From Patescibacteria group bacterium (GTDB lineage: Bacteria; Patescibacteriota; Minisyncoccia; UBA10092): DNA of 54,587 bases. The stretch spans positions 1 to 54,587 of the forward strand of contig JAHJZO010000029.1 of the NCBI GenBank assembly GCA_018826255.1, given 5' to 3'. A program made the position numbers and the translations under genes. Within the stretch, counting starts at the first letter, position 1, and the number at the start of each line of letters is the position of its first letter. Positions 1 through 54,587 of the stretch are shown piece by piece. Below the pieces are notes generated by a model. It saw nothing but the letters and a program-made list of their open reading frames with translations, was not told the DNA's origin and did not search any database.

Positions 1-420
1 CCAAATCATTTTCACCTCACAATGTGTGAATTTAAAGAAAGTGGCATATCGCAATATATGCAAAGGGTGTTATGCGCGTATACAAAATATTTCAATACAA
101 AATATAAAAAATCTGGACATGTATTTCAAGGCCCTTATAAAGCCATTAATATTAAAAATAATAATCAACTTTTATATTTATCTACATATATTCATCGCAA
201 TCCACGAGAAATTTCTGAATGGAAAAATAAAGAGCATTTGTATCCATGGTCAAGCTATTGGGACTATTTAAAAAATAATAGATGGGGGAAATTATTAAAA
301 CAAGATATTATTTTGGAGCAATTTTCTAATAAAGAAGAATATAATGTTTTTACAAAATCTAGTCTGGCAAAAGAATTGATGGAAAACTTAGATGATGATG
401 ATATTTTAATAGATTTGTAG
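1..420 (+). CDS. IS200/IS605-family Y1 (HUH) transposase / RAYT-like, 5' end cut by window edge
   Basis: Frame 1 is open from nt 1, and PNHFHL (the HUH motif) precedes tracked ORF 22..420. YIHRNP catalytic-Tyr motif present. Roughly two-thirds aa identity to the complete copy at 45770..46450. Confidence 0.8.
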   Translation, partial: PNHFHLTMCEFKESGISQYMQRVLCAYTKYFNTKYKKSGHVFQGPYKAINIKNNNQLLYLSTYIHRNPREISEWKNKEHLYPWSSYWDYLKNNRWGKLLKQDIILEQFSNKEEYNVFTKSSLAKELMENLDDDDILIDL

Positions 421-426
421 CGAAAT

Positions 427-447
427 GTTGGAAACCGAGCTTCTAAC
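427..447. repeat. REP/IS200-end-like hairpin GTTGGAAACCGAGCTTCTAAC just downstream of the transposase stop
   Basis: Reverse complement, with 1 mismatch, of GTTAGAAGCTCGGTTTCTAAC found at 45748..45768 and 46462..46482. Stem is GTTRGAA/TTCTAAC. Confidence 0.75.
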
Positions 448-535
448 ATTTCTAACATTCTTGACTTAACTGGCGGGATGTATTAGATTATTGCAGAGTT
501 TTATTACGGAAAATAAAGAAACGGGAGGAAAAGAG

Positions 536-1183
536 ATGATCTTTGACAATGTGAAGAAAGCAGTTTTTATCGGCGCGCACACCGATGACGAAATGGTTGC
601 CGCCGGAACTTTGAGAAAACTCGTTAAAAATGGCGTTAAAGTTGATGTATTGGCATTCTCCTGTGCTCCAATTCCCGGAAAATCACAGGAAGACACAGAA
701 AGAATTCTTGGACGAGAATTTGCAAAAGCAATGAAAGCAATCGGCGTCGCTTCATTAGAAAACTGGCCACCAATGGACTTTGACCCACGCTCTTTTTCTA
801 GTGGAGAAGACGAAATTCGGCAAATTCTCTATGATTATACCGTTAAAGAGAAGCCGGATATCGCTTTTGTTTTGTCGCCGGAAGACGACCATCAAAGCCA
901 CGCGATGGTTGGTAAATTAGCCGAACGCGTAATGAAAAATAGGGTTCCATTCGTATTAAGGTGTCATTATCCGTGGAATTTCATTAATCCCGGCCGGCGT
1001 AATTTTTTCGTTAAACTAACGCAGGATGAATTCGAGGCAAAGATTGCGGTTATCCGCGCTTATAAATCTCAACATTTCCGCTATGATTATGAGAATCTTT
1101 ACACAGCGCTCGCGAGAGTTGATGGTTTGGCCACAAAAAATGAATTAGCGGAGACCTTTGAAATTACTTATCTTATGGCGTAA
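536..1183 (+). CDS. PIG-L/LmbE-family N-acetyl-sugar deacetylase
   Basis: AHTDDE and DDHQSH metal-binding motifs. ATG at 536 follows GGGAGGAAAAG; the track ORF starts at an upstream TTG (491). Confidence 0.75.
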
Positions 1184-1200
1184 AAGGAGGGAAGATAAAA

Positions 1201-1989
1201 ATGGTTAACGCAAAAGAAATCAGCAACTTTTTAGGCACAACAACGATTGTGGTGGGTGATTCGAAAAAAGTTGTTTATAAAATCTCTAAGATTATTCCCG
1301 GCAAAGTTGGCACATTGTCATTTTGTAAATATGAAGACGGTAGAGCCAAAGGGTTAATCAGTAGGTCGCGCTCTTCAATAATTATTTGCTCTTCACAAAT
1401 ATCGCTTTTCGTTTCAGATTTTATAGGCAAAACTTTTATTTTAGTTCCGCAGCCACGGCTGGCTTTTATGAAAGCGGCAAACGAATTTTTTCCATGGAGA
1501 GATACTCCGGGAATCCATCCAACTGCCGTTATTTCAAACGCTGAAATAGGCAAAAATGTTAGAATTGGAGCAGGTACGGTTATCGGCGGCGAAGGTTTTG
1601 GTTATATGCCCGATGAAAATGGCGAGTTAATTCAATTCCCGCATATTGGCGGGGTAATTATTGAGGACAATGTTGAAATCGGCGTCAATGTCTGCATCGA
1701 CCGAGGCGCTTTAGGCGATACGATTATCGGACGGGGGACAAAGATTGATAATCTGGTTCATGTGGCCCATAACGTTAAAATCGGCAAAAATTGCCAGATT
1801 ATCTGCCTGGTCGGCATCGGAGGCAGTGTGGAAATTGGAGACAATTCTTTCGTCGGCATTTCCGCCTGTATCAGAAATCAGATAAAAATCGGTAAAAATG
1901 CCGTAATCGGCATGGGAGCGGTGGTTGTAAAAAACGTTCCTGACAATATGACAGTCGCGGGTAATCCCGCAAACCCTATTCCCAAATAG
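1201..1989 (+). CDS. LpxD-like left-handed beta-helix N-acyltransferase (hexapeptide repeats)
   Basis: GFGY...VEIG...[30 protein letters not shown] closely follows the LpxD core pattern. AGGAGGG RBS upstream. Confidence 0.7.
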
Positions 1990-2037
1990 GGTTTTTTAAT
2001 TATATAATCTCAAAATCAATTTAATTTTTTGATAAAA

Positions 2038-2739
2038 ATGAAAACGACAATAATTATTCCAACGTATAATGAAAGAGAAAATATAGAGTGTCTTATTGAA
2101 GAGATTTTTTTATTATTGCCAGAAATCAATATTTTGGTTGTTGACGATAATAGCCCTGATGGCACTGCAAGCGCAGTAAAAAAACTCATGGCCAAGTTTT
2201 CCAATCTTTCAATTTTGGGAAGGCCGATAAAAAATGGTTTAGGCGGGGCTTATATTGAAGGATTTAAAAAAGTACTAACTGATTCAGACATTAAAAATAT
2301 TGTAATGATGGATGGAGATTTTTCTCATAATCCGAAATATTTACCCCAACTAATTGCCGAAGCAAAAAATTACAGCTTAGTTGTTGGTTCCCGCTATATC
2401 ATGGGCGGCGGCATCGCCAAATGGGAATTATGGCGGAGAATTCTAAGCGCCGGCGGAAATTTTTATGTCCGGAGCTTATTAGGAAAACAGGTTCACGATT
2501 GGACGGGAGGTTTTAATTGCATCAAAGCCGATTATTTGCGAAAAGTGAATCTGGATAAAATCGATTTATCCGGCTATGCTTTTATAATGGGAATTAAATA
2601 TTTTCTTATTAAAGCCGGAGCCAGCGCTAAAGAAATTCCGATTATCTTTGAGGCCCGTCGCGGCGGAGAGTCAAAATTATCGCATCATATTATAAGCGAA
2701 GGAATTATCGCGCCATGGAAAATGATCTTAAAAAGATAA
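2038..2739 (+). CDS. GT2 polyprenol-phosphate glycosyltransferase (Dpm1/GtrB/CsbB-like)
   Basis: IIIPTYNERENI, VVDDNSPDGT and MDGDFSHNPKYL motifs. ATG at 2038 lies inside track ORF 2029..2739. Confidence 0.8.
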   Translation: MKTTIIIPTYNERENIECLIEEIFLLLPEINILVVDDNSPDGTASAVKKLMAKFSNLSILGRPIKNGLGGAYIEGFKKVLTDSDIKNIVMMDGDFSHNPKYLPQLIAEAKNYSLVVGSRYIMGGGIAKWELWRRILSAGGNFYVRSLLGKQVHDWTGGFNCIKADYLRKVNLDKIDLSGYAFIMGIKYFLIKAGASAKEIPIIFEARRGGESKLSHHIISEGIIAPWKMILKR

Positions 2740-5081
2740 ATTTTTTTAAAAGGAACTATCCGGTAATTCTTCTGGCAGTTTTATCTCTATTGCTGTTTGG
2801 CCGGATTTTATTTTCCGATAGACTTTTTCCCGGATTTGATCCCCTTTTGATTTTTTATCCCTATTCATTTCATTTTTTCCACTTGCAAAGTTTTTGGACT
2901 TCCGGAATATTAAGCGGATTCAATATTGGCGCGACGCCGGCTACTTTTGCCGGTAATTGGATTTACTATTTTTTTGCCAGTGGCATTGGATTCAAATTTT
3001 TTGACTTTATCACTTTTTATAATATTCTGATTTTCTTTTATTTTTTTCTAACGCTTTCTTTCTCATATCTTTCGGCGAGAGCTTTAGGTTTTGATAAATG
3101 GGTCGCAACTCTGGTTGCTTCCGTTTATATTTTTAGCGCCTATAATTTAAGTTGGATGGTGAATATTGTCACGGCGGCGTCACTTTTTATTTTTCCTGCT
3201 ATTATTTATTTTTTGCTTAAGTTCAAAGAACACCATAAGTGGATTTGGCTTTTTTTAGGAGGACTTGTATTAGGGTCCGGCCTGATAATGGCACATCCCC
3301 AATTTGCTTTAATAGCGGTTTTTGGCGGATTTTTATTTTCGTTATTTTTAACTTTTGAATCGGACTTCAAAAAACCTAAATGGATTTTTCTCGTTGCTTT
3401 TTTAGCGATAAGTTTGATTGGATTAGCATTGGCGGCGTTTCAATTAATCCCTGAATATCAAACAGTTCTGTTAACTCAAAGGGGCGAGGCGCTCAGTTTT
3501 TCAGCATCTCAGGAGTGCGCTTTAATCCCGTTGGATTTTGTCAGATATTTTATCCCGAATTTCAATTTTTTAGTTAGTTGCGAATCTCTTTTATACATGG
3601 GAGTTTTACCTCTAATTCTGGCGATTTTGGCAATTTTTTACTCCAGAACTGAAAAAAAGCGTATTTTTTTCTGGATGTTTTTATTGGTGTTTTCTATTTT
3701 ATTTTCCGTTAAATATTCTCCATTGGCTTGGATTTTTCATCAACTTCCGATTTGGCGAAGTGTCAGATCGCCGGGCCATTTTTTAATGCTTTCCGATTTT
3801 GCCTTGGCTGTTTTAGCCGGATTCGGTTTTAATTGGGTTTTAGAAAATAAAGAAAAGTTTAAAGAATCAAAAATATATAGGTGGATTAAAGGGCTTTTTT
3901 TCGGGGGGTTAGCAATAATCTTGGCTATAAACATCGCAAGTTTTTTTAAAAACAAATTTATAAAATTAGCGACAGATTATTTTGACAAGTACTATTATCA
4001 GAAAACCATCGGCTTGCCTTTAGAAAATTACCATCGCTCTATAGAAAACCTTATTTCCAGTAATTTTTATAATTTCAGTTTTTTAAATAAAGATTTTGCG
4101 ATTCCATTTATTCTAACAGTGTTAGCGTTTTTGGTTTTATATTTTATTTACAAATTTAATAAAACAGCGCTTTTTTACGCCGTTATTCTTAGTGGTTTTA
4201 TTTGGACAGTTTCCAGTCCTATGATTTCATCCGGTTTAACAAGGGATTTTTTCAAAGAAACCGAAATCATCGGATTTTTAAAGGATAAAAAATCGCCACT
4301 TCGTATTTATAGCTTACTGCCAGGCCTATCCACTTATCAATTATTGGCCTTAACTTATCCCGGCGTTACGGAATCCGACCAGAATGAATTTTTTAAAACA
4401 ATGCTTCCGCCTAATTTGAATATTGTTTACGGCTTGGATTCTATAGACGGCTACGATGCTTCTATGCCACGGCGGACAGCAAGAATCCTCGCCGAACTTT
4501 TGAGCGAACGCGCCACGATTGGAAATAAAATTGCGGAAGCTAGATTAAAACCGGAAGAAAAAATAAAAATCTTTGAAAGTCGCAAAAACCTACTTTCAAT
4601 GATGAATGTCAAATATGTGATTTCAGCTTATCCGCTTGATGAAAAATTTTTTAAAAAAGTTTTTGAGATTAAAACAACACGCTTTGAGGTTCCAGTTTAT
4701 ATTTATGAAAATAAAAATGTTTTGCCAAGATTTTATTTCGCGAAAACGGTAAATTCAGTTGAATCCGATGAAATGAAGGTTTTGAACGAAATTTTGGCCC
4801 CGGATATTAATTTCGGAGCCATAACGTTTATAGAATGCGGCGACAATTGCGAGGGCGTTTCTTTAGGAAAAATTATTGACTATGAATATAAAAACGGCTA
4901 TTTGCGGATAAATACTGAAAGTCAAATTGGCGGCTGGCTAGTATTCAGCGAGTCATATGACAATAATTGGCAAGCTCTTATAAACGGCGCGGAAGATTCT
5001 ATTTACAGAGCTAATTATATTTATCAAGCGGTTCAAGTCCCGGCCGGGGGAAATACTGTTGAATTTATTTACAAACCATGA
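2715..5081 (+). CDS. YfhO-family polytopic membrane glycosyltransferase (GT-C-like), paralog 1
   Basis: 788 aa with many hydrophobic spans. C-terminal NNWQALINGAEDSIYRANYIYQAVQVPAGGNTVEFIYKP is typical of YfhO. Overlaps the upstream GT2 gene by 25 nt. Confidence 0.7.
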   Translation: MENDLKKINFFKRNYPVILLAVLSLLLFGRILFSDRLFPGFDPLLIFYPYSFHFFHLQSFWTSGILSGFNIGATPATFAGNWIYYFFASGIGFKFFDFITFYNILIFFYFFLTLSFSYLSARALGFDKWVATLVASVYIFSAYNLSWMVNIVTAASLFIFPAIIYFLLKFKEHHKWIWLFLGGLVLGSGLIMAHPQFALIAVFGGFLFSLFLTFESDFKKPKWIFLVAFLAISLIGLALAAFQLIPEYQTVLLTQRGEALSFSASQECALIPLDFVRYFIPNFNFLVSCESLLYMGVLPLILAILAIFYSRTEKKRIFFWMFLLVFSILFSVKYSPLAWIFHQLPIWRSVRSPGHFLMLSDFALAVLAGFGFNWVLENKEKFKESKIYRWIKGLFFGGLAIILAINIASFFKNKFIKLATDYFDKYYYQKTIGLPLENYHRSIENLISSNFYNFSFLNKDFAIPFILTVLAFLVLYFIYKFNKTALFYAVILSGFIWTVSSPMISSGLTRDFFKETEIIGFLKDKKSPLRIYSLLPGLSTYQLLALTYPGVTESDQNEFFKTMLPPNLNIVYGLDSIDGYDASMPRRTARILAELLSERATIGNKIAEARLKPEEKIKIFESRKNLLSMMNVKYVISAYPLDEKFFKKVFEIKTTRFEVPVYIYENKNVLPRFYFAKTVNSVESDEMKVLNEILAPDINFGAITFIECGDNCEGVSLGKIIDYEYKNGYLRINTESQIGGWLVFSESYDNNWQALINGAEDSIYRANYIYQAVQVPAGGNTVEFIYKP

Positions 5082-5776
5082 AAATGCGACGGGTCTATGC
5101 TTTCTCCGCTCTTGGCATCTATATCGCCCCGCAACAATTTTACAATTACTTGCGCGGTAAATTTAGGATTTTCTTTCAGTTTGGCATCGCCAAACAGTTT
5201 CTCTCTCATAGGAGTGTTTAAAGCTCCGGGCGTAATTGAATAACAAGTTACATTTGTGTCCTCCAATTCTTTTGCCACTGCTTGGGTGAGTCCCTCGACA
5301 GCAAATTTAGTGGCCGAATAAAGAGCTAAGCGGGGGTAGCCATTTTTGCCAGCGCGGGACGAAATGTTAATGATGGCTCCCTCATTAATTTTTTTAAAAT
5401 GGGGGATTACCTTTTTTAACATATAAAACATAGAAAAAACATTTATTCTAAAACAATCTCCGATTTCTTTCTCCGTCAGTTTCTCTACTATTTTTAGGGG
5501 CGGGCTCCACCCAGCATTATTAATTAAAATATCCAACCCAAAATTTTTAATAACGCCATTAACCCATTTGAATTCTTTTGCCTTGGAAATATCGGCAACA
5601 AAAATATCTGCTTTGCCGTTTAAGCGGAGTATCTCTTTTTTTGTTTGGGTTAGCGTTTTAATGTGTCTGCCTACCAATATTGTAAGTACTTTTTCTTTGG
5701 CTAGTTCCAGAGCGATAAATTTGCCCAAACCCTGACCGGCGCCCGTAATAATCGCGATTTTATTTGTTAATTTCAT
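5069..5776 (-). CDS. classical short-chain dehydrogenase/reductase (SDR)
   Basis: TGAGQGLG cofactor motif, NNAG, YSATK catalytic Tyr/Lys. ATG at 5776 chosen inside the longer track ORF. Confidence 0.8.
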   Translation of the reverse strand: MKLTNKIAIITGAGQGLGKFIALELAKEKVLTILVGRHIKTLTQTKKEILRLNGKADIFVADISKAKEFKWVNGVIKNFGLDILINNAGWSPPLKIVEKLTEKEIGDCFRINVFSMFYMLKKVIPHFKKINEGAIINISSRAGKNGYPRLALYSATKFAVEGLTQAVAKELEDTNVTCYSITPGALNTPMREKLFGDAKLKENPKFTAQVIVKLLRGDIDAKSGESIDPSHFHGL

Positions 5777-5801
5777 ATAATAAAATATACAGCTTTTTGT
5801 T

Positions 5802-5830
5802 TTGACTTTCAACTTATTATCTTTTACAAT
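5802..5830 (+). promoter_or_regulatory. sigma70-like promoter for the 5844..10989 operon
   Basis: TTGACT (5802-5807), 17 nt spacer, TACAAT (5825-5830). Confidence 0.5.
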
Positions 5831-5843
5831 AGCAGCATTAATT

Positions 5844-7103
5844 ATGAGCTTATTGGGGTTATCGCAAAACGGAAAACACATAACTCAATGTCACATGTGT
5901 CGTGGGGGCGAGTTATTTAACGTGCTCGATCTTGGAATGCATCCACCATCAGACGCATTCTTAAGAGAGGACCAATTATTGGAGCAGGAAGCGTATTATC
6001 CCTTGAAGTTAATAAGTTGCGATAGGTGCGGTTTATTACAAATTGATTATATCGTGCATCCGGAAATCTTATATCAAAGGGATTATCCGTACGAATCATC
6101 CACTACTAAAACCGGAAGAGAGCATTACTATTCTATGGCGGCTGATATTGTCGAGGGGTTCTCAATACCCAAAGGGTCTCTGTCGGTAGATATCGGCAGT
6201 AATGTTGGAGTTTTGTGCGCGGGCTTTAAAAAACTTGGGTTTAAAGCTCTGGGGGTTGATCCTTCAAATACAGCCGCTAAGAAAGCTATTGATAACGGCA
6301 TAGAAACTATTGTTGATTTTTTTAATGAATTTACCGCCGACAAAGTCCTCGGACAATATGGCGCGGCAAAAGTTATTACGGCTACTAATGTTTTTGCCCA
6401 CATAGATGAATTAGACAGTACCGTCAGGGGGATGAAGAAACTATTAGCAAAAGATGGCGTTATCGCTATTGAAGCGCCCTATGCCGTAGATCTAATTAAC
6501 AATTTGGAATACGACACTATTTATCACGAACATATTTGCTATTTGTCGGTTAAGCCGATGAGGTCTTACGTAAAAAGATTTGGGTTGGAGTTATTTGATG
6601 TCAAGAAAGTTTCTATTCATGGCGGGAGTCTCAGGTATTACATTGGGCATGAGGGCTCGCATTCATTGAAGAAGTCAATTAAAGATTATATTTCCGAAGA
6701 AAAAAAGCAGGGACTGTATTCTAAAGCGAAATTGAGGAATTTTGCTCTCAAAGTAGAAAAGCATAAAATGGCTCTCGTTTCACTAATTATGGATTTAAAA
6801 AAAAGAGGCAAAAAGATTGTTGGCATAACTGCGCCAGCCAAGGGCAATACGTTACTAAATTATTGTAATTTAAGCCGGCAGTATATAGATTTTCTAACCG
6901 AAAAAACACAGATAAAAATCGGCCTATATTCACCAGGTATGCATATTCCTATATACTCCGATGAGCATCTTTTTAAAAAGAAGCCCGATTACGCATTAAT
7001 ACTGGCTTGGAATTTTGCGGATGAAATTATGAAAAATTTGCATAAATTTAAAAAGGGTGGCGGAAAATTTATAATACCAATTCCGACTCCAAAAATTATA
7101 TGA
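5844..7103 (+). CDS. NDP-hexose C-methyltransferase-like (Zn-ribbon + class I SAM MTase + C-terminal domain; TylC3-type architecture)
   Basis: N-terminal CHMCRGG...CDRCGLLQ zinc ribbon, VDIGSNVGVL SAM-binding loop and a long C-terminal domain. Confidence 0.65.
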   Translation: MSLLGLSQNGKHITQCHMCRGGELFNVLDLGMHPPSDAFLREDQLLEQEAYYPLKLISCDRCGLLQIDYIVHPEILYQRDYPYESSTTKTGREHYYSMAADIVEGFSIPKGSLSVDIGSNVGVLCAGFKKLGFKALGVDPSNTAAKKAIDNGIETIVDFFNEFTADKVLGQYGAAKVITATNVFAHIDELDSTVRGMKKLLAKDGVIAIEAPYAVDLINNLEYDTIYHEHICYLSVKPMRSYVKRFGLELFDVKKVSIHGGSLRYYIGHEGSHSLKKSIKDYISEEKKQGLYSKAKLRNFALKVEKHKMALVSLIMDLKKRGKKIVGITAPAKGNTLLNYCNLSRQYIDFLTEKTQIKIGLYSPGMHIPIYSDEHLFKKKPDYALILAWNFADEIMKNLHKFKKGGGKFIIPIPTPKII

Positions 7104-7501
7104 TCACATCTAATAAGACAAAACTACAGGTATATAAAATTAAACCCGTATTTAAAGATAAAAGAGGAGAGATTTTTGATATTCTGGAATCTCGGGTAGA
7201 CCATACTGGCATAATCACATTCAAAAAACAGGGGGTTAAAAGAGGTAGTCATTACCATAAAAGATCAATCCAATACACATACGTGTTGGACGGTAAAATC
7301 AAACTTATTACGGCTGACTCTAGTGGTAAGAACAAGAAAGAATTTGTATTGACTCCGGGATCATTCGCGGTTATACCTCCTAAAATTATCCATTTATATA
7401 TTTCTATGACTAGCGCAAAAATTATTGACCTCACAACAATCAGCAGAAAAAAGGATGGCTACGAAAAAGACACCCATAGAGTAGATATAGATAAAATATG
7501 A
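7100..7501 (+). CDS. cupin-fold NDP-sugar epimerase/ketoisomerase-like protein (RmlC/FdtA/WxcM-like)
   Basis: 133 aa. KDKRGEIFDI and RGSHYH cupin motifs. ATGA overlap with the upstream gene. Confidence 0.5.
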   Translation: MITSNKTKLQVYKIKPVFKDKRGEIFDILESRVDHTGIITFKKQGVKRGSHYHKRSIQYTYVLDGKIKLITADSSGKNKKEFVLTPGSFAVIPPKIIHLYISMTSAKIIDLTTISRKKDGYEKDTHRVDIDKI

Positions 7502-8595
7502 GAATTTGTATCGTAGTTGATAATTTGAATCCTCATGCCGGATGGGGCAGGTTGGCTTTGAAAATAGCTGAAAGTTTCAGAGCAAATGGTCACGAAGTCG
7601 GTTTTATTGTTGAAAAAAAGATTGCGGGATTAAGCGCCTCTGATTTGGTGGCTCATTTAAAGTTATCATCTTTAAAAAATCTTTTACGCTTGCCCGTTAC
7701 TTTATTGTTGATTAGAAATTTTATTAAGCCCTATGACGTCATTTTTTGTTTTGACGTAAATCCAAATGCCATTATTCTCAATATGGCCAATCTGTGGCAA
7801 AGAAGAAAAGTTGTTATCTACGCATTGGGGACATACTCCTTATTCGGTGATGGGACATTGATAAAAAATTTTTTTATGCGCTGGGCATACCGAAAAGCGA
7901 AAAAAGTTTTTATTGTGAGTGAGTTTGTTAAAAGGCAAATAGAAATAAATGGATTTAAGCTGAAGAAAGATATTATCGCGCCTGTTGGCGTTGATGCAAA
8001 TTTTTTTCACCCTCTTTTATCGGAAGAGAAAATATTGCCCTATCCTTTTATACTAACGGTGGGGGCCCTTAAGCCTCGCAAAGGATATTATTTTTCCATA
8101 TCGGCATTTAGCTTAATAGCCCAGGAATTTCCGGAGTTAAAATATGTAATTGTTGGCGACCAAGAGATAGGGACATACTATCAAGAAATGAAAAGTTTAG
8201 TTCATAGATTGGGCCTGGATAATCGGGTTATATTTTTGGAGAAAGTTAAAGATGAAGATCTTGTGAGATATTATAACGATGCCAAATTATTTATTTTGAC
8301 TTCCGTAACAGAGTCGGACGCGGTGGAAGGATTCGGCATGGTATATTTGGAGGCAAGCGCATGCGGAACGCCAACGATAGGCGCCTACAATACCGGCGCT
8401 GAAGCGGCTATTAAAAACAACTCAACGGGTATTTTGGTTAGGCATGACCAACAAGAAATTGCCGGCGCAATGAGAAAAATTTTGGTTAATAAAAACCTTT
8501 CTGATGAGTTAGGCAATAATGGAATTGAATGGGCTAATAAATTTAATTGGCCAAATATAACTCGTATTTATCTGGAGAATCTATGTGCGCGCTAA
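7498..8595 (+). CDS. GT4 (GT-B) glycosyltransferase
   Basis: EGFGMVYLEASACGTPTIG, an E-x7-E type motif. Confidence 0.8.
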   Translation: MRICIVVDNLNPHAGWGRLALKIAESFRANGHEVGFIVEKKIAGLSASDLVAHLKLSSLKNLLRLPVTLLLIRNFIKPYDVIFCFDVNPNAIILNMANLWQRRKVVIYALGTYSLFGDGTLIKNFFMRWAYRKAKKVFIVSEFVKRQIEINGFKLKKDIIAPVGVDANFFHPLLSEEKILPYPFILTVGALKPRKGYYFSISAFSLIAQEFPELKYVIVGDQEIGTYYQEMKSLVHRLGLDNRVIFLEKVKDEDLVRYYNDAKLFILTSVTESDAVEGFGMVYLEASACGTPTIGAYNTGAEAAIKNNSTGILVRHDQQEIAGAMRKILVNKNLSDELGNNGIEWANKFNWPNITRIYLENLCAR

Positions 8596-9188
8596 ACACA
8601 ACTAAAGATGTTATTTTTCATGTATTGCCTTATGTAAAAGGCAGGGTTTTAGATCTCGGCGCGGGCACGGCAAAATATAAAGAAATTTTGAAAAAAAATA
8701 GCATCAATTATATTGCCTGCGACACGAAAAAGGATGAAAATATTGATACGATTTGCGATATTACAAATCTTATTTTCCCGGAGGAATCATTTGATACTGT
8801 TGTTTCAACGCAAGTTTTTGAACATATCGACAATCCATTCTCGGCGGTTCGCGAGATCAAAAAAGTTTTAAAGCCCGGCGGCAATGCGATTATTACAGCT
8901 CCCTTTATGGTTCCTTTTCATCCGGATCCAAAAGATAACTTTCGTTTTTCCAAAGAAGGTCTTGAAGAAATTTTTAGATCTTCCGGATTTGAAATTATTG
9001 ATTCCGGAACTTACGGCGGATTTTTTATGATACTTTCCGAAATGATTCATTTTTCTTGGTTTAATCCCTATAAGCGCAAATCCGGGCGTTTTATGGCGAT
9101 TATTGAAAAAATTGCTAAAATTTGTGATAAAATTTTTATTTCAAAAATTATTTACGCCAATACATTTGTAGTGGCCAGAAAAAAATGA
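8583..9188 (+). CDS. class I SAM-dependent methyltransferase (Methyltransf_11-like)
   Basis: VLDLGAGTAKY motif I. ATG 8583 overlaps the upstream stop. Paralog of the next gene. Confidence 0.75.
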   Translation: MCALNTTKDVIFHVLPYVKGRVLDLGAGTAKYKEILKKNSINYIACDTKKDENIDTICDITNLIFPEESFDTVVSTQVFEHIDNPFSAVREIKKVLKPGGNAIITAPFMVPFHPDPKDNFRFSKEGLEEIFRSSGFEIIDSGTYGGFFMILSEMIHFSWFNPYKRKSGRFMAIIEKIAKICDKIFISKIIYANTFVVARKK

Positions 9189-9826
9189 TTTTTCAACCGG
9201 ACCGTTATCTGCTCAAAAAGCAAATAAAAAAATACGCCCATTATATCAAAGGCGTCATTTTAGACGCGGGCGGGGGGGACGGTAATCGCTACAGATCATT
9301 TTTTAAATTTGAAAAATATTTAACTCTCGATATCAATCCTTCAATCAGTCCCGATATCGTAGGTTCCGTTGAAGATATTCCGCTTGGCGATAATAGTATT
9401 GATTCTGTTGTTTCCACCCAAGTTTTGGAACATATCAAAAATCCTCAAAAGGCCGTGGAAGAATTTTATAGAGTTTTAAAAATTGGCGGTTATTGTCTTT
9501 TAACCGCGCCTCAATTTAGTGAATTACACGAAGAGCCGTATGATTATTTTAGATTTACCGCGCTTGGACTTGAAGAATTGTTCAAAAAGGCGGGATTTAA
9601 GATAGTTTTAATTGAAAAACGCGGCGGTTTTTGGTCGACTAACGCGCAAACACGAATCCGCTACGTTATTGATTTATTCCGGCTAAATAAAATACGTTTA
9701 TTGCGATGGATATTCCAACCATTCATCTGGCTGTACGGCATGTCAGCGATTTTATTTGATAATTTTGACAAAAGCCGCGCCGGGCGCAAACATGCCATAG
9801 GCTGGTTAATTATCGCCCAAAAATGA
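9185..9826 (+). CDS. class I SAM-dependent methyltransferase (tandem paralog)
   Basis: ILDAGGGDGNRY. DSVVSTQVLEHIKNP...LKIGGYCLLTAP parallels the preceding gene. Confidence 0.75.
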   Translation: MIFQPDRYLLKKQIKKYAHYIKGVILDAGGGDGNRYRSFFKFEKYLTLDINPSISPDIVGSVEDIPLGDNSIDSVVSTQVLEHIKNPQKAVEEFYRVLKIGGYCLLTAPQFSELHEEPYDYFRFTALGLEELFKKAGFKIVLIEKRGGFWSTNAQTRIRYVIDLFRLNKIRLLRWIFQPFIWLYGMSAILFDNFDKSRAGRKHAIGWLIIAQK

Positions 9827-10989
9827 GAATTCTATTTATTTTAGACGAGTTTTTGCCGGAAAATAACGGTGGCGCCGCCAATATTGCTTTCGGGCTGGCA
9901 AAGGGGATGATAAGGCTCGATCATGATTTATTGGTATTAACAGCAACTTATAATCCGGAAAAAGTTGGCGATATCGAAATTGAGGGCGTTAAAATAAAAA
10001 GAATTTTAGCATATTCTTTCGGACGTTTGCGAAACTTCAAAAATCTTAAAAATCGGGGGATTTTAAATGAATCAGAAAAGATTATAAGGGAGTATCATCC
10101 GGATGTGATTCATATCCACACTTTGCATCACAGATTTTCGTATGGCATTATCGGATTGGCGAAAAAACTTTCTAAAGCTGTTTTTCTCACCCTTCATGAC
10201 GCGCAAACAGTTTTTAATGGAAAATTGTTTCCTAAAAATGATTATAAAATCACTTGGTTTGATAATTTAAAAAAGGATAAACTTGGTTATAATCCTCTGC
10301 AGAAGTTTTTTATTAAAAAGGCGCTGAAAAATGCCGATAAACTTTTTGCAGTTAGCAATGCTTTAAAAAAAGCGCTTGAAGCTAATGGCGCCGGTGATAT
10401 AACGGTAATTCATAATGGAATTAACTTTAATGAGTGGCCAATTGATGAAATTCAGGGAAACAATATTCTTTTTATCGGCAGGGTAGATGAAGCAAAAGGG
10501 GCAAATGTTTTAATTAAAATTATGAGGGCTATTAATAGTAAGATACCAGGCGCCAATCTTATAATTGTTGGCGATGAAAATTTTAAAGCAGGGGATAATA
10601 AAAATATAAAAATACTTTCGTGGCAATACGATAGGATTGAAGTTAAAAAAATTTTTGCCAAAGCTAAAGTAGTCGTTGTCCCGTCGCTTTATTTAGACCC
10701 GTTTCCAACGGTTAATCTTGAGGCGATGGCGGCAGGCCGGCCCGTTGTAGGAACGTGTTTTGGCGGAACGCCGGAAGTTGTAGTTGATAACGAAACGGGC
10801 CATATTGTTAATCCGTACGACGAAAAAAAATTGATTGAAAAAATTGTTGACTTACTAGAAAATCATGACAAGGCAAAATTATTTGGCTCTAACGGCAGAA
10901 AAAGAATAGAAAAATTTTTCAGTTTGGAAAAGCAAATCCAAGAGACACTTACGATTTATAATAAATCGCTAATGAAAGAAAAGCAGTAA
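9823..10989 (+). CDS. GT4 (GT-B) glycosyltransferase
   Basis: DPFPTVNLEAMAAGRPVVGT motif. 388 aa. Confidence 0.8.
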   Translation: MRILFILDEFLPENNGGAANIAFGLAKGMIRLDHDLLVLTATYNPEKVGDIEIEGVKIKRILAYSFGRLRNFKNLKNRGILNESEKIIREYHPDVIHIHTLHHRFSYGIIGLAKKLSKAVFLTLHDAQTVFNGKLFPKNDYKITWFDNLKKDKLGYNPLQKFFIKKALKNADKLFAVSNALKKALEANGAGDITVIHNGINFNEWPIDEIQGNNILFIGRVDEAKGANVLIKIMRAINSKIPGANLIIVGDENFKAGDNKNIKILSWQYDRIEVKKIFAKAKVVVVPSLYLDPFPTVNLEAMAAGRPVVGTCFGGTPEVVVDNETGHIVNPYDEKKLIEKIVDLLENHDKAKLFGSNGRKRIEKFFSLEKQIQETLTIYNKSLMKEKQ

Positions 10990-12196
10990 AAGTTCTGGCG
11001 ATAACGCGAGCCAGAATTAAGCCGATGAGACCGTAAAGAGGAGTTAGAATTGTCATCACCGAGATCTGAAAAATAGGAGAGACAATATTAAACCAATACA
11101 ATTTTTTTATTTTTTTATGAGCCGTTAAAGCAGGAATTATAAAAGTTGCGGGCGTACTTAAAATTGAAATGACGAAAATCTGGGACAGGAAAACAGAATC
11201 CATGTAGCGGGGGAAAAATATACTGTAAAAAAGCGGCGCTAAAATTATATAAGCCACAACAATCACTAAAGTGAAAACCGTTAGAATAATAATTTTTCGT
11301 AGCATTGTTTTTTTCAATTCTTTTTCGCTTCTTTCTGAAAATTTCGGCAATGCTAAATCCGGAAGACCTTTGAGGAGGCCTTTAATTTGTTCCGGCGGAG
11401 CTATGGCGAATGTATAATTGGCAAGATTTGCAGGCCCCAAAAAATGAAAAGCTAAAAATCGGTCAAGATAAGAAGCGATAACTGAAACAATGTTAATAAT
11501 ACTTAAATGTTTCGCATAAGCCATAATTCCCTCATCTTCCCCACTATTAGCGGGTTTTATTTTCATTTTGGTTTTAATGAAAAAGAAAGCGTTGGGGATA
11601 AGATTAGCGAGCAGATATGCAATTACTAAATGAAGAATATTTTTAGTCAGGAAAATTACCGTTATTAAAACTGCGGCAATAAATATTTGACCGGCCACCG
11701 CGTAATAAGCTGAAGTTTTAAATTCCCTTTTACCTATAAGATAAGCATTGTAAATCTGGAAACTGTTGAGCAGGGGGATGAATACCGCTCCGATAAAAAA
11801 AGCCGTTGCCAACATTAAATTTCCGTTATAAAAATAGTAACCCCCGATAATCAAGGCGGCTAAAGTCCCTAAAATTCCGTATTTTAATTTTTTCTTTAAT
11901 CCCAAACTTAGTGAATTTTCAAATCCACGACTGACGGATTGGATAACAGCTGTGTCCATCCCCGGCAAGGCGAAAATCCCAAGAACCGAAATCCATGCCA
12001 AAATATAACTGTATGTTCCGTAAATTTCTTTTGGTAATAAACGCGCAAAGAAAAAAGCCAGAGCAAAATTGACCGCGATAGAAATAAAATTTCCGAAAGT
12101 CAAAAAAGACCCGCCTTTTAAAATATAAGATAGATTTATTTCGAGAAAATCAGAGATTTTATTGAGCAAATTCGCAACACATTTTCTTGGAAACAT
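10949..12196 (-). CDS. Wzx-like oligosaccharide flippase (MOP/Polysacc_synt family)
   Basis: 415 aa polytopic protein whose N-terminal region is typical of Wzx. Convergent 41-nt overlap with the GT4 gene. Confidence 0.65.
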   Translation of the reverse strand: MFPRKCVANLLNKISDFLEINLSYILKGGSFLTFGNFISIAVNFALAFFFARLLPKEIYGTYSYILAWISVLGIFALPGMDTAVIQSVSRGFENSLSLGLKKKLKYGILGTLAALIIGGYYFYNGNLMLATAFFIGAVFIPLLNSFQIYNAYLIGKREFKTSAYYAVAGQIFIAAVLITVIFLTKNILHLVIAYLLANLIPNAFFFIKTKMKIKPANSGEDEGIMAYAKHLSIINIVSVIASYLDRFLAFHFLGPANLANYTFAIAPPEQIKGLLKGLPDLALPKFSERSEKELKKTMLRKIIILTVFTLVIVVAYIILAPLFYSIFFPRYMDSVFLSQIFVISILSTPATFIIPALTAHKKIKKLYWFNIVSPIFQISVMTILTPLYGLIGLILARVIARTFTAFLSLAIYYKS

Positions 12197-12264
12197 AGTT
12201 TGTATTATGTCTTAAATGTAGCATGATGGCAAATATGGAAGAATAGAATAAAAATTCTTTTTAG

Positions 12265-12289
12265 AAAACCGCGTGGGATGCGCGGTTTT
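12265..12289 (-). terminator. hairpin terminator downstream of the 12309..13073 methyltransferase
   Basis: AAAACCGCG-TGGGATG-CGCGGTTTT. A T-run follows on the minus strand. Confidence 0.6.
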
Positions 12290-12308
12290 GTGTTTCAAAA
12301 GTTTATTA

Positions 12309-13073
12309 TTAAAGTTTTTTTACGACAAAGCGCAATCTTCTTGCGGTAAAAAAGGTATCTTGCGGAACGATGTCCAATCGCAACAGTTTAAAAGAATCGC
12401 GGAATTCTTTGGATTTAAAATATGACAAATCAATAAAATTAGAAGACGAAAAATCTTTCATATAATCCAGGTGGGAGAGTTCTTTAATATAATCTTTTGA
12501 CCTGTGAGGAAGCACTATCGGCCCAATCCATCTTATAGCTGTTCCGCCAATACCTAATTTAAAAGTGTTTCTAATAAGAAAAAAGAAAATTTTATTCCAA
12601 GTAATGCGCGGAATGGAATCAATCGCTATAATTGCACTGGGTTTTGCGATATGTTTCAATAACTTAAACTTAGCAGGTGTGTCTCCAGGCACTATGTGTA
12701 AAACACTGTAGGACATTATCAGGTCAAAGCGGTTTTTGAAATTCGGTTTGTCGAGATCCATCATACCATTCAAAAGAAACTCAACACCTTCTTTTTTAAA
12801 AGCAGGATTTTCCAAACAGCGATTAATTGATAAGTCAGAAATATCAGCTCCAACAATGTGGCATTGCCGGTATTTGAGAAGCTCGCGAATTAAACCGCCG
12901 GCACCGCACCCAAGATCAATGCATTCTTCAAATTTATCACGGTAAGGTAATATGTATGTTTTTACAAAATTTTCGTGTATTTCCTGAGGAAAATTACTAT
13001 AAGTATTAAATTTCATTTCGAGCATTTGTTTGATATGATTAAGTATATAAACAAGTGATAGTTTAATTAGCAT
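12309..13073 (-). CDS. class I SAM-dependent methyltransferase
   Basis: CIDLGCGAGGLIRELL motif I. Alternative internal starts at 13025 and 13016 are possible. Confidence 0.7.
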   Translation of the reverse strand: MLIKLSLVYILNHIKQMLEMKFNTYSNFPQEIHENFVKTYILPYRDKFEECIDLGCGAGGLIRELLKYRQCHIVGADISDLSINRCLENPAFKKEGVEFLLNGMMDLDKPNFKNRFDLIMSYSVLHIVPGDTPAKFKLLKHIAKPSAIIAIDSIPRITWNKIFFFLIRNTFKLGIGGTAIRWIGPIVLPHRSKDYIKELSHLDYMKDFSSSNFIDLSYFKSKEFRDSFKLLRLDIVPQDTFFTARRLRFVVKKL

Positions 13074-13136
13074 ACTCTTTAATTCTTGAACTTGGCAAGC
13101 GGATATAAAAAATAAGAATATTTCTTGTAAAACAAA

Positions 13137-15596
13137 ATGTTACAATATTTATATAAAATAATAAATCAAAAAATCATTTGGGGTTTAATGATATTTTGCT
13201 TATTTTTTATTGGGCTTGGCACAATCCTCTGGCCCGTTTTAAGCGGGCAGAAAATATTTAATGACTACTATGTGACGAACTATGCCGTTGGCCAGACCGG
13301 CTATAATTTTTATAAAGATTTCGGCGATAGCTTGAGGCAGGGGCATTTGCAACTTTGGCTATCAAGCTATATGGGGGGCTTCCCCGTATATCTAACGCAA
13401 GCGGGCTTTTTTAATCCCATCGGGATGATTCTTTTTAGGTTTTTTGACTATATTTTTGCCTACAATTGGCTGACTTTTTTAAATTTCCTGTTTGCGGGAC
13501 TGGCAATGTATTGGTTTATAAGAAATTTAAAATTATCAAAATTAGCCGCTATTTTAGGAGGATTTGCTTGGGCGCTTTCTTTTAATAATATCCAATATGG
13601 GTCCATGCTGATTTTTAGTAATCTTTATTTCTTTATTCCGTTGTTTTTTGGCGCAATTCTAAAATTGTCAAGAGGGAATAAAAAATATCTTATTTTGGGC
13701 AGTTTGATCTCTGCCTATGGTTTAATAGCAGGTTTTACAACCTTAGTTTTTTACACGTTTATCACAGGCTTAGCTTGGGCTTTGTTTTTAGATTGGCCAA
13801 AATTTCTTGGAAAGACACTTCGCAATTATATTTTTATTTCTTTGATCGGAATAATCTTAGCGAGTATTTGGCTTTTGCCGGTTTTGAATTATTTGCCGCT
13901 TACCTTGCGGGGAGACGCGATAAGTTCAATAAATTTTTATGATTACTTAAAAATTGGCGATATTTTAAGATTTTTTTATCCTTTTATTCAATTGCCGGGA
14001 TTTGGCGGTTTTTCACTTTTAAGCGGCGTAGCCAATCTTTATGTCGGCATTATCCCGTTTTTATTGGCAATTATAGCTTTTTTTCTGTGGAAAAGGAACA
14101 AAATGATTGCATTTTGGTTAGGGCTTTTCATTTTTGCGTTTTCAATGCGACTTTGGTTTTTTCCGGTGTTCCAATGGCTTCAGTATTTGCCTTTATTCAA
14201 TAAATTCAGAGCGCCTTTCCATTGGTACAGTTTGGCATTTTTTTCTTTATCAGTGCTTTCTGCCTATGGTTTGGATTATTTAAAAGATATTAAAGAAACA
14301 GGGTGGTTCAAGAAGTTTATAAAAATTTTAGAAATTTTCGCGGTTTTAAATATTGCAATTGTTCTGATAATTAATACGGCAATAAAATTTTTTCGTATAA
14401 ATATTTTAAATACCATTTTTGAATATTTTGATAAATATTTATATTCAATCGCCAAAAAAAATCCGATTGATTATTATCATCAAATTATAACGCAGGTTTT
14501 TGATAAAAGCGCTCAAACTTTTTCTTTCTCTAATTACCATTTTTTAATTTCTTTTGTGTTCGTTTTAATAGGCATTTCGATTTTTGTTTTGTATCGGCGG
14601 GATTATATAAGTTTTGAAAAATTTAGAATATTGGCGGTAGCGATTGCAATTCTAAATTTGGTCTTTATCTGGCAGGGATATTATAATTTTACTTCCAAAA
14701 ATTTAATAACCAATCCGCCGGATACAGTTCAATTCATTAAAAAGCAAAAAGAGTCAGATAATTTTAGAGTTTTCAGATTTTATCCGCCGGAAATGTATAA
14801 GCAATTTGGACTTTATGATTTAAAAAATCCTTTGGATTACGATATAAAAACTTTGGGATTACAAATTAATCCCTATTGGATTGATGGGCTCGGCGGAGGA
14901 GAGCCGTTTAGGTCACAGAGAATTTCCGAAGTTCTTGATGAAATCGGTTATGAAGTTTCATCTATGTATGGTCCAGTTTGGATTAAATTCAATGATATTT
15001 CTCTTAACGACAAAACCTCCCGCTTTTCCTCTCCTCAAAACCTAAACCTCATGTCCATGCTTAATATCAAATACGTCTTTTCTTCATTTAAATTACTCAA
15101 CCTGAAACTTATTTATGAAACCACAGCCACGGAAAAAAACATTCCGGTATATGTCTACGAAAATCCCAACGCTATGCCAAGAATATATTTTGCCAATAGT
15201 GTTAAATATATTGACTCTCAGAATGCGTTTGAGGAGCTATTGAAAGTTAAGGATTTTCATGAGATGACGTTGATTGAAGCGACGAAATCCGACCGAAGTC
15301 CGACATCTGGGGATCTCGATGTCGGACTTCAAGAAGTGTCGGATTTTGATATGATAGAATTTAAATCAGAATCAGTAAAAATCAAAACTTCCGGCGATGG
15401 TGGATGGTTAATATATAGTGATGCTAATTTGCCGACCTGGGAAGCGTATATAGACGGCCAAAAAACAGACATTTACACAGCCAACTATCTGTTCAAGTCC
15501 ATATTTGTTCCGGAAGGGGAACATGAAGTGATATTTAAATATCCGGGTTTGTGGGGGCAGTTTAAATATGCGTTCGAAAGTATTTTTGAAAAATAG
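13137..15596 (+). CDS. YfhO-family polytopic membrane glycosyltransferase, paralog 2 (A)
   Basis: 819 aa multi-TM protein. C-terminus WEAYIDGQKTDIYTANYLFKSIFVPEGEHEVIFKYPG. Paralog of 16457..18856. Confidence 0.7.
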   Translation: MLQYLYKIINQKIIWGLMIFCLFFIGLGTILWPVLSGQKIFNDYYVTNYAVGQTGYNFYKDFGDSLRQGHLQLWLSSYMGGFPVYLTQAGFFNPIGMILFRFFDYIFAYNWLTFLNFLFAGLAMYWFIRNLKLSKLAAILGGFAWALSFNNIQYGSMLIFSNLYFFIPLFFGAILKLSRGNKKYLILGSLISAYGLIAGFTTLVFYTFITGLAWALFLDWPKFLGKTLRNYIFISLIGIILASIWLLPVLNYLPLTLRGDAISSINFYDYLKIGDILRFFYPFIQLPGFGGFSLLSGVANLYVGIIPFLLAIIAFFLWKRNKMIAFWLGLFIFAFSMRLWFFPVFQWLQYLPLFNKFRAPFHWYSLAFFSLSVLSAYGLDYLKDIKETGWFKKFIKILEIFAVLNIAIVLIINTAIKFFRINILNTIFEYFDKYLYSIAKKNPIDYYHQIITQVFDKSAQTFSFSNYHFLISFVFVLIGISIFVLYRRDYISFEKFRILAVAIAILNLVFIWQGYYNFTSKNLITNPPDTVQFIKKQKESDNFRVFRFYPPEMYKQFGLYDLKNPLDYDIKTLGLQINPYWIDGLGGGEPFRSQRISEVLDEIGYEVSSMYGPVWIKFNDISLNDKTSRFSSPQNLNLMSMLNIKYVFSSFKLLNLKLIYETTATEKNIPVYVYENPNAMPRIYFANSVKYIDSQNAFEELLKVKDFHEMTLIEATKSDRSPTSGDLDVGLQEVSDFDMIEFKSESVKIKTSGDGGWLIYSDANLPTWEAYIDGQKTDIYTANYLFKSIFVPEGEHEVIFKYPGLWGQFKYAFESIFEK
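15285..15346. repeat. nested in-frame palindrome inside the variable cassette of YfhO paralog A
   Basis: Inner arms GAAGTCCGACAT (15295-15306) / ATGTCGGACTTC (15319-15330). Outer arms AAATCCGAC (15285-15293) / GTCGGATTT (15338-15346). Confidence 0.8.
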
Positions 15597-15602
15597 ATAT
15601 TT

Positions 15603-16454
15603 ATGAAAAAAACAGAATTTTGTCCTATTTGTCGCAAAAAAAATCCAAGCGAATTTGATCATAAAAATGAATTTACTATATGGAAATGTTCCGGTTGTGA
15701 TTTATTATGGACACCAGATGTAAGTGAGGATATTTTAAGAGAATTTTATTCAAAGTCATATTTTAAAAGTCAGCATCATATTTTCGGTTATAGTAACTAT
15801 ATCGAAGATGAAGAAACTCTTCGTATTAATGCTCGCTACATATTATCCGAATTTCCGGAATTCAAAAATCGTTTACCTAAAATGCTTGATATCGGATGTG
15901 CTTACGGTTTTTTATTAGATGAGGCCAGGAAGTTGGGTTGGGGAACAGAAGGTCTGGAATTTAGCACTGAGGCAACGAACTATGCAGTCAATAAATTAAA
16001 TTTAAATGTATCTACTGGCTCTATTATGCAAGCCAATTTTCCTGAAAATAGTTTTGACATTGTTACAATGATAGGTGTTATAGAGCATCTAGCCGATCCT
16101 ATAGCCGCCATTCGCAAGATAAATAAAATATTAAAACTCGGCGGTTACCTTGCCATTACCACTATTAACACCAAGGGATTCGTGAGGTTATTTGATTTAA
16201 AGCCGCCAGAACATACTTTTTATTTTTCTGCCAAAAATTTATCTTTATTATTAAAAACGGAAAATTTTAAAGTAATGAAATCTCTTCCTTATTGGTGCTT
16301 TTATAATTTAAATGAGGCCTTGGATAGAGCTTTTAGATTGATTTTTAAATCTAGTAAAAGAATCGAGGAATTTTTAGGAAAATTCCCTTTTTTGAAATAT
16401 CCAGTAAAAGTGCCAACCAATGAAATGTTTGTATTGGCCCGAAAGATAAAATAA
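15603..16454 (+). CDS. class I SAM methyltransferase with N-terminal Zn-ribbon
   Basis: CPICRKK...CSGCDLLW and MLDIGCAYGFLL. Sits between the two YfhO paralogs. Confidence 0.75.
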   Translation: MKKTEFCPICRKKNPSEFDHKNEFTIWKCSGCDLLWTPDVSEDILREFYSKSYFKSQHHIFGYSNYIEDEETLRINARYILSEFPEFKNRLPKMLDIGCAYGFLLDEARKLGWGTEGLEFSTEATNYAVNKLNLNVSTGSIMQANFPENSFDIVTMIGVIEHLADPIAAIRKINKILKLGGYLAITTINTKGFVRLFDLKPPEHTFYFSAKNLSLLLKTENFKVMKSLPYWCFYNLNEALDRAFRLIFKSSKRIEEFLGKFPFLKYPVKVPTNEMFVLARKIK

Positions 16455-16456
16455 AT

Positions 16457-18856
16457 ATGAAAGTTATTTTTTTATTTTTAATTTGCTTGCTTGTGATTTT
16501 TGGGCCAATTTTATTTGGCGATAAAGTTATTGATGATTTTTTCGGTCTTGATCTGGCTCAATATAAATTTTTAACAGATTTTGGCGATAATTTGAAACAA
16601 AATTTGACACAACTTTGGTGGCCGGATTATCTCGGGGGTTTTCCGATTTATTTAACTCAAACCGGCCTTTTTACTCCTTTAGTTTTTATTTTATATAAAT
16701 TCTTTAGTGGTTTCGCAGTTTACAATTGGCTAACCTTTCTTAATTTCCTGATCGGAGGGCTTGCAATGTATTGGTTTGGTAGAAATTTATCGCTTTCAAA
16801 GATTGCTTCAGTTATTGTTGGCTTAACCTACGTTTTATCCCAAAATAATTTATATTGGGGTCCAACTTTAGTTTTCAGCAATGTTTATCCATTTATCCCT
16901 CTGTTTTTTCTGGCATTATTGAAAATATCAAGAAATGAAAAATTATGGTTTATTTGGGGGGGCTTGATTTCTGCTTATGGATTAGCGGCTGCAGAAATAC
17001 AAATCGTTTTTTACGTATTTGTTATAGGATTTTTTTGGGCTTTATTTTTATTTTGGCAATCAAAAAATCTAAAACCGATTTGGGGATATTTTAGCATTGG
17101 CATTGCCGGAACAATTCTGGCAAGTTTTTGGCTTTTGCCGGTTTTTAATTATCTGAAGTTAACCACTCGGAGCGGAGCTCTAAGCTTTGCCGATTTGACC
17201 TATGACTTTATGAGAATCGCTGACCCTTTGCGATTTTTCTACCCCTATATCCAGTTGCCGCAATTTACCGGTTTAGCGAGTTTAGGCCTCGTTCCCAATT
17301 ACTATATCGGCGCATTTGTTTTCTTTTTGGCAACGGCGGCGCTCTTTCTGGTTGGGAAGAATAAACTTATTGCTTTTTGGGCCGGTGTTGCCACCTTCGC
17401 CTTGGTGGTTAGAATTAAATGGACGGGGATTTTTTGGTTGCTTCATTTTTTACCCGGCTTTGACCGTTTCCGAGGAGTTTTTCATTGGGCATATATAAGC
17501 TCGTTTGCTTTGGCGCTTCTTGCCGGTTTCGCCGTGGATAATATGGAGCAGATTAAGGAATCAAAATATTTTAAAAAATTTGTTAACGCGCTGAAAATTT
17601 TTGGATGGACAAATATTATTTTAGTTGCAGTCATATTTTTAACCAGTTTGTTTCGTGCCAGAATCTTAAATAAAATTTTCCAATTCTTTGATACAAAGAT
17701 TTATCAGACAACAAGGCAATTTCCCTTAGAACATTACCATAATGTCATTACTTCGGAATTTGATAAATTTTTAAACGCTTTTAGCTTAAGCAATTATCAT
17801 TTTCTTATTTCATTTTTGAGCATTTTAATCGCAGTATTAATTTTTATTTTGTATCAAAGAAATAAAATTACTTTTGATAATTTCAAAAAATCAGCGTTTG
17901 TATTCACGTTCTTAAATTTGGTTTTAATCTGGCAAGGTTATTACAGTTTTATCCCGCAGAATAAAATCACCAATTATCCCGATACGGTAACTTTCATAAA
18001 AAATTACTATCATGGTGAAGAAAAATACAGATTTTTCAGATTTTATCCGCCGGAATCCTATCAAGAATTCGGAGTTTTCAATGTTAAGGATTGGTCTGAC
18101 TATAAATTAAAAACCTTAGAATCAAATATAGGCGTTTATTTTGATATGGATACTTTTGGCGGACTGGAGCCATTTATGTCGGCCCGCATTGCCGATATTT
18201 TTGATGAAATAGGATTTGAGAGGCCTACGGCGATTTCAGGCGAACCTTGGCTTCGCTCTACGAAGTTGTCTTTAACCGACAAAACCTCCCGCTTTTCCTC
18301 TCCTCAAAACCTAAATCTCATGTCCATGCTCAACATCAAATACGTCTTTTCTTCATTTAAATTACTCAACCTAAAATTAGTCTACGAAACCACAGCCACC
18401 GAAAAAAACATTCCGGTATATGTTTACGAAAATCCCGATGCTATGCCAAGGATATATTTTGCCAAGGAGGTTAAATATATTGATTCAGAAAGCGCTTTTG
18501 GCGAGCTATTAAAAGTTAAGGATTTTCATGAGGTGACGTTGATTGAATGCGAAAGAAATTGTCCCAAAATATGGATTTCCGACTTCAAAAATTCCCCGAA
18601 GTCGGAAATCAATATTTTCGAATCGCAACTTATTAAAATCAAAACTTCCGGCGATGGCGGATGGTTAATATACAGTGATGCCAATCTGCCTACTTGGGAG
18701 GCGTATATAGACGGCCAAAAAACGGATATTTACACAGCTAACTATTTATTTAAGTCCGTGTTTGTTCCGGAAGGGGGACATGAAGTGATATTCAAGTATC
18801 CCGGGTTGTGGGAACAAGATAAAGCGGCGCTCAAGCGCTTAATTTTTCGTTACTAA
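16457..18856 (+). CDS. YfhO-family polytopic membrane glycosyltransferase, paralog 3 (B)
   Basis: 799 aa. Colinear with paralog A and near-identical in two C-terminal tracts. Confidence 0.7.
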   Translation: MKVIFLFLICLLVIFGPILFGDKVIDDFFGLDLAQYKFLTDFGDNLKQNLTQLWWPDYLGGFPIYLTQTGLFTPLVFILYKFFSGFAVYNWLTFLNFLIGGLAMYWFGRNLSLSKIASVIVGLTYVLSQNNLYWGPTLVFSNVYPFIPLFFLALLKISRNEKLWFIWGGLISAYGLAAAEIQIVFYVFVIGFFWALFLFWQSKNLKPIWGYFSIGIAGTILASFWLLPVFNYLKLTTRSGALSFADLTYDFMRIADPLRFFYPYIQLPQFTGLASLGLVPNYYIGAFVFFLATAALFLVGKNKLIAFWAGVATFALVVRIKWTGIFWLLHFLPGFDRFRGVFHWAYISSFALALLAGFAVDNMEQIKESKYFKKFVNALKIFGWTNIILVAVIFLTSLFRARILNKIFQFFDTKIYQTTRQFPLEHYHNVITSEFDKFLNAFSLSNYHFLISFLSILIAVLIFILYQRNKITFDNFKKSAFVFTFLNLVLIWQGYYSFIPQNKITNYPDTVTFIKNYYHGEEKYRFFRFYPPESYQEFGVFNVKDWSDYKLKTLESNIGVYFDMDTFGGLEPFMSARIADIFDEIGFERPTAISGEPWLRSTKLSLTDKTSRFSSPQNLNLMSMLNIKYVFSSFKLLNLKLVYETTATEKNIPVYVYENPDAMPRIYFAKEVKYIDSESAFGELLKVKDFHEVTLIECERNCPKIWISDFKNSPKSEINIFESQLIKIKTSGDGGWLIYSDANLPTWEAYIDGQKTDIYTANYLFKSVFVPEGGHEVIFKYPGLWEQDKAALKRLIFRY
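18574..18610. repeat. in-frame 13-bp-stem palindrome inside the variable cassette of YfhO paralog B
   Basis: GATTTCCGACTTC (18574-18586), 11-nt loop, GAAGTCGGAAATC (18598-18610). Shares the TCCGAC/GTCGGA core with the paralog A palindrome. Confidence 0.8.
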
Positions 18857-18866
18857 TTTTCAGATT

Positions 18867-19613
18867 TTATTTTTGAGCAATAAGACTAAACCAATTTTTG
18901 ATTTCCAATTTTTCCAAAAGTTGATACATAACACTATAAGTCACCAAAGGATAACGATGAATTTGAATTATTTTCGGCATTTCTTTTATGATCCATCCCA
19001 TATCCAATCTTTCATGATTAAGATAGTAATCGGCCAAAACCGCATCTGAAGTTTTTTTAAAAAGATGATCATAGACAGTAGGAATGACTTTTTTTGGCGA
19101 ATGAATAAGTTTATTAATAAACGCGTCTAAGAGCTCTAATAAAGAGCGTTTTTTTAACGGTTCATTAAAGATAAAAATGAGGCCGTCCTCTTTAAGCATT
19201 CCCAAGGCCATGCGGATTACCTTTTTGTATTCATAGATATGATGTAGAGAAGCGGCAAACATAATGAGATCGTATTTTTGAGTATTTTCTTCAAAAAACT
19301 TCTCTACCTCAATGCAAATCTTTATCAACTTTCCCTTGCCCGGATATTTGTATAAGTCCAGCATATCCGGAGAGAGGTCAAGGGCGTAAAGAGTGTATCC
19401 CAATTCTAAAAATGCCTTACTTAATAAACCAGTGCCGCAGCCAACGTCTAAAATTACGGGTTCTTTTTTGTTTTTTAAGATACTGTCAATAAGTTTAATA
19501 TCAGTCCAATACGAGTTCCAAATTTGATTACAAAATAGATGCTCGGCGTTATAAGAGCGAGAAATCTCCTTTGATAAATTTCGGTTGGCTTGAAGAATTT
19601 TATTTTGGCCCAT
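18867..19613 (-). CDS. class I SAM-dependent methyltransferase
   Basis: ILDVGCGTGLLSKAF motif I. Confidence 0.75.
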   Translation of the reverse strand: MGQNKILQANRNLSKEISRSYNAEHLFCNQIWNSYWTDIKLIDSILKNKKEPVILDVGCGTGLLSKAFLELGYTLYALDLSPDMLDLYKYPGKGKLIKICIEVEKFFEENTQKYDLIMFAASLHHIYEYKKVIRMALGMLKEDGLIFIFNEPLKKRSLLELLDAFINKLIHSPKKVIPTVYDHLFKKTSDAVLADYYLNHERLDMGWIIKEMPKIIQIHRYPLVTYSVMYQLLEKLEIKNWFSLIAQK

Positions 19614-19641
19614 TTTGTCAGTATTTAATATTTAAAAAATA

Positions 19642-21297
19642 TCATTTGGGACCGACGGTAAAAACATATAGGCCTTGAATGTCCATGATAGGAGAGACGT
19701 TTTTCATATTTTTTGCCAATAGTTCTTGCCGTATTTTTTCAACGTCAGATTTATTTTCGGCAATTAAGAAAGAATAAAATGGATACTCGGAACGATTTCT
19801 AAACCACCAAAAATCCACCAGCAAGTCATGGCTATTCGCAAAATCAATTTTTATCATTCCAAGATAATATTCAAAGTTAAATGTCGGAAACTGCGATTGC
19901 CAGATCCGATTTTTAGGAATAATTCTAAAAGCCATTTTTTCTTGGTTCGGAAAAAAAGTTTGAATTGCTTTGCTGAATTCAATTACTTCTTTTGGTGGAA
20001 CATTATTTGGCCATTCTTTCACATAACTCCAAGTATTAGAAAACTGATATGTCCACAACGCCATGATGATTAAAATCAGGAACCCGAATAAAAATCTTTC
20101 TTTTTGTCCCAGTGATTTCTTTTGCTGAAAAATTTCCAAAACAACAATAGTTGAAGTCCCGATGAGCAACCCCCAAAACGCGGCGGTTAAAACGCCCTGA
20201 TAAGGCCAGCCTCCGGTAGCATTGACAAAAAATGGCTGGATAATGGCGGCAACCGCCAAAATGACAATGATTTTGAAAAAATAATGATTTAAATTTAATT
20301 TTGTTCTCAATTTCCATAAAATTCCGATAATTAAAACAGCACTTCCCAATGTGGTGATTGTTTTTTTGAAAAAATAAAAAGTTTTTACGCTTGTCATCGT
20401 AACAAAAGGTCCCGTTAAACCAACGATAAAATTTTTAACGCCCCTGAATGTTCTCTCAGTATAAATATAACAAAAATCGCTTATCATATTATGCCAGCCC
20501 AAATACCATGTATTTTGGATAATTTGCAACATGAATCCTAAAATTGGCGCCGAAGCGAAAATCAGCCACTTTTTCCAAAGGAATTTTTTTAAAACAAAAA
20601 TATCAAATAAAATAAGATAGGCAAATATATAAAAAGTAGCGTCGTAGGAAGAAAGAGACAATATCAAATAGGCGAACCAGATGTATAGATTATACTTTTT
20701 GTATTTTTCAGGAATATTAAAATTTTGCCAAGCTTGAACGCTTAAATAAAGAATTAAAAAAATAAATAAAATAGTCCATGACTGGAAAGCGGAATCAGCA
20801 TAATTTAAAAAAGTAACTGAAAAACCATAATAAAAAACCGCAATGGTAGCCGTTGCCTTGTTTGAAACCGATTTGATAAACCAATAAAAAAATCCTAAAG
20901 CCAAAAGAGAAAGGAAAATAGAGAAAAATCTAAATAGAAATCTTTCTGTAATTCCGATTTTAGTAAGAATTGCATAGGGAGCAAGGAAAAATGGGGGATA
21001 ATGTGTGTAATGAATAGGGCCGCGAGTTAAAGAACCATCCATTGTGTCAATCGGGCGATTCCTGAATTCCGGTTCGTCCAAATAATGAATAAGTTTACTG
21101 TAAGGTTGCGGTATAAATAAAAAATAATTTTTGGCAAGCCCATCTTTTGCCCAATATTGGCTGGACATTAAAATTTGAGCCGAACCAAAGCCCCAACCAT
21201 CCCAACCGTTTTCATCCATTGCTTTAATACTCAAATAAGAACCCAAAATCAAAATAATTATTAAAATCGGCAGATATTTTTTCACAAAATCAATCAT
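19642..21297 (-). CDS. large polytopic membrane protein of unknown family (candidate GT-C transferase/polymerase)
   Basis: 551 aa, more than 10 hydrophobic spans, long first loop with acidic/aromatic residues (DENGWDGWGF). No family motif recognised by eye. Confidence 0.35.
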   Translation of the reverse strand: MIDFVKKYLPILIIILILGSYLSIKAMDENGWDGWGFGSAQILMSSQYWAKDGLAKNYFLFIPQPYSKLIHYLDEPEFRNRPIDTMDGSLTRGPIHYTHYPPFFLAPYAILTKIGITERFLFRFFSIFLSLLALGFFYWFIKSVSNKATATIAVFYYGFSVTFLNYADSAFQSWTILFIFLILYLSVQAWQNFNIPEKYKKYNLYIWFAYLILSLSSYDATFYIFAYLILFDIFVLKKFLWKKWLIFASAPILGFMLQIIQNTWYLGWHNMISDFCYIYTERTFRGVKNFIVGLTGPFVTMTSVKTFYFFKKTITTLGSAVLIIGILWKLRTKLNLNHYFFKIIVILAVAAIIQPFFVNATGGWPYQGVLTAAFWGLLIGTSTIVVLEIFQQKKSLGQKERFLFGFLILIIMALWTYQFSNTWSYVKEWPNNVPPKEVIEFSKAIQTFFPNQEKMAFRIIPKNRIWQSQFPTFNFEYYLGMIKIDFANSHDLLVDFWWFRNRSEYPFYSFLIAENKSDVEKIRQELLAKNMKNVSPIMDIQGLYVFTVGPK

Positions 21298-21315
21298 TTC
21301 CGAATTTTAATCGTT

Positions 21316-21344
21316 TTGACAATCTAAGTCAAAAGTCATATAGT
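21316..21344 (+). promoter_or_regulatory. sigma70-like promoter for the B12-radical SAM gene
   Basis: TTGACA (21316-21321), 17 nt, TATAGT (21339-21344). GGAGGTG RBS precedes ATG 21390. Confidence 0.55.
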
Positions 21345-21389
21345 TGTCTTCAATGTTCGTTCCCAATTAAATAAAACGGAGGTGAGAAA

Positions 21390-22979
21390 ATGTATCCGAA
21401 ACTTGATGAAAAAAAAGTTTGTTTTGTAACGCCGCCGTCGGCTTTTTCGGCCTATACCGGGACGGCTATTAATGCCGCGACACAGATTTATCCCTATTTG
21501 TCTTATCAGTATCTTTCGGCTTGGCTCAAAGAAAAAATTAAAATGGGGCTTAAGACAAGAGTTCTTGATATGGGGATTGCACCCGATCCATGGCCACTTT
21601 TGGGGCGCTTTCTGTTAAGGGAAAAGCCGAAATATTTAGGGCTGTCTTTCACAACGCCATTGTTTTATGAAGCCAAATTGATAGGCCTGATAGCTAAAGA
21701 TCTTCTTGGGCCGGAACTCGTTTTGATTCATGGTAATGTCCACGCATCAACACTATATGAAGAAAGTTTAACGGAAACAATGTGCGATGTTATTGTGAAG
21801 GGCGAAGGCGAGGTTACTTTCGGAGAAATTTGCCAGGGAAAGCCATTTAACGAAATTTTGGGCGTAATTTATCGCGCTGACGATTGGCGGAAACAACTCA
21901 TTTCTGCCGAGGAAATTATCAGCCGCCGAGTAAAAGGCGAGTCCTGTTATGATATCGCCAAAAATGCGGTTTTTTCGGAAGAGCCCGATATAAGAAGTAC
22001 CATATATTGGGGATCGCGTCCGTACATAGGAAGTTCAAAAAATAACAGCTTAGACGATTTGCCGTTTCCCGACATGGAACTTTACGATATTTATCGTTAT
22101 AAAAATCCGGATATCATTGCTCACGGTTATCCGATGCAGCAGGTTGAAACCAGCCGCGGCTGTCCCTTTACCTGCAATTTTTGCAGTTCTGAAGACACAT
22201 ACAGAGCAATGAGCCCGGATTATGTCATTGAGCTTTACAAATATCTCATAAAATGCGGGGTAAAAGAATTTCGCCTTATTGATGACCAGTTTCTTATTAA
22301 TATAAATAGAGGAAAGGTTATTGCGCAAAAAATGCTGGAAAATAATATAACCATTTCCTGGAATATGGCCAATGGCGTCAGGGCTGACCGAGTTGACAGG
22401 GAATTTCTGGAACTTGCCGCCAGATCGGGATGTTATCAAGTTGGAGGCGGTTATGAATCGGGAGACCAGGAGTCGCTGGATTCAATCCAGAAAAATCTTG
22501 ATATTGAAAAAAGCATTGAATGCATGAAAATGATTAAAGAATTAGATATTGAAACAGTGGGCTTTTTTATGTTTGGAACCCCAGGTGATACCGAAAGGTC
22601 GATGCAGAAAACCATTGATTTTGCCAAAAAACTGATGCCTGATTTTGCCAAAGTTACCGTTTGCATCCCGTTTCCGGATACCCGCCTTTATGCTGATTAT
22701 GAAAAGCGAGGGTTAATATTAAGTAAAAAATGGGATGATTATAACATTCATAAAGCGGCGAGATTATTCAAACACCCGAACGGTTTAACGCCGGAAATTC
22801 TGGAAAAATTTTATTGGAAATTTTATCGGGAGTTTTATCTGAATCCGAGATATCTTTGGTGGAAGGGCCGTAAAAGTTTGAGGGATGGAACTTTTTTCAG
22901 AAACGCGAATCTGGCAAAAAAACTTTTCTTTGCCAAAATAATACCCGATAGCCCGTTGAATTGGGCGTTAAAAAAATAG
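21390..22979 (+). CDS. class B (cobalamin-binding domain) radical SAM enzyme
   Basis: N-terminal B12-binding-like domain, then RGCPFTCNFCSS (CxxxCxxC). Appears monocistronic, sitting between its own promoter and terminator. Confidence 0.75.
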   Translation: MYPKLDEKKVCFVTPPSAFSAYTGTAINAATQIYPYLSYQYLSAWLKEKIKMGLKTRVLDMGIAPDPWPLLGRFLLREKPKYLGLSFTTPLFYEAKLIGLIAKDLLGPELVLIHGNVHASTLYEESLTETMCDVIVKGEGEVTFGEICQGKPFNEILGVIYRADDWRKQLISAEEIISRRVKGESCYDIAKNAVFSEEPDIRSTIYWGSRPYIGSSKNNSLDDLPFPDMELYDIYRYKNPDIIAHGYPMQQVETSRGCPFTCNFCSSEDTYRAMSPDYVIELYKYLIKCGVKEFRLIDDQFLININRGKVIAQKMLENNITISWNMANGVRADRVDREFLELAARSGCYQVGGGYESGDQESLDSIQKNLDIEKSIECMKMIKELDIETVGFFMFGTPGDTERSMQKTIDFAKKLMPDFAKVTVCIPFPDTRLYADYEKRGLILSKKWDDYNIHKAARLFKHPNGLTPEILEKFYWKFYREFYLNPRYLWWKGRKSLRDGTFFRNANLAKKLFFAKIIPDSPLNWALKK

Positions 22980-22981
22980 AA

Positions 22982-23006
22982 AAATGCCCGCATTACGCGG
23001 GCATTT
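22982..23006. terminator. bidirectional hairpin terminator between convergent genes
   Basis: AAATGCCCGC-ATTAC-GCGGGCATTT. Confidence 0.7.
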
Positions 23007-23706
23007 AAATTATTCTGGCTAAATTAATTATGGTTTTTCCGATGAGAAAAACATTTTTCCAATTGATAACATTTGATTTTCCGTATACTCTTTCTTGATT
23101 ACAGAAGGGGACCTCCACATATGAAATTTTTTTCTTAACCAATTGAATCAGTATCTCTGCCATATAAGCGGGGCTGTCGGTGGTCATTGAAACCGTTTTC
23201 AATATATCGCGTTTAAAAAAACATGGGCCGTTAAAATATTTCAGATGTAAGCCGAAAAGAGCATTAAATGTCATAGTATAACTTCGTGACAACATTGAAC
23301 GAAAAAACGTGCGCTGTTGAGGATTGGCGACATAAGGAATGATGACATCGGTTTTCCCGATTTGTTCAAAAATTTTTTGTATACTTTCCAAAATTATCTG
23401 GTTATCTCCCGGAAACCAGCCGACATAATCTTTAACGGCGGCGCGGATTCCCGTCCTGATATTGTACCCCAATCCTTTTGGCTTGGGGTTGGACATCACT
23501 TTAATGCATCTGTTGTTGAGTGACAGTTCGGCGGCAACTTTTTCCGTTTCATCCGTTGAGCCGTCATTTATAATAATTATTTCATAATCGGAAAGTTCTT
23601 GATTTTCCAAAGCCAATAAAACATTTTGAATCGTTTTTTCAATGTTACCGGCTTCGTTTAAAGCGGGGATAATTATTGACACGGAATTATTCATGTCTTT
23701 AATCAT
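23005..23706 (-). CDS. GT2 polyprenol-phosphate glycosyltransferase-like (paralog of 32614..33333)
   Basis: VSIIIPALNEAGNIEKT, IIIINDGSTDET. Colinear similarity with the 32614 GT2. Confidence 0.75.
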   Translation of the reverse strand: MIKDMNNSVSIIIPALNEAGNIEKTIQNVLLALENQELSDYEIIIINDGSTDETEKVAAELSLNNRCIKVMSNPKPKGLGYNIRTGIRAAVKDYVGWFPGDNQIILESIQKIFEQIGKTDVIIPYVANPQQRTFFRSMLSRSYTMTFNALFGLHLKYFNGPCFFKRDILKTVSMTTDSPAYMAEILIQLVKKKISYVEVPFCNQERVYGKSNVINWKNVFLIGKTIINLARII

Positions 23707-23746
23707 AAATCAATTCCTTTCTTTGTAAAGATACAAGCCGTTTTTC

Positions 23747-23775
23747 TTGACATCCGCGGTTTTATTTGTTATTAC
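23747..23775 (+). promoter_or_regulatory. candidate promoter for the 23820..26583 operon
   Basis: TTGACA (23747-23752), 17 nt, TATTAC (23770-23775). Confidence 0.4.
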
Positions 23776-23819
23776 AAGTCCATTCAGATCTTTGAAAATT
23801 TAACATAGGGAGGGAAGAT

Positions 23820-24839
23820 ATGCAAACTTTAGTTACCGGTGGAAAGGGTTTTATCGGCAGTCATTTGATTGAAAGATTATTGAACGATGGTCACGAGGTT
23901 GTATGTCTGGATTTGGAAGAAGCGTCCAATCGAAATATTGAATGCTTTCTCCATAATGAAGGTTTCGTTCTAGTCAATAGGAATATTGTTTCTCCTTTTT
24001 CTGTTAGAAATATTAAAGACATTTTACGCGATTACGAAATTGATATAGTTTTCCATTTGGCGGGTCTTGCGGACATTGTTCCGTCAATACAAAATCCTAC
24101 GGAATATTTCGCGACCAATGTCATAGGGACGCTCAATATACTTGAAGCGGCTCGCGAATATGGAAAACTCCAAAAATTTATCTATACTTCTTCATCGTCT
24201 ATTTACGGAATTCCTGAATTTTTTGAAATTCCAACTTCCGAAGAAATTCCGATCAAACCGCAATATCCCTACGCCGAAACAAAATATCAGGGGGAAAGAT
24301 GGGTAAGTCATTATGGCCAAATTTACAAATTGCCCACGATTTCTTTGCGTCTGTTTAATGTCTATGGACCGCGGTCGCGGACAACCGGGACTTACGGCGC
24401 GGTATTCGGGACATTTTTGGCGCAGAAAATAAACGGCAAACCATTCACAGTTGTCGGCGACGGGAGGCAATCAAGGGATTTCACTTTCGTCACGGATGTT
24501 TGCGACGCTTTTGTAAGAGCGGCGGAATCCAAGATATCAGGAGAAGTATTTAATGTCGGCTCCGGAAAACCGCAAACAATTCTGCGATTGGTTGAACTTT
24601 TGGGAGGCGATATTATTCACATCCCCAAAAGGCCGGGCGAACCGGATAAAACTTGCGCCGATATATTGAAGATTAAAAACACGCTCGGTTGGACGCCGAA
24701 AGTTTCGTTTGAGGAAGGCGTGAAAATTATGCTGGATAATATTGATTACTGGAGAAACGCGCCCGTATGGACGCCCAATTCAATCTGGGAAGCGACCAAA
24801 GATTGGTTTGAATTTTTGGGCGGCAAGGAGGGAAAATGA
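23820..24839 (+). CDS. extended-SDR NAD-dependent nucleotide-sugar epimerase/dehydratase
   Basis: VTGGKGFIGSHL Rossmann motif, YAETK catalytic Tyr/Lys. GGGAGGG RBS. Confidence 0.8.
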   Translation: MQTLVTGGKGFIGSHLIERLLNDGHEVVCLDLEEASNRNIECFLHNEGFVLVNRNIVSPFSVRNIKDILRDYEIDIVFHLAGLADIVPSIQNPTEYFATNVIGTLNILEAAREYGKLQKFIYTSSSSIYGIPEFFEIPTSEEIPIKPQYPYAETKYQGERWVSHYGQIYKLPTISLRLFNVYGPRSRTTGTYGAVFGTFLAQKINGKPFTVVGDGRQSRDFTFVTDVCDAFVRAAESKISGEVFNVGSGKPQTILRLVELLGGDIIHIPKRPGEPDKTCADILKIKNTLGWTPKVSFEEGVKIMLDNIDYWRNAPVWTPNSIWEATKDWFEFLGGKEGK

Positions 24840-25474
24840 CAACACTGGCGAAAAAGACTTATCAGGAATTGAGAAATCTCGGCGTTGATAAAGCGGATGA
24901 TTATTTCAGCGCGCTGACCGGTATCTTGAAAAAAGTGCGCGTAACTTCATGCGCGCTCGAAACGGGAAACGCGCTGGAAATAAATTATGCCATTAATATA
25001 GTCGCCAATTGCTTGCGCGGCGCCCTTTTGGACAAGAAAAAATTTATTGCTGTTGGCAATGGTGGTTCGGCGGCAATCGCAATGCACGCGCTTGTCGATT
25101 ACGCCAACGCCGGCGGTTTGCAAACAATGGATTTAATGAATCCGGCATTAGTTACCTGCATGGCAAATGATTATGGGTATGAAAAGGTTTTTGCCAAAAA
25201 CATAGAAATGCATGTTGAAGAAAGCGATGTTTTGTTTGCCATCTCAAGTTCGGGCCAATCGCCTAATATTCTTTCAGCTTGCGACGCGGCAGACATAGGG
25301 TGCAAAATAATTACCTTTTCCGGCTTCAGCCCGGAAAATCCTTTGAGGAAATTAGGAAGTATAAATTTTTACGTTCCTTCTAGCCATTATGGGTTTGTGG
25401 AACTGGCCCATCAGATACTTATCCATTGTATTTTGGATTTTTACCTAAAAAAACTGATCAAAGAAAGAGGTTGA
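24836..25474 (+). CDS. gmhA: SIS-domain sedoheptulose-7-phosphate isomerase-like (GmhA-like)
   Basis: VGNGGSAAIAMH and AISSSGQSPNIL align with the GmhA pattern CGNGGS...STSGNS. About 210 aa. Confidence 0.65.
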   Translation: MTTLAKKTYQELRNLGVDKADDYFSALTGILKKVRVTSCALETGNALEINYAINIVANCLRGALLDKKKFIAVGNGGSAAIAMHALVDYANAGGLQTMDLMNPALVTCMANDYGYEKVFAKNIEMHVEESDVLFAISSSGQSPNILSACDAADIGCKIITFSGFSPENPLRKLGSINFYVPSSHYGFVELAHQILIHCILDFYLKKLIKERG

Positions 25475-25479
25475 TTCTC

Positions 25480-26583
25480 ATGAATAGAATGATTTTAGAC
25501 GGCCATAAACTATTGTGGCACAGAGAAAGGGTTGAAGCGTGGCATGGGGGCGAGAGAATAGCGCCGATTACCATTGATTGCGCCTTAACGAGAAGATGCA
25601 CTTATCGATGCGCCTATTGTTATGGTCAGTTGCAGGCAAATGATGAAAGGAAAATGACCAAAGATATTATTTTTCGTTTTCTTGATGACGCGGCCGAAAT
25701 TAGCGTTAAAGCAATTAGTTTTGTCAGTGACGGAGAGAGTACATGTTCTCCCCACCTATATGACGCTATTTTGCGCGGTAAGAAAAATGGTCTTGATATA
25801 GCGTTGGGAACTAACGGCTATTTGCTGAAAGAGGAAAATTTAGAGGAGATTCTTGCTTGCCTTACTTATCTCCGTTTCAATATCTCTGCCGCGGAACCAT
25901 CTAGTTACGCGAGAATAATGGGGTGCAAGGAAGAATGTTTTTTGGTGGTCCGCGATAATGTCAAAAAATGCGTAGAAATTAAAAAGAAAAATAATCTTGA
26001 CGTTACTATTGGCTTGCAAATGGTTCTTTTACCTAGTTTTAAGGACCAAATAATTCCTTTGGCGGAACTTGGTAAGGAGTTGGGCGTAGATTACTTTGTC
26101 ATCAAACATTGTAGTGATGACGAGAGTCATACCCTTGGGATTGATTATTCAAAATATTTTGGGTTGACCGGATTGTTGGAAGAGGCAGAGTCATATTCGG
26201 AAAGCGATTATCTGGTGAAAGCTAAATGGTCCAAAATTTTAAGCAGGGGCGAGAGAAAATATTCTCAATGTTATGGACCGGCTTTCATCATGCAGTTTTC
26301 CGGTTCCGGCCTGGTCGCTCCTTGCGGCATGCTGTTTAACAGAAAATATAAAAAATATCACATAGGAAATATCGCGAATGTTTCTTTTAAGAAAATATGG
26401 CAAAGTGAAAGATACTGGGAAGTGATTAATTTGATTGGCTCGGAAAAATTTGATGCCAGAACAATGTGCGGGTCGCTATGCCTTCAGCACAAGGCAAATG
26501 AATTTCTGTGGGATTTGAAAAACGGAAAAGCAGTGTTAAGAGATACACATGGGGAACTACCCATGCATATAAACTTTGTTTAA
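25480..26583 (+). CDS. radical SAM enzyme with Cys-containing C-terminal region
   Basis: CTYRCAYC cluster motif. Additional C-terminal cysteines (QCYGP...APCG...MCGSLC). ATG 25480 follows AGAAAGAGG. Confidence 0.75.
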   Translation: MNRMILDGHKLLWHRERVEAWHGGERIAPITIDCALTRRCTYRCAYCYGQLQANDERKMTKDIIFRFLDDAAEISVKAISFVSDGESTCSPHLYDAILRGKKNGLDIALGTNGYLLKEENLEEILACLTYLRFNISAAEPSSYARIMGCKEECFLVVRDNVKKCVEIKKKNNLDVTIGLQMVLLPSFKDQIIPLAELGKELGVDYFVIKHCSDDESHTLGIDYSKYFGLTGLLEEAESYSESDYLVKAKWSKILSRGERKYSQCYGPAFIMQFSGSGLVAPCGMLFNRKYKKYHIGNIANVSFKKIWQSERYWEVINLIGSEKFDARTMCGSLCLQHKANEFLWDLKNGKAVLRDTHGELPMHINFV

Positions 26584-26604
26584 CGGGCGCTTGACGCCCG
26601 TTTT
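26582..26604 (+). terminator. rho-independent terminator
   Basis: AACGGGCG-CTTGA-CGCCCGTT followed by TT. Confidence 0.7.
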
Positions 26605-26677
26605 AATTTGTTGTATGTTTCGGGCATAAAATTTTTTGGCACTTTTAAAAAATAATAACGAAGGAGGAGATACCATA

Positions 26678-28231
26678 ATGGCCCTGAATCGCAAGATAAA
26701 GACATTGGAAGAATTTATTGTTGAATTGAAAAAGTTGAGAAATTCCGGTAAAAAAATCATACACTGCCACGGAGTATTTGACTTGGTGCATATCGGCCAC
26801 ATCCGCCATTTTTCCATCGCCAAGGCCTTGGGGGATATTTTAGTGGTTACAATCACTCCGGACCAATACGTGAACAAGGGCCCAGGCAGGCCGGTATTTA
26901 CGGAGGCTCTCCGCGCCGAATATATTGCGGCGCTTGAGCCGGTTGATTACGTAATAATCAACAATTGGCCGACGGCGGTTGAAATAATAAAGGCGATTAA
27001 ACCGGATGTTTATGTTAAAGGCCAAGATTACGCGGACTCTGAAAAAGACGAGACCGGAGGGATACACTGTGAAAGAGAAGCGGTTGAATCGGCGGGCGGG
27101 AAGATCCACTTTACCGGCGATATTACTTTTAGTTCCAGCTCGCTTCTTAACGAATATTTTGATATTTATCCCAGAGAAGCCCAGGATTTTTTAGCCGGTT
27201 TTCGGAAAAAATATTCAGCCGAAAAAGTCATTGAAATGCTGAAAAGTTTGAAATCAATGAAAGTTTTGATTATTGGTGAAACGATTCTGGATAAATATCT
27301 TTTTATGGCTCCGATGATGGGCAGGCCGCTAAAGGGGAATCACATTGCCGCCAGAACTATTGGGGAAGAAACCCACGCCGGAGGTATTCTGGCCTGCGCC
27401 AATCACTTGGCGAATTTTTGCGGCAATGTTGATTTGATAACAGCCATTGGTAATAACGGAAATGAAGAATTCGTCAGGGCGCATCTCAAATCAAATATAA
27501 ATCTCCAGTTATTTTATCATGATGTCGCGCCGACAATTGTTAAAAGGCGATTCATAGAAACTTCTTTCAGGTCCAAATTATTCGAAGAATATATTCTTGA
27601 CGACAGGCCGTCGCCGGAGCTAGATGAGAAAATAATGAGCTATCTGCGCGGCATTCCAAGAGACCTCGTTTATGATTTGATTCTTGTTTTGGATTACGGC
27701 CACGGGCTGATCACTCCACGGCAAATAGATTTTCTCTGCAACCAGAGATTTGATTTTTTGGCGGTAAATGCTCAAACAAACACCGCCAATATGGGATTTA
27801 ATTTGATAACAAAATATCCCAGAGCCAACTATTTTTGCCTGGATGATATAGAACTGAGATTGGCTTTTCACGACAATTACAGTGAATCGGCGAAAATTAT
27901 AACGCGTTTAGCGGATAGGGCTTCAAGCTCCAGAGCTTATATGTCCAGGGCCGTCGCGGTTACATTGGGGCATTTAGGGTCAATGGTCTATGACGCGAAA
28001 AAAAATGAACTCTGCAAGGCGCCGGTGTTGTCCCAGAAAATCGTTGATACCACCGGAGCCGGAGATGCGTTTTTCGCGTTAACCGCTCCCTGCGTCGCCA
28101 AGGGATTTTCCATGGATTTAGTGGCTTTTATAGGCAACGCGGCTGGAGCTTTGGCCGTTGGCTATTTAGGCAACCAGAAATCAATTGAAGCGACTCCGTT
28201 TTTCAAATTCATAACGGCTTTGCTTAAATAA
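26678..28231 (+). CDS. bifunctional nucleotidyltransferase (N-terminal) / PfkB sugar kinase (C-terminal); HldE/RfaE-like with reversed domain order
   Basis: N-terminal HGVFDLVHIGHIRHF (HxGH cytidylyl/adenylyltransferase motif). C-terminal KVLIIGETILDKY and DTTGAGDAF (PfkB). GGAGGAG RBS. Confidence 0.7.
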   Translation: MALNRKIKTLEEFIVELKKLRNSGKKIIHCHGVFDLVHIGHIRHFSIAKALGDILVVTITPDQYVNKGPGRPVFTEALRAEYIAALEPVDYVIINNWPTAVEIIKAIKPDVYVKGQDYADSEKDETGGIHCEREAVESAGGKIHFTGDITFSSSSLLNEYFDIYPREAQDFLAGFRKKYSAEKVIEMLKSLKSMKVLIIGETILDKYLFMAPMMGRPLKGNHIAARTIGEETHAGGILACANHLANFCGNVDLITAIGNNGNEEFVRAHLKSNINLQLFYHDVAPTIVKRRFIETSFRSKLFEEYILDDRPSPELDEKIMSYLRGIPRDLVYDLILVLDYGHGLITPRQIDFLCNQRFDFLAVNAQTNTANMGFNLITKYPRANYFCLDDIELRLAFHDNYSESAKIITRLADRASSSRAYMSRAVAVTLGHLGSMVYDAKKNELCKAPVLSQKIVDTTGAGDAFFALTAPCVAKGFSMDLVAFIGNAAGALAVGYLGNQKSIEATPFFKFITALLK

Positions 28232-28236
28232 GAAAC

Positions 28237-28260
28237 AACCCCGCAAGCTTGCGGGGTTTT
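28237..28260 (+). terminator. rho-independent terminator (CCCCGCAAGCTTGCGGGG type)
   Basis: Perfect 18-nt palindrome at 28239-28256 followed by TTTT. Confidence 0.8.
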
Positions 28261-28323
28261 AAGTTTTGTAGTATAGTAACCGCCGATCTAGAGGTCTTTA
28301 AAAACTTAATTATGGAGGTGAAA

Positions 28324-29340
28324 ATGTCTAAGAAAATCTTAGTTATCGGAGGCGCCGGTTATGTCGGCAGCGCTCTGGTGCCAAAATTGTTGGACGCGGG
28401 GCACTATGTCCGTGTTTTGGACACATTTTGGTTCGGCGATGGTGTATTTAATGATTGGATTTTGAAAAATAGCCGAACAAGCATAAACAGATTGGGATTT
28501 GTTAAGGGCGATATTCGTAATTGTGATTTGGAACAAGCGATGAGAGACGTAGATTGCGTTATTCATCTGGCTTGCATTTCAAACGATCCGAGTTTTGAAC
28601 TCAATCGTGATTTAGGCCGTTCAATAAATTATGACGCGTTTTTGAAAGTTATCATAGCGGCGCAAGAGAGTAAAATCGGGCGTTTTATTTTTGCTTCTTC
28701 CAGTTCCGTTTATGGCGTCAAAAATACGCCGAACGTTACGGAAGATATGTGCCTTGAACCGCTGACGGATTATTCAAAATACAAAGCGTTTTGTGAAATG
28801 GAGCTTCAAATGATTCCAACCGAAAAATTGCCCTGGGTAATTATTCGCCCGGCGACGGTCTGCGGCTACGCGCCGCGCATGAGGTTGGATTTATCGGTTA
28901 ATATCCTGACGATGGCGGCTTTAACAAAGGGAAAAATCATGGTTTTCGGCGGATCACAGATCCGTCCCAATATCCATATTGAAGACATGACGGATTTGTA
29001 TGTTCGGCTGGTTAACGAAGAGGACGATAGAATAATCGGTCGGACATTCAATGCCGGCGGGAGTAATCTCAGCATTGAGACAATCGCCGAGCTGGTAAAG
29101 AAAATCATTGAACAATGCATGGCGAAGAAAATCGAAATTGAAAAAGTACCGACCTGGGATTTGCGTTCTTATCATGTTTCGTCGGCAAAGATAGAACGCC
29201 AGCTTGGCTGGCAAACCATTCGCGATGTACCGGATGCCGTTGTTCATTTGATGAAAGCATTCAACGCCGGATTGATTCCGAATCCCGACGACCCGAAATA
29301 CAGCAATATCAAAACAATGAAAGTGTTGAAAATCCAATAA
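28324..29340 (+). CDS. extended-SDR NAD-dependent nucleotide-sugar epimerase/dehydratase
   Basis: VIGGAGYVGSAL, YSKYK. ATG 28324 follows GGAGGTG. Confidence 0.75.
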   Translation: MSKKILVIGGAGYVGSALVPKLLDAGHYVRVLDTFWFGDGVFNDWILKNSRTSINRLGFVKGDIRNCDLEQAMRDVDCVIHLACISNDPSFELNRDLGRSINYDAFLKVIIAAQESKIGRFIFASSSSVYGVKNTPNVTEDMCLEPLTDYSKYKAFCEMELQMIPTEKLPWVIIRPATVCGYAPRMRLDLSVNILTMAALTKGKIMVFGGSQIRPNIHIEDMTDLYVRLVNEEDDRIIGRTFNAGGSNLSIETIAELVKKIIEQCMAKKIEIEKVPTWDLRSYHVSSAKIERQLGWQTIRDVPDAVVHLMKAFNAGLIPNPDDPKYSNIKTMKVLKIQ

Positions 29341-29351
29341 AGGAGGATGAA

Positions 29352-30482
29352 ATGGGCGAAGCAAAAGTTCACTATAATTATTTAGACAAGCAATTTAAGA
29401 TTGGAGGGCCTCTGGTAAAGCAGATTCTTGAAGATATTGAAGGACTTGTCAAAACCGGCCAGTTTACTCTCGGCCCGCAAGTCGCGGAGTTCGAAAAAGA
29501 GTTTGCGAAAATTTGCGGCGTCAAGTACGCGATCGGCATCAATTCGGGAACGGACGCTCTGATTCTCATCTTGAGAGCCCTGGGCATTGGATTGGGCGAT
29601 GAAGTCATCACCCAACCGAATAGTTTTATCGCTACGGCAAATGCCATCAGATTTGTCGGCGCCAAACCGGTTTTCGTCGACGTGACTGATGATTACATGA
29701 TTAACCATCTTCAGATCGAAAAGGCCGTTACGTCCAAGACGAAAGCCATATTGCCGGTTCACTTGACCGGGAATCCGGCGGGCATTGTCTGCGCCTCTGA
29801 AATTGCAAAAAGACGCAATCTTTTTCTGATAGAGGATGCGTGTCAGGCCATCGATTCATCAGTTAATGGAAAAATGGCCGGAAGCTGGGGGATCGCTGGG
29901 GCGTTCAGCCTCCACCCTTTGAAAAATCTCAATGTATGGGGCGATGGCGGAATGGTTACCACCGATGACGGCGAGCTGGCAATGAAGATTACCTTAATGC
30001 GCAATCATGGGCTGGAAACAAGGGATGATTGCGTGATGGTTGCCGGCAACTGCCGATTGCACACCATTCAGGCCGTCATCGGTTTGCGATTAATTACGGA
30101 CGTTCCCAGGATTTCCAGCAGCAGAATTATGAACGCCACGATGTATAGCAAGTATTTGGCCGATGTTGATGGGGTAAAGCTTCCTCCGCGCTTTGCCAAT
30201 GTGCGGCAGGTGTACCACACATTTGTCATTCAGGTTAAGAAGCGCGACGAACTGCAAAAATTTCTGGAACGCAACGGAGTTGAAGTTAAAGTTCATTACC
30301 CGATTCCGATTCATCTGCAGAAACCGTATCTGGAAATGGGATACAAAAAGGGCGATTTTCCCGATTGCGAAAAGCAATCAGAAAATATTATTTCTCTGCC
30401 CATTCATCAGTACTTATCGGCATCGCAGATTATGAAAGTAATTAATTTAATCAGAAAATTTTACGGCGCGAAAACCGTATAA
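29352..30482 (+). CDS. DegT/DnrJ/EryC1/StrS-family PLP-dependent sugar aminotransferase
   Basis: GINSGTDALIL. FSLHPLKNL carries the PLP-binding Lys. Confidence 0.85.
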   Translation: MGEAKVHYNYLDKQFKIGGPLVKQILEDIEGLVKTGQFTLGPQVAEFEKEFAKICGVKYAIGINSGTDALILILRALGIGLGDEVITQPNSFIATANAIRFVGAKPVFVDVTDDYMINHLQIEKAVTSKTKAILPVHLTGNPAGIVCASEIAKRRNLFLIEDACQAIDSSVNGKMAGSWGIAGAFSLHPLKNLNVWGDGGMVTTDDGELAMKITLMRNHGLETRDDCVMVAGNCRLHTIQAVIGLRLITDVPRISSSRIMNATMYSKYLADVDGVKLPPRFANVRQVYHTFVIQVKKRDELQKFLERNGVEVKVHYPIPIHLQKPYLEMGYKKGDFPDCEKQSENIISLPIHQYLSASQIMKVINLIRKFYGAKTV

Positions 30483-30490
30483 CAAACAAT

Positions 30491-30518
30491 TCCCCCGCCA
30501 TGGCGGGGGACTTTTTTT
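30491..30518 (+). terminator. rho-independent terminator
   Basis: TCCCCCGCCATGGCGGGGGA followed by CTTTTTTT. Confidence 0.8.
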
Positions 30519-30596
30519 GTTTGACAATAGTTATAATGTGTATTATTCTCCGAACACTTGAAATTCTTTGAAAATTTAATAAAAAGGAGGTAGCAG

Positions 30597-31562
30597 ATGA
30601 GCGTAAATGAGCTTTTGAAATTGTATTTTGAAATGTTGAGGATAAGGATGGTTGAAGAGAGATTGACCGATTGGTGCAATAAAAAGTTGGTAAACGCGCC
30701 GGTCCATCTCTCAATTGGTCAGGAGGCCGTGGCAGTTGGAATTATGGCGGCTTTGAACCCCGAGGATAAAATTATTTCAGGCCATCGTTGCCACGCGCAT
30801 TATCTTGCCAAGGGCGGCGATTTAAAAAAAATGTTTGCCGAAATTCTCGGTAAAGCCACAGGTTGCTGCAAAGGCAAGGGCGGCACGATGCATCTTTTTG
30901 ACGATGAAGCCGGCCATGTGATTTCGGCCCCGCTTGTTGCCGCCAGCATTTCATTTGGAGTCGGTCTCGCGCTTTCTTTCAAAATGAAAGGCGAAAATAA
31001 AATAGCAGTTGTGTTTCTGGGCGACGGAGCGGTTGAGGAGGGAATTTTTTGGGAAAGCATCAATTTTGCTTCGGTGTTTCATCTGCCCGTTTTGTTCGTT
31101 TGCGAGAATAATCTTTACGCCACTCATTCGCACATTTTACAACGCCAACCGTCGGAAAATATCACTGAACGCGTAAGACCGCATAAGGTAAACGCGCATC
31201 GCATCAATGACGGAAATAATGTTTTTCTCGTAAGGGAAATTGCCAAGGCAAAGGTTGAATTAGTCAGAAAAGGCCAGCCATGTTTTATTGAGGCCTGTAC
31301 ATACCGGCTCCGAGAACACTGGGGAGTAGGTGAAGATTGGGATCTCGGTTACCGCAGCCGGGAAGAAGGGGAAAAGTGGATGGAAAAATCCCCGCTGAAA
31401 CAAGCTGAAAAAACGTTTTTGAATCGCATCAGCGCGCCGATGCTTCATTCGAAAATTAAAAAAATGGAAGAGGCGATAAAAAAAGAAATTGACGAAGCGG
31501 AAGAATTCGCGTTCAATAGTCCGCAGCCGCCAAAAGAAGATTTACTATCGGAGGTGGGATAA
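30597..31562 (+). CDS. ThDP-dependent 2-oxoacid dehydrogenase E1 component, alpha subunit-like
   Basis: GDGAVEEGIFWESINFASVFHLPVLFVCENNLYA (ThDP-binding GDG...NN motif). Confidence 0.8.
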   Translation: MSVNELLKLYFEMLRIRMVEERLTDWCNKKLVNAPVHLSIGQEAVAVGIMAALNPEDKIISGHRCHAHYLAKGGDLKKMFAEILGKATGCCKGKGGTMHLFDDEAGHVISAPLVAASISFGVGLALSFKMKGENKIAVVFLGDGAVEEGIFWESINFASVFHLPVLFVCENNLYATHSHILQRQPSENITERVRPHKVNAHRINDGNNVFLVREIAKAKVELVRKGQPCFIEACTYRLREHWGVGEDWDLGYRSREEGEKWMEKSPLKQAEKTFLNRISAPMLHSKIKKMEEAIKKEIDEAEEFAFNSPQPPKEDLLSEVG

Positions 31563-32545
31563 TGGGAATGAGAAAGATAACCTATAAAGACGCTTCAGCC
31601 GAAGCATTGCTGATGGCGATGGAGGAAGATAAAAATGTATTTCTTATCGGCGAAGGCGCCGACCATATTAACGGTATTGGCGGGCAGTGCTTACCGGCCA
31701 TCAGAAAATTTCCCGACAGAGTTATTGATACGCCGCTTTCCGAAAACGGACTGACCGGTTTTTGCGTCGGCGCCGCGCTGAATGGAATGAGGCCGGTTTT
31801 AATTCACCAGCGAGACGATTTTATGCTGTTAGCGATGGACCAAATGTTCAATCAAGCGGCCCAGTTACGATATGCTTCCGGCGGCCGCCATAGGGTTCCG
31901 TTAACTATTTTAAGTTTTATTGCCCGCCGTCCCGGAGAGGGAGTTACGCATAGCCACAGCTTGCAGTCCATTTTTGCCCATTTTCCGGGTATTAAAGTCG
32001 GAATGCCGGCAACCGCTATGGATGCCAAGGGAATGCTTTTAAGGGCTATTTTTGACGATGATCCTGTAATAATTCTTGAACACAGACATAATCCACTTTA
32101 TAACCGCGAAGAATATGTCCCAGCAGAGCATTACGAAACATCTCTTTCGTCTCGAGTGGTGCTTTTGGGGGACGACATCACGATTGTAACAATATCCATT
32201 ACCCTTCTTGACGCATTAAAAGCGTCTTACGATTTCCTTCTGGAGAAGGTTATTTTTCCTGAAATTATTGATTTAAGATGGCTTCGGCCGCTTAATATTG
32301 AACCGATTATTCAATCAGTGAAAAAAACAGGAAAACTTTTGGTTGTTGATACCGGCTGGAAATCGTGCAGCATTTCTTCGGAAATCGTCGCTCTGGTCGC
32401 CGAGCAGGCGCATGGACATCTCAAATGTCCGCCGCGAAGAATCGCTTTACCCGACGCTCCCTGCCCGGCCAGTCAATATTTAGAGCCGTTGTACCATCCC
32501 AATTCCGAGATGATAATCCAGGCCGTTGAAGAAATGGTTAAATAA
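31562..32545 (+). CDS. E1 component beta subunit-like (transketolase pyrimidine-binding + C-terminal domain)
   Basis: TAATG overlap with the alpha gene. FLIGEG...DTPLSENGLTGFCVGAALNGMRPV is typical of E1 beta. Confidence 0.8.
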   Translation: MGMRKITYKDASAEALLMAMEEDKNVFLIGEGADHINGIGGQCLPAIRKFPDRVIDTPLSENGLTGFCVGAALNGMRPVLIHQRDDFMLLAMDQMFNQAAQLRYASGGRHRVPLTILSFIARRPGEGVTHSHSLQSIFAHFPGIKVGMPATAMDAKGMLLRAIFDDDPVIILEHRHNPLYNREEYVPAEHYETSLSSRVVLLGDDITIVTISITLLDALKASYDFLLEKVIFPEIIDLRWLRPLNIEPIIQSVKKTGKLLVVDTGWKSCSISSEIVALVAEQAHGHLKCPPRRIALPDAPCPASQYLEPLYHPNSEMIIQAVEEMVK

Positions 32546-32551
32546 TTTACG

Positions 32552-32575
32552 CCCCCGCAAGCTTGCGGGGGTTTT
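32552..32575 (+). terminator. rho-independent terminator (CCCCGCAAGCTTGCGGGG type)
   Basis: CCCCCGCAAGCTTGCGGGGG followed by TTTT. Confidence 0.8.
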
Positions 32576-32613
32576 AATTTGTTTTTTATAAATTTAATGT
32601 TAAAATTTTTCAC

Positions 32614-33333
32614 ATGAATAAATCTATTTCAATAATTATTCCGGCGTATAACGAGGAAACAAAATTAAAACCGACAGTTGATTCGGTTTTGGATCGCCTG
32701 GAAAATAACGCAATTTCCGATTTTGAGATTATTATTTTCAATGACGCTTCAACCGACAGGACGGGCGAAGTCGCCGATGATTTGGCGATGCAATTTTCTC
32801 AAGTTAAGGTGGTTCATAATGCCAAGAATATGAATCTTGGATTTAACATTGTCAGAGGTTTCCAATTGGCAACCAAAGAGTATGCCGGATTCGTTCCGGG
32901 TGATAACGAAACTGCTCCCGAGGCGCTGGATAATATTTTTCAGGCCATAGGAAAAGCGGATATTGTCATTCCTTACATACAAAATCCCGAAGTCAGAATC
33001 TGGGGCAGGCGGATTCTTTCAAAAACTTATATTGCGATAATAAATACGGCTTTCGGATTAAAAATACGATATTACAACGGTATGTGTTATTTCAAAACCG
33101 AAATGGTAAAAAAAGTCACGGTTTCTACTCACGGCTTTGCGTACATGACCGAAATATTAGTCAAACTTTTAAAATCAGGCGCTACTTTTGTTGAAGTGCC
33201 GATGATAAACAGAGCAAGAGAAAGAGGAGCAACCAAAGCGTTTAGGATTAAGAACATTGCAAGTGTTTTCAAAACGTTTTTAACTCTTTTCTGGGAAGTC
33301 CAGATTTTAAGAAAACGAATAAATCTGTCTTGA
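32614..33333 (+). CDS. GT2 polyprenol-phosphate glycosyltransferase-like
   Basis: ISIIIPAYNEE, IIIFNDASTDRT. Paralog of 23005..23706. Confidence 0.75.
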   Translation: MNKSISIIIPAYNEETKLKPTVDSVLDRLENNAISDFEIIIFNDASTDRTGEVADDLAMQFSQVKVVHNAKNMNLGFNIVRGFQLATKEYAGFVPGDNETAPEALDNIFQAIGKADIVIPYIQNPEVRIWGRRILSKTYIAIINTAFGLKIRYYNGMCYFKTEMVKKVTVSTHGFAYMTEILVKLLKSGATFVEVPMINRARERGATKAFRIKNIASVFKTFLTLFWEVQILRKRINLS

Positions 33334-33407
33334 CGGGTCTCGCTTTTTGTGGGAGCATAAGCAGCAGTTTTTTGACATTTCAATAATACATTTATAGGAG
33401 GAAAGAA

Positions 33408-34682
33408 ATGAAAGTAATGCTGATAACCCTTCCGAAGGAAGGGCAAACGAAGGACTTCACTACGCCGTCATTTTATTCATCAAATCCTGTGCGCTATATC
33501 CCTCTCGGGATATTGGCGGTCGCCACCAGCATATCGCCGGACCATGATATCCGGATATTAGACGCCGACAGTTATGGTCTTTCCATTGATTACACCGTAA
33601 GAAGAATCAATGAATTCGCGCCTGACGTTCTCGGAATCAGCGCAGTTACCAGAAAAGCATTTGCAATGAGCAAAATTCTAAAACGGGCTAACGTTTCGTT
33701 AAAAGTTGTCGGAGGTCCGCATGTTACGCATTATGCCAAGGAAACAATAAATTTAGGGGCCGACGCGACATTCAAGCATGATAGCGACCGAAATTTCAAT
33801 GAATGGCTCAATACAGGGTGTAAAAGAGGCATTTATGAGGATTATATTAGAAATATCGATTCTCTGCCGTTTATCAGAAGGGAATTTTCCGGGTTTGAAT
33901 TGGAAGATTATATGTTAAGCGGGGAAGACACGCAAAAAACGCTGTTCAAGCAAAAAAGCTTGAGGCGTCTCGCAATGATGAGTTCCAAGGGCTGTCCTTT
34001 CCGATGCGTTTTCTGCGACGTTCAGGATAAAGAATTTCGTTTTCTGTCTCCCCAAAGAGTTGTCGATGAGATGGAGCACCTTTTGTCTTGCGGCGCGAAT
34101 TCCATCCATATTCTTGACGATTGCTTCAACACCGACAGCAACAGAGTTATTAAAGTGTGCGAGGAGATTAAAAAAAGGGGACTAAAATTCCAGTGGAGTT
34201 GCAGAGGAAGGGCAGTTTTGGACAGGACCACGGCCGAAGCTCTCCAATCAGCCGGTTGCGTCAGAATGCATGTCGGGATAGAAAGCTTGAATCCGGAAGT
34301 GCTCAAATGGATGAACAAAAGAATAACGGTTGAAACGACAGGAGAGTTTTGTGATCTATGCAACGAATACGGCATAGAAATTGTCGCCTATTTTGTCCTT
34401 GGCGCGCCCATGGAAACAAGAGAATACCGCGAAAAACTTCCGGATATGATCCGCGAGTTGAAAATCAAGTATCCCTTTTTCAACATCCTGTATCCTTCGG
34501 CTAACACGAAATATTACCGAGAGCTGATGGCCAATGGAACATATAAAATGGATTATTGGCAGGCATTCGCCGAAAAGCCAGTGCCCAATTTTGAAATACC
34601 TCTTCCTCGCTCAGAGGAGTTGCAGGATGAGTTGGAAAAAACGGCCGAAAGGTGCATAAAAATATTTTTCAATGGAGGTTAA
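33408..34682 (+). CDS. class B (cobalamin-binding domain) radical SAM enzyme
   Basis: N-terminal B12-binding-like domain, then KGCPFRCVFCDV. Confidence 0.75.
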   Translation: MKVMLITLPKEGQTKDFTTPSFYSSNPVRYIPLGILAVATSISPDHDIRILDADSYGLSIDYTVRRINEFAPDVLGISAVTRKAFAMSKILKRANVSLKVVGGPHVTHYAKETINLGADATFKHDSDRNFNEWLNTGCKRGIYEDYIRNIDSLPFIRREFSGFELEDYMLSGEDTQKTLFKQKSLRRLAMMSSKGCPFRCVFCDVQDKEFRFLSPQRVVDEMEHLLSCGANSIHILDDCFNTDSNRVIKVCEEIKKRGLKFQWSCRGRAVLDRTTAEALQSAGCVRMHVGIESLNPEVLKWMNKRITVETTGEFCDLCNEYGIEIVAYFVLGAPMETREYREKLPDMIRELKIKYPFFNILYPSANTKYYRELMANGTYKMDYWQAFAEKPVPNFEIPLPRSEELQDELEKTAERCIKIFFNGG

Positions 34683-34684
34683 TA

Positions 34685-35683
34685 ATGACCCAAAGAATCG
34701 CGATTATTGGCAGCAATTCTTTTTCCGGCAGTCACCTGGTTGATTTTTTTCTGAAAAATTCAAATTGGGAAGTAATCGGCTTAAGCCGATCACCGGAATA
34801 TCCCGCGCTATTTTTGCCTTATCTTTATCAAAAAGAAAGGTCTCTGAGATTCAAATTTTTTCAGGTAAACATAAATACGCAGCTTCCGGACATTGTTCAT
34901 CTATTTGACATCATGAAGCCGGAGGTCATTGTTAATTTTGCCGCGCAGGGCAACGTCCAGTACAGCTGGAATCATCCGGAGCATTGGCTTATGACCAATA
35001 CGCTTGGCGTGGCGAGTTTGGCATTCGCCTTGCGCGACAAGCCGTACTTAAAAAGATTTATCCAAATTTCAACTCCGGAAATTTACGGGCTTTGTCGCAA
35101 TTATCAGGAGGATTCCAACTGTTACAATCCTTCAACACCGTATGCAGTTTCCAAGGTAGCCGGCGATTTGTTTCTAATGGCAATGTTTAAGAAATTTAAG
35201 TTTCCGGTTTCTTTTATCAGATCGGTTAATGTGTATGGCATTCACCAGCAACTGTATAGAATAATTCCGAGAACGATTATTTTTTTGAAAAAAGGCATTC
35301 CAGTTCCGCTTCATGGCGGGGGAAAAACGCAAAGAAGCTTCATTCATATATCGGATGTTTGCCATGGAATCCACAGCGTTATTCTTAATGGTAAAGCGGG
35401 AGAGGCGTATCACTTTTCCGGCGGGAATACAATGGAAATAAGAAACTTGGTAGAATTAATTTGCCAAAAAATGAATCGCGATTTTGAAATGTCAACCGAA
35501 ATAACCGAAGATAGGGCAGATCAGGACCCCATGATTGATTTAGATTGTTCCAGGACAAAAGAGGGAATCCTCTGGCAGCCCCAGATTGAACTCTACAATG
35601 GCATTGATGAAGTGGCTCGATGGATTAACGAAAATTGGGAAGAAATTATAAAATATCCATTTGAATATATTCATCAAGAGTAA
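34685..35683 (+). CDS. extended-SDR NDP-sugar 4,6-dehydratase-like
   Basis: IIGSNSFSGSHL, YAVSK, GGGKTQRSFIHISDV (RfbB/Gmd-like pattern). ATG 34685 follows GGAGG. Confidence 0.6.
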   Translation: MTQRIAIIGSNSFSGSHLVDFFLKNSNWEVIGLSRSPEYPALFLPYLYQKERSLRFKFFQVNINTQLPDIVHLFDIMKPEVIVNFAAQGNVQYSWNHPEHWLMTNTLGVASLAFALRDKPYLKRFIQISTPEIYGLCRNYQEDSNCYNPSTPYAVSKVAGDLFLMAMFKKFKFPVSFIRSVNVYGIHQQLYRIIPRTIIFLKKGIPVPLHGGGKTQRSFIHISDVCHGIHSVILNGKAGEAYHFSGGNTMEIRNLVELICQKMNRDFEMSTEITEDRADQDPMIDLDCSRTKEGILWQPQIELYNGIDEVARWINENWEEIIKYPFEYIHQE

Positions 35684-35703
35684 CCCCGCAACCGCGGGGT
35701 TTT
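35684..35703 (+). terminator. rho-independent terminator
   Basis: CCCCGC-AACC-GCGGGG followed by TTTT. Confidence 0.75.
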
Positions 35704-35707
35704 AATT

Positions 35708-35737
35708 TTGACAGGGAGTTAATTTTATGTTTATATT
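35708..35737 (+). promoter_or_regulatory. sigma70-like promoter for the 35789..38341 operon
   Basis: TTGACA (35708-35713), 18 nt, TATATT (35732-35737). Confidence 0.45.
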
Positions 35738-35788
35738 GCCACGAATCTTATTTCTTTAAAAATTTTAATACGATGAGGAGAATCTCTA

Positions 35789-36676
35789 ATGAAAAGCGAC
35801 AGAAGAAGGCGAAAAATTGTAATATTGGGTCATACAGGTTTTCTGGGAAGTTGTCTTTACGAGAATTTCAGCAAAGAAATTGAGTATGAAGTTTATGGGT
35901 TTTCTTCGGCTAATGTAAATTTATCGTCATCAAAAGAATGCCAAAAATTGTTGAGCGTTATTGATAAAAACAGTACCGTCATAATGACGGCGACATCTCT
36001 GGTTAAGAATAAGGACTTTATTTCCTTCAGGAATGATTTTGACATGTTACTTAATACTGCCGAAGTTTTTTCTTTGGCGGGCATCCAACATTTGATTTAT
36101 ATCAGTTCTATTGCGGTATTTGGCCGTCATTCTGAATCAGTAATAACCGAATCAAGTTATCCGAATCCGGATGACCTTTATAGTTTTTCTAAACTTTTAG
36201 GCGAGCAAATTTTTGAACGTATTTGTCGCAATTCCGGAATTCACCTAACAATTTTACGCCCTGGAACTTTTTATGGCCTCAATGATAAGACGAGTCCCTT
36301 TTTTAGATTCTTGGGAGGCATTAAAAGTAACGGGGAAATTAAAATTTATGGTGATGGTTCTTCAAAACTTTTCTGGGTTCACAAAGTGGACTTGTGTCGC
36401 ATAATCCAAGCGGCTGTCGCGAGTTGCAATCCTGGGATTTATAACATTGTTACAGAGAGCGAAGGTATTTCTTTGTTAAAACTTGCAGAATTGATGTTTC
36501 AAATTTGCGCTCTCGGGCATCGGATTAAGATTGAATTTATTCCAAGCGCAAAAGTTCCCGTTGATTTGCGGTTTGATATATCAAAATCAAAATCCTGTTT
36601 TTCAGGGATAAAACATATTAAATTGGAAGATGGTTTAAAAGAATATCTCAATCAAACTGACAAAAAGGAGGAATAA
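35789..36676 (+). CDS. extended-SDR NDP-sugar reductase/epimerase (RmlD/DmhB-like)
   Basis: ILGHTGFLGSCL, YSFSK. GAGGAG RBS. Confidence 0.6.
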   Translation: MKSDRRRRKIVILGHTGFLGSCLYENFSKEIEYEVYGFSSANVNLSSSKECQKLLSVIDKNSTVIMTATSLVKNKDFISFRNDFDMLLNTAEVFSLAGIQHLIYISSIAVFGRHSESVITESSYPNPDDLYSFSKLLGEQIFERICRNSGIHLTILRPGTFYGLNDKTSPFFRFLGGIKSNGEIKIYGDGSSKLFWVHKVDLCRIIQAAVASCNPGIYNIVTESEGISLLKLAELMFQICALGHRIKIEFIPSAKVPVDLRFDISKSKSCFSGIKHIKLEDGLKEYLNQTDKKEE

Positions 36677-36678
36677 CA

Positions 36679-37332
36679 ATGGCAGAAATAAATTTACTGG
36701 ATACTTACCCCAAAGAAAATCGCGACGTTGAGGGACGATTTAAGCAAATCACGAAAGAACATCACAAAATTGCCCGTCAATTCGGAGAGGAATTTTTTGA
36801 AGGCGACAGATTAGTCGGCTACGGAGGGTATATCTATGACGGCCGGTGGGCGAGCGTAGTTAAAAGATTCAGGGATCACTATGGGCTGACTTCTGAAAGT
36901 AGTGTCCTTGATATAGGTTGCGCCAAGGGATTCATGCTTCATGACTTCCAGCGGATTATTCCCGGCATCAAAGTGGCGGGAATAGATATTTCCGCTTACG
37001 CGATCGCCAACGCCAAAGAAAGCGTTAAAGCGTTCGCGCGGGTAGGCAATGCGAAAGAATTGCCTTTTCCCGATAAATCGTTTGACCTGGTAGTTTCTAT
37101 TACCACACTTCATAATCTGCCTATTAAAGAATGCAAACAGGCGATTCGCGAAGTGCAAAGAGTATCGCGAAAACACGCTTTTATTACTCTTGATTCCTGG
37201 CGCAACGAATACGAATGCGAGAGGATGATAAAGTGGAATTTGACAGCGCTGACCTATATGAGCGTTGAGGACTGGAAGAAATTATTCACCGAAGTCGGTT
37301 ATACCGGTGATTACTACTGGTTTATTCCATAG
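36679..37332 (+). CDS. class I SAM-dependent methyltransferase
   Basis: VLDIGCAKGFML motif I. Confidence 0.75.
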   Translation: MAEINLLDTYPKENRDVEGRFKQITKEHHKIARQFGEEFFEGDRLVGYGGYIYDGRWASVVKRFRDHYGLTSESSVLDIGCAKGFMLHDFQRIIPGIKVAGIDISAYAIANAKESVKAFARVGNAKELPFPDKSFDLVVSITTLHNLPIKECKQAIREVQRVSRKHAFITLDSWRNEYECERMIKWNLTALTYMSVEDWKKLFTEVGYTGDYYWFIP

Positions 37333-37342
37333 AGGTGGCGAA

Positions 37343-38341
37343 ATGAAAACTAAAGCGGCGGTTTTAAGAAATATTGGCGGACCATTGATAATTGAGGAAC
37401 TGGAAATCCCCAAATTGGGATTTGGACAGGTTCTTGTAAAAATACTGTATAGCGGACTTTGCCGAAGCCAGCTAAATGAAATTAAAGGATGGAAGGGCAA
37501 AGACCATATTCCTCACCTTTTGGGTCATGAGGCGTCAGGCGAGGTTCTAGAAATTGGAGATAGCGTTTCTAAAGTCAGGCCTGGCGATTATGTCGTATGC
37601 AGTTGGATAAAGGGCGCGGGATTGGATGTTCCGCTTATCAAATATCGCGCGGGCGATGGCAGTGTTGTAAATGCCGGAGCCGTGGCGACATTTTCCCAAT
37701 ACGCGGTTATTTCAGAAAACCGGCTGGTTCCGGTCTCAAGAAAAATTGGCGGTGAAGTGGCGGCCCTTCTGGGTTGCGCCGTGCCAACGGGCGCCGGCGT
37801 GGTTGATCATTCGGATATCCCGCTTGGATCAAAATTAGCCATATTCGGCATTGGGGGCATCGGCGCCAGCGCTTTATTGAAAGCTCTTTCCCTTAAAATA
37901 AGATGCTTTGCTATTGATGTGGCTCAATGGAAATTAGATTGGGCGGAAAAAATTGGAAGTGTTGCTATTCATTTTGATCATGTTAAAAAATATGCGCCCT
38001 TTGATTCTGCGGTTGAATGCAGCGGTAGCAGAACTGCTATGGAGGCAGCTATTAATCTGACTAAGAGTGATGGCGCAGTGATTGTTGCCGGCAACTTGGA
38101 ACCGGGAGAAAAAATTGCTATTGACCCTTTTGATTTAGTAAAAGGTAAAAGGATAAGCGGTACTTGGGGCGGAGGATGTTTTTTGGATGATGATATCCCG
38201 CGCTATGCTTCCGAATATCTCTTCGGTTATCTGTCACTTGAAAATTTAATAACCCGTATTTATTCTTTTGAAAAGATAAATCTGGGATTAGCAGAATTAA
38301 ATTGTGGTGAATTAATCCGGGGAATTGTAAAAATTTCCTGA
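37343..38341 (+). CDS. zinc-type medium-chain alcohol dehydrogenase/reductase
   Basis: GHEASGEVLEIG zinc motif, GLCRSQ, FGIGGIGASAL Rossmann loop. ATG 37343 chosen inside the track ORF. Confidence 0.8.
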   Translation: MKTKAAVLRNIGGPLIIEELEIPKLGFGQVLVKILYSGLCRSQLNEIKGWKGKDHIPHLLGHEASGEVLEIGDSVSKVRPGDYVVCSWIKGAGLDVPLIKYRAGDGSVVNAGAVATFSQYAVISENRLVPVSRKIGGEVAALLGCAVPTGAGVVDHSDIPLGSKLAIFGIGGIGASALLKALSLKIRCFAIDVAQWKLDWAEKIGSVAIHFDHVKKYAPFDSAVECSGSRTAMEAAINLTKSDGAVIVAGNLEPGEKIAIDPFDLVKGKRISGTWGGGCFLDDDIPRYASEYLFGYLSLENLITRIYSFEKINLGLAELNCGELIRGIVKIS

Positions 38342-38348
38342 AAACAAA

Positions 38349-38370
38349 ATCCCCGCTTAGCGGGGATTTT
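38349..38370. terminator. bidirectional hairpin terminator between convergent genes
   Basis: ATCCCCGC-TTA-GCGGGGAT followed by TTTTT. Confidence 0.7.
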
Positions 38371-38384
38371 TTAATTGATAAAAT

Positions 38385-39722
38385 TTATTTTCCCGCGCCG
38401 GAAAGTAAAATGCGAATTGTTTTTAACATAATTGATAAATCAAGAAACGCCGAACGGTTTTTCAAATAATATAAATCGTATTGGAGTTTTTCCAAGGTTT
38501 CTTTGAAAGTAGGGCCGGCATTAGGATTATGAAGTTGCGCCCAGCCGGCGATTCCCGGTTTTATCAAGTGCCGCATTTCATAAAAAGTAATTTCTTCCGA
38601 TAGTTTTTTTGCAAGCTCCGGTTTTTCCGGCCGCGGGCCGATAAACGACATTTGTCCAAGTAAAATATTCCAAACCTGTGGCAGTTCGTCAATATGAGTT
38701 TTGCGCAAAAATTTACCGACTAATGTAGATTTTTCTTCATATGATGTTCCGGCTTCTCGCGCGCTTGAGCCGCTAATCAATGACCTAAACTTTATTAAAG
38801 TAAATATTTGCCCATTTTTACCCACGCGCTGTTGTCTGTAAAAAACAGCTCCCGGATAAGACACTTCTATGGCTAAAACTACTAAGGGCGATATTATCAA
38901 TGTTATCAACCCAAGTATGATTGAACCGATAATATCAAAAGTTTTTTTTGTCGTTTCATAAAATCCTTTGGTAGATTGTCCGATATTTTCCAAAAACCAG
39001 GCCTCTTGGATAATTGAAATCGGCACACGGTTTGTCGTGGTTTCGTAAAATTTATCCAAATCATTAATGACAACGCCCTTTTTAAAATATTTGAAAAGCA
39101 AATAAGATAATTTTTTTGAATGATCAAACTGTTCGACTGAAACTATTAGTGAAAATTTTTTATCTTGCCAAAGATTTTCTAATTCGGCGGCATTGTCAGG
39201 CGCTAGAATTCCGACAGTTTGATAGCCCAGTTGTGGATTATTGCTCAAAAATTCTTTTAGCTCCATTATTTCTGGGCTGGCGCCAAGAAATGCAATCCCG
39301 ATTTTGAACGCTTTGGTAGCCCACTTATTAAAATATTGCCTCCAAAAATAAAGAATAGCCATGGTTAGGGCCAAATCAATAAACAAATTTATTTTTGGCG
39401 TAATTATAAAATATGGTATAAAATAAAAGAAAGAAACAGCAATTGCCGCGTTAACGCCAAAAGTAATAATGAGATTTTTGTAAAACAACCCTTCATTTTT
39501 AAGTTTTGACAAATCATAAAGACCCGCAGCCCAAAAAACGATTAGCCAGAGCGCGAATATTATGCTAAAAGGGACAAGATGGAGGGGGATGGAATTTTTG
39601 AGAACAATATAATCACGATTGATTAATGCGTAGCGGATAATGAGAGTCAGCCCTAAAGCCGCATAAAATATTACAACATCGCTCAAGACCAATAAAGATA
39701 CTTTTAGTTGTTTACGCCACAT
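38385..39722 (-). CDS. polyprenyl-phosphate sugar-phosphate transferase (WbaP/EpsB-type initiating enzyme)
   Basis: RQQRVGKNGQIFTLIKFRS and DELPQVWNILLGQMSFIGPRPE bacterial sugar transferase motifs, with N-terminal TM segments. Confidence 0.9.
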   Translation of the reverse strand: MWRKQLKVSLLVLSDVVIFYAALGLTLIIRYALINRDYIVLKNSIPLHLVPFSIIFALWLIVFWAAGLYDLSKLKNEGLFYKNLIITFGVNAAIAVSFFYFIPYFIITPKINLFIDLALTMAILYFWRQYFNKWATKAFKIGIAFLGASPEIMELKEFLSNNPQLGYQTVGILAPDNAAELENLWQDKKFSLIVSVEQFDHSKKLSYLLFKYFKKGVVINDLDKFYETTTNRVPISIIQEAWFLENIGQSTKGFYETTKKTFDIIGSIILGLITLIISPLVVLAIEVSYPGAVFYRQQRVGKNGQIFTLIKFRSLISGSSAREAGTSYEEKSTLVGKFLRKTHIDELPQVWNILLGQMSFIGPRPEKPELAKKLSEEITFYEMRHLIKPGIAGWAQLHNPNAGPTFKETLEKLQYDLYYLKNRSAFLDLSIMLKTIRILLSGAGK

Positions 39723-39725
39723 ATT

Positions 39726-41978
39726 ATGAATTCTAGCATACTATTAAAACTTATAAAATTCGGAATCGGTTTTATCCTATTTATCCCGCTTTACATCGGC
39801 GGTTCTTTTTTCTTTCCTTTTATTTTCCCGAAAATATGGCTTTTTCAATTGGTTACCGAAATTATTTTATTCCTTTATATTATTTTGGCGCTTACGGACG
39901 CGCGTTTTAGGCCAAAATGGAATTTAGCGCTTGGCGCGACAATGTTGCTTACAATAATTTTAATAATCACAAGTTTTACGGGAGTTGACGCTTTCAGGAG
40001 TTTTTGGGGCAATACCGAAAGAATGTCCGGCATAATTACGTGGTTTCACTTTGTGATTTTTGCCATAATTTTGTCCAGCGTTTTAACGACCGAAAAAGAA
40101 TGGCGAAAATTTTTTGGTATAGCGGTTATTGTCAGTGTTTTGGAATTCTTTTATACTCTGGCCCAATATTTTAACGCTTCTTGGGCATGGCTTCCATCAA
40201 GCCAGTCCGGGACGATTGGCAATGCCGATCTTTTGGGAAGTTACGCAATCTTTGGCGCCTTTTTCGCGCTTTATTTGTGGAAAAACTCAAAATCCGATTT
40301 CAAGTATTTTTGGGCAACCGCTTTTTTTCTTAATATCGGCACTCTTTACATAGCAAGCAGCCGAGGCGCCATTATTGGGTTTGTTATCGGGATTATTGCT
40401 TATATGCTTCTTAATATCGCTGATAATCGTGATCTCTGGAAAAAGTGGGCGATTATAGCAGCTATCCCGCTTTTAATCTATGGCTTTTTATGGACAATCA
40501 GAAGTTCCGATTTTATTAACAATAGCGTCCAACTTACCCGGTTAACAAATATTTCCTTGAAAGGCGATACGATTCAGCAACGTTTCACAGAATGGGGGAT
40601 TGCTTGGGACGCATTTTTGGCGCGCCCAATTTTCGGTTTTGGGCCTAATAATTATTTGTATCTTCACAATGCCTTTCTTGATCCAAGGGTTTACGAGCTT
40701 CGCGAAACCAACTTTGATCGCGCTCACAATGCCTATTTGGACTATGCCTCAATGAGCGGAATTTTAGGTCTCTTGGGTTATCTATTTTTGATCGGCGCTT
40801 TATTTTGGGTGTTTGTAAAGAATAAATTATGGATTCCTGCGTCATTAATGGTCGCTTATGCGGTGCAGAGTTTTTTTGTTTTTGATAGCCCAGCAAGTTA
40901 TATTGCGCTTTTTTTGACGATTGGATTTGCCATCTATAAAACTGGAAATTCCAATGACCAAATCCCAAGTTCTCATAAAGATCTCCCGAAGGGAGACAAG
41001 CAAATCCCAAATCCCAAATCTCTAAATTCCCAAACTATTATCGCTCTCTCTCTTGCCGCCTGCATCTTGTCGTTTTATATATTTTGGCAAGTGAGTGTTA
41101 AGCCGGCGGTAGCGAACAACGATTTTGTGAACGCTTTTAATAATCCGTCGCTTGGCGCCGAAGAATCGTTTAATCTGTATAAAAAGGCCGTGGCTCAAGA
41201 AACTCTTGGCACTACGGAATTTCGCAATCAGTATAATCCTTGGCTTCAGAAAAATTTGAACAATTTTAAACCGGAAGAACGTATTACAGTATTAGATTTT
41301 GGTATTAACGAGCTTGAAAAAGAAGTTAAAACTCATCCCATGGTTTTTAGTTATTTAAATCTCGGCCAAATTTATAATTATAAGGCGAGAGGATTTCAGG
41401 ACGAATCGGTGCGGATGGCCTTTTTTGAAAAAGCGGCAAGCGCTTACGATGAAGCCCTGAAACTTTCTCCAAACCGGTTGGAGGTCTTTTATTCTTATTT
41501 ACAACTATCTTTTGACGCTAAAAAATACGATAAAGGCGCAGAGTTGATGGAGCAGGTCGCTTCTCGCGCTCCTAATTATTGGCAAACCCATTGGTATCTC
41601 GGTTTTGCCTATACTATGGCGGGAAAAGATGAAGAAGCGGCGAAGGCGCTGAATAAAGCATTGGCAATTTTCTATAATCACAGCGGCGTGATTATAGAAA
41701 ATGGCAGATTAAAGTATGATTATGACAAAGCTCTAAATTTTGCGCTCGGTTTTGCGCCGAAGCAAGAAATTTTGGGAGCGGTGAATCCCTATATATGGCT
41801 AAAAATGTGGCCAGAACTTTTATTGCTTTATTTATCGGCCGAAAAAGGCGATCCCGAGGATATTCAACTGCACCAATCGCTCGCGCTGGTATACCAAAAT
41901 CTCGGCTTAAACGACAAAGCCAACGAAGAATTAAAAATTGTAAGGGCTTTGTCTGAAAATCAGAGCAGAAGCGAATGA
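39726..41978 (+). CDS. O-antigen ligase/polymerase-like (Wzy_C) membrane protein with C-terminal TPR repeats
   Basis: SSRGAIIGFVIG...FGFGPNNY...AHNAYLDYASMSGILGL. C-terminal TPR-like helical repeats. Confidence 0.8.
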   Translation: MNSSILLKLIKFGIGFILFIPLYIGGSFFFPFIFPKIWLFQLVTEIILFLYIILALTDARFRPKWNLALGATMLLTIILIITSFTGVDAFRSFWGNTERMSGIITWFHFVIFAIILSSVLTTEKEWRKFFGIAVIVSVLEFFYTLAQYFNASWAWLPSSQSGTIGNADLLGSYAIFGAFFALYLWKNSKSDFKYFWATAFFLNIGTLYIASSRGAIIGFVIGIIAYMLLNIADNRDLWKKWAIIAAIPLLIYGFLWTIRSSDFINNSVQLTRLTNISLKGDTIQQRFTEWGIAWDAFLARPIFGFGPNNYLYLHNAFLDPRVYELRETNFDRAHNAYLDYASMSGILGLLGYLFLIGALFWVFVKNKLWIPASLMVAYAVQSFFVFDSPASYIALFLTIGFAIYKTGNSNDQIPSSHKDLPKGDKQIPNPKSLNSQTIIALSLAACILSFYIFWQVSVKPAVANNDFVNAFNNPSLGAEESFNLYKKAVAQETLGTTEFRNQYNPWLQKNLNNFKPEERITVLDFGINELEKEVKTHPMVFSYLNLGQIYNYKARGFQDESVRMAFFEKAASAYDEALKLSPNRLEVFYSYLQLSFDAKKYDKGAELMEQVASRAPNYWQTHWYLGFAYTMAGKDEEAAKALNKALAIFYNHSGVIIENGRLKYDYDKALNFALGFAPKQEILGAVNPYIWLKMWPELLLLYLSAEKGDPEDIQLHQSLALVYQNLGLNDKANEELKIVRALSENQSRSE
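40971..40999. repeat. in-frame GC-rich hairpin module (TCTCCC-GAA-GGGAGA) within the ligase gene
   Basis: Exact 21-mer AGATCTCCCGAAGGGAGACAA (40979-40999) is shared with gap (48640-48660). Flanked by CAAATCCCAA direct repeats at 40959-40968 and 41001-41010. Confidence 0.85.
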
Positions 41979-41997
41979 TTTTTAAAAACAAAACCTT

Positions 41998-42015
41998 ATC
42001 CCGCCGCGGCGGGAT
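41998..42015 (+). terminator. weak hairpin terminator
   Basis: Perfect palindrome ATCCCGCCGCGGCGGGAT. The T-run is displaced (GCTCAGTTTT). Confidence 0.4.
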
Positions 42016-42066
42016 GCTCAGTTTTATTGCTAAATTGTATCATTTCATGATAAAATTTAGATAAAA

Positions 42067-42897
42067 ATGGCAAAGTTCAGAATAGTTTTTGGATTTATTT
42101 TATTGATTTTATTTTTTGTCGCGTTATTTGTCGGCTTGCCTTATCTTTTTCAAATACTGAAAACAAGTTCAATAACAAACTCCCCCCGGTTTATGTTTTC
42201 ATCCACTTCCACTGTGCCGTGGAATTTTAGTTATTTTTATAGTCAGCCAATGAGTTCAACATATCAATATCAACAAAATCAACAATATCAACAAAAAGTA
42301 AGAATCGGAAGCATTTCCAGTTATGGCGCCACCCAAATTAGTTTACAATCCGCATCTTATGAAAGTCCGGTAAATATTACCGGCTGGAGAATTAAAAGCG
42401 CTCAAAAAGGCGAGACTCTTATAGGCAAAGGAATCAATCTGGTTCAATTTGATTCAGTTTCTTCCGATGTCTGGCTTAATGGCGGCGAATCGGCCGACAT
42501 TATCGCCGGTGTGAGCCCGATGGCTGCCAATTTCAGGGTTAATATTTGTTTTGGAGGAATAAATAACCTGTATAATCTTGGTTACGCGTCCTGTCCGGCG
42601 ATGGCAATGTATGATCTGACAGGCCTTGATAGTTCCTGCCAGGATTTGATATTGCGAAGCAGCTCGTGCCAAGCTCCGAGCGATAATATATTAAACGGGC
42701 AAACCTCCAAGTGCCGAATATGGTTTGAAAAAAATGTCAATTACAATGCCTGTGTTAATCAATACCGCAACAGCCGCGATTTTTATAGGGGATGGAAAAT
42801 TTATACCGGCAACAGTAATCAGATTTTTGACCCGCTTCATGATAAAATTGAACTTCGCGATCAAGCCGGGCGATTAATCGACAGCCGCCAGTATTAG
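42067..42897 (+). CDS. membrane-anchored, Cys-rich hypothetical protein with possible lamin-tail (LTD)-like fold
   Basis: N-terminal TM helix. VRIGSIS...VNITGWRIKS...HDKIELRDQAGRLIDSRQY resembles the LTD pattern. Eight Cys in the insert. Confidence 0.35.
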   Translation: MAKFRIVFGFILLILFFVALFVGLPYLFQILKTSSITNSPRFMFSSTSTVPWNFSYFYSQPMSSTYQYQQNQQYQQKVRIGSISSYGATQISLQSASYESPVNITGWRIKSAQKGETLIGKGINLVQFDSVSSDVWLNGGESADIIAGVSPMAANFRVNICFGGINNLYNLGYASCPAMAMYDLTGLDSSCQDLILRSSSCQAPSDNILNGQTSKCRIWFEKNVNYNACVNQYRNSRDFYRGWKIYTGNSNQIFDPLHDKIELRDQAGRLIDSRQY

Positions 42898-42914
42898 TTA
42901 TCCACATATTTACA

Positions 42915-42942
42915 TAGACAAGCACAATTATAGGTATATAAT
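42915..42942 (+). promoter_or_regulatory. sigma70-like promoter for the surface-protein gene
   Basis: TAGACA (42915-42920), 16 nt, TATAAT (42937-42942). Confidence 0.5.
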
Positions 42943-43010
42943 CAATGATAGAAGTGCATAAACTGCATGATTTGGCGGTTTTTATAATTAACTTGGTTAA
43001 AATAAATAAA

Positions 43011-44957
43011 ATGTCACGAAAATATTTTATAATTCTTGGGCTGTTTTTAGCCGTGAGTGTTTTTGTTTCCAGTGCCGGTATTGTAGGGGCCTATACTACT
43101 ACTGCCGTATGGACCGGCGGTGGCGATGGAGTGACATGGACTGATCCCGGTAACTGGGGGAATACGAGCAGTAACGCTTATCCTGGCGCTTCTACGACTG
43201 ATGCGGTGTTAATTTCCACGCAGACGCCGACGGGCGATATTATTGTCAGGGCTACATCTACGCTTCCCGGTTCGTTAAGTACATTAACGCTTGGCGCGGC
43301 GAATACCGGCGGCCCGACTCTTATTTTGGGCAATGGAGCCACAATTTCCGCCAGTACCTCAGTCATTCTCGTTAGTACTAGCACGCTTAAACTAGGCGAT
43401 AGCACTTGGGGTAGCGGCAATTTAACTTTTGCCAATGGCAATGATAGCGCCATACCGTTTAGATTTGGCACTACCACAACTGCTTTTACAGCTGCGACAG
43501 GCACAGTTACATTTACCGGCACAGGCAGCAATATTGTTATAGCGACAACTACTTACTATAATCTCAATTTAACTCCAACATCTACTGCCACAACCGTTAC
43601 TTATAAATTTGGCGCCGATAGTTTTTCCTGTACATCTGGCGGTTGTACTGCCACTACTACTGTGTCTAATGTTCTTACTGTTAGTCCTGGCGCTCGCGCT
43701 AATTTTAACAGTACGACTCTTATTTTGTCGGGTTCTGGAACAGTATTTTCAAAAGCCAATGGCACATTTATTGCCAATGGCTCGGTAATTCAATATACCT
43801 CCGCTTCAGCCACCAATATTGCTACCGGCACTTATGACAACCTTAATATCAGCGGAGCGGCTACCAAGACCCTACTGGGCAACACGACCGCGACCAGTAC
43901 AGTAACAGTTGCTTCCGGCTCAACATTGGCAATAAGTACTTATACATTCACCGCTACCGGTTCTACTTGGACCAATAGTGGAACGGTTACCGAAGGAACA
44001 GGTGGTAAAATAACTTTAGCTTCAGCCACCACGTTAGCCGACAGTGCCGGCACCAGTAAATCGTCATTTGATGGCGACGCTCGGGATAGCGTTTATTTCA
44101 AGGTAACCGATACAAGTTTAAACCTTTTAGCTGCAACGGCTGAAACTTTAACATGTACAATTAGAGCAGTTAGTGGCATTAGCGATACTGAAACAGTTAC
44201 TCTCACTGAAACAGGCGTTGCCACAGGCATCTTTTCGGGTGGCGTTACTTTTGGTATGTCAGGCACAGATGTTGCCAGCCAGCTTGATTATCAGGGAGGA
44301 GGCACTTTGACCGTCACTTGGGTTGACAAACAAGATTCTGATGATACGGGCACCGGCAAGACAGGTACATTTACCGGCACTGCCCCGGGAGGTGGCGGTA
44401 GCAGCGGTTCTGTAGCGACAACTGCGACGACCGCGACAACTGCGACGACAGCTACCACCGATACAACGACAGCTACCACTGACACAACAACTACTACTAC
44501 CGACACAACTACAACAACAGCGACTCCGGCAGTTACGACTGGCCCGACGCTTGATAGTATTCAAACAAAAATTGCGGCCGCGGTGGCCAGTATATCCGCT
44601 CTTCCGGCAAACCCATCAGCTGCTGATTTAACCGCTGTTCAAGCTCAAATCGCCGCTATTTTGGCTGATATTCAGGCACTTCAGGGGACAACGCAAGGCG
44701 CGGCTCTCGGACTTAACTTCACTACACCGCTGTCCTATGGCATAACAAATAGCAGTGTGACGGATCTTCAAAATGCCCTTAAAACCGATTCGTCGGTTTA
44801 TCCTGAAGGATTGGTAACCGGTTACTTTGGTCCAATGACTTTGAGGGCAGTTCAGAAATTCCAAGAAAAATATGGTATTGCCGCGAGTGGTGAACCCGGC
44901 TATGGTTATGTCGGTCCGAAAACCAGGACGAAACTGAACGAACTTTACGGTCAATAA
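43011..44957 (+). CDS. secreted Thr/Gly/Ser-rich surface protein with C-terminal peptidoglycan-binding (PG_binding_1-like) domain
   Basis: Signal peptide MSRKYFIILGLFLAVSVFVSSAGIVGA. Poly-Thr linker. C-terminal LQNALK...GYFGPMTLRAVQKFQEKYGI. Confidence 0.7.
   Translation: MSRKYFIILGLFLAVSVFVSSAGIVGAYTTTAVWTGGGDGVTWTDPGNWGNTSSNAYPGASTTDAVLISTQTPTGDIIVRATSTLPGSLSTLTLGAANTGGPTLILGNGATISASTSVILVSTSTLKLGDSTWGSGNLTFANGNDSAIPFRFGTTTTAFTAATGTVTFTGTGSNIVIATTTYYNLNLTPTSTATTVTYKFGADSFSCTSGGCTATTTVSNVLTVSPGARANFNSTTLILSGSGTVFSKANGTFIANGSVIQYTSASATNIATGTYDNLNISGAATKTLLGNTTATSTVTVASGSTLAISTYTFTATGSTWTNSGTVTEGTGGKITLASATTLADSAGTSKSSFDGDARDSVYFKVTDTSLNLLAATAETLTCTIRAVSGISDTETVTLTETGVATGIFSGGVTFGMSGTDVASQLDYQGGGTLTVTWVDKQDSDDTGTGKTGTFTGTAPGGGGSSGSVATTATTATTATTATTDTTTATTDTTTTTTDTTTTTATPAVTTGPTLDSIQTKIAAAVASISALPANPSAADLTAVQAQIAAILADIQALQGTTQGAALGLNFTTPLSYGITNSSVTDLQNALKTDSSVYPEGLVTGYFGPMTLRAVQKFQEKYGIAASGEPGYGYVGPKTRTKLNELYGQ
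44415..44520 (+). repeat. imperfect tandem ACN/GCN codon repeats encoding the TTATTATTATTATTDTTTATTDTTTTTTDTTTTT linker
   Basis: Read directly: GCGACAACTGCGACGACC... and GATACAACGACAGCTACCACT units. Confidence 0.8.
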
Positions 44958-44973
44958 AGAGAAATGACTAAAA

Positions 44974-45006
44974 CCTCCCCCGCAAGCTTGCGGGGGAGGT
45001 TTTTTT
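44974..45006 (+). terminator. strong rho-independent terminator (CCCCGCAAGCTTGCGGGG type)
   Basis: CCTCCCCCGCAAGCTTGCGGGGGAGG followed by TTTTTTT. Confidence 0.85.
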
Positions 45007-45016
45007 GTTACCCTAT

Positions 45017-45046
45017 TTGACAGATTGCGTTCTACCCGTATAGAAT
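45017..45046 (+). promoter_or_regulatory. near-consensus sigma70-like promoter upstream of the truncated dehydrogenase ORF
   Basis: TTGACA (45017-45022), 18 nt, TAGAAT (45041-45046). Confidence 0.5.
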
Positions 45047-45055
45047 GCGTAAAAT

Positions 45056-45691
45056 TTGATTTTTAACAATTCGACAGAAAGAGAGGTTGCTATAGTCGAT
45101 GAGGCCATCGGCTATGTTCGGGATTACAAAATTGTGATCATCAAATCAACCGTTATCCCGGGTACAACCGATGCGCTTCAGATTAAATATTCTCAGCACA
45201 AAATTTTATTTTGTCCGGAGTTTTTAACCGAAAAAACAGCACATGAAAATTTTCAAAACCCCAAAATTAAAATTGTTGGTGATACGCTAAAAAGTAATTC
45301 AGTCGCTCTTGCGGTGCGCGGGCTTCTACCCGAGGCGAAGTTTAATGCGATTATGCCGGCAATGGCCGCTGAACTTTTTAAGTATTTTAGAAACAGTTAT
45401 CTGGCAACAAAAAATTCGTTTTTCAACCAGATTTATGATTTGTGCCAAATAACCGGCATTAACTATTCTTTCATAAAAGATTGCGCCGAAGCGGATCCGT
45501 GGATTGGGCCGGAACATCTCGACCCATGGCATGGCGGTTTTCGCGGTTTCAATGGAAAGTGTTTGCCGAAAGATACGGAAGCTCTGCTGAAATTTGCCGA
45601 TGGATACGGTATAGATATTAGTGTTTTAAGAGAAGTTGTGAAATACAACTCTTTACTTCTTGAGTCGCAAAACATTAAAAAAGACAGTTAA
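45056..45691 (+). pseudogene. UDP-glucose/GDP-mannose dehydrogenase-family fragment lacking the N-terminal Rossmann start and the C-terminal UDP-binding domain
   Basis: IIKSTVIPGTT, FCPEFLTEKTA and FNGKCLPKD (catalytic Cys) align to about residues 90-295 of E. coli Ugd. No GxGxxG. Only a TTG start and no RBS. Confidence 0.55.
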
Positions 45692-45698
45692 TTCTAAA

Positions 45699-45726
45699 CC
45701 CTCGCAAATGCGAGGGGTGTTTTTTT
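45699..45726 (+). terminator. rho-independent terminator
   Basis: CCCTCGC-AAAT-GCGAGGG followed by GTGTTTTTTT. Confidence 0.7.
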
Positions 45727-45742
45727 GTGTTAGATAAATGTT

Positions 45743-46482
45743 ATAATGTTAGAAGCTCGGTTTCTAACATTATAAATCTATCATTAACAAATTATCGTCT
45801 GAATATTCTTTGGATTGTTTGGCGATACTAGTTTCTACAAAATTTTTATATTCATTTCCAGTAGAAAATTGTTGAATAATAATATTTCGCTTTAACAATC
45901 CATTCCATCTATTTTCTTTTGAGCAATCTTGATAGCTCGACCATGGATAGGCAAGTTCCTTATTTTTCCATTTAGGTATTTCTCTTGGATTGCGATGAAT
46001 ATAGGTAGATAAATACAAAAGCTGATTATTGTTTTCAACATTTACCGCTTTATATGGGCCTTGAAACAAGTGTCCGGTCTTTTTATATTTTGTATTAAAA
46101 TACTTAGTGTAAGCGCAGAGAACTCTTTGCATATACTTAGCTATGCCGTCTTCTTTCACTTCGCGCACAATAGCATGAAAATGATTTGGCATCATGACAA
46201 AATTTACCAACTCCACATACCTTTCTCTCAGTACTTGTTGTACCGTTTCTTCCACTATGTTAAAAGCTCGGTTTTTAACATAGTGTGATGTTTGACGACC
46301 CAAATTATAAAAAACTATCGGAGACTGAAGATAAATAATTAAAAACAAAAATCTAATCCTATCTTTTTCGTCTAAAAATAGCGGCTGTTTATTGTTGCCT
46401 CTGTTAAAAATATGATAATGTTCGCCCGGAGCGATAATAGTTTTTCTCATAATATAATAATGTTAGAAGCTCGGTTTCTAAC
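45743..46482 (-). mobile_element. complete IS200-like / RAYT unit: Y1 transposase gene flanked by identical 26-nt hairpin-containing repeats
   Basis: ATAATGTTAGAAGCTCGGTTTCTAAC occurs at 45743-45768 and 46457-46482 in the same orientation, bracketing CDS 45770..46450. Confidence 0.75.
45770..46450 (-). CDS. IS200/IS605-family Y1 (HUH) transposase / RAYT-like
   Basis: PNHFHAIV (HUH) and YIHRNP (catalytic Tyr). 226 aa. Confidence 0.85.
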   Translation of the reverse strand: MRKTIIAPGEHYHIFNRGNNKQPLFLDEKDRIRFLFLIIYLQSPIVFYNLGRQTSHYVKNRAFNIVEETVQQVLRERYVELVNFVMMPNHFHAIVREVKEDGIAKYMQRVLCAYTKYFNTKYKKTGHLFQGPYKAVNVENNNQLLYLSTYIHRNPREIPKWKNKELAYPWSSYQDCSKENRWNGLLKRNIIIQQFSTGNEYKNFVETSIAKQSKEYSDDNLLMIDL

Positions 46483-46571
46483 CGCCAATGATAGAATAAC
46501 AGATAATAGATATAATAGGTAGGACTAGGTTTTAATGTTTAGGAGGCGGATTGCTTTTTTTATTTTTTCGA

Positions 46572-46590
46572 ATTACAATTGTATTGTAAT
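46572..46590. promoter_or_regulatory. perfect 8-3-8 inverted repeat (candidate operator) upstream of the dsbA-grx-trxB cluster
   Basis: ATTACAAT-TGT-ATTGTAAT, ending 19 nt before ATG 46609. Confidence 0.35.
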
Positions 46591-46608
46591 AGTAAAATAA
46601 CAAAAAAC

Positions 46609-47283
46609 ATGGAAGAACAAAGCAACAAGTTTTTAATACCGGTGGCGATTGGTTTTGCGGGGATAGTAATTGCCATTGCCGTGATTTATTCCGCTCAGAA
46701 TCCTTCTCCGAACGCGGGAAAAAATAATGAAAGAACAGCTGCTCTGGCGGCTTTGCCTGCCGTTTCTTCAAGCGATTTTGTTTTGGGAGATCAAAACGCG
46801 CCGGTGACCGTAATAGAATATGGAGATTTCCAATGCCCGTTCTGCAGCAAGTTTTTTGAAGATACCGAATCAACACTCCGGGAAAAATATATCAAGACGG
46901 GAAAAGTTAAGTTTATCTATCGCGATTTCGCCTTTTTGGGCGATGAATCGTTTTGGGCCGCCAATGCGGCCCGCTGCGCCGGAGAACAGGGGCAATTTTG
47001 GCAGTATCACGATTATCTCTACAGCAATCAAAGCGGCGAGAATCAGGGTGTTTTCAGCAAGAGTAATTTGAAAAGTTTCGCGGCGGTGTTAGGGCTTGTT
47101 CAGGAAAAATTCGATTCTTGTCTTGATTCCGATAAATACGCGGCCGCTATTCAGAAAGAAACCAAGGAAGGCGGCGAAGCCGGAGTTTCCGGGGTACCGG
47201 CTACTTTTATCAACGGAACGCTTTATAACGCTTCGCCATCCAGCGCGTTTATACAAATCATTGATAATGAGTTAAGTAAGTGA
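46609..47283 (+). CDS. membrane-anchored DsbA-family thiol:disulfide oxidoreductase
   Basis: N-terminal TM helix. DFQCPFCSKF CxxC motif. AARCAGEQGQFW is typical of the family. Confidence 0.8.
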   Translation: MEEQSNKFLIPVAIGFAGIVIAIAVIYSAQNPSPNAGKNNERTAALAALPAVSSSDFVLGDQNAPVTVIEYGDFQCPFCSKFFEDTESTLREKYIKTGKVKFIYRDFAFLGDESFWAANAARCAGEQGQFWQYHDYLYSNQSGENQGVFSKSNLKSFAAVLGLVQEKFDSCLDSDKYAAAIQKETKEGGEAGVSGVPATFINGTLYNASPSSAFIQIIDNELSK

Positions 47284-47507
47284 AAATAACCATTTACACA
47301 ACAGCCGGATGCGTGTATTGCAAAATGGCAAAGGAGTTTTTTAAGCGTAATAAAATTTCTTACGAAGAAAAAGACATTTCTGATGATAACGCCAGGCGGG
47401 AGATGATTGAGAAATCAAATCAGCTCGGAGTGCCGGTTATTGATATTGACGGACAGATTATAGCCGGTTTTGATGAAGATGTGGTGAAAAAATTATTGAA
47501 GTTATGA
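47280..47507 (+). CDS. glutaredoxin/NrdH-like small redoxin
   Basis: 75 aa. TAGCVYCKMAKEF CxxC. GTG start in a GTGA overlap with the upstream stop. Confidence 0.75.
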   Translation: MKITIYTTAGCVYCKMAKEFFKRNKISYEEKDISDDNARREMIEKSNQLGVPVIDIDGQIIAGFDEDVVKKLLKL

Positions 47508-48463
47508 TTTATGACACAATAATTATTGGCGGAGGGCCTGCCGGCGTGGCGGCCGGTGTTTATTCTGCTCGTAAAAAATTAAAAACATTAATTATAACAG
47601 AAAGTTTTGGCGGGCAATCAACGGTTGCCGAGAATATCGAAAATTGGATTGGCGCCAAAAAAATTTCCGGCATTGAATTTGCTAAGATGCTTGAGGAGCA
47701 TATTAGAGCGCAAGAAAATGTTGAAATAAAAATGCCGGAGAACGTAGTTGACATTAAAGAGTTGCCGGGTGACCCGACTGCGCGGGCAGGCTGGGAAGTC
47801 ACAACCGATAAAAATAATTCTTATCAAGCCAGGACTTTAATTGTCACTTCCGGGGGCCGCCGCCGCCGTCTTAATGTTCCGGGCGAGGATAAGTTTAAAG
47901 GCAAGGGGGTTGCTTATTGTTCAACTTGCGACGCTCCGGTTTTTAAAAACAAATCAGTTGCGGTTATCGGCGGCGGCGACACCGGTCTGGAAGCAGCGAT
48001 TGACTTAGCGCAATATGCCGCCAGGGTTTATTTAATAAGCAACAAAGAATCGCTTGTTGGCGACCTTTCAATTCAGGAAATGGTTAAAAATTCTGAAAAG
48101 ATAACTGTTATAGAAAACGCGAATGTTCAAGAAATCTTAGGCGATAAATTTGTTTCCGGCCTCAAGTATTTTGATAAAAACGACAATCAAATTAAAGATT
48201 TAGATGTTGAAGGAATTTTTGTTGAAATTGGATCAACGGCAAATTCAGAATTTATTAAAAAATTAGTGAATACCAATCAAAAAGGAGAAATTATCATTGA
48301 CCATAAGACCGGCGCAACGTCTCGTCCCGGAATTTTTGCGGCCGGCTTCATAACCGACGAAATTTACAAACAAAACAACATTTCTGCCGGGGATGGTGTC
48401 ACGGCCGCCCTTTCGGTGTATAATTATTTGATAAATAATAAAACATGGCAAAAACAAAAATAG
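47504..48463 (+). CDS. trxB: thioredoxin-disulfide reductase
   Basis: IIIGGGPAGVAAGVY FAD motif, CSTCDAPVF redox-active disulfide, VIGGGDTGLEAA NADPH motif. Confidence 0.9.
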   Translation: MIYDTIIIGGGPAGVAAGVYSARKKLKTLIITESFGGQSTVAENIENWIGAKKISGIEFAKMLEEHIRAQENVEIKMPENVVDIKELPGDPTARAGWEVTTDKNNSYQARTLIVTSGGRRRRLNVPGEDKFKGKGVAYCSTCDAPVFKNKSVAVIGGGDTGLEAAIDLAQYAARVYLISNKESLVGDLSIQEMVKNSEKITVIENANVQEILGDKFVSGLKYFDKNDNQIKDLDVEGIFVEIGSTANSEFIKKLVNTNQKGEIIIDHKTGATSRPGIFAAGFITDEIYKQNNISAGDGVTAALSVYNYLINNKTWQKQK

Positions 48464-49500
48464 CGATTAATGGTTTTGGACGGATAGGGCGCATTTTTTT
48501 CCGCCACGCGTTTGAATGCCCTGACGTGGAAATTGTCGCGGTTAACGACCTGACGGAGCCTGAAAATATGGCTTATCTTTTAAAATACGACACGGTTTAT
48601 GGTCCCTATGACAAAAATGTCAAATGTTCTCCCTATGGGAGATCTCCCGAAGGGAGACAAATGTCAAATGTCAAAAATATTTTGGTGGTAGATGGAAAAA
48701 AAATCAGGATACTACAGGAAAAGGACCCTTCAAAACTTCCTTGGAAAGAACTGGGTGTCGATATTGTCGTTGAATCAACCGGTGTTTTTGAGTCAAACGA
48801 GAAAGCGGCGGCGCATTTAACTGCCGGCGCCAAAAGAGTAGTTATTTCCGCTCCCGCGAAAGATGAAATAACTCCAACTGCTACTCCGAATGTCGGAGAA
48901 GAATTTTTAAAAAACGGCAAAATAACCTCTAATGGCTCTTGCACTACCAATGCGGCAACACCAGTGATGGCGGTGATGTCTGAAAATCCCGGAATTAAAA
49001 AAGCCGTTTTAAGCACTGTGCGCGCGTATACCGCATCTCAGGGATTGATTGATGGTTCGGATAAAAAAAATGACTACAGAAGGGCCCGAGCGGCGGCGCA
49101 AAATATTGTTCCTTCAACATCCGGAGTTGCTACGGCGGCTATAAAAGCGTTTCCGTCGCTGAATGGAAAGTTTATCGGCATTGCTTTAAGAGTGCCGATA
49201 ATTTGCGGTTCTATCATTGATTTTACTTTTATCGCTAATCGTTCTACTACGGCTGAAGAAATTAATTTTATTTTCAAAAAAGCGGCGGCCGAAAAACAAT
49301 GGAAAGGAATTTTAACAGTTACCGAAGAGCCGTTAGTTTCAAGCGATATTCTTAAAAATTACCATGGCTCTATCGTGGATCTTTCTATGACAAAAGTTGT
49401 TGACGGGGATTTAGTTAAAGTTTTGTCATGGTACGACAATGAATGGGGGTACGCTTCAATGTTGCTTAAGCATGTTTTGGCGGTAAGTAAATTATTATGA
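48445..49500 (+). CDS. gap: glyceraldehyde-3-phosphate dehydrogenase (type I) carrying a short in-frame insert
   Basis: INGFGRIGRIF. SCTTNA catalytic Cys. WYDNEWGY near the C-terminus. Confidence 0.9.
   Translation: MAKTKIAINGFGRIGRIFFRHAFECPDVEIVAVNDLTEPENMAYLLKYDTVYGPYDKNVKCSPYGRSPEGRQMSNVKNILVVDGKKIRILQEKDPSKLPWKELGVDIVVESTGVFESNEKAAAHLTAGAKRVVISAPAKDEITPTATPNVGEEFLKNGKITSNGSCTTNAATPVMAVMSENPGIKKAVLSTVRAYTASQGLIDGSDKKNDYRRARAAAQNIVPSTSGVATAAIKAFPSLNGKFIGIALRVPIICGSIIDFTFIANRSTTAEEINFIFKKAAAEKQWKGILTVTEEPLVSSDILKNYHGSIVDLSMTKVVDGDLVKVLSWYDNEWGYASMLLKHVLAVSKLL
48628..48660. repeat. two tandem 15-nt hairpin units (TCTCCC-TAT-GGGAGA, TCTCCC-GAA-GGGAGA) in frame within gap
   Basis: Units at 48628-48642 and 48643-48657. 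12-nt direct repeat AATGTCAAATGT at 48616-48627 and 48660-48671. Confidence 0.85.
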
Positions 49501-50108
49501 TGAACAGACAAATAAAAATTGCCGTTATAGTTGCTATAATTTTGATTCTTAGTTCTGGCGGTTATTTTGCTTATACAAAATACTTTTCCGCCAAAACTCC
49601 CGAAATTTCCGAAAACGAAAATATTCAGCCTCCAACGGAAAATAACGCGACATCTACTCCGGAAAAAACAACTCCGAAAGAAATTACGGTTTTACCCGGC
49701 TATAAGTTGTATAAAAATTCAGAATTTGGTTTTGAAATTCAATATCCCGAAACATGGATTGTCGATGAAGAGAATATTGAAAATGTAAGAGGCGAAAACA
49801 CAAAGGCATTTTATTTCAAAAAGCCAAATAGCGATTTACGATTTGCGATATTGCCTAGAGACGGGCTTAGTTATGGTTTACCCAGCAATGGCGCTTCCAG
49901 CGAAGTTCTTATCGGTGGCTCTTCCGGAAACCAGAGAAAATGGACGCTTCCTGATGGCCGCCGTCTTTGGCTTCTCAATCCGCGATACGGATTGTATAAT
50001 TGGTCGGAAGACATCGGCAGAATCGATATTCAATCAAGCGCGACTGACCCGGCAGGCGATATCGCTATTTTTGAAACAATGTTAAATAGTTTTAAATTAT
50101 CAAAATGA
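49497..50108 (+). CDS. membrane-anchored hypothetical protein
   Basis: N-terminal TM helix (IAVIVAIILILSSGGYFAY). No recognisable motif. Confidence 0.5.
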   Translation: MMNRQIKIAVIVAIILILSSGGYFAYTKYFSAKTPEISENENIQPPTENNATSTPEKTTPKEITVLPGYKLYKNSEFGFEIQYPETWIVDEENIENVRGENTKAFYFKKPNSDLRFAILPRDGLSYGLPSNGASSEVLIGGSSGNQRKWTLPDGRRLWLLNPRYGLYNWSEDIGRIDIQSSATDPAGDIAIFETMLNSFKLSK

Positions 50109-50551
50109 TTTACATTGGCGCTGACCACAGGGGCTATAGTTTAAAAGAAGCTATTAAAGGTTATTTATCCGCCCAAGGCGGACCAGCCGCAGGCTGGAAA
50201 GATCTTGGAGCTTTTAAGTATGACCCAGATGACGATTATCCGGATTACGCCTTGGCGGTTGCCCGAAAAGTTGCTGAAGATTCGGAAAACAGCCGCGGAA
50301 TTTTAATTTGCGGTTCAGGCGTCGGCGTTGATATTGTCGCCAATAAAATAAAGAATATTCGTTCGGCGCTTTGTTTTGACGCTAAGCAAGCGCAAGCTGG
50401 TCGCAACGATGACAACACAAACGTCTTGTCGCTTCCGGCAGATTATATTTCCGAAGATTTAGCCAAGGAAATTACCAAAGTATGGCTCGAAACGCCGTTT
50501 TCCGGAGAAGAAAATCACACAAGAAGAATTGAGAAAATTAAAAAGATTTAA
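50105..50551 (+). CDS. rpiB: ribose-5-phosphate isomerase B (RpiB/LacAB family)
   Basis: GADHRG, ILICGSGVGVDIVANK, NDDNTNVLSLP. Confidence 0.85.
   Translation: MIYIGADHRGYSLKEAIKGYLSAQGGPAAGWKDLGAFKYDPDDDYPDYALAVARKVAEDSENSRGILICGSGVGVDIVANKIKNIRSALCFDAKQAQAGRNDDNTNVLSLPADYISEDLAKEITKVWLETPFSGEENHTRRIEKIKKI
50166..50196. repeat. two 15-nt hairpin units in frame within rpiB
   Basis: TATCCGCC-CAA-GGCGGACC (50166-50184), then CAGCC-GCA-GGCTG (50184-50196). Encodes SAQGGPAAG. Confidence 0.8.
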
Positions 50552-51119
50552 GAATCTCAAAATCTTTTTTGAGAGTTTCTTTGGTGCTGTTATTGTAAAT
50601 GGCGACGGCGGGATGATAGAGAGGGATTATTGTCACTTTTTCAGCGGAGAAAATTTTGCCATGCATAATACTGATTGGCTTTAATTCGGATTCCAGTCCG
50701 AAATTTTTTATTATATAGGCCATTGAAAAACGGCCGAGCGTCGCGATTACTTCCGGTTTGATTATTTCAATCTGGCGAATCAAAAAAGGCGAGTAGAATT
50801 CTATTTCTTCCGGTAAAGGGTCTCTGTTAAATGGCGGCCGGTCTTTAACGATATTTGTGACATAGACGTTTTTTCGGTCTAGGTTGATTGATTGCAGAAG
50901 TTCATCTAAAATGCGCCCGGCCGCCCCGCAAAAGGGGCGGCCGGTAAGCGCTTCATTTTTTCCCGGCGCTTCGCCGATGAACATTATTTTTGCGTAATGG
51001 TCGCCCTCGCCGATAACCGGCAAGAAATTATTTTTAATTCTAAAATCATAAAGCGGCGAATTTTTTGCCGCCACAATCTCGTCTTTTATCTTTTTTAGCT
51101 GTTCAGTTCGGTTTTCCAT
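50538..51119 (-). CDS. family-4 uracil-DNA glycosylase
   Basis: GEAPGKNEALTGRPFCGAAG motif. Confidence 0.8.
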   Translation of the reverse strand: MENRTEQLKKIKDEIVAAKNSPLYDFRIKNNFLPVIGEGDHYAKIMFIGEAPGKNEALTGRPFCGAAGRILDELLQSINLDRKNVYVTNIVKDRPPFNRDPLPEEIEFYSPFLIRQIEIIKPEVIATLGRFSMAYIIKNFGLESELKPISIMHGKIFSAEKVTIIPLYHPAVAIYNNSTKETLKKDFEILKSF

Positions 51120-51197
51120 ATTCTAAGATTATAAAATTATTATAATAATTGCAAAAAAACTTGTAGATTTATTTTTTTGGTGTAAAATTAAATTATT

Positions 51198-52565
51198 ATG
51201 AATGGACAGAATGGGCATAATGGAAAAAATATATCCGCCACAGGCGGACCCGCCACAGGCGGACCCGCCTCTGGCGGGGAACCAAAAAAGTTTTTGTTTA
51301 TCTCATTGGAAAGTTTAAGCGGCGATCTTGCGTGGCAGTTGACCAAAGAAGGCCACAAAGTTAAAGCTTACATAAAAGATAAAGGTGATGCCGATGTTTA
51401 TGATGGTTTTATAGAAAAAGTTGATAATTGGGAATCGCACAAAGATTGGGCGGATGTGATTGTTTTTGACGATGTGGAATTTGGAGAAATTGCCGACAAA
51501 TTAAGAAAAAATGGCAAGTTAGTTATTGGCGGCAGTAAATATACCGATGAATTGGAAATGGATAGGGATTTTGGCCAAGGCGAAATGAAAAAATATGGAG
51601 TTAATACTCTGCCTCAGTGGCAATTTTCCAGCTACGATGGAGCCATTGAATTTATTGAAAAAAATCCCGAAAGATATGTTTTTAAACCCAGTGGGAATAC
51701 TCCATCCGCTGGTAAAGGTCTTTTGTTTCTGGGCCAAGAGGAAGATGGAAAGGATTTGCTTGAGCTTTTGAAACAGAACAAAAATTTATGGACTAAAAAA
51801 GTTCCGGTTTTTCAACTTCAAAAATTCGTTTCTGGAGTTGAAGTGGCAGTCGGCGCGTTTTTCAACGGCAAAGATTTTATTTTGCCGATAAATGTCAATT
51901 TTGAACACAAAAGAGTTTTCCCCGGCGACATTGGTCCATTTACCGGCGAAATGGGTACTCTGATGTTTTGGAGCGAGCCCAACAAGTTATTTCATATGAC
52001 TCTTGAGAAAATGAAACCGGCTTTGGTGGAATCCGGCTATATCGGTTATATCGACATAAATTGCATTGTCAATGGCAAGGGGATATATCCTCTGGAATTT
52101 ACGGCGCGTTTTGGCTATCCGACTATTCAGATTCAATCTGAAGGAATAACAATGCCTACGGGCGAATGGCTTTATAAATTGGCGAGCGGAGAGAGTTTTG
52201 AATTGAAAACCAAAAAAGGTTTTCAGGTCGGGGTGAGAGTTAATGTCCCCACACTTTTTGTAAAATCCACGGACAAAGAAACCATTGAAATGTATCGGGA
52301 TCTGCCGATTCTTTTTAAGAAACCGGATAATTTAGACGGAATTCACATTGAAGATGTTAAAAAAGAAGATGGCTCATGGCGAGTTGCCGGCGTATCTGGT
52401 TGCTTAATGGTCGTTACCGGTTCTGGCACCACTGTTAACGAAGCGAGACAGCAGGTTTATTCCAGAATAAAGAACATAATGGTTCAGGATATGTTTTATC
52501 GAACTGATATCGGGCTGAAATGGAACACCGATAGCGACAAGCTCCAAACTTGGGGTTATTTATGA
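51198..52565 (+). CDS. PurD-like ATP-grasp protein (phosphoribosylamine-glycine ligase-like) with repeat-built N-terminal extension
   Basis: LAWQL and EHKRVFPGDIGPFTGEMG resemble the PurD motifs ALAWKL and DHKR...GPNTGGMG. Confidence 0.6.
   Translation: MNGQNGHNGKNISATGGPATGGPASGGEPKKFLFISLESLSGDLAWQLTKEGHKVKAYIKDKGDADVYDGFIEKVDNWESHKDWADVIVFDDVEFGEIADKLRKNGKLVIGGSKYTDELEMDRDFGQGEMKKYGVNTLPQWQFSSYDGAIEFIEKNPERYVFKPSGNTPSAGKGLLFLGQEEDGKDLLELLKQNKNLWTKKVPVFQLQKFVSGVEVAVGAFFNGKDFILPINVNFEHKRVFPGDIGPFTGEMGTLMFWSEPNKLFHMTLEKMKPALVESGYIGYIDINCIVNGKGIYPLEFTARFGYPTIQIQSEGITMPTGEWLYKLASGESFELKTKKGFQVGVRVNVPTLFVKSTDKETIEMYRDLPILFKKPDNLDGIHIEDVKKEDGSWRVAGVSGCLMVVTGSGTTVNEARQQVYSRIKNIMVQDMFYRTDIGLKWNTDSDKLQTWGYL
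51232..51279. repeat. three tandem 15-nt hairpin units in frame at the 5' end of the ATP-grasp gene
   Basis: CCGCCACAGGCGGAC x2 then CCGCCTCTGGCGGGG. The first unit, TATCCGCC-ACA-GGCGGACC, matches the rpiB unit arms exactly. Confidence 0.85.
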
Positions 52566-53626
52566 GGTTACAAACATTTAGTTTTATATTTTCAATGGCC
52601 ATAACAATTATGGCGATGGTTTTCTTTTTCCCCAATTTCCAGAAATCAATAAAAAACAATACGGACTTAAGCATTAAAATCGCAACATCAACTGTAAATT
52701 TGCTGGCTACAAGTACGCCGGTCGTAAGCGAGCAGATTATAAATTTACCAATTCCAAAAAAATCTCTTCCAATATCTAAACCTATTCCTAACATTGCGCC
52801 TCTCGCGGTAGTCAAAGAGGTAATAAAAGAAGTTTCTTCAAAAAGTCTTGGAGAGTTAATCAATAGTTCGGTCGTACAGCTTTATTGCGGTTATTTCAGT
52901 GATGAGGGGGCGACATTTTCGGATATTTCGCGGGGGACGGGCATAATTATAAACCCCAAGGGCGAGATTTTAACAAATCGTCATATTATCTACGATGAAA
53001 ATTTGAAAAAAGCCAGAAATGATTGTTTTGTTTTAAAAAGCCCATTCCCAAATGAAAAATCTCAAAATCCCAAGATTTATTACTTTACCGAAATTGTCGG
53101 TTATCCCGCAGTTGAAAAATTTAGCGATTCTTTCAGCGAAGACAAATATTACAACGACTTTGCTATTCTTAAAATTATTTCAAAAATTAGCAGCGAATCT
53201 AAGGTGAATCTTATTTTAGGATTTGATTATGCGTCACTGGAGGATTATTCGGTATTGGAAAATAATAATTTATTTAATTATTTACCAATTGATTGGGATT
53301 ATAATCCAAAAGATGGAGATTTTTTAATTACTTTGGGATATGGCGTTGACGCCTCGCATATGGCTAATAAAATTACTTCAACTATCGGAAAACTTATCGG
53401 CAATATTAATACGGATGGAAGCTTAAAACCGCAAATTCTTTTAATTGAAAGCAATGCGACGGCCGGATTTTCCGGCGGAGCTTTAATCAATCCTCAATCA
53501 AAAGGCCTTATTGGATTAATCAGCTGGATAACTAGCGGCGATGAACCCGGCAAATATACGGTGGCGATTTTCCGCGATTTTTTGCGGGACCTAATGTTCC
53601 AGGACTTAAATTTTGAGTTAAAATAA
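52562..53626 (+). CDS. membrane-anchored trypsin-like serine protease (no PDZ domain seen)
   Basis: Catalytic triad contexts TNRHI, NDFAILK and GFSGGALI. ATGA overlap with the upstream gene. Confidence 0.75.
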   Translation: MRLQTFSFIFSMAITIMAMVFFFPNFQKSIKNNTDLSIKIATSTVNLLATSTPVVSEQIINLPIPKKSLPISKPIPNIAPLAVVKEVIKEVSSKSLGELINSSVVQLYCGYFSDEGATFSDISRGTGIIINPKGEILTNRHIIYDENLKKARNDCFVLKSPFPNEKSQNPKIYYFTEIVGYPAVEKFSDSFSEDKYYNDFAILKIISKISSESKVNLILGFDYASLEDYSVLENNNLFNYLPIDWDYNPKDGDFLITLGYGVDASHMANKITSTIGKLIGNINTDGSLKPQILLIESNATAGFSGGALINPQSKGLIGLISWITSGDEPGKYTVAIFRDFLRDLMFQDLNFELK

Positions 53627-53642
53627 GGTATTATGTGCTCAA

Positions 53643-54443
53643 ATGAATAACGTCCCCTCTTTTTCAGTAGTCATTATATCTTATAATGGAAGAGATTTTT
53701 TGAGAAAATCTCTGAAAGGACTTGAGCAAAGTATATGGCATCCAAATAAAATTATCGTGGTTGACGATCATTCAAGCGATGATACCGGAATGATGGTCCA
53801 GAAAGAGTTTCCTTATGTGGAATATATTTACAATGAAAATAACATTGGCCCTACTGCATCAAGAAATAAGGGGGCGGGACTGGCACTTGGCGAATACATA
53901 GTATTTCTTGATAACGATATTATAATACGGCCGGATTCCTTTGAGCGTCTTATTTCGTTTCTTAACGCGACTAAGGATGCGGGAATGGTTGGGGGTAAGT
54001 TGTTAAATGAACGAGGGGAGAAAATATTTTGGAATATGGGGCATCGTCATAATTTTATCCGTCAAGCAATTGGGAAGATTTTGTATTTTTTTCTTAAGCC
54101 ATTTCTTGAACATTCAACGCGAGCGAGAGATTTTCTTATGAATTTTTCTTTGAATTACTGGGATTACGATAAATCGATTTTAGTCGGGTGGGTTATTGAG
54201 AGTTTTATCGCGGTTCGTATTGAGCCTTTCAAGCGAGTGCGAGGTTTTGATGAACAATTTTTTATGTTTCACGAAGGGCCTGATCTTTCCGAACGGTTTC
54301 GCAAAATTGGTTATAAAACATATTTTGTACATAATGCCTTGGTAACAATGTTAGAAGGCCACAGCCATTTACCGGCGAAACGTAAAAAGATGTTTCGTGT
54401 CTCAACTTGGCGATATTACAGAAAACATTATTTACATTTTTAG
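53643..54443 (+). CDS. GT2-family glycosyltransferase
   Basis: FSVVIISYNGRDFL, VVDDHSSDDT, FLDNDII (DxD). Confidence 0.8.
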   Translation: MNNVPSFSVVIISYNGRDFLRKSLKGLEQSIWHPNKIIVVDDHSSDDTGMMVQKEFPYVEYIYNENNIGPTASRNKGAGLALGEYIVFLDNDIIIRPDSFERLISFLNATKDAGMVGGKLLNERGEKIFWNMGHRHNFIRQAIGKILYFFLKPFLEHSTRARDFLMNFSLNYWDYDKSILVGWVIESFIAVRIEPFKRVRGFDEQFFMFHEGPDLSERFRKIGYKTYFVHNALVTMLEGHSHLPAKRKKMFRVSTWRYYRKHYLHF

Positions 54444-54477
54444 CTTTAGCTAAGGGTAATTTTGTTCTATACCGTTT

Positions 54478-54517
54478 ATCGTTACCAAATTCTGCTGTAG
54501 CAAGAATTGGTAACGAT
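54478..54517. other. long imperfect hairpin downstream of the last GT2 gene
   Basis: ATCGTTACCAAATTCT...AGAATTGGTAACGAT, a 15-16 nt stem with one bulge. No T-run; TATAAT follows at 54520-54525. Confidence 0.4.
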
Positions 54518-54587
54518 GATATAATATATCTATATGGGGCAGGAGAATATTGGTAGGAAAATATTAAAATATCTATTAATCGGAGGC

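Follow-up and report, generated by a model that had tools for sequence, protein, structure and literature searches.

The window analysed here, a contig of 54,587 nucleotides from a Patescibacteria group bacterium (JAHJZO010000029.1, assembly GCA_018826255.1), carries on its forward strand the gene rpiB (50105..50551), encoding ribose-5-phosphate isomerase B and identified by Pfam (PF02502 LacAB_rpiB, 1.1e-44) and by relatives in the PDB. Two hairpin units directly abut within this gene on the forward strand, TCCGCC-CAA-GGCGGA (50168..50182; five codons, SAQGG) and CCAGCC-GCA-GGCTGG (50183..50197; five codons, PAAGW), each with a perfect 6-bp stem and a 3-nt loop and together reading L-SAQGG-PAAGW. 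In the stretch 50160-50200, which is GTTATTTATCCGCCCAAGGCGGACCAGCCGCAGGCTGGAAA, an earlier note made from the sequence alone had described the palindromes TATCCGCC-CAA-GGCGGACC (50166-50184) and CAGCC-GCA-GGCTG (50184-50196) and the peptide LSAQGGPAAGW, all of which held exactly when the sequence was re-read, as did its claim that the arms TATCCGCC/GGCGGACC are found again at 51232-51250, in an ATP-grasp gene. In the whole window CCGCCNNNGGCGG has 4 exact matches vs 0.07 expected, a number reached in 0 of 100 shuffles, and all four are confined to rpiB and the ATP-grasp gene. The single-strand folding of the hairpins is far below that of shuffled sequences, both as DNA (-12.7 kcal/mol, z -4.4) and as RNA (-19.4, z -4.1), and the GC-rich codons persist despite a genome of roughly 40% GC. 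In the protein, the segment forms the last part of helix alpha-1 and the surface loop leading to strand beta-2, with the final codon TGG of the second unit at the position of the ortholog W/F that starts beta-2; in the AlphaFold model (mean pLDDT 89; coil at 24-30) the lowest-confidence block is residues 21-30, the insert. The segment is one copy of a 30-nt two-hairpin repeat, inserted relative to orthologs.

Among about 80 RpiB orthologs, most are without the segment and read ...YL-xELN-YxW-EDLGA. Most Azambacteria-like orthologs also lack it, while the others carry a clean 30-nt insertion in the same loop (GATTTT^GAAGAT): the site is empty in L167 and L155 (GAT TTT^GAA GAT), filled by exactly 30 nt in L001/L132/L179 and in L148/L150, and occupied by a variant core in L130. 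Filled states are found in at least four clades of the RpiB tree, which is only a rough one. Orthologs with the extra residues use the same palindromic codons; the same residues encoded by non-palindromic codons, which the earlier note had named as a refutation, were not seen in the alignment, where the residues are mostly absent. The excess of about 4 residues over E. coli RpiB estimated in that note was of the right order, being +3 with respect to the closest element-free orthologs (9 residues replace 6) and +10 in other lineages. The window copy, in its own lineage, is a replacement rather than a clean insertion: its core of 27-30 nt takes the place of 18-21 nt in the close relative L004, CAAGAGTTGAATTACGCT(TGG). 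The proposed short palindromic insert or replacement, of the same kind as the TCTCCC units discussed below, therefore held, as an insertion in general and as a replacement in this lineage. The loops CAA and GCA of the window copy are similar to two codons, CAA and GCT, in the uninterrupted L004 sequence, which might be a sign of local origin, although CAA is also a loop of the common NNA type according to the position weights over copies. An insertion may have been followed here by a 21-nt in-frame deletion trimming the loop (net +3 residues) or, alternatively, the insertion itself may have replaced the 18-21 nt. The element would be transcribed and translated as a harmless loop, SAQGGPAAG, giving a peptide such as GYLSAQGGPAAGWK, but this is an inference and translation has not been demonstrated.

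The GARS-like ATP-grasp gene (GARS_A/GARS_C by Pfam, 51198..52565) contains a three-unit array of this family on the forward strand (51234..51278), TCCGCC-ACA-GGCGGA / CCCGCC-ACA-GGCGGA / CCCGCC-TCT-GGCGGG, with the peptide SATGG PATGG PASGG. Two units are present in L003 and L004 and nine orthologs have the empty site ATT^GAACCA; the array amounts to a standard doublet extended by tandem duplication of 15 nt. Comparison at this site also gave a single instance of a nested 21-nt insertion, in L126. In the UDG gene (50538..51119, reverse strand) ortholog alignment places an empty target site, ggctt^taattc, at 50681..50682 of the window, while L001, L003 and L143 carry there a clean 30-nt TCCGCCAAAGGCGGATCCGCCTCTGGCGGA. 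In a hypothetical gene (49497..50108) the same approach pointed to TCAGCC-TCC-AACGGA (49625..49639, forward strand), where L003, L004, L128 and L167 have an intact CCAGCC-AGA-GGCTGG/TCCGCC-NNN-GGCGGA; this is probably the relic of a decayed doublet, although the assignment is tentative. TCTCCC-type units are present on the forward strand as a doublet in the GAPDH gene (48628..48657; TCTCCC-TAT-GGGAGA / TCTCCC-GAA-GGGAGA, peptide SPYGR SPEGR) and as a single TCTCCC-GAA-GGGAGA in a Wzy_C/TPR gene (40982..40996; frame 2, LPKGD). The former lies within a 42-nt insertion, absent from L003 and L004, and has CAAATGT heptamers on both sides (about 48614-48627 and 48658-48675), while the latter has a CAAATCC heptamer array on its 3' side (41001-41034). 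Direct repeats of 7 nt border the TCTCCC-type copies. Heptamer arrays directly adjoin the TCTCCC units of the window, as they do many CCGCC copies in other places.

A sequence scan of genome contigs returned at least 120 loci, and the consensus doublet is TT^[TCCGCC NNA GGCGGA][CC(A/C)GCC TNN GGC(T/G)GG]^NA. The insertion unit is a 30-nt doublet of two 15-nt hairpins (6-bp stem and 3-nt loop each), a refinement of the 15-nt units of the earlier note. Over 105 copies, the flanks show T(-2) in 95/105, T(-1) in 79/105 and A(+2) in 77/105, and the loops show A in loop 1 and T in loop 2, each in 99/105. Positions 17 and 27 of the element covary (CCAGCC/GGCTGG in 44 copies, CCCGCC/GGCGGG in 49) and positions 6-23 are complementary in 70/106 copies vs 34.8 expected. 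Pairing across the loops is limited to positions 6-23 and 8-21. A palindrome spanning the whole element was rejected, loop 2 being the exact reverse complement of loop 1 in 14 copies vs 10.7 expected, which is chance level. In 493 kb collected by RpiB homology alone, 42 doublets were found vs 3.7 expected, so that, together with the count in the window, the possible refutation that the shared arms occur no more often than by chance failed; doublets occur at about 1 per 13 kb. Beyond the genome of the window, the element is spread across several phyla, with hosts in Patescibacteria, Omnitrophota, Planctomycetota, other lineages of the PVC (Planctomycetota-Verrucomicrobiota-Chlamydiota) group and Chloroflexota. 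Copies sit in unrelated genes, in intergenic DNA and in tRNA- or 5S-like pseudocopies, and different genes of one genome share the same stems; the host proteins (RpiB, UDG, ATP-grasp, ClpB, an aminoacyl-tRNA synthetase, RecG) are functionally unrelated. Because chimeric doublets occur (TCCCCC+TCCGCC in L136 and L140, TTCCCC+TCTCCC in L161), the TCTCCC/TCCCCC and CCGCC types are modules of one superfamily; the view that they are distinct sequence families held only in part. The element was not found described in the literature that could be searched, including by sequence strings and peptide motifs. Rfam 15 gave no match in the window and none at the element positions in 18 loci, and ARAGORN found no tRNA in the window. 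Only 2 matches were found in 2.9 million viral contigs, and a phage vector was rejected.

Four clean empty/filled pairs of the CCGCC type, in a 5S-like sequence, rpiB, the ATP-grasp gene and the UDG gene, are without target-site duplication. In the first the insertion is at GGAAGTT^AAGCC, in a 5S-like pseudocopy adjoining an intact 5S; in tRNA D-loop-like sequences the insertion, likewise without target-site duplication, is at GCTCAGTT^GGTTAGAGC. The tRNA- and 5S-type targets are partial or pseudo copies with intact genes nearby; they demonstrate clean insertion but give no information on tolerance in functional RNAs. The tabulation of coding and noncoding copies and of their frames gave 52/97 copies confidently inside long ORFs and 45/97 noncoding or ambiguous, and because of the latter the DNA sequence, not the peptide, is taken to be primary. 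Of the confidently coding copies, 38/52 are in frame 0, encoding Ser/Ala/Gly/Pro (p = 6e-9); the favoured frame gives, on either strand, small flexible residues of the type [S/P]-A-x-G-[G/W], and the remaining 14/52 encode unrelated peptides, such as FRRRRTRLRR or PPKADQPLAG. With respect to the coding strand, 38 copies have the same and 14 the opposite orientation (p = 0.001). No orientation bias was found with respect to GC skew (58:54) or to gene-strand mass (57:55). The near-symmetry of the element weakens the GC-skew test. Essential genes may carry the element in one organism and lack it in a close relative.

Orthologous cores differ at 5/240 positions vs 172/960 in their flanks (p = 1e-12), about 9-fold less, and their stems differ at only 2/192 positions. 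The element copies in rpiB (L001 vs L148) and in UDG (L001, L003, L143) are identical at 30/30 positions where the flanks are about 75% identical, and synonymous sites within the element are frozen. Decayed copies are few, the numbers with 0 to 3 mismatches being 21, 12, 4 and 6. Such strong nucleotide conservation and the scarcity of decayed copies are unlike what would be predicted for a purely neutral selfish insertion.

The reading that we consider likely is that of a very small, GC-rich, palindromic mobile repeat, which spreads by copy-and-insert and is found in rpiB as a surface loop that is presumably translated, translation not having been demonstrated. The element would spread without target-site duplication and with a preference for sites after TT, and its stems would be kept intact over time either by structural selection or by the propagation mechanism itself. 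As to the molecular mechanism, insertion of a single-stranded DNA hairpin by a trans-acting HUH/Y1-type enzyme, with a cut-and-rejoin activity like that of IS200/IS605 or RAYT, or by a comparable structure-specific activity, is inferred only, and the balance is slightly against it; an RNA-mediated route, as proposed for the small dispersed repeats known as SDR in cyanobacteria and for the mitochondrial double-hairpin elements (DHE), is not excluded and remains a possibility. The hairpins abut the junctions without a linker, unlike the ends of IS200/IS605. An all-against-all comparison of 2,122 ORFs from 120 loci, limited to 8-kb loci, yielded no recurrent candidate for a partner gene, the only matches being tRNA-derived pseudo-ORFs, housekeeping genes and one IS4-like DDE transposase. 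The latter, the sole recurrent neighbour, was rejected as a partner, since it is repeated in a single Moanabacter genome, in which the element appears to be a passenger.

Several other explanations can be considered. The most serious is that the double hairpin is a functional cis-element and not selfish DNA, that is, a DNA or RNA structural signal kept by selection and spread by recombination. It could be a site bound by a conserved host factor, a hairpin that stabilises mRNA or serves its processing, a signal for priming or topology, or a sequence of the DNA-uptake type. This explanation is possible, and it is supported by the 30/30 identity of orthologous copies within flanks of about 75% identity, by the contrast between stems (2/192) and flanks (172/960), by the retention of GC-rich codons in a genome of roughly 40% GC, by the few decayed copies and by the conservation across phyla; the 6-23 complementarity (70/106 vs 34.8) and the 17-27 covariation also point to a structural constraint. 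Against it, presence and absence vary among close relatives in essential genes, at positions without an obvious common purpose; copies sit in pseudo-tRNA and pseudo-5S fragments, and in the window one orthologous site, if not more, has a decayed appearance. Moreover, there is no T-run, as a terminator would have, and no orientation bias, and a density of about 1 per 13 kb is far below that of known uptake sequences, while gains are 30-nt insertions and not substitutions.

Local mutation, by template switching or by hairpin-primed synthesis or slippage, with the likeness between genes arising by convergence on tolerated palindromes of Gly/Ala/Ser/Pro codons, could account for the 15-nt tandem duplication that separates the ATP-grasp array from its relatives and for the resemblance of the window rpiB loops (CAA, GCA) to the L004 codons (CAA, GCT); it can also be reasoned from the genetic code that GC-rich palindromes in frame 0 must encode S/P/A-x-G. 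This explanation is nevertheless very improbable, since distant phyla, noncoding DNA and copies in other frames all share the 24 stem bases, the conserved loop bases and the TT^NA flanks, since clean 30-nt insertions are also seen in sequences of 5S and tRNA type, which are free of any codon constraint, and since different genes of one genome have the same stems; cross-locus identity largely refutes it. Selection for the peptide SAxGGPAxGW, gained for a function at the protein level (a flexible linker, a processing site or an interaction motif), would agree with the frame-0 excess (38/52) and with the coding-strand bias (38 vs 14, p = 0.001), but it is regarded as highly unlikely: 45/97 copies are noncoding or ambiguous, 14/52 coding copies encode unrelated peptides in other frames, the host proteins have no function in common, and the frozen synonymous sites are not explained by selection on the protein. 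Finally, an assembly or sequencing artefact, for which nothing specific speaks other than that the element-bearing contigs are all metagenome-assembled or single-cell, is all but excluded: assemblies made independently by different projects (ENA, NCBI, JGI; Hainich, from whose groundwater the closest relatives of the window come, and other groundwater sites) share the insertion at orthologous sites, its loops varying with the lineage, and it is always in frame and lies within long contigs of up to 647 kb.

If the mobile-repeat reading is upheld, the lower size limit of self-propagating bacterial DNA would move to 30 nt, and streamlined genomes of about 1 Mb would still harbour such elements in core metabolic and repair genes. 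A bolder version, which is no more than possible, is that of an unrecognised cross-phylum 30-nt element, maintained at the nucleotide level in essential genes by unidentified machinery or a host factor recognising paired mini-hairpins, and exchanged by ultra-small episymbiont-like bacteria (Patescibacteria, Omnitrophota) with the phyla found together with them; if true, few mobile units known from bacteria would be as small, and it would be more than merely tolerated junk. Since its consensus and TT^NA targets are defined and several sites are available in both the empty and the filled state, the repeat offers a concrete system for a question left open by the Rickettsia palindromic elements (RPE), SDR and DHE, namely how non-coding hairpin repeats move and why they are identical across species. 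In practice, the inserts are lineage-specific indels in marker proteins, which may mislead the alignment, tree building and gene calling of candidate-phyla genomes, and could be used as markers of genetic exchange among Patescibacteria, Omnitrophota and their neighbours.

Among known systems, several could be set aside. A DDE-derived MITE was rejected on the lack of target-site duplication at the four CCGCC-type empty/filled pairs, an intrinsic terminator on the 3' flank NA, without T enrichment, and on the location of most copies within genes, and a DNA uptake sequence (DUS/USS) on the density of about 1 per 13 kb, the gain by 30-nt insertions and the sharing across phyla; a CRISPR-like array was also rejected. 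REP, BIME and REPIN sequences are short imperfect palindromes mobilised by RAYT (Y1 HUH) transposases (PMC3116915; PMC3733652), and they resemble the element in their common inverted doublets, which are thought to move as single-stranded hairpins without target duplication. However, REPs are extragenic and species-specific, have a GTAG or CGTC head and flank a RAYT gene (PMC3116915; PMC3733652), whereas the element shows neither GTAG nor CGTC over 105 copies (a criterion from PMC3733652) and has a 5' flank TTT, is not extragenic, about half of the copies being coding, and has the same sequence in several phyla. For IS200/IS605, whose known elements insert 3' of a fixed short target, without duplication and with a replication-linked strand bias, the observations are mixed: the element shows no duplication and a 5' TT preference, but no GC-skew orientation bias (58:54), in a test that its near-symmetry weakens, and no subterminal linkers.

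The closest parallels are partial ones. RPE, reportedly described by Ogata et al. (2000) in "Selfish DNA in protein-coding genes of Rickettsia", are likewise palindromic repeats found in frame in unrelated, often essential genes and in noncoding DNA, where they add surface segments and vary in presence, and the criterion of in-frame insertion in unrelated protein-coding genes with orthologs lacking it is met here. RPE are roughly 100-150 bp long and confined to Rickettsia, whereas the element is of 30 nt, very GC-rich in AT-rich genomes, made of two perfect mini-hairpins and present in several phyla. SDR of Nostoc and related cyanobacteria are reported to measure 21-27 nt (Elhai et al. 2008, Genome Res 18:1484; cited in PMC3116915), to form hairpins supported by compensatory changes, to lie often within tandem heptamers and to show nested insertions; to our knowledge no transposase is known for them. 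The likeness is one of architecture, the sequences not having been compared, and consists of the hairpin repeat, the heptamer arrays adjoining copies and the one nested 21-nt insertion in L126; SDR differ in sequence and hosts, belong essentially to one cyanobacterial subgroup and do not have in-frame insertion in housekeeping genes as a hallmark, and the element is of 30 nt. DHE of the mitochondria of chytrid fungi and Schizosaccharomyces, together with the GC clusters and repetitive hairpin-forming elements known from the mtDNA of sponges and yeast (PMC10085805, PMC2800124), are GC-rich two-hairpin units in AT-rich compact genomes, without flanking duplications and with copies in rRNA and some in coding sequences, and their identical copies across species raise the same question of purifying selection vs horizontal transfer. 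By analogy, the criterion of two adjacent GC-rich hairpins inserted without target duplication is met, while that of the host compartment is not: DHE are organellar, eukaryotic and usually longer, whereas the element described here is found in bacterial genomes across phyla, with the reading frame mostly kept.

The rpiB gene of the window (50105..50551, plus strand; Pfam LacAB_rpiB, 1.1e-44) carries at 50168-50197, on the same strand, two perfect 15-nt hairpins that abut, TCCGCC-CAA-GGCGGA and CCAGCC-GCA-GGCTGG, both exactly five codons long and read as SAQGG and then PAAGW. The same arms are found in the three units (SATGG, PATGG and PASGG) of an array in the ATP-grasp/GARS-like gene (51234-51278), and CCGCCNNNGGCGG occurs 4 times in the window against 0.07 expected. 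The coordinates and sequences that the earlier note had assigned to the hairpins of both genes were exact, and its inference of a short palindromic insert or replacement in rpiB was right in substance; its claim of a sequence family distinct from the TCTCCC hairpin units held only in part, since chimeric doublets combine CCGCC-type and CCC-type units. The finding also reaches beyond that first view, as a whole repeat family stands behind the one segment: this family of double hairpins is compact, structurally constrained and shared across phyla, and it includes the segments in rpiB and the ATP-grasp gene as ordinary members and the TCTCCC units as sister modules. The window has a GC content of about 40%, its genes find their best matches in Patescibacteria, and the nearest named relatives of its RpiB are labelled "Patescibacteria group bacterium" (86%) and Candidatus Azambacteria (74-76%).

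Relative to its orthologs, the rpiB segment is an insertion. In the alignment of about 80 RpiB orthologs, a check that the earlier note had proposed, the majority lack the segment and read YL-xELN-YxW-EDLGA without interruption. In the DNA itself, loci L167 and L155 have the empty site GAT TTT^GAA GAT (^, insertion point), which is filled by exactly 30 nt, the core TCCGCCCGAGGCGGACCAGCCTTGGGCTGG, in L001/L132/L179 and L148/L150; the rpiB of L130 has the variant core TCCGTCAAAGGCGGATCCGCCTCCGGCGGA. In the window, in L126/L127 (RpiB 93% identical to that of the window) and in L003, the core lies immediately 3' of TAT TT(A/G), where the close relative L004 has 18-21 nt (CAA GAG TTG AAT TAC GCT TGG), so that this lineage shows a replacement at the site. 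Its simplest history would be an L001-type 30-nt insertion followed by a 21-nt in-frame deletion; the L003 arrangement, TAT TTG plus core, is the product expected on removing GCAGAGTTATCTAATGATTTT from that of L001. In a rough neighbour-joining tree, filled states occur in at least four clades, which implies either repeated insertion at the site or exchange of the segment. Elsewhere in rpiB a second site, in another frame, is occupied in L148/L155/L167 by CCAGCC-NGA-GGCTGG and CCAGCC-CTG-GGCTGG (DQPEAGQPWAGN versus EDPENN). Separately, the RpiB homolog P0083 of the same alignment (A1) has a different insertion of 33 residues, LPILSSTKSKMQNRGSSISRPNLKDLGEIGT, resembling the read-through upstream of the homolog P0120 (…NLEDLGKIGINT), a sign that these genomes may contain a further and longer repeat family.

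AlphaFold, given the ortholog alignment, produced a confident RpiB model (mean pLDDT 89). In it, helix alpha-1 ends with S22-A23, residues Q24-G30 form a coil, the block of lowest confidence, and W31-K32-D33 make up strand beta-2, the final TGG of the element taking the position of the ortholog W/F that opens this strand. For these reasons translation of the insert as a surface loop is structurally plausible; such translation has not been demonstrated.

The neighbouring genes have similar histories. The ATP-grasp site is empty (ATT^GAA CCA) in nine orthologs and filled in the window, L003, L004 and L126; the additional 15-nt unit of the window is a tandem duplication, hairpin 2 of L126 is interrupted by a nested 21-nt insertion, and an independent copy in L133 lies upstream of the start codon. 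The nested segment of L126, the closest relative of the window (2803-2860, ATP-grasp N-terminus), is approximately CCGCCTGAACATAGGGCAGGT, converts PASGG into PPPEHRAGVSGG and is possibly a second kind of mini-insertion. In UDG, the site 50681^50682 is empty in the window and L004 and holds a clean 30-nt core in L001, L003 and L143. The hypothetical gene 49497..50108 has an intact doublet in L003, L004, L128 and L167 and an apparent decayed relic in the window (49625-49639). The window GAPDH contains a 42-nt insertion, a TCTCCC doublet flanked by CAAATGT heptamers; heptamers and hairpins appear to be one composite insertion, as both are missing together from L003 and L004. Only two longer heptamer tandem arrays exist in the window, CAAATGT x2.6 (48658-48675, within the segment 48614-48675) and CAAATCC x4.6 (41001-41034, within 40982-41034), both directly 3' of a TCTCCC-type unit; a third, GTAAAAG x2.1 (38138-38152), is marginal. 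Across 48445-52565, identity ranks are discordant: GAPDH is 87% identical to L004 and 75% to L003, RpiB 86% to L003 and 77% to L004, and ATP-grasp 96% and 94%, a pattern suggestive of recombination between lineages that are closely related.

When one genome per species was scanned with the pattern TCCGCCNNNGGCGGACCNGCCNNNGGC, at least 120 loci were returned. By record title they comprise about 50 Patescibacteria from many classes, 17 Omnitrophota, 11 Planctomycetota, 6 Chloroflexota, 10 other PVC lineages (Kiritimatiellota, Lentisphaerota, Moanabacter), 14 MAGs labelled Pseudomonadota (mostly Gammaproteobacteria) and a few others. Chance is the likely source of about three actinobacterial records and of a small number of other high-GC loci in which the second unit lacks hairpin closure. 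Taxon labels rest on record titles only, but mis-binning cannot explain the host spread, because several loci are on contigs of 150-650 kb. Sequence obtained through RpiB homology only, 493 kb in total, contained 42 doublets where 3.7 were expected, a density of about one per 13 kb.

Among 105 unique copies from loci below 60% GC, weighted at positions unconstrained by the search pattern, T(-2) is present in 95, T(-1) in 79 and A(+2) in 77, and the last base of loop 1 is A and the first of loop 2 is T in 99 each. The loops are of the form NNA (loop 1) and TNN (loop 2), drawn from reverse complements of the same set, therefore the doublet is one unit plus an inverted unit. Positions 17/27 covary (CCAGCC/GGCTGG 44, CCCGCC/GGCGGG 49), and positions 6/23 are complementary in 70/106 copies versus 34.8 expected, unlike 7/22, so that an alternative long-hairpin fold, seen in folding too, is also available. 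The stem repertoire comprises TCCGCC, CCCGCC, CCAGCC, TCAGCC, TCCCCC and TCTCCC; doublets number 25 versus 18 apparent singles, about half of which are halves of degenerate doublets, and the sole triplet is the ATP-grasp array of the window.

Clean 30-nt insertions without target duplication are seen in rpiB, the ATP-grasp gene and UDG, in tRNA D-loop-like fragments, and in a 5S-like pseudocopy (GGAAGTT^AAGCC) beside an intact 5S. Copies in partial tRNA/5S duplicates adjoining the intact gene were observed in L059 (2440-2663), L042 (590-700), L107 (~5000-5060) and L065 (2456-2600), inserted exactly 3' of GTT or ATT in D-loop or 5S sequence. In a census of 97 copies from loci below 55% GC, 52 could be placed with confidence within long ORFs, and 45 are noncoding or ambiguous, far above the prediction from the coding density of such genomes. 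The host proteins are unrelated to one another (RpiB, UDG, ATP-grasp, GAPDH, ClpB, a class I aminoacyl-tRNA synthetase, RecG). Frame 0, the only one giving the [S/P]-A-x-G-[G/W] reading on either strand, accounts for 38 coding copies (30 same strand, 8 opposite), frame 2 for 9 and frame 1 for 5 (frame 0 excess, p = 6e-9 versus one third expected), a bias from which we infer selection on the frame of insertion. Short tandem heptamers adjoin the two TCTCCC loci of the window and many of the copies found elsewhere.

Larger settings were also noted. In Candidatus Moanabacter (L020, L030, L092, L096, L114) the element has fixed flanks, GGTTTAAGGTTC...CAGGTTTCGGGTTTTAGG, inside a multi-copy unit of ~2.3 kb encoding an IS4-like DDE transposase, and has likely spread there as a passenger of the IS. 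In Omnitrophota/Dehalococcoidia loci (L045, L057, L066, L071, L094, L120) the core often tips a longer imperfect inverted repeat of ~100 nt or, alternatively, lies between oppositely oriented heptamer runs, these structures being larger composite palindromes around the core. Tandem repeats of ~100 nt with one core copy each occur in Lentisphaerales and Kiritimatiellae (L041, 725-855; L089, with two minus-strand copies ~99 nt apart).

Over eight comparisons of orthologous filled sites, cores differ at 5/240 positions versus 172/960 in the flanks (Fisher p = 1e-12), with 2/192 differences in stems and 3/48 in loops; L001 and L148 are identical over 30/30 core positions, including the rare loop CGA, and over 89/120 in the flanks. 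Taken together, three features suggest that the hairpins are maintained: synonymous positions are frozen, GC-rich codons persist although the genome is AT-rich, and few copies have 2-3 stem mismatches. The reservations are that not every pair is independent and that recombination is not excluded. Maintenance is not absolute, given the probable relic in the window and the two core changes of L132 despite otherwise identical flanks.

The element raises testable questions, how it is moved and why it is kept intact. Copying and insertion of a defined 30-nt sequence without target duplication, with a TT^NA preference, is shown, as are modular swapping of 15-nt units, unit duplication and nesting. 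As to the agent, we lean, without much confidence, towards single-strand hairpin cutting and rejoining of the HUH/Y1 kind, which may well prove wrong. HUH/Y1 chemistry moves hairpin-ended DNA without duplications, beside a short fixed motif. Against it, no strand bias was found, the hairpins meet the junctions without a linker, and no candidate enzyme was identified among the element-bearing loci. Insertion by an RNA-mediated route or by structure-specific repair is possible.

For spread between hosts, viral vectors are unlikely, because only 2 matches were present in the viral collection; gene exchange between Patescibacteria and Omnitrophota, reported in groundwater (PMC12455944), offers a possible cross-phylum route. 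The copies on the IMG/VR contigs L206 (4944-4973) and L207 (3343-3372) are typical; one has a TTT^CA flank and is apparently noncoding, and the other lies, in frame 0, within a 1010-residue ORF on a 69% GC contig.

No description of the sequence or its encoded peptides was found in the literature searched, and publication elsewhere is not excluded. The element does not satisfy the defining criteria of REP/REPIN, having no GTAG/CGTC head and not being extragenic, or of a MITE, for want of target duplication; nor does it satisfy those of a terminator, an uptake sequence or an Rfam family. It behaves like the Rickettsia palindromic elements, selfish palindromes that sit in frame in essential genes; its size and heptamer context are like those of the cyanobacterial SDRs, which reportedly adjoin tandem heptamers as the element does here; and its architecture is like that of the mitochondrial double-hairpin elements, which are also without flanking duplications (PMC2800124) and pose the same puzzle of identity across species (PMC10085805).
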